This document shows, one piece after another, positions 1 through 9,779 of a stretch of DNA of 9,779 nt. The stretch is from a virus (lineage: Duplodnaviria > Heunggongvirae > Uroviricota > Caudoviricetes). The stretch is from the IMG/VR virus record IMGVR_UViG_2740892231_000007. One strand, 5' to 3'. Numbering within the stretch: position 1 is the stretch's first letter; the number at the start of each line of letters is the position of its first letter. The notes under the pieces are model-generated. The model was not told the DNA's origin and ran no database searches. It worked only from the letters and a program-made list of their open reading frames with translations. The position numbers and the translations under genes were made by a program.

Positions 1-1242
1 ATGGCGAGAAAAACACCCCCATTAACCACGGTGCAGATCAAAGCAGCCAGACCAGCGGAAAAGGAATACACCCTACAGGACGGCGGAGGGCTTTTTCTCC
101 TGGTCAAACCGTCCGGATCAAAACTCTGGCGATTTTCCTACTACCGGCCATCGGACAAAAAAAGAATATTGCTGAGTTTTGGATCGCTTGATGATGTTTC
201 CCTGGCTGATGCCAGAAAACGCCGTAGCGAGTACAGAGCGTTAATCAGTGCCGGAACTGACCCGCAGGGCCATGAGAAGAAAAAACGAGAGGCAGAGGCC
301 CGAAGACAAGGGAACACGTTCGAAAATGTGGCGGCGGCATGGTACCAGGTGAAAATCAGCCAGAATCTGGCCCCCAACACGATTAAAGACATCTGGCGAT
401 CGCTGGATAAATATGTATTCCCGTTCATCGGCAACACCCCAATAGACACCCTGACCGCTCGCAGGTTCGTTGAGGTGCTTACCCCCATCAAGGAGCGCGG
501 CAACCTGGAAACACTCAAACGGGTTTTACAGCGCGTTAATGAGGTAATGGATTACGCCGCCAACAGTGGGCTGATTGATGCCAATCCGGCTATGAATGTG
601 CGTAAGGCGTTCCCCTCCCCTGTAAAAAAACATATGCCAACAATCCGCCCCGAACAGTTGCCGGAGCTTATGCAGGCTTTATCAGTATCGGCAACAGAAC
701 GGCAGACCAGATTACTGATTGAATGGCAGTTACTGACCGTAACCCGTCCCGCCGAAGCGTCATCAACGCGGTGGGATGAAATCGACCTGGACGCGCAACG
801 CTGGACGATACCCGCCGGACGCATGAAGATGCGCAGGGATCACGTTATCCCACTTTCCGGTCAGGCTATGGCGGTGCTGGAGGCCATGAAACCAATCAGC
901 CACCACCGCGATTATGTTTTCCCGAGTCTGAAAGACCCACGGCAGCCAATGAACAGCCAGACAGCAAACGCAGCATTACGACGCATGGGGTTCGCTGGCG
1001 TGCTGGTGTCTCATGGATTACGCGCCATATTCAGTACAGCAGCGAACGAGGAAGGATTCGAGCCGGACGTAATCGAGGCCGCACTTGCCCACGTCGACAC
1101 TAACGAAGTGAGACGGGCATACAACCGGAGCAACTACATAGAAAAACGCGTGGTGCTTATGCGCTGGTGGGGCGAATTTGTCGAGGCTGCGGCGACGGGC
1201 GTAACCCTCGCCAGTGGTAAAAGGGGTATCCGAGCCGTTTAG
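1..1242 (+). CDS. int: P4-type tyrosine integrase (site-specific recombinase)
   Basis: 413-aa ORF starting at ATG at position 1. N-terminus (KEYTLQDGGGLFLLVKPSGSKLWRFSYY) matches the N-terminal arm domain of P4-like integrases as recalled. C-terminal half carries tyrosine-recombinase motifs readable in the translation: AGRMKMRRDHVIPLS, HGLRA, and RRAYNRSNY with the candidate nucleophile Tyr. Family assignment is from memory, not a search. Confidence 0.9.
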   Translation: MARKTPPLTTVQIKAARPAEKEYTLQDGGGLFLLVKPSGSKLWRFSYYRPSDKKRILLSFGSLDDVSLADARKRRSEYRALISAGTDPQGHEKKKREAEARRQGNTFENVAAAWYQVKISQNLAPNTIKDIWRSLDKYVFPFIGNTPIDTLTARRFVEVLTPIKERGNLETLKRVLQRVNEVMDYAANSGLIDANPAMNVRKAFPSPVKKHMPTIRPEQLPELMQALSVSATERQTRLLIEWQLLTVTRPAEASSTRWDEIDLDAQRWTIPAGRMKMRRDHVIPLSGQAMAVLEAMKPISHHRDYVFPSLKDPRQPMNSQTANAALRRMGFAGVLVSHGLRAIFSTAANEEGFEPDVIEAALAHVDTNEVRRAYNRSNYIEKRVVLMRWWGEFVEAAATGVTLASGKRGIRAV

Positions 1243-1289
1243 CTGTACAGAAAACCAGTAAAAACTACGAAAACCATGTAAAACCGTCG

Positions 1290-1295
1290 TATAAT
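1290..1295 (+). promoter_or_regulatory. Candidate sigma70 -10 element (TATAAT) with upstream direct repeats AAAACCAGTAAAA (1251-1263) and AAAACCATGTAAAA (1270-1283)
   Basis: Perfect TATAAT hexamer at 1290-1295, about 25 bp upstream of the 1320 ORF. No convincing -35 hexamer; two near-identical 13-14-bp direct repeats occupy the -35 region, suggesting factor-dependent control. Confidence 0.35.
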
Positions 1296-1319
1296 TGCAT
1301 CAAATTTAACGACAAGGCC

Positions 1320-1571
1320 GTGAAACATGAAACCGTTAAGATGCAAAAAAATTTCAGATGCAATTGCGACGGGCTGCAACTGGCCCTGATGGTTCAGCAT
1401 GAATTTTGGTCAACCTACGATCCGGAGGACAGAACGACGGCCCCATCAAAAAAACAGGTAGTAGATTTCCTGGTATCCCGTGGGGCATCCAGGAATATGG
1501 CTGAAAGTATCGACAGGGTAGTTCGTCCGGCAACCATGAAGACCGGAGGCAGGCCAAAAAAATGGCGGTAA
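1320..1571 (+). CDS. Hypothetical small protein (83 aa on the ORF track; start uncertain, GTG at 1320 or ATG at 1341)
   Basis: Open frame between int and alpA, ending 10 nt before a strong intrinsic terminator. C-terminus is basic (MKTGGRPKKWR). No strong RBS before either candidate start, so a non-coding RNA is not excluded. No family recognised. Confidence 0.35.
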   Translation: MKHETVKMQKNFRCNCDGLQLALMVQHEFWSTYDPEDRTTAPSKKQVVDFLVSRGASRNMAESIDRVVRPATMKTGGRPKKWR

Positions 1572-1581
1572 CAATCCTCAA

Positions 1582-1606
1582 AGCGGCAGAAATGCCGCTT
1601 TTTTTA
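1582..1606 (+). terminator. Rho-independent terminator
   Basis: Perfect 7-bp stem AGCGGCA / TGCCGCT with GAAA loop, followed by a T7 run (1600-1606), immediately after the stop of the 1320-1571 ORF. Confidence 0.75.
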
Positions 1607-1703
1607 TAAATCCCTTTCAAATCACCAACATAAAAAACGATTCTAACCGTTTAAAAACGGTGGGAACTGTTTTTACCCATATCCGATGATTTACCGTATT
1701 TGT

Positions 1704-1720
1704 CACCGGAATACACCGGA
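1704..1720 (+). promoter_or_regulatory. Direct repeat CACCGGA x2 at 10-bp spacing upstream of alpA
   Basis: CACCGGA at 1704-1710 and 1714-1720, about 20-35 bp upstream of the alpA ATG. A 6-bp-stem palindrome ACCGTT-TAAA-AACGGT lies at 1646-1661. Candidate promoter or operator elements; function unverified. Confidence 0.25.
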
Positions 1721-1738
1721 TTCACAAGGTAAATCACG

Positions 1739-1945
1739 ATGGAAGCAATCAAAAAAGTCATCTTTCGCCAGGAAGTAAAAAAACTTATCCACATCAAGGC
1801 AGACAGCACGCTTCAAAGCATGATCAACGCCGGAGAATTTCCGCAGGGTTTTCGCGTTGGTTTACGCCGTCGCGGATGGTATGAGGAAGACGTAATCGCA
1901 TGGATGAAAGAACGTGAGCAGGAAGCACGCGGAACGGCTGCGTAA
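1739..1945 (+). CDS. alpA: AlpA-family (prophage CP4-57-type) transcriptional regulator / excisionase-like HTH protein
   Basis: 68-aa ORF with AAGGT RBS 8 nt upstream of the ATG. The segment KKLIHIKADSTLQSMINAGEFPQGFRVGLRRRGWYEEDVIAWMKE fits the AlpA/Vis-type HTH pattern as recalled. Position immediately downstream of a P4-type int in the same orientation is typical. Confidence 0.8.
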   Translation: MEAIKKVIFRQEVKKLIHIKADSTLQSMINAGEFPQGFRVGLRRRGWYEEDVIAWMKEREQEARGTAA

Positions 1946-2262
1946 TGGTGTGAGGCATAACACGATGAACATAACAAAAAGCGCCCCGTTGCCGGAACGC
2001 CCTTGTGAACAATTAACCTGCTGCGCCTTATGTGTATGTGATCCCAAACATAAGCACGGGAATGATAGCCGCTATCAGGCTGGTGGGCAATGTAATTACC
2101 CTTTGGGTTCTATGCCGCGTTGCTGTAATTCTTTGCGGATTATTCGCTTTATCCAGGCAGCAAGAGAATCATCGCCGTCATGTTGTTGTGCCTTTTCCAT
2201 CTTTTCCCGTAAGTCAGGATCTAAACGGAACTGGAACGGAGGATTACCACGCCTTTCGTTTT

Positions 2263-2316
2263 TGTGTATTGACACGTTAATTACACCTCATGTAATGTAT
2301 TTATGTGTATTGACAC
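2263..2316 (+). promoter_or_regulatory. Two copies of 13-bp direct repeat TGTGTATTGACAC (2263-2275, 2304-2316), 41 bp apart, with embedded TTGACA
   Basis: Exact 13-bp repeat about four helical turns apart. The first copy contains TTGACA (2269-2274) followed after 16 nt by TGTAAT (2291-2296), a plausible rightward sigma70 promoter. Each copy is followed by a TTACAC motif. Confidence 0.35.
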
Positions 2317-2494
2317 ATTACACACAATCAACACAAAAAGCAAAGCCCGCTGGCGCTATGAACACCAACGGGCTTCTAACCAAACCATTAATTGAGGTAA
2401 CGATTATGGCTATAAAAGAGCATAGCTTACTCTTTATACACACACAAACGCCCCGGAAACAGAATAATCCGTTTCATAGTTCGGTTTTGTGCAC

Positions 2495-2722
2495 TCATCC
2501 TGGCGGTCGGTTTTTGCCGGATTTAAGCCGCCGTGGGTATTTATCGACAAAATCTTCAAGGGCAAATTTTTCTGGTGGCACTAAGCGCGGCGCTGGTGGT
2601 GGTATTTTTGTTCTGGTTAGTTCTTCCTCAAGTCTGGCGCAGGCTTCTGACTGCCTTTGCCGGATGATTTCATCATCTTGCGTTTGCGTGTCTTGTATTG
2701 GTGATAGTGTGTTGTTGGTCAT
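2495..2722 (-). CDS. Hypothetical protein (75 aa), second gene of the leftward unit
   Basis: Minus-strand ORF 57 nt downstream of the RHH gene, with an AGGG RBS-like motif about 7 nt before the ATG. Translation is charged and Pro-rich (MTNNTLSPIQDTQTQDDEIIRQRQSEACARLEEELTRTKIPPPAP...), protein-like, whereas the overlapping plus-strand frame is Cys/Ser-rich. No family recognised. Confidence 0.45.
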   Translation of the reverse strand: MTNNTLSPIQDTQTQDDEIIRQRQSEACARLEEELTRTKIPPPAPRLVPPEKFALEDFVDKYPRRLKSGKNRPPG

Positions 2723-2779
2723 GATACTGCCCTGTAAAGCAATGCGCCGTAGTACCTCACACCACGGCGCTGATAGTGA

Positions 2780-2959
2780 TTATTCTGATTCTTTGGCCTT
2801 GCGGCGCTGGCGGCGTTTGATCTCGCCTCGCATGGCTGTAACGATAAATTGCGCAGTGCTCTCGCCTGTTTCTTTTACTTGCTCCATAGCCTCAACAACT
2901 TCATGCGGGGCGCGAGCCTGTAATTTCTGTGATTTGTTATTGATATGGTCTCTTTCCAT
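2780..2959 (-). CDS. Ribbon-helix-helix (Arc/CopG-like) DNA-binding protein, candidate repressor (59 aa)
   Basis: Not on the ORF track because it is short; found by reverse-complementing 2780-2959. ATG at 2959 with AGGGAAG RBS 5 nt upstream, TAA stop at 2780-2782. Translation: MERDHINNKSQKLQARAPHEVVEAMEQVKETGESTAQFIVTAMRGEIKRRQRRKAKESE. Pattern of short beta-strand (KLQARAP), helix (HEVVEAMEQVKE), G-x-S/T turn (TGES) and second helix (TAQFIVTAMRGEIKRR) fits the RHH fold. Its promoter overlaps palindrome P1. Confidence 0.55.
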   Translation of the reverse strand: MERDHINNKSQKLQARAPHEVVEAMEQVKETGESTAQFIVTAMRGEIKRRQRRKAKESE

Positions 2960-2979
2960 TTCTGCTTCCCTTTGTGATT

Positions 2980-3078
2980 ACTGGAATCCAGTATACACGA
3001 AAAAGACCAAAACAAAACGCTTGAAGTGGATTCCACTTAGTGATTATACTGGAATCCAGTTGAGTGTTTATCACTCAA
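2980..3078. promoter_or_regulatory. Divergent control region: three related perfect palindromes overlapping back-to-back promoters, plus a leader inverted repeat
   Basis: P1 ACTGGA-A-TCCAGT at 2980-2992; P2 AAGTGGA-T-TCCACTT at 3024-3038; P3 ACTGGA-A-TCCAGT at 3048-3060. Half-sites ACTGGA and AGTGGA differ at one base. Centre spacing is 45 and 23 bp. A TATACT -10-like hexamer overlaps P3 on the plus strand (3045-3050, with TTGAAG -35-like at 3021-3026, 18-bp spacer) and overlaps P1 on the minus strand (2990-2995). A further inverted repeat TTGAGTG-TTTAT-CACTCAA (3060-3078) lies in the rightward leader. Confidence 0.55.
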
Positions 3079-3155
3079 TGCAAACGAGGCAGAAAAGGAT
3101 TGCCGTCCTTTCGCAGCCTCTGACCACCAACGATAGCAACAGTATCGAGGTAGCT

Positions 3156-3356
3156 ATGAGAAATCATATCACACACCCGCAAGGGCGGGACCCGCACAAC
3201 CTGAATAAATACATCTGGCGTTTTATCGCCCTGAGCACGGCTAAGCCGCGCGTAATCCACATCGTGGCCACCAGCGAACAGGAAGCCCGTCGGCAATCAC
3301 CGGCTGGCTGCGTGATGGTATTCACTGCCCGTATTCGTCAGGGGGTGGACTTATGA
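3156..3356 (+). CDS. Small protein (66 aa), possibly Icd-like (host cell division inhibitor family); first gene of rightward operon
   Basis: ATG at 3156 preceded by GAGGT RBS; in frame with the C-terminal end of the long 1914-3356 frame but only this terminal part looks protein-like (MRNHITHPQGRDPHNLNKYIWRFIALSTAKPRVIHIVATSEQEARRQSPAGCVMVFTARIRQGVDL). The W.F.A ... hhhhA.SE.EARR ... F.ARI pattern resembles Icd-like proteins of P4-like prophages as recalled; low-certainty recall. Stop overlaps the next start (ATGA). Confidence 0.5.
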   Translation: MRNHITHPQGRDPHNLNKYIWRFIALSTAKPRVIHIVATSEQEARRQSPAGCVMVFTARIRQGVDL

Positions 3357-3586
3357 GCCAGGAAATCACACTACAACAGGCAGCAGAACGCGCCCACCAA
3401 ATCGAAGTTATTTGCGCACTGGCAGAGGATTACCCTGGCATGATGACCGACAGCGAATCAGGGGCAATCATCGGCTTACTTAAACGCCTTAGCGGTGAGG
3501 TCTGCGTATTCCTGAGCGATGAGCAGGAAAGAAGAACGCTTATTTCTAACGAAAAAAAATGCGGAGGGGTACACCATGTGCAATAA
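3353..3586 (+). CDS. Hypothetical small protein (77 aa)
   Basis: ATG overlaps the upstream stop (ATGA at 3353-3356), GGGGTGG RBS-like upstream. Acidic, helical-looking translation. No family recognised. Confidence 0.5.
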   Translation: MSQEITLQQAAERAHQIEVICALAEDYPGMMTDSESGAIIGLLKRLSGEVCVFLSDEQERRTLISNEKKCGGVHHVQ

Positions 3587-4043
3587 CATCCGTCCGGACG
3601 CAACCGCCGCCGCGCTCACTACGCTGATGCTCGCGCTTATTGATATTTCTGTTATTGCTGACAGGGCGCATAAGCACGCCACCAGTGAAACAGAATATGC
3701 AGGGGCTTTCGTTCCTCATTCGCTGGCGGTTATGCAACTTAGTGCTGATATGGCGCTGAATGAGGCCAAAGCCATCCTGATTGCTGATTGTGAAAATGGG
3801 GGGGGGGTTATGCGTGATGATCGTTTTAATTCCCTGAAACAGGAATTTTCCGGCGTTCCTGATGATGCGGCTGATGCGCTTTCGTCAATGCCAGAACTTA
3901 TTAGAGCGGCTTTTTTCTTACTTTCCACGAGAGAATATAAATCAACGGGGCTTGATGTACTGAATATCGCCGCCGATTATGCGGAATATGTGGCAGAGGC
4001 GCGTTACAGAAGAAAATTTCCTGAGGATGTAAGCCATGCGTGA
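3576..4043 (+). CDS. Hypothetical protein (155 aa) containing an in-frame G10 homopolymer
   Basis: Start chosen at ATG 3576 (GGAGGGG RBS 6 nt upstream) rather than the track's 3519; overlaps the upstream gene by 11 nt. A G10 run at 3798-3807 encodes Gly-Gly-Gly and is followed by an in-frame ATG at 3810. No family recognised. Confidence 0.5.
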   Translation: MCNNIRPDATAAALTTLMLALIDISVIADRAHKHATSETEYAGAFVPHSLAVMQLSADMALNEAKAILIADCENGGGVMRDDRFNSLKQEFSGVPDDAADALSSMPELIRAAFFLLSTREYKSTGLDVLNIAADYAEYVAEARYRRKFPEDVSHA

Positions 4044-4269
4044 TATTTACCACGAAACAACAGATCGCGTATTTCTTGCACTTTCTCACAGTGAAAATAT
4101 GATGGAAATATTGCGCATATGGCTTGAAACACTTGGCGACAATGAACGCGACAAACAAAAATCAAGAATTGCCACGGCATTAATAACGCTTCTTGAGCCT
4201 GTAATAAATGAGTTGCAGGAAATAGAGACATTGCACGACAGATATAACGAACAGCACACCGGAGAATAA
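4036..4269 (+). CDS. Hypothetical small protein (77 aa)
   Basis: ATG at 4036 overlaps the upstream stop by 8 nt, AGGATG RBS-like upstream. AT-rich codon usage compared with neighbours. No family recognised. Confidence 0.5.
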   Translation: MRDIYHETTDRVFLALSHSENMMEILRIWLETLGDNERDKQKSRIATALITLLEPVINELQEIETLHDRYNEQHTGE

Positions 4270-4274
4270 AAATA

Positions 4275-4574
4275 ATGAAACTTAAATATTCTGGCTTAAC
4301 TGCCAGTGGCAACACTCACCCTAAATTTACGCGCGGTGATATTTACCGCGACCAGTACGGCGGTACGGTAATGATTAAGGGCGTGGCGGGACGGTGCGTA
4401 ACTTACCGCCGTGAAGGTTACGAATATGATTGCGTGATGCCTGTTTATCAGTTCCGGCGTGATTTTTCTCTGGTACAGACCGCGCCGCATAACGTGCCCA
4501 CCAGCAACGCCAGGGCACGGGCAAACATCCAGAAGCTGAAAACAATGATTAACGGATTCAGGGGTAAAAAATGA
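4275..4574 (+). CDS. Hypothetical protein (99 aa), translationally coupled to rep
   Basis: GGAGAA RBS 8 nt upstream of ATG 4275; stop overlaps the rep start (ATGA at 4571-4574). No family recognised. Confidence 0.55.
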   Translation: MKLKYSGLTASGNTHPKFTRGDIYRDQYGGTVMIKGVAGRCVTYRREGYEYDCVMPVYQFRRDFSLVQTAPHNVPTSNARARANIQKLKTMINGFRGKK

Positions 4575-5980
4575 AACTGGCACCGAACGTAAAACGATTA
4601 CCGAAAGATAAATACACCGATGCGATTATTTTTGCGGGTATTGATGCTCATTCATTCGCAGAGCATTACATCATTGCACAGGCCAAAAAAGCAGGCGATC
4701 CAGTCCCTCCCGTTTATCTGGGGCGTTATCAGTTAAGCGAACTGGATAACCTCCAGATTGTTGATGATGGGCGATACAGGGCGACGGTGATACGCGCCGG
4801 AAATATTGAAGAGCCGCAGCTGTTAACCATCGCCACGAAACTGGCGAGCGCCGGAGTCCAGGAGGCGCGGCTACTTTCTGAAAATTTCGAATTGCTGGAG
4901 GAATGGAGCGACCAGCTTCCACGGCTTAGGGAGGCATGGGAACGCGGGGAAAGCCTGGTCATGAAAAAAATCCCCCAGCGAAAAACCAAGCTACCAATGA
5001 GCGTTGGATCTACCGGATACGACACACAGCTTGATTACGTGGTAAAGGGGATTATTCCGGCATCGTCGCTTTGCAGCATATACGGGGCGAGCGGTTCCTA
5101 TAAATCATTCCTTGCCGGATCGTGGGCGTGTCACGTTTCCACGGGCCGCCAGTGGGGAGGCCGCAGGGTGGCGCATGGCGCTGTTCTCTATGTGGTTGGT
5201 GAAGGCGGTATAGGCGTTCCGCGTCGTGTAAAAGCCTGGGAGGTTGTGCACGATGAGCAGGTGAAAAATCTGTATCTGGTAAACCGTCCCATCTTTCCGG
5301 CTGCCCCGCTTGATATTGATGAAATGGTTATCGCTGCCAGCCAGGTGGAGCGGGAAACGGGTAAACCTGTTCGCATGATTATTCTGGACACGCTGGCGCG
5401 TTGCTTTGGCGGCAATGATGAAAATGACTCCCGCGACATGGGGGGATTTATCCGTGGTTGTGACGAGCTTAAACGGCGCACAGGGGCTACGGTGCTGGTG
5501 GTTCACCATTCCGGCAAGGATGAAACAAAGGGGGCGCGTGGTTCCAGTGCATTTCGTGCATCACTGGACGCTGAATACCGGATACGCAGGGAGGACGCAG
5601 GAAGCGAAGCGCTGGTTATCTCATGCACCAAAATGAAGGACGCGGAGGAACTCAAAGAGGCTGCCTATGATTTGCGGGTGGTGGAGCTTTTTACCGACGC
5701 TGACGGGGAGTTAATCACGTCGCTGGTGGTGGTGGATAAGCCGCGTCCTCCCGTTGAACTGGAGCGCATCGAAGAGGCTGGCAACAAGACGGAGAATCAT
5801 GCTGCGCTATGGGGATGTATCCGGTCACGCACACAGCACGGCGACAAGTGCACGATCCCGCTGTTACGTGACGATATGAAAAAGCTGGGGTACGAAATGA
5901 AAAACTTCAGCCGCTGGCTACGCAAGCTGGAAAAAGACGGGGTTATTTATATCGACGGTGATGATGTAGGCCCTCTGTAA
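4571..5980 (+). CDS. rep: Replication initiator / helicase-like protein with RecA-like (AAA_25-type) ATPase core and C-terminal DNA-binding-like tail
   Basis: 469-aa ORF. P-loop-like GASGSYKS, Walker-B-like hydrophobic run ending in Asp (RMIILDTLA), and VLVVHHSGKD motif typical of RepA/DnaB-like RecA-fold replication ATPases as recalled. Basic C-terminal segment (MKKLGYEMKNFSRWLRKLEKDGVIYI) is a plausible winged-helix iteron binder. Iteron array begins 1 nt after the stop. Confidence 0.85.
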   Translation: MKLAPNVKRLPKDKYTDAIIFAGIDAHSFAEHYIIAQAKKAGDPVPPVYLGRYQLSELDNLQIVDDGRYRATVIRAGNIEEPQLLTIATKLASAGVQEARLLSENFELLEEWSDQLPRLREAWERGESLVMKKIPQRKTKLPMSVGSTGYDTQLDYVVKGIIPASSLCSIYGASGSYKSFLAGSWACHVSTGRQWGGRRVAHGAVLYVVGEGGIGVPRRVKAWEVVHDEQVKNLYLVNRPIFPAAPLDIDEMVIAASQVERETGKPVRMIILDTLARCFGGNDENDSRDMGGFIRGCDELKRRTGATVLVVHHSGKDETKGARGSSAFRASLDAEYRIRREDAGSEALVISCTKMKDAEELKEAAYDLRVVELFTDADGELITSLVVVDKPRPPVELERIEEAGNKTENHAALWGCIRSRTQHGDKCTIPLLRDDMKKLGYEMKNFSRWLRKLEKDGVIYIDGDDVGPL

Positions 5981-6185
5981 AAAGTGAGGCGCAAAAGTGA
6001 GGACAATGAGGAATTGCACGAAAAACCCCCTGAACTCCTCACTTTTCAACGTATATATACCCCAAAAAGTGAGGAGCAAAAAAAATCCTTATGGAACATG
6101 CACATACAAAACACAAAAATCTCAAGTGAGACGAAGCGAGACGCTTTAAAAAGTGAGGCGTAAAAGTGAGCATGAGTGAGGAGAT
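5981..6185. repeat. Iteron-type origin of replication: multiple copies of AAAGTGAGG with AT-rich spacer
   Basis: AAAGTGAGG at 5981-5989, 5994-6002, 6066-6074, 6150-6158; 8/9 copy at 6163-6170; degenerate copies near 6004-6012, 6123-6131, 6175-6181; inverted copy CCTCACTTT at 6037-6045. Pairs are spaced 13 bp. AT-rich tracts GTATATATAC (6051-6060) and A8 (6078-6085). Sits directly downstream of rep. Confidence 0.65.
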
Positions 6186-6192
6186 AACCAAA

Positions 6193-6441
6193 ATGCGCAG
6201 AGACAGAACAGAGCCGAAATATAAAGCGTTAGACATGACAGAGCACGCCTTAAAGGTGGCAATCAGGGTAATAGACCGCCACGCGGGGGAAGGATACGCG
6301 AAGGAACATCCCGACCTGATAAGCGCATTCATGACCACGGCGGCGGCAAACTTTGCCACGCTGACAGAACGGGAGATTGCCGAAGCGGAACAGGTAACAA
6401 CCATCAACGTAAAAACCGGAGAGTCAGGCGATGATACATGA
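6193..6441 (+). CDS. Hypothetical small protein (about 82 aa; start uncertain among GTG 6166, ATG 6172, ATG 6193)
   Basis: ORF overlapping the last iterons at its 5' end. ATG 6193 has a GAGGAG motif 11 nt upstream. Stop overlaps the next gene by 11 nt. No family recognised. Confidence 0.45.
   Translation: MRRDRTEPKYKALDMTEHALKVAIRVIDRHAGEGYAKEHPDLISAFMTTAAANFATLTEREIAEAEQVTTINVKTGESGDDT

Positions 6442-9779: not shown

Follow-up and report, generated by a model that had tools for sequence, protein, structure and literature searches.

A small YlcI-family protein as candidate repressor at three operator-like palindromes in an enterobacterial phage-satellite island

The island and its divergent control region

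The window, as we call the whole 9,779-nucleotide stretch of DNA analysed here, carries on its minus strand a ylcI-type gene (2780–2959) for a 59-aa RHH protein, the predicted repressor of this report, and on its plus strand a rightward operon that diverges from it. The first annotated gene of the operon, at 3156–3356, is icd-like and encodes 66 aa (NCBIfam NF033153, E 2.6e-19; PHROG 1743), and at the operon's end lies the replication gene, a RepA-like helicase (AAA_25) at 4571–5980 (Pfam PF13481, E 3e-42), an assignment with which the RefSeq annotation of a near-identical island agrees. The rightward operon does lead to rep, as an earlier note on this DNA had proposed. Farther upstream, at 1739–1945 on the plus strand, is a gene for an alpA-like HTH or excisionase-type regulator, which matches PHROG 66/2790 (excisionase) with E 1e-7 and scores 17.8 bits against Pfam Phage_AlpA, below the cutoff of 21.

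The near-identical island has the gene content expected of a Gram-negative PICI: it is ~10 kb long, lacks tail and lysis genes, and carries an integrase ~220 bp from tRNA-Pro, an alpA-like HTH, a RepA-like helicase and one protease/capsid fusion gene, an assignment to be read with an AlpA Pfam score below cutoff and with a helicase, not a primase, as replication protein. For such Gram-negative islands a global repressor has been called “unclear,” and their difference in this respect from the Stl-using Gram-positive islands “a mystery” (PMC6092414). The statement in the earlier note that enterobacterial PICIs are described without a repressor is correct for the published accounts (PMC6092414).

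Between ylcI and the operon stand three perfect palindromes, at 2979–2993, 3024–3038 and 3048–3060, which together span 82 bp and have a common core, TGGA(A/T)TCCA, that in its exact form is absent elsewhere in the 9.8-kb window; the three palindromes with near-identical half-sites that had been noticed in about 80 bp are indeed there. We designate them predicted operators O1 (TACTGGAATCCAGTA, a 7-1-7 palindrome), O2 (AAGTGGATTCCACTT, also 7-1-7, with its central base flipped relative to O1 and O3) and O3 (ACTGGAATCCAGT, 6-1-6). Each falls on an element of one of two promoters, PL and PR, which are assigned from consensus matches only. For PR, a promoter scan pairs TTGAAG (3021–3026, plus strand) as -35 hexamer with TATACT (3045–3050, plus strand) as -10 at a spacing of 18 bp, while for PL, in front of the 59-aa gene, the -10 hexamer TATACT (2990–2995, minus strand) is accompanied by a weak -35 match in a region that is A/T-rich upstream. 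O1 overlaps the -10 and start region of PL; O2 fills the PR spacer and adjoins its -35; O3 overlaps the -10 and start region of PR. The same TATACT-palindrome unit is used in mirror orientation at both promoters, as had been claimed, the two 16-nt arms (2980–2995 and 3045–3060) being 94% complementary. PR is close to consensus in the window (TTGAAG-18-TATACT) and likewise in EcCICFT073 (TTGACG-N-TATAGT), and a promoter this good would need a repressor in order to be silent.

Short palindromes are common, of course, and three others of the same size lie elsewhere in the window, in which 6-1-6 palindromes number 6 against 2.7 expected. A chance or purely structural origin, with no regulatory role, is nonetheless barely credible. 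A cluster of three within 100 bp arose in only 1 of 1000 dinucleotide-preserving shuffles, and the comparative data presented below, which show sites that hold their positions and change together in about ten genera, already contradict it.

The YlcI/YnfO-family protein

The leftward gene, described in the earlier note as RHH-like, is a real member of the YlcI/YnfO family: its product scores 72.3 bits against NCBIfam NF041551 (cutoff 30), and the identical protein WP_000439004.1 carries the RefSeq YlcI/YnfO annotation. Pfam returned only a sub-threshold PSK_trans_fac match for the 59-aa protein. The AF2 model (pLDDT 86) has the N-terminal β-strand and two helices of the RHH class (MetJ/Arc/CopG) and a fold like those of solved RHH proteins. 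Searching the sequences of solved structures with a profile of the family gave nothing meaningful. In an alignment of 41 sequences, an N-x-K-S...R-x-P strand (K9-SQKLQARA-P18 in the window) is invariant and there is a G-E-S/T turn, in which G32 hardly varies, E33 never does, and position 34 is either S or T. A G-x-S/T/N turn between helices A and B is typical of RHH proteins. The gene is preceded, 5 nt before its ATG, by a Shine-Dalgarno-like AAGGGAAG (2965–2972, minus strand), which has a GGAG-type equivalent in related loci, and start codon, Shine-Dalgarno sequence and -10 are all conserved there.

A small RHH protein may also be the antitoxin of a type II toxin-antitoxin module, in which case the toxin would be the product of the downstream 75-aa gene or of a neighbour and the palindromes would serve autoregulation only. 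We rejected such a module for lack of a partner. Across 27 loci there is no conserved adjacent toxin gene, a conserved same-strand partner downstream of ylcI being absent and many of the loci having no such partner at all; the 75-aa ORF matches no family; the C-terminus of the 59-aa protein is a basic tail that bears no toxin-binding extension; and two of the three sites stand on the divergent promoter, where autoregulation has no need of them. We regard the antitoxin reading as very unlikely.

The curated family (NF041551/DUF3950) also includes the K-12 proteins YlcI (DLP12) and YnfO (Qin), for neither of which did our literature search find a reported function. K-12 YlcI is only remotely similar to the 59-aa protein (pairwise E 0.66), and its gene, unlike that of the window, lies beside cos/nohD of a lambdoid prophage with no icd-like partner; it was rejected as a model, being too distant and in a different context. 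A search of open-access papers on YlcI/YnfO, on PICI repressors and on RHH proteins in satellites found no description of the module.

Predicted operators and protein change together

The comparative set comprises 45 related loci from about ten genera, with positional analysis on 42 of them; because many of the 45 are closely related (the Pectobacterium and Xenorhabdus groups), they amount in effect to a sample of about ten specificity types. The same arrangement is found in EcCICFT073, the prototype PICI, which has been induced experimentally (PMC6092414), and in a helper-embedded island inside an Stx1 prophage of O157:H7.

Throughout the related loci the three sites keep their positions, one on the repressor -10, one in the PR spacer and one on the PR -10/+1. 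In almost every one of the 45 loci O1 is 21–33 nt away from the start of ylcI, adjoining a -10 that is kept as TATACT, TATAAT or TATTCT. A TTGAnn hexamer occurs at position 61–65 (62 in almost all) in 42 of 42 loci with O2 directly after it, and the PR -10 has the equivalents TATAGT, TACGAT and TAATGT. The distance from O2 to O3 ranges over 22–36 bp (22, 23, 25 or 36), with O3 sometimes inverted, and this variable spacing argues against one fixed cooperative geometry.

What is not kept is the sequence of the sites. A three-copy family of 11-mers is present in 32 of the 42 regions and was matched by none of 20 shuffles per locus; its 11-bp core varies between loci but is identical at all three sites within a locus. 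About ten cores occur, among them GGAATCC, GGCTGAC, GCGATTC, GGGTGCC, GGGCCAC, GTATTTC, GTCCGAC and GGAGCAC; the O157-type site, GTGCGATTCAC, is of another type than the window's, and the site in EcCICFT073 is GTGGGCCACAC. In most relatives the site is pseudo-symmetric, (G/C)TG-N5-CA(C/G), with an asymmetric centre and in either orientation, so that the earlier description of perfect palindromes holds for the allele in the window but not as a general rule.

The operator type follows the β-strand of the adjacent RHH protein. Strand distance and operator distance correlate with r = 0.83 (Mantel p < 0.0005), and the partial correlation remains at 0.66 when the remainder of the protein is controlled for and at 0.76 when the neighbouring spacer is. 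Within the strand it is the variable residues 12 and 14 that covary with the core of the operators. The pairing of a NNKSQQLNARFP strand with the GCGATTC core recurs in E. coli O157, Citrobacter, Pectobacterium, Dickeya, Proteus and Morganella. Where several islands reside in one genome they are always of different type (four in X. innexi, three in X. mauleonii and two in each of three other genomes), an outcome with P = 0.006 under random assignment.

These data bear on the possibility that the repeats are real protein-binding sites whose reader is not the 59-aa protein but AlpA, the arm domain of the integrase, the Icd-like protein or some host factor. AlpA is the only regulator of these islands with experimental backing (PMC6092414), and short repeats are indeed bound by proteins of the AlpA/Xis type and by integrase arm domains (PMC10111431). 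Neither AlpA nor the Icd-like protein, however, covaries with the operators, and both were rejected as specificity partner. Identical AlpA proteins occur with different operators and different ones with identical operators, and the Icd-like proteins of the window and of the O157 island are ~97% identical, while between these two the N-terminal part of ylcI and the operator cores have been swapped. The operator type instead follows the adjacent RHH β-strand after linkage control, the sites lie on promoter elements and not at att, and the presence of up to four operator types in one genome rules out a host factor as the binder. Another binder is therefore improbable, though in our judgment the least improbable of the rival readings considered in this report.

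We conclude that a small repressor, hitherto overlooked, very probably binds the three palindromes and so keeps the phage-satellite island silent, and that, by the comparative evidence, protein and predicted operators constitute a swappable repressor/operator “immunity” cassette. By the same sequence evidence the cassette is present, yet undescribed, in the prototype PICI EcCICFT073.

A long antisense frame through the cassette

On the strand opposite ylcI runs a stop-free frame of 480 codons (1914–3356, plus strand), an eta-like long form that is in frame with the icd-like gene, lies antisense through ylcI and crosses all operators and promoters. The alpA-like gene is immediately upstream of it, and its likely start is the ATG at 1965, with GAGG 9 nt upstream. 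Across the intergenic region the frame is stop-free in 34 of 45 loci, as compared with 0 of 45 for each of the other two frames, and it ends as icd-like in the window, in each of three further E. coli islands that we checked, and, over the whole set, in 33 of 45 loci. Twelve of the 45 loci have 1–3 stops in it, and the long form is therefore dispensable in some lineages. At ylcI synonymous sites 2 antisense stops are observed where 39 ± 5 are expected: these sites are selected to keep the antisense frame open. A new finding is thus that a conserved frame without stops, which begins just after alpA and ends as the Icd-like protein, encloses the cassette in its entirety. EcCICFT073, the best-studied E. 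coli satellite and one said to have no repressor, shows the same backward nesting of the predicted repressor gene.

The packaged satellite vB_KppS-Ant provides a parallel. Here the long form is annotated as a 324-aa CDS; antisense within it, and missing from the annotation, is a YlcI-like ORF with operators to match. This ORF bridges the sequence types of the K-12 namesakes and the 59-aa protein; it was found by reading the locus, being too diverged for our tblastn search with YlcI, which gave no match among 50,697 phage genomes.

Selection on the long frame raises the question of which strand is the coding one. Conceivably ylcI is silent and the long rightward ORF the real gene, the leftward “gene” and palindromes being a by-product of it or of an RNA structure; the frame is selected to stay open, and in one database record the long CDS alone is annotated. 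A codon-position test for ylcI coding is uninformative, because the long antisense frame shares its wobble positions and the pattern cannot separate the strands. Yet the leftward product has an RHH-typical alignment, a confident fold and a curated family, its gene keeps start codon, Shine-Dalgarno sequence and -10, and the long-frame translation across the ylcI stretch is low-complexity and unconserved. A silent ylcI would also leave unexplained why three sites change in concert with the β-strand. We give this possibility little weight.

The cassette resembles, with differences, the immunity region of satellite P4, in which the order is vis/orf88, nested eta/kil with an internal promoter PLE, epsilon and, farther on, the alpha primase. 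The island has the same order: an alpA homologue, a long ORF with an internal promoter and a short toxic in-frame end, small ORFs and a replication gene. Its long frame starts at or near the alpA stop, as P4 eta does after orf88; P4 Kil and the icd-like product are homologues within a common PHROG, 1743 (the P4 kil/eta CDS), and frame 1914–3356 has the nested eta/kil layout of P4. Immunity in P4 depends on CI RNA pairing with seqA/seqC. The window has no match to C4 and only 10.9 bits to isrK, against a gathering score of 50, and is therefore not of the P4 RNA-immunity type. Conversely, P4 has no YlcI homologue, whereas the island embeds a candidate repressor gene and predicted operators antisense in its long frame.

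The proposed repressor model and AlpA override

From the computed sites, fold and family, positional conservation, covariation and open-frame selection we infer binding, repression and an override by AlpA. The simplest reading is that one YlcI dimer would occupy each palindrome. On O2, in the PR spacer, and on O3, at the PR -10 and start, it would exclude RNA polymerase, and with PR so covered the operon from icd/kil-like to rep would stay silent for as long as the island remains integrated. As O1 covers the PL -10 and start, its occupancy would place ylcI under negative autoregulation. Specificity would reside in two residues of the β-strand, 12 and 14 (K and Q in the window), reading the central bases of (G/C)TG-N5-CA(C/G). 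Protein and sites pass between islands as a unit, an immunity-type cassette, and this would let several islands share one cell with no cross-repression. The proposal that one dimeric binder could repress the replication operon and autoregulate the leftward gene gains strong comparative support, from the placement of sites on promoter elements, their concerted change, and covariation with the β-strand and not with AlpA or Icd.

Could the protein bind these sites and not repress? It might activate PR, or serve the excised replicon as a centromere-binding or copy-control protein of the ParG/omega kind. Sites in a promoter spacer and over -10/+1 are positions for repression, not activation; the island has no ParA/ParB-type partner, and its three sites are dispersed and do not form a contiguous array. 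Omega (inc18, pSM19035) needs contiguous heptads for cooperative binding, while the island sites are 22–45 bp apart, each on a promoter element. A non-repressor role is accordingly highly unlikely, and we return to YlcI as repressor.

Closer precedents exist. Arc of P22 is a small RHH protein that binds between divergent promoters (Pant/Pmnt) and there represses transcription of its own gene along with that of the outward operon. Arc/Mnt of P22 immI and the predicted YlcI are alike in being small RHH proteins between divergent promoters with repression in both directions, but Arc occupies a single 21-bp operator as a tetramer where the island has three separated 11–15-bp sites, and no sequence relationship of the 59-aa protein to Arc/Mnt is detectable. 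As to P1 immI (c4 RNA, icd, ant), the window has the Icd-like domain and neither a c4 RNA nor an ant in the operon. In Gram-positive PICIs (SaPIs), Stl/Rpr is an island repressor that silences replication and packaging from divergent promoters (PMC6092414), the same role as that predicted for YlcI. Stl differs in being a large HTH protein, with int on the repressor side, that is lifted by helper-phage proteins, whereas the island has a 59-aa RHH protein with int and alpA upstream on the other strand.

The earlier note had spoken of a bistable switch. We found no second, opposing regulator, and on its own a repressor with negative autoregulation is monostable; nor did we identify an anti-repressor or an inducing signal. 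The note had also suggested a control logic different from AlpA activation. AlpA alone induces EcCICFT073 (PMC6092414), and the repressor therefore cannot be the sole switch. AlpA control probably coexists with repression and is not replaced by it: the placement of the cassette inside an alpA-proximal frame, laid out like P4 eta/kil, suggests that two controls are layered. P4 avoids termination when eta, transcribed from the late promoter upstream, is translated (PMC10111431). Upon helper induction, AlpA-driven upstream transcription, translated through the long frame, would oppose ylcI and enter the replication operon, such read-through overriding the repressed internal promoter.

Taken as a whole, the reading we favour, and hold to be likely though well short of assured, is that YlcI represses the PR operon and its own gene at O1–O3, from a swappable cassette that lies antisense in an eta/kil-like long frame, with AlpA as the override. 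More tentatively, and on balance with somewhat more doubt than belief, we suggest that enterobacterial PICIs including EcCICFT073 carry this hidden dual-coding cassette, with YlcI responsible for quiescence, AlpA-driven translated read-through for induction, and operator types acting as immunity groups. Convergent transcription would then silence the repressor, while translation would protect the transcript from termination, and the roughly ten operator/β-strand types would be the immunity groups that decide which islands coexist or cross-repress.

The analysis supplies for the Gram-negative PICIs of at least ten enterobacterial genera a concrete candidate repressor with mapped predicted operators. 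Its operator types could explain the coexistence of several islands in one genome, and the matched protein and operator variants would amount to a natural orthogonal RHH repressor–operator set with a readable specificity code, offering a means of engineering or silencing the satellites used as delivery vehicles. A repressor gene nested antisense inside the long form of the gene it is predicted to control would be a rare case of constrained dual coding, and one that links PICI regulation mechanistically to satellite P4.

The leader and a second cassette

Just beyond O3 lies an inverted repeat, TTGAGTG-TTTAT-CACTCAA (7-5-7; 3061–3079, plus strand), which may form a hairpin at the 5' end of the PR transcript or serve as one more protein site; many loci, though not all, have equivalents of the CCTTGA..TCAAGG type. 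The earlier note had overlooked this repeat, as it had the leader, the second cassette and the 480-codon frame. It is followed by a structured leader (3086–3151, plus strand) made up of a hairpin at 3086–3120, a conserved motif CUCUGACCACCAAC, and a hairpin at 3126–3151 that ends in the Shine-Dalgarno sequence GAGG (3147–3150). The leader folds with a z-score of -3.15, and among type-A leaders (16 loci) 9 of 18 pairs show compensatory changes; on the opposite strand these leaders give sub-threshold SymR matches. Rfam returned no family at E ≤ 1 for the control region of the window, nor C4, isrK or SymR at E ≤ 10 on the sub-region.

A second, partly decayed cassette lies at 2096–2420, inside the same long frame. 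Rfam gave there only a 19-bit match resembling the R1162 antisense RNA. The stretch comprises a leftward Arc-like RHH ORF (2275 to 2096), GTGTATTGACAC repeats at 2264–2275 and 2305–2316, and a type-A kil/icd leader at 2338–2405, directly followed by an in-frame ATG at 2406.

The island and its ylcI gene

The island in the window is roughly 10 kb in length, and a near-identical copy in E. coli O22:H8 adjoins tRNA-Pro on the yejM side. It carries an integrase gene (1-1242), an alpA-like HTH gene (1739-1945), three small leftward ORFs, a rightward operon that begins with an icd-like gene (3156-3356) and ends with a RepA-like helicase gene (4571-5980), and a ClpP-protease/capsid fusion gene (7321-9240). 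In several related islands the stretch from int to alpA contains a match to the Rfam int-alpA RNA motif (RF02996) that exceeds the gathering score (L002 5860-5929; L012 5893-5961; L006 5519-5587); the window has none.

The leftward gene ylcI (2780-2959), separated from the icd-like gene by 196 bp, encodes 59 aa and scores 72 bits against the curated NCBIfam YlcI/YnfO model (cutoff 30), its family and fold being ribbon-helix-helix (RHH); PHROGs places it in family 949, function not known. The family is narrow, with 91 representatives at E <= 0.001 among 1.84 billion proteins. The frame that the earlier note took for an RHH-like gene is indeed conserved in homologous islands, with 108 close homologues across enterobacterial genera that include Escherichia, Salmonella, Klebsiella, Serratia, Yersinia, Xenorhabdus, Pectobacterium and Proteus. 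The K-12 ylcI (L051, DLP12, 6252-6446) directly adjoins the cos site and nohD of a cryptic lambdoid prophage; it is oriented divergently to the terminase genes and lacks an icd-like partner, a context unlike that of the satellite family members. On the 3' side of ylcI lies a small ORF of 75 aa in the window (2495-2722, minus strand) and of 57 aa in CFT073 (L050 10243-10416); the two have a short FALE(D/Q)F motif in common and no family match, and such an ORF is missing in many islands.

Predicted operators and promoters

Between the divergent genes lie three palindromes, O1 (TACTGGAATCCAGTA, 2979-2993), O2 (AAGTGGATTCCACTT, 3024-3038) and O3 (ACTGGAATCCAGT, 3048-3060), exactly as the earlier note had described. 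Within the window the exact core TGGA(A/T)TCCA is confined to these sites, and a comparable cluster of 6-1-6 palindromes arises in 1 of 1000 dinucleotide-preserving shuffles. A promoter scan places TTGAAG-18-TATACT at 3021-3050 of the + strand, such that O2 overlaps the -35 element and fills the spacer, while O3 overlaps the -10 element and the start region. The mirrored TATACT proposed for the leftward promoter is likewise present (minus strand, 2995->2990), overlapping O1. A further promoter-like site is seen on the ylcI strand (3043-3070 minus, TAAACA-16-TATAAT, 10/12 matches), its -10 element back to back with, and overlapping, that of the rightward promoter PR; other loci seem not to conserve this site.

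Concerted variation of the predicted operators and repressor

We compared 46 homologue-encoding loci (one genome per species) and three other E. coli islands, many of them close relatives, such that the effective sample is about ten types, a type being a matched variant of operator core and β-strand. Nearly all share a common layout, in which the ylcI start is followed after ~20 nt by site 1, which directly adjoins a conserved CAGTATAC (read as TATACT in the direction of ylcI), then by an A/T-rich spacer, TTGAnn at position 62 with site 2 immediately after, a -10-like hexamer and site 3, and finally by a structured leader that precedes the icd-like start. The 11-nt core varies between loci (for example GTGGCTGACAC, GTGCGATTCAC, CTGGGTGCCAG, GTGGGCCACAC, GTGTATTTCAC and TGTCCGACAC), and within any one locus a single core occupies all three sites. 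Such a three-copy 11-mer family is present in 32 of 42 regions, and among 20 shuffles per locus none equalled it. Sites in general follow the pattern (G/C)TG-N5-CA(C/G), whose centre is asymmetric, and perfect palindromy is a trait particular to the allele in the window. Some loci have site 3 in the opposite orientation; in the window it is site 2 that is reversed, by its central base. That the three sites change in concert implies that a locus-specific factor reads them, and the four different operator types in one Xenorhabdus innexi genome exclude a host protein as this factor.

The operator core covaries with the β-strand 12-mer of the adjacent protein (r = 0.83; Mantel p < 0.0005), with a partial r of 0.66 when the rest of the protein is controlled for and of 0.76 when the neighbouring non-operator spacer is. 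YlcI positions 12 and 14 are predicted to face DNA, and the residues there pair with cores as follows: K/Q with GGAATCC, K/E with GGCTGAC, Q/N with GCGATTC, K/S with GGGTGCC, M/T with GTATTTC, and S or A/K with GGGCCAC. The pair of NNKSQQLNARFP and GCGATTC recurs in E. coli O157, Citrobacter, Pectobacterium, Dickeya, Proteus and Morganella.

Two other candidates for the specificity partner were rejected. Nearly identical AlpA proteins accompany three different operator types in Xenorhabdus islands, and two Proteus loci (L018 and L037) have the same AlpA and different operators. The Icd-like protein is ~97% identical between the window and the O157 cspD-clpS island, in which the cores are replaced. 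The 3' end of ylcI is also ~97% identical between these two islands, the N-terminal part of ylcI being replaced together with the operator cores and the promoter hexamers being kept; an immunity region would be expected to show such a mosaic. Islands that share a genome are in every case of different operator types (P = 0.006 under random assignment).

The cassette in other satellites

The prototype E. coli satellite island EcCICFT073 (L050, NC_004431.1 1377930-1388654) also carries the cassette, with ylcI (C_RS30120) at L050 10474-10653, the icd-like gene (C_RS30125) at 10853-11053, and sites GTGGGGGACAG, GTGGGCCACAC and GTGGGCCACAC on a strong TTGACG...TATAGT promoter. The high-numbered RefSeq tags of both genes among C_RS069xx neighbours suggest that they may have been annotated later than the flanking genes. 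A YlcI identical to the window's (WP_000439004.1) is found in a satellite (L052, NZ_CP076237.1 13061-25531) that splits the large-terminase gene of an Stx1a prophage in E. coli O157:H7. This helper-embedded PICI has a protease/capsid fusion gene similar to the one in the prophage around it.

AlpA has been described as an auto-activating inducer, and the contrast with the Stl repressors of Gram-positive islands has been termed a mystery (PMC6092414). The cf-PICI paper makes no mention of a repressor. A 2023 survey divides the islands, whose genes are mostly unidirectional, into integration, Bro, replication and late zones, and notes P4-like immunity RNAs in some of them (PMC10111431); in a 2026 survey "YlcI/YnfO" and "Icd" appear solely as accessory genes. 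We found no paper describing the ylcI/operator module in the open-access literature, and the system speaks directly to a question that satellite biology has yet to answer.

A long open frame antisense to ylcI

The icd-like frame is stop-free from 1914 to 3356 (480 codons), spanning the leader, both promoters, the three operators, the antisense of both ylcI and the 75-aa ORF, as well as a second cassette, its upstream limit reaching the end of alpA. A plausible start is ATG 1965, 20 nt past the alpA stop with GAGG 9 nt upstream. The stop-free frame is 428 codons in EcCICFT073, 232 in the O157 island (beginning 10 nt after alpA) and 370 in the helper-embedded island. Summed over 45 loci, stops per frame number 195, 141 and 1 over the ylcI antisense, and 248, 235 and 23 over the 185-nt intergenic region, where the icd frame is stop-free in 34 loci and the other two frames in 0 each (shuffles, 0.9).

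The long frame and ylcI have their wobble positions in common. A ylcI codon preceding CAN or TAN ends in T in 0 of 248 cases, as opposed to 23% elsewhere, and 2 antisense stops are observed where randomisation of synonymous codons predicts 39 +/- 5. Selection on synonymous sites of ylcI thus keeps the long frame open. The frame opens less than 100 nt from the alpA stop in about half of the loci; it contains 1-3 stops in 12 of 45, which implies that the long form is lost or dispensable in some lineages. In the induced, packaged 16.5-kb element vB_KppS-Ant (L053, LR881103.1, "Escherichia phage vB_KppS-Ant"), the long form is annotated as a 324-aa CDS, inside which lie an unannotated antisense 67-aa YlcI-like ORF (8586-8789, minus strand), intermediate in sequence between the satellite type and K-12 YlcI, and its matching operators (GTGTACCCCCAC / GTGGGGGTGCAC).

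The start of the short product is uncertain. PGAP places it at 3156, with the better SD, while an in-frame ATG at 3078 would yield a 92-aa Icd-like protein, and the PHROG 6196 profile (93 positions) matches from that Met with 180 bits, as opposed to 137 for the 66-aa form.

Proposed mechanism

Judging from the positions of the sites and from what is known of RHH proteins, YlcI dimers on O2 and O3 would block RNA polymerase at PR, leaving the operon from kil/icd-like to rep silent, and occupancy of O1 would give negative autoregulation of ylcI. The repressor-operator reading of the earlier note is well supported in silico by the concerted sites, the β-strand covariation and the promoter positions; its label "bistable" is not supported, as no second regulator was found that would make the divergent promoters bistable alone.

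The system is akin to RHH repressor-operator modules and to the nested eta/kil region of satellite P4, with two unusual properties: swappable immunity types, and dual coding, the predicted repressor gene being nested antisense. The icd-like protein shares a PHROG family (1743) with P4 Kil, and the P4 gene order vis(orf88) - eta/kil - epsilon - ... - alpha matches that of the island. P4 has kil nested within eta, which also contains the early promoter, and eta translation from the upstream late promoter prevents termination (PMC10111431). By analogy, AlpA-driven transcription from upstream might, on induction, be translated through the long frame, run convergent to ylcI and melt the leader hairpins. 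We only tentatively suggest that such transcription could override repression, reaching the replication genes regardless of PR; if true, this would reconcile "AlpA-activated" with "repressor-operator".

Leader, possible antisense RNA and second cassette

The PR leader comprises three predicted hairpins (3059-3079, 3086-3120 and 3126-3151; z-score -3.15) and has no Rfam match. In the commoner "type-A" leaders (16 loci), compensatory changes are seen in 9 of 18 predicted pairs, and a conserved UAACCAC has its CCA paired with the UGG in the AUGGCU start. The strand opposite the type-A leaders gives sub-threshold SymR-like matches of up to 40.4 bits (gathering score 61). The antisense regions noted are window 3075-3175 and 2342-2376 (both minus), L023 2807-2878 and L031 2809-2880. 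This strand ends in a hairpin and T-run, most clearly at window 2376->2342, then GCTTTTTGTG. It is therefore possible that an antisense RNA covers the kil/icd ribosome-binding site and the start of this toxin-like gene.

The second cassette (2096-2420), partly decayed, lies in the same long frame. It contains a leftward Arc-like RHH ORF (2275->2096; PHROG 228, E 4e-6), two GTGTATTGACAC repeats (2264-2275 and 2305-2316), a kil/icd leader of type A (2338-2405) and an in-frame ATG (2406); the ORF that begins at this ATG now continues through the main cassette. The arrangement looks like an insertion of one cassette into another's kil gene that left the frame intact. On the + strand, this second cassette bears a weak resemblance (19 bits) to the R1162 antisense-RNA family.

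Follow-up and report, generated by a model that had tools for sequence, protein, structure and literature searches.

Positions 3156 to 4574 of the window, by which we mean the whole 9,779-nt stretch of DNA that was analysed, hold five consecutive short open reading frames that lead into the replication gene rep (Table 1). The coordinates and sizes given for them in a preliminary description of the sequence (66, 77, 155, 77 and 99 aa) were confirmed. The window also carries genes for an integrase, AlpA, a RepA helicase, a PerC-family protein and a ClpP/major-capsid fusion, as well as tRNA-Pro flanks. The element, a PICI-type phage satellite of E. coli with a length of ~10 kb, occupies a tRNA-Pro site that lies between yejM and yejO, and it shows the traits of a Gram-negative PICI: integrase, AlpA, a replication initiator with iterons on its 3′ side, a length in the range of ~10-15 kb and a specific attachment site. 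The probable replication origin contains three iterons (AAAAAGTGAGGCGYAAAAGTGAG) about 85 nt apart and a 21-nt inverted repeat; its position directly 3′ of rep agrees with the PICI architecture, in which the origin lies 3′ of the initiator gene (PMC6092414). The unidirectional rightward transcription described for PICIs (PMC6092414) was not found, since three small leftward genes lie between alpA and the operon.

Table 1. Features of the locus and its surroundings (positions in the window)
Feature	Position	Strand	Remarks
Leftward small gene	2096-2275	-	RHH-type
Leftward small gene	2495-2722	-	RHH-type
Leftward small gene	2780-2959	-	RHH-type
Switch region	2979-3060		holds a 25-nt operator-like repeat twice
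Rightward promoter-like site	3021-3050	+	TTGAAG-18-TATACT
Leftward promoter-like site	3070-3043	-	TAAACA-16-TATAAT
Leader of the rightward operon	3057-3155	+	~100 nt
ORF1	3156-3356	+	66 aa
ORF2	3353-3586	+	77 aa
ORF3	3576-4043	+	155 aa; in-frame fusion of 3a and 3b
Module 3a	~3576-3797	+
G10 homopolymer	3798-3807	+	immediately precedes the internal ATG (3810) of 3b
Module 3b	3810-4043	+
ORF4	4036-4269	+	77 aa
ORF5	4275-4574	+	99 aa
rep	4571-5980	+	469 aa
Probable replication origin	5975-6170		three iterons and an inverted repeat
PerC-family gene	6431-6703		97% identical to PchE

The five genes had been described as overlapping at their stops and starts. This holds for ORF1/ORF2 (ATGA, a 4-nt overlap), ORF2/ORF3 (11 nt), ORF3/ORF4 (8 nt, ATGCGTGA) and ORF5/rep (ATGA), but not for ORF4/ORF5, which are separated by a gap of 5 nt. 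A purine-rich SD-like motif is present 5-9 nt upstream of each start codon from ORF1 to rep, and no promoter-like or terminator-like site was found on the plus strand within 3156-4574. The packing recurs in 86 related loci: the distance from the icd-like first gene to ORF2 is −4 in 21 of 22 loci, that from ORF2 to 3a is −11 in 20 of 22, that from ORF4 to the ORF5 counterpart (rgdR, see below) is +5 in 66 of 67, and rgdR is joined to the downstream replicase gene by ATGA in 86 of 86. The junctions, the SD-like motifs and this recurrence bear out the view that the genes form a tightly coupled unit leading into rep. Pooled dN/dS values against alleles in related loci were 0.30 for ORF1, 0.21 for ORF2, 0.29 for 3a, 0.15 for 3b, 0.42 for ORF4 and 0.22 for ORF5, and all six coding units are thus under purifying selection. 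Together with the recurring junction distances, these values show that the layout of the ORFs is more than chance. All five proteins fall in PHROG families.

The suggestion that the first gene might be Icd-like proved correct. ORF1 scored 69 bits against NCBIfam model NF033153 (cutoff 25), on which the Icd protein of phage P1 scores 52.6 bits, and it is 39% identical to P1 Icd over 49 aa (E = 3e-8), with the motifs IWRF and ATxExEARxQxPxG...FTAR common to both. Judged by its sequence, ORF1, which belongs to phrog_6196, is a genuine member of the Icd family and a homologue of the P1 cell-division inhibitor. It is also a first cistron joined by ATGA to the next gene, like icd with ant1 in P1. 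Control by an upstream antisense RNA of the C4/CI type, another mark of the family, was not found in the window.

The region upstream of ORF1 has the appearance of a switch. The operator-like repeats (CTTWGTGATTA + TACTGGAATCCAGT), each of which holds the palindrome ACTGGAATCCAGT, are 66-68 bp apart and overlap the divergent promoter-like sites. In the leader, the SD (GAGGU, 3146-3150) is paired within predicted hairpins, as is the ORF1 AUG, and the fold has a minimum free energy of −32.2 kcal/mol (z = −3.3 against shuffled sequences). Rfam searches of the whole window and of 2900-3400 gave no match to C4, isrK or c4-a1b1 even at E ≤ 10 and no other credible RNA, and the window has no a/b target sites of C4 RNA. 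Among the 86 relatives, a C4 antisense RNA occurs at the icd-like gene in 15; eight of these loci have isrK as well as C4 immediately 5′ of that gene, and in the seven others C4 alone adjoins the icd copy. Extended icd-like ORFs in relatives read through the isrK and C4 RNA genes; both the extension and these RNAs are missing from the window.

The author of the preliminary description recognised none of the genes apart from the possible icd. For ORF2, ORF3 and ORF4 this still stands, as no match was found in Pfam, NCBIfam or PADLOC, and the PHROG families to which they belong are of unknown function only. Pfam searches with other cassette alleles from related loci and with ECs1578-1580 of the Sakai element Sp7 likewise gave no matches, and the PADLOC HMMs matched neither the five proteins nor their neighbours. 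ORF2 is a predicted helical protein (phrog_1478), 51% identical to ECs1579 of Sp7. The comparison of gene presence across related islands that had been proposed revealed conservation: ORF2 is an optional cassette (22 of 76 modules), and ORF4, also predicted to be helical (phrog_2196; 30% identical to Sakai ECs1580), belongs to the core of the module and is nearly universal there, with 73 of 76 loci carrying it. The stretch 4036-4300 had been considered AT-rich and possibly acquired separately. The first part was confirmed, given that the GC content is 0.397 for ORF4 and 0.453 for the 3b half of ORF3 but 0.496 for the whole window. The second part was rejected: GC is 0.385-0.424 in all 75 alleles of the ORF4 family, which range from 30% to 99% identity, and this, with the presence of the gene in 73 of 76 loci, points to an old property of the family and gives no sign of recent insertion.

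ORF3 consists of two modules, 3a and 3b, each predicted to form a helical hairpin and joined by a disordered linker that the region around the G run encodes. The PHROG assignments follow this division (phrog_2512 for the whole protein, phrog_5146 for the N half and phrog_24341 for the C half), and in the AF2 model, whose pLDDT of 58.9 was too low for a fold search, linker residues 75-102 fall below 50. The length of the G run sets the state of the gene: 3a and 3b are fused with G7 or G10 and separate with G8, G9 or G11. In 80 IMG/VR loci plus references, we counted G7 in 16 cases, G8 in 21, G9 in 12, G10 in three and G11 in one, and the length differs among loci with identical 40-nt flanks on both sides. 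The locus L009, 99.96% identical to the window over 9571 nt, has G8 and thus two genes. The count of five genes, correct as the window reads, therefore depends on the length of the run, since ORF3 is a single gene only because G10 joins two modules in frame. Fused proteins of 154/155 aa with 77-95% identity are common in E. coli, and many genomes match module 3b alone at 100% identity. Match lengths in complete E. coli genomes are 465-468 nt, and for NCTC86 two independent assemblies agree on 466 nt. Both halves are intact in every frame state, and the G7-G11 run, as read from these alleles, switches the modules between a single fused product and a coupled pair of proteins, with no module lost in either state. 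Part of the variation in run length could be homopolymer sequencing error.

Several possible relationships of the middle genes were rejected. The common length of 234 nt raised the possibility that ORF2, 3a, 3b and ORF4 are paralogues, but neither pairwise nor profile-profile comparison gave a signal. Module 3a was considered as a counterpart of the P4 epsilon protein ('Derepression', PF25738); it had no Pfam match and reached an hhalign probability of 2.1% against an alignment of 64 epsilon sequences, and BLASTP against a database of six proteins aligned it with epsilon over no more than 22-66 aa (E = 0.002). No homology of the middle cassettes to Ant, epsilon, orf151 or orf106 was detectable. 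Cassette exchange and mosaic alleles are seen among the related loci. ORF2, ORF3a, ORF3b and ORF4 are conserved and apparently satellite-restricted, the restriction being extrapolated from a search of 50,697 phage records with ORF1 and ORF5, each of which had a single match, to a small record. A PDB sequence search with ORF1 and ORF5 returned noise only.

ORF5, unlike the middle genes, can be recognised. It matches DUF4222 (PF13973) at 82.1 bits (cutoff 27) over residues 16-68, and it aligns without gaps over 99/99 aa with ECs1581 of Sp7 (78% identity), with R20, G21 and D22 present. RgdR orthologues have been defined by a length of 99 aa, a similarity above 77% and RGD at residues 20-22 (PMC3378721), all of which ORF5 possesses; like RgdR, it is encoded immediately upstream of a replication gene, with ATGA at the junction with rep. 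On these grounds, ORF5 is the orthologue of RgdR/ECs1581. The 22 substitutions between the two proteins lie mostly in the N- and C-terminal parts, and the genomic position is the same. In the predicted structure, residues 23-68 form an SH3/Tudor-like barrel of five strands, and a basic C-terminal helix (79-96) comes after it. RGD is present in 85 of 86 orthologues, and a variant from ED1a with the R20C substitution is inactive (PMC3378721). RgdR activates LEE1 and type III secretion and represses motility, as was shown for ECs1581 and C1493 (PMC3378721); a published orthologue binds DNA non-specifically, and every E. coli PICI that was analysed is stated to encode RgdR (PMC6092414). A relationship to P4 orf151, with which the motifs PGEIYR and RFLREF are held in common, was set aside as a weak lead (hhalign probability only 12.6%). 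ORF5, separated from ORF4 by 5 nt, has its own SD and could initiate independently.

The rep product is a RepA-type (AAA_25) helicase (PF13481 at 144.8 bits). Its first 120-150 residues form a domain common to otherwise unrelated replicases encoded 3′ of rgdR in other elements, and this N-terminal domain is 41-46% identical across types. The alternatives after rgdR are of the D5_N/DUF5906/Pox_D5 and DUF927 types, which makes three helicase types in all. Because the rgdR stop codon and the replicase start codon overlap in 86/86 loci, whichever helicase type follows, the primary role of RgdR is probably in satellite replication or the early programme, and LEE regulation would be a side effect on the host. 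Co-expression of the small genes on induction, as the preliminary description had it, is plausible, but the published phenotypes of rgdR deletion in uninduced cells imply at least basal expression of the gene. These phenotypes also raise the possibility that part of the operon is on in the integrated state and serves the host (PMC3378721).

The closest described counterpart is Sakai Sp7, which is EDL933 OI-51/CP-933C. Its genes (ECs1577-ECs1582) have the same order of icd-like gene (ECs1577), small ORFs (ECs1578 and ECs1579), ORF4-like gene (ECs1580), RgdR (ECs1581) and replicase, the last a primase. ORF1 is 50% identical to ECs1577, the N-terminal domain of the replicase 46% and the downstream PerC-family protein 97% (to PchE), and rgdR and the replicase gene are again joined by ATGA. 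The two elements differ in that Sp7 has a DUF927 primase-type protein in place of the RepA/AAA_25 helicase, possesses ECs1578 but not ORF3a/3b, and carries a full head module, whereas this ~10-kb element has only one morphogenesis gene, a ClpP-protease/capsid fusion, together with the three leftward RHH-type genes and a different attachment site. EcCICFT073, in which c1493 encodes RgdR, is another E. coli PICI/cfPICI example.

Two classical systems have a similar plan. In immI of P1/P7 (c4 antisense RNA, icd, ant1/ant2), icd, the homologue of ORF1, likewise comes first and is joined by ATGA to the next gene (icd-ant1), and the P1 record annotates icd as 'apparently required for expression of ant'. 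In contrast to immI, the window has no C4 RNA, its downstream genes are not homologues of ant, and the series ends in a replication initiator and not in an antirepressor. The left operon of P4 (CI RNA with an icd-like ORF, epsilon, orf151, orf106, alpha) begins with an icd-like sequence, continues with small ORFs, some of which overlap by 8 nt, and ends in a primase/helicase. With its C terminus, the old P4 'cI ORF', which precedes epsilon (PF25738), orf151, orf106 and alpha, reaches 73.9 bits against the Icd model, and the AlpA of the window resembles P4 ORF88 (E = 1.5e-7). The window differs from P4 in having no CI RNA, a different replicase type and small genes without homology to epsilon, orf151 and orf106. 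Because the window has no C4/isrK gate, its likeness to P1 and P4 extends only to the architecture.

We propose that 3156-4574 represents the stretch nearest the promoter in the early (replication) operon of a PICI-type satellite, built like P1 immI and the P4 left operon, and we give this explanation as a whole a probability of about 0.65. Transcription would start at the operator-covered promoter near 3021-3050. Ribosomes would load on the Icd-like first cistron and be passed down through the overlapping or near-abutting stop/start junctions, as the geometry and the precedent of P1 icd-ant suggest. If ribosomes are handed down from ORF1 in this way, control of ORF1 amounts to control of everything through rep. 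Once the operon is on, the ORF1 product would probably arrest host cell division. ORF2, ORF3a/3b and ORF4, exchangeable cassettes for small, predicted helical proteins, most likely encode effectors directed at the helper or the host; the argument is one of position and not of homology, since they occupy the place of the antirepressor Ant in P1 and of the helper-derepressor epsilon in P4.

One could envision instead that the small genes serve mainly in host conversion ('morons'), are expressed from the integrated island and are not specific to induction, with RgdR and the PchE-like PerC acting on LEE and the other genes on further host targets. In uninduced cultures, deletion of rgdR or of the whole of OI-51 indeed reduces type III secretion and the expression of LEE1, and motility is altered (PMC3378721); the adjoining PerC-family gene is 97% identical to PchE, and RgdR and PerC have been listed as accessory virulence regulators of PICIs (PMC6092414). 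However, 3156-4574 contains no promoter-like site of its own, and the ATGA junction of rgdR with the replicase gene in all 86 loci includes strains and species without LEE. The module, followed as its ORF4-rgdR block, has matches across every pathotype, in 1240 of the 5426 complete genomes of E. coli, and the arginine of RGD is missing from the wider DUF4222 family, in which PGD is the commonest form. We think that host conversion is doubtful as the main function.

Alternatively, the module might be an abortive-infection or superinfection-exclusion device, in which a protein of an incoming phage triggers the Icd-like gene, the linked genes and the replicase, and growth stops. A prophage-like locus of ECOR61 that comprises an Icd-like gene, six linked genes and a DNA primase gene does arrest growth when the phage accessory gene orf24 is expressed, and the effect is lost when the Icd-like gene is removed (bioRxiv 10.1101/2023.04.06.535777); EcCIMP1, moreover, contributes to superinfection immunity (PMC11773190). 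The ECOR61 locus was likened to the module on the basis of its description (Icd-like, primase), its Icd-like protein has a long N-terminal extension that ORF1 lacks, and PADLOC was without matches. We consider this explanation unlikely.

A more far-reaching combination is improbable when all of its parts are taken jointly. In it, ORF2, ORF3a/3b and ORF4, in the place of P1 Ant and P4 epsilon, would be helper-specific effectors (for example, antirepressors); the G7-G11 run would act as a true contingency switch that turns ORF3 from one tethered two-module protein into two free ones and back; and RgdR would be indispensable as a partner of the N-terminal domain common to the satellite replicases, with the LEE effect as a by-product. 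The notion that the ORFs, in part or in whole, are accidental open frames, or pseudogenes in decay within what is left of a degraded prophage, as might be supposed from the first description of OI-51/Sp7 as a highly degraded cryptic prophage (PMC3378721), from the frameshift that splits ORF3 into two ORFs in many genomes and from the spurious 480-aa ORF at 1914-3356, an example of the long chance frames that do arise here, is effectively refuted by the dN/dS values of 0.15-0.42 in all six coding units, the conserved SD motifs and junction geometry, the PHROG families of all five proteins, and the intact ORF3 halves in each frame state with full-length fused proteins persisting at 77-95% identity.

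The five small genes at this locus, which we read as the promoter-proximal part of a satellite early operon, thus belong to a phage-satellite early operon of E. coli that is already catalogued, in which only the middle cassettes are unexplained, and nothing in the window departs from related, already annotated islands. The comparison bears on a module that is common in E. coli and on a protein, RgdR, that influences EHEC virulence: since rgdR is always joined to a satellite replicase gene, the 'virulence regulator' can be recast as a probable protein of the satellite life cycle. The plan held in common with P1 immI and the P4 left operon, with the isrK/C4 gate found in some relatives, provides a concrete regulatory model in which control of ORF1 is control of the operon. 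The three or four unexplained cassettes make up a compact and well-delimited group that could be screened for helper interference or derepression.

The block of five ORFs is the standard early operon of the PICI-type satellites of Escherichia coli, and roughly one in five complete E. coli genomes has it. All five ORFs proposed in the preliminary description were recovered at the positions and lengths claimed. The stop/start overlaps held for ORF1/ORF2, ORF2/ORF3, ORF3/ORF4 and ORF5/rep but not for ORF4/ORF5, where a short gap was found instead. A purine-rich SD-like motif lies ahead of all five starts, and no promoter-like or terminator-like site was found on the + strand within the block. Pooled dN/dS, determined against alleles from 86 related loci, was 0.15-0.42 for all coding units, and PHROG families take in all five proteins. 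These are real genes. The distance from icd to ORF2 is −4 in 21 of 22 related loci, that from ORF2 to 3a (the first half of ORF3) is −11 in 20 of 22, that from ORF4 to rgdR (ORF5) is +5 in 66 of 67, and in 86 of 86 the rgdR stop overlaps the ATG of whichever gene follows. An open frame of 480 aa on the + strand (1914-3356), running antisense to three leftward genes and into ORF1, was rejected as a chance ORF of which the last 66 codons (ORF1) alone are a gene.

ORF1, suspected earlier to be Icd-like, indeed encodes a true Icd-family protein (69 bits on NF033153) with 39% identity over 49 aa to P1 Icd, which itself matches NF033153. It probably blocks cell division. An ATGA junction couples icd to ant1 in P1, and the P1 annotation makes icd needed for ant expression. 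The old 'cI ORF' of P4 (137 aa; L088:8168-8584) has an Icd-like C terminus (73.9 bits) and an N part that matches Pfam Phage_ASH; the genes after it are epsilon, orf151, orf106 and alpha. In eight related loci, the Hfq-binding isrK RNA (RF01394) and then C4 antisense RNA (RF01695) precede the icd-like gene at a distance of ~45 nt; C4 was detected beside icd copies in seven more, giving 15 of the 86 loci. The isrK/C4 pair is a P1/P4-type RNA immunity cassette within PICI-type islands; neither RNA was found in the window. Long 'Icd-like' ORFs with an N-terminal extension (~190-205 aa; loci L031, L049 and L077) merely read through the isrK/C4 genes. Annotations of this kind may mistake RNA genes for protein, possibly also in the case of the ECOR61 effector described by Silas et al. 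In the window, a promoter-like site ahead of the operon is covered by two palindromic sequences that resemble operators. The SD (3146-3150) and AUG (3156-3158) of ORF1 both fall in predicted hairpins, and the leader fold (3057-3170) is more stable than shuffled controls (z = −3.3). The modelled hairpins may limit translation initiation of ORF1.

Comparison across related islands, which had been suggested as a check, covered 76 modules. Constant among them are the icd-like gene and the pair ORF4-rgdR, and the middle is a cassette zone containing ORF2, 3a, 3b, ECs1578, a 121-aa family, a 70-aa family and fusions (3a+3b, ORF2+3a), with mosaic alleles. The related island Sp7 (OI-51) of strain Sakai has the same order as the window: ECs1577 (icd-like), 1578, 1579 (ORF2-like), 1580 (ORF4-like), 1581 (RgdR) and a primase-type replicase. 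The two end genes, used as queries against 50,697 deposited phage genomes, yielded one small record for ORF1 and one for ORF5, and because of this near-absence we regard both as satellite-specific. ORF2, ORF3a, ORF3b and ORF4 had no match in Pfam, NCBIfam, PADLOC or among one another. The AT-richness noted for 4036-4300 was confirmed (GC 0.397 for ORF4 versus 0.496 for the window). All ORF4-family alleles, including the 30%-identical ECs1580, have a GC of 0.385-0.424, and 73 of the 76 modules carry a member of the family; therefore, low GC is no mark of recent acquisition, and the hint of separate acquisition is not upheld.

ORF3 contains a G10 run directly ahead of an internal ATG. Halves 3a and 3b share one frame when the run is G10 (155 aa) or G7 (154 aa). 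A G8 run brings 3a to a stop at the TGA within ATGCGTGA, where it overlaps the ATG of 3b, and a G9 run puts that stop 28 nt further along. Both halves are intact whatever the frame state. The related loci carry G7 (16), G8 (21), G9 (12), G10 (3) or G11 (1), counts of which some may include homopolymer sequencing error, and run length differs between loci with identical 40-nt flanks. Complete E. coli genomes show the same spread (match lengths 465-468 nt), with length uniform across whole lineages (G7 throughout O157, O26 and O145) and G8 in both of two independent assemblies of NCTC86. Thus, the count of five genes is correct for the window but not for IMG/VR locus L009, 99.96% identical over 9571 nt, where a G8 run makes six. 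Fused proteins of 154/155 aa are common (77-95% identity), and copies of 3b with 100% identity also stand by themselves downstream of other genes. AlphaFold predicted two helical hairpins and a disordered linker for ORF3, at low confidence (pLDDT 58.9).

Three unrelated helicase types, AAA_25, D5_N/DUF5906/Pox_D5 and DUF927, are encoded downstream of rgdR. They share an N-terminal domain of ~120-150 aa (41-46% identity), which has no Pfam match. The constant coupling of RgdR to a replicase, whose conserved domain adjoins it, points to a role in satellite replication or the early programme, with LEE regulation secondary. P0272 (797 aa, with an InlB B-repeat domain) contains five stretches with weak resemblance to DUF4222 (E = 1.8e-5 to ORF5; sub-cutoff for Pfam DUF4222); either a surface protein may have taken up the predicted DUF4222 barrel as a repeat, or the match may be due to chance. 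The PerC-family gene of the window shares 97% identity with PchE of O157:H7 Sakai, and therefore the island has counterparts of RgdR and PchE, both published as LEE regulators. That the block is a host-conversion gene set, a proposal compatible with its being an early operon, seems to us somewhat unlikely.

The element is integrative, and near-identical copies in complete E. coli genomes adjoin tRNA-Pro, between yejM and yejO. Its gene content matches Gram-negative phage-inducible chromosomal islands (PMC6092414). The region 5975-6170 is probably the replication origin. The protease/capsid fusion is the sole recognisable morphogenesis gene; genes for a portal, a terminase or head completion could not be recognised in the ~10-kb island, whereas Sp7 has a full head module. 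The element is an unusually minimal capsid-bearing satellite. A 115-nt direct repeat (6721-6835 and 9258-9372; 70% identity) flanks the protease/capsid gene region.

Features of the window and of related loci
Feature	Position	Remark
Integrase	1-1242	
AlpA-type regulator	1739-1945	
Three small ribbon-helix-helix-like genes		leftward; one (2780-2959) of YlcI/YnfO family
ORF1/ORF2 junction		ATGA
ORF2/ORF3 junction		11-nt overlap
G10 run	3798-3807	internal ATG at 3810
ORF3/ORF4 junction		8-nt overlap ATGCGTGA
ORF4/ORF5 junction		5-nt gap
ORF5/rep junction		ATGA
RepA-type AAA_25 helicase (rep)	4571-5980	end of rightward operon
Replicase N-terminal domain	4571-4990 (Rep residues 1-140); L003:5601-6020; L004:5297-5720	MKLAPNVK...IIFAG.DA...PPV.LG..QLSELD
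Three iterons	5975-6170	AAAAAGTGAGGCGYAAAAGTGAG; ~85 nt spacing; directly 3' of rep
21-nt inverted repeat	6035-6076	within iteron region 3' of rep
PerC-family gene	6431-6703	
ClpP-like prohead protease fused to major capsid protein	7321-9240	
isrK/C4 examples	L031:3888-4073; L005:4353-4541; L077:2808-2993; L049:3235-3420 and 3810-3898	

The likeliest interpretation of the arrangement is that the Icd-like cistron would serve as a gate, and that the overlapping junctions would hand translation on as far as rep, in the manner of icd and ant in P1. The gate would be under C4 RNA control in some relatives and, in the window, presumably under protein repressors and/or AlpA. The cassettes sit in the Ant/epsilon slot and would therefore, by analogy, be the best candidates for helper-directed functions, a reading that no homology backs. 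Icd-based abortive infection has been reported for an ECOR61 locus (bioRxiv 10.1101/2023.04.06.535777); that the block is such a device is compatible with the early-operon reading and, in our judgement, unlikely.

The preliminary description was right that uncharacterised genes are present, but it missed the standard early operon and the identity of the last gene, the published regulator RgdR. The operon type and RgdR are already known; ORF2, 3a, 3b and ORF4 are the uncharacterised part. The two points most deserving of experiment are the fusion/fission switch at the G run and the linkage of rgdR to the replicase.

Follow-up and report, generated by a model that had tools for sequence, protein, structure and literature searches.

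The window analysed here, a 9,779-nt stretch of DNA taken at full length, is an Escherichia coli integrative island of about 10 kb belonging to the PICI type of phage satellite. Its gene content (Table 1), assigned from Pfam, PHROG and NCBIfam matches, agrees with the description of Gram-negative PICIs (PMC11773190): an integrase, an AlpA-type regulator and a helicase replication module lie together at a conserved site, and a full phage structural or lysis set is absent. The integrase, AlpA-like, Icd-like, DUF4222, RepA-type helicase, PerC and capsid-related genes are shared with the PICIs and cf-PICIs EcCIEDL933, EcCICFT073 and EcCIMP1 (PMC11773190). In contrast to those elements, the only recognisable morphogenesis gene of this island is a fusion of a ClpP-like prohead protease with a major capsid protein, and neither a terminase nor a portal could be recognised in the window. 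Relatives occur in E. coli chromosomes beside tRNA-Pro between yejM and yejO, or between roxA and phoQ, and the segment 3300-4300 is matched by 1107 of 5426 complete E. coli genomes. A search for promoter-like and terminator-like sites found none between about 3070 and 4700, including at the G-run described below, and the small genes of this region therefore form one operon.

Two further features of the island deserve mention. With respect to the late module (7321-9240 and 9498-9779 of the window), related islands that share the early operon encode the major capsid protein in a separate gene, accompanied by a small terminase subunit (O26) or by a head decoration gene as well (O157); such differing sets beside a shared ORF1/ORF2 imply that late modules are swapped between satellites. 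Upstream of the small genes, a 480-aa ORF with a GTG start occupies 1914-3356 on the plus strand, but only its last ~90 residues match a known family (Icd-like, NF033153, phrog_6196). The same region in relatives holds several small genes, including a YlcI/YnfO-family gene on the minus strand; the ORF is probably not a single gene, and so long a stop-free stretch is unusual. Face-to-face promoter-like hexamers (plus strand 3021-3050, minus strand 3070-3043) are placed immediately before the Icd-like coding part, where a divergent control region for the early operon is plausible.

Table 1. Features of the island and of the ORF1-ORF2 locus, in window coordinates
Feature	Position	Strand	Support or remark
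Integrase	1-1242
AlpA-like HTH gene	1739-1945
Icd-like gene	ends 3356
Early/replication operon (77-aa gene, ORF1-ORF2, 77-aa gene, DUF4222, RepA-type helicase)	3353-5980	+
Small overlapping genes	3353-3586, 3576-4043, 4036-4269	+
A8 run, 240 nt upstream of the G-run	3552-3559	+	control for homopolymer miscalling
ORF1 body, N-terminal half, residues 1-74	3576-3797	+	phrog_5146; separate RefSeq CDS; pN/pS; distant homologues
G10 homopolymer	3798-3807	+	sequence and frames
Fused 155-aa ORF, G10 allele	3576-4043	+	phrog_2512 match over full length; 17 contigs
ATGCGTGA, ORF2 start overlapping the ORF1 TGA in G5/G8/G11 alleles (...GGGYA*)	3810-3817	+
ORF2, C-terminal half, 77 aa, MRDDRF...VSHA, stop 4041-4043	3810-4043	+	phrog_24341; RefSeq; pN/pS; homologues
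Second ATGCGTGA, ORF2 stop and start of the next 77-aa gene (4036-4269)	4036-4043	+
DUF4222 gene	4275-4574	+
RepA/AAA_25 helicase	4571-5980	+
PerC	6431-6703
ClpP-protease/major-capsid fusion	7321-9240

The second of the small genes is a 155-aa ORF with ten consecutive G residues in the middle of its coding sequence. GAAAAT precedes the run (its T at 3797), and TT at 3808-3809 follows it, then an ATG at 3810-3812 in the same frame. A longer call from an upstream in-frame ATG, 3519-4043 (174 aa), appears in the mechanical ORF list. In this allele the run specifies Gly75-Gly77 and the first base of Val78. The initial annotation had remarked on the G10 run within the ORF and on the in-frame ATG behind it, and the sequence confirms both. 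It had also predicted, correctly, that a change of one G would end the frame at roughly 80 aa: a simulated G9 allele terminates after ...GGGLCVMIVLIP / ...NGGGLCVMIVLIP at 86 aa and a simulated G11 allele after ...NGGGGYA at 80 aa, and G7 and G13 are in frame again, like G10.

At ten nucleotides, the run falls within the length range prone to slippage (about 7 or more), here inside a coding region. No other G or C run of at least 7 occurs in the window, base composition would lead one to expect 0.012 G runs of at least 10 per 9779 nt, and this one site accounts for 107 of the 125 G/C runs of at least 8 in 1.29 Mb of related loci. Two other interpretations of the run were rejected: a minus-strand gene reading poly-Pro from C10, as off-frame and antisense substitution patterns reveal no constraint, and a G-quadruplex, as there is a single G-run only.

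The two parts of the 155-aa ORF on either side of the run have separate histories. PHROGs holds three families at this locus, phrog_2512 (fused, 154 aa), phrog_5146 (the N half) and phrog_24341 (the C half). RefSeq annotates a separate gene from the ATG equivalent to 3810 in G8, G9 and G11 alleles, and ORF1 as a separate gene in those alleles is about 79-86 aa long. In strain GN02050 (G8), for example, RefSeq gives two genes of 79 aa and 73 aa; the first ends ...GGT TAT GCG TGA and the ATG of the second lies inside that sequence, at ATGCGTGA. Strain 10 has the same two-gene arrangement, and strain 154 has a single 144-aa CDS, fused via another indel (G8, then one T instead of two). This stop/start overlap is present in G5, G8 and G11 homologues; in the G10 allele of the window the genes are fused and the TGA of the overlap is out of frame.

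Patterns of substitution, computed on length-consistent subsets, give in-frame pN/pS values of 0.33 for ORF1 and 0.35 for ORF2, against 1.3-1.9 in the other frames (1.5-1.9 for ORF1). Purifying selection acts on each half in its annotated frame. A HMMER search over 1.84 billion cluster representatives recovered only 49 related clusters, and most of the distant ones are stand-alone halves. Distant C-half proteins (75-77 aa) begin at query residue 79, that is, at ATG 3810, and distant N-half proteins (77-84 aa) often end ...HA*, the signature of a ATGNNTGA overlap. The exact 77-aa ORF2 product is found on at least 1000 contigs, the exact 155-aa product of the window on 17 public contigs. The 155-aa ORF is thus an in-frame fusion of two small genes and represents the less common state of the locus. 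Since ATGCGTGA also joins ORF2 to the next gene at 4036-4043, the overlapped arrangement is native to the operon. That next 77-aa gene and ORF2 both start with MRD; paralogy between them was considered and rejected, the proteins being without similarity.

Searches for a function of ORF1 and ORF2 gave no match in Pfam or NCBIfam, and their PHROG families are of unknown function. Likewise, tblastn against 50,697 phage records returned no match to either protein, and a Foldseek comparison of the AF2 model of the 155-aa product (pLDDT only 63) with the PDB returned nothing below E=1. The model consists of two helical hairpins separated by a low-confidence segment, residues 76-99, which is compatible with a flexible linker between the predicted hairpins. 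One 844-aa protein, P0136, has 14 separate stretches that match the query, the best-scoring one against residues 97-152 in the ORF2-like half; tandem repeats of this small helical module may make up the protein.

The G-run was also proposed, in the initial annotation, to act as a Shine-Dalgarno element for a start at 3810, and this idea is strongly backed. For alleles G7 to G11, the calculated duplex between the 20 nt leading up to ATG 3810 and the 16S 3' end has an energy of -11.1 kcal/mol, a stronger anti-Shine-Dalgarno pairing than at any other start in the operon. Related motifs of a CAGGGGG-like kind precede other starts (CAGGGGGTGG before 3353, CAGGGG before 4571), and sequences of the G_GG.G type serve as Shine-Dalgarno elements in E. 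coli reporters (Sharma et al., PMC4066793). The start itself has further support in the RefSeq genes of split alleles, in the contig counts given above and in the homologues that begin there. On these grounds G10 is likely the Shine-Dalgarno element of ORF2, and ORF2 would be initiated internally in fused alleles as well. No other base breaks up the run in 64 of 69 unique haplotypes, compared with a mean minor-allele fraction of 0.22 at ORF1 four-fold degenerate sites in the same haplotype set, and the run is therefore conserved beyond neutral expectation; this could reflect selection for mutability instead of ribosome binding.

A search of IMG/VR with the ORF2 protein, independent of the tract, located ORF2 (up to 100% identical) in a second setting, behind an unrelated gene of about 120-140 aa (...CGYQVIQGG) around position 1470-1500 (loci L104, L109-L111 and L161-L170). 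There the leader reads TTCAG(6-10)TAAAC-ATG, a variable run of G6-G10, and the anti-Shine-Dalgarno duplex is -11.5 to -11.7 kcal/mol. The same three frame relations arise: G6 leads to the ATGCGTGA overlap stop, G7 and G10 to a TAA stop, and G8 to a 218-aa fusion. Its presence behind an unrelated gene, again after a G-run, marks ORF2 as an independent module carrying its G-rich leader.

That the tract is slippage-prone, as had been suggested, is borne out by its length in homologous islands, which is not uniformly G10 but varies widely, from G5 to G11 on identical protein backgrounds (Table 2). Exact-protein look-ups, in which all but the tract is held constant, are the cleanest evidence. The 17 contigs at G10 on the window's haplotype carry its own 155-aa protein; the 41 of the O157 type include E. 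coli 042. The O157:H7 island between roxA and phoQ has a G7 fused allele. Of the 11 haplotypes that have identical flanks (260 nt each side) and at least two members, 7 are polymorphic in tract length. As a control, the nearby A-run keeps its eight A residues in 31 of 32 loci whose G-runs are G7 (5), G8 (18), G9 (7) or G10 (2), and its near-invariance in the same loci means that general homopolymer miscalling cannot explain the spread of the G-run, even if some individual calls are sequencing errors.

Table 2. Tract lengths in five sets. The 90 loci are the window, 3 RefSeq loci, 1 Shigella genome and about 85 IMG/VR contigs. Complete-genome counts are approximate (exact short queries read in identity bands, inflated by multi-copy genomes and corrected for about 236 truncated 100%-identity alignments). 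Exact-protein rows count contigs, from look-ups among 15 billion proteins; over-sampled clones (O157, O26) inflate the contig counts
Set	G5	G6	G7	G8	G9	G10	G11	G12	Other
90 loci			23	37	18	5	2		one G8+T, four interrupted runs
Metagenome contigs, mostly SPAdes/Illumina			10	27	12	1
Complete E. coli genomes			~360	~180	~170	23
Window's ORF1 haplotype, exact protein		2	60	30	437	17	2	0
O157-type haplotype, exact protein	24	70	at least 1000	912	140	41	19

An impression of the rate of change comes from pairs of loci, binned by how many differences they show across the two 1-kb flanks. Tract length differs in 2 of 11 pairs with no difference in the 2 kb of flank, in 2 of 8 pairs with 1-2 differences, in 6 of 8 pairs with 3-10 differences, and in 70% of unrelated pairs. 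Although the number of pairs is small, this comparison suggests a rate of tract change roughly 10^2.5 to 10^3 times that of a single nucleotide site. The tract would then be hypermutable, yet probably slower by orders of magnitude than classical contingency loci. Such a rate would fit ordinary slippage of a long G:C run in a host with working mismatch repair.

Taken together, these observations are best explained, with a probability that we put at roughly 0.7, by a G-rich ribosome-binding site that is prone to slippage and gives rise to a fusion/fission polymorphism, not to an ON/OFF switch. The G-run would be the ribosome-binding site of ORF2 (start 3810), placed within the last codons of ORF1 (start 3576). 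Because this putative site is a long homopolymer, its length would change by replication slippage, and because G-runs read as glycine in every frame, each length would give a viable arrangement. With G5, G8 and G11, the two genes overlap at the ATGCGTGA stop/start and would be coupled through it, probably the ancestral design. With G6 and G9 there are again two genes, ORF1 having a 9-residue alternative tail, LCVMIVLIP, that overlaps the ORF2 start. With G7 and G10, ORF1 and ORF2 form one reading frame joined through (Gly)2-3-Val; the window carries the rarer G10 allele of this fusion. The states differ in the covalent ORF1-ORF2 link via the Gly2-3-Val linker, in the C-terminal tail of ORF1 (YA, LCVMIVLIP or the whole of ORF2) and in the predicted coupling of ORF2 initiation to ORF1 termination. 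They may be near-equivalent in function or may only modulate stoichiometry.

What the data do not support is the original view of a single 155-aa gene switched off by the gain or loss of one G. ORF1 residues 1-74 and ORF2 stay intact in all three frames, and in split alleles ORF2 has its own Shine-Dalgarno sequence and ATG and is annotated as a separate gene. The predicted truncation amounts to a return to the common two-gene form. An ON/OFF switch is not supported, since no state removes a coding body and all frames are frequent. The frequencies themselves are no measure of selection, because contig counts are inflated by over-sampled clones.

True phase variation, with high-frequency switching in clonal populations and three states that differ in activity (satellite replication or helper-phage interference, for example) as a form of bet-hedging, is an unlikely alternative. 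The G5-G11 range on identical backgrounds and the second, independent G-run context before ORF2 would both fit it. So would the conservation of the uninterrupted run beyond neutral sites, but this is equally explained by a ribosome-binding role. A further point in its favour comes from E. coli 97-3250, for which two RefSeq assemblies (loci L090/L091; NZ_CP074773.1 and NZ_CP027599.1) have two homopolymer differences only over 8 kb, G10 in one and G9 in the other at the tract and A8 against A7 in an intergenic region; the accompanying A-run difference, however, points to sequencing error. Against phase variation, moreover, neither coding body is lost in any of the three common frames, 9 of 11 locus pairs whose 2-kb flanks match exactly also have the same tract, and differences accumulate over a few substitutions per 2 kb, far below the pace of classical contingency loci, albeit in a small sample.

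A related proposal, quite unlikely in our estimation, is that the tract is a selected contingency locus in which slipping modulo 3 toggles a two-protein early module among three forms: coupled and separate; separate, with ORF2 less coupled and ORF1 ending in a hydrophobic tail; and covalently fused. If this were true, clonal satellites would diversify their responses to helper phages, and the run that travels with ORF2 (G6-G10) in its second setting would reflect selection for mutability and not only ribosome binding.

It is also conceivable, though improbable, that the G10 of the window is a miscall or assembly error of G8 or G9 and that the 155-aa ORF is absent from the source strain. The only near-identical public copy, the IMG/VR locus L019, differs over 9.8 kb by one substitution, by A6 in place of A7 at 1777 and by G8 in place of G10. 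The A7 run (1777-1783) lies inside the AlpA-like HTH ORF (1739-1945), so that the A6 of L019 would frameshift the regulator; the difference reflects a sequencing error in L019 or else another site prone to slippage. Since A6 breaks an ORF that the window has intact, suspicion falls more on the L019 assembly, as the carrier of the doubtful alleles. The twice-sequenced 97-3250, with its two homopolymer differences, lends the artefact some plausibility as well: the pattern is typical of consensus errors, although real variation is also possible, and complete-genome records are unreliable to within one nucleotide at such runs. In both of these near-identical pairs the G-run and one A-run differ, and some length calls are therefore probably sequencing errors. 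Part of the one-nucleotide variation between assemblies is probably of this kind, and the true spread of lengths may be somewhat narrower than observed. For G10 itself, on the other hand, the exact 155-aa product occurs on 17 independent contigs, and finished sequences with G10 number 23 complete genomes, E. coli 042 among them.

Highly improbable is programmed recoding, in which frameshifting or RNA-polymerase slippage would yield fused and separate products from every allele and the DNA tract length would matter little; the G-run formally fits the X_XXZ_ZZN slippery pattern, an internal Shine-Dalgarno-like sequence can stimulate frameshifting, and the fused product seems as viable as the split ones. 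A recoding site, however, normally has a fixed length; this tract is not conserved in length, and each of its three frames is written into the DNA of one strain or another. No downstream stimulator was identified, G_GG.G_GG.U gave the lowest -1 frameshifting measured, 0.018% (PMC4066793), and transcriptional insertions in E. coli homopolymers occurred only in A or T runs, G/C runs being judged not slippage-prone for its RNA polymerase (PMC5574713).

Several known systems invite comparison with this locus. Poly-G/C contingency loci are known in Campylobacter jejuni, Neisseria, Haemophilus and Bordetella, with the C-run of Mycobacterium tuberculosis glpK as a further case. The present tract resembles them in being a long coding G:C run whose length varies between close isolates, presumably by slipped-strand mispairing, and sets the reading-frame relation to what lies downstream. 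In such loci two of the three frames truncate the protein (OFF), whereas here all frames keep both bodies, the downstream half has its own start, and the estimated rate is far below classical switching. The host, E. coli, is equipped with mismatch repair and has few such loci. A similar case is C. jejuni cj0031/cj0032, where the length of a poly-G tract decides between one protein and two; in that pair the functional ON state is the fusion and splitting means truncation, while the split form here is, by comparative evidence, probably ancestral and its halves are independent genes.

Translationally coupled pairs of the ATGA or ATGNNTGA type offer another comparison. In G5, G8 and G11 alleles ORF1 stops in the TGA of ATGCGTGA, overlapping the ORF2 ATG, the likely Shine-Dalgarno sequence (the G-run) lies inside the 3' end of ORF1, and the same motif recurs at 4036-4043. 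Unlike the usual pair, the Shine-Dalgarno sequence is expanded to an unstable homopolymer of 7-11 nt, and therefore the geometry of coupling, and even the separateness of the genes, varies between strains. Overall, the feature is best read as a hypermutable homopolymer located where two coupled genes meet, with a fusion/fission polymorphism as its result. No specific mention of the ORF1/ORF2 pair or of the G-run was found in the searchable literature on E. coli satellites.

The practical importance of the finding lies in annotation, and its biological interest is modest. The 155-aa "hypothetical protein" and its 154-, 79/80-, 85/86- and 77-aa relatives represent a single locus seen in several frame states. 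Unless this is recognised, pangenome and gene-family analyses of E. coli satellites will score these states as different genes, as the three families already in PHROGs illustrate. The G-run is also a sensitive marker of homopolymer miscalls in E. coli assemblies. E. coli is usually considered poor in simple-sequence variable loci, and a tract of G5-G11 carried on PICI satellites in hundreds to thousands of genomes offers a convenient natural system. It could serve to measure homopolymer slippage in a mismatch-repair-proficient host, and it could reveal the phenotype of fusing or separating two coupled small proteins in satellite-helper interactions.
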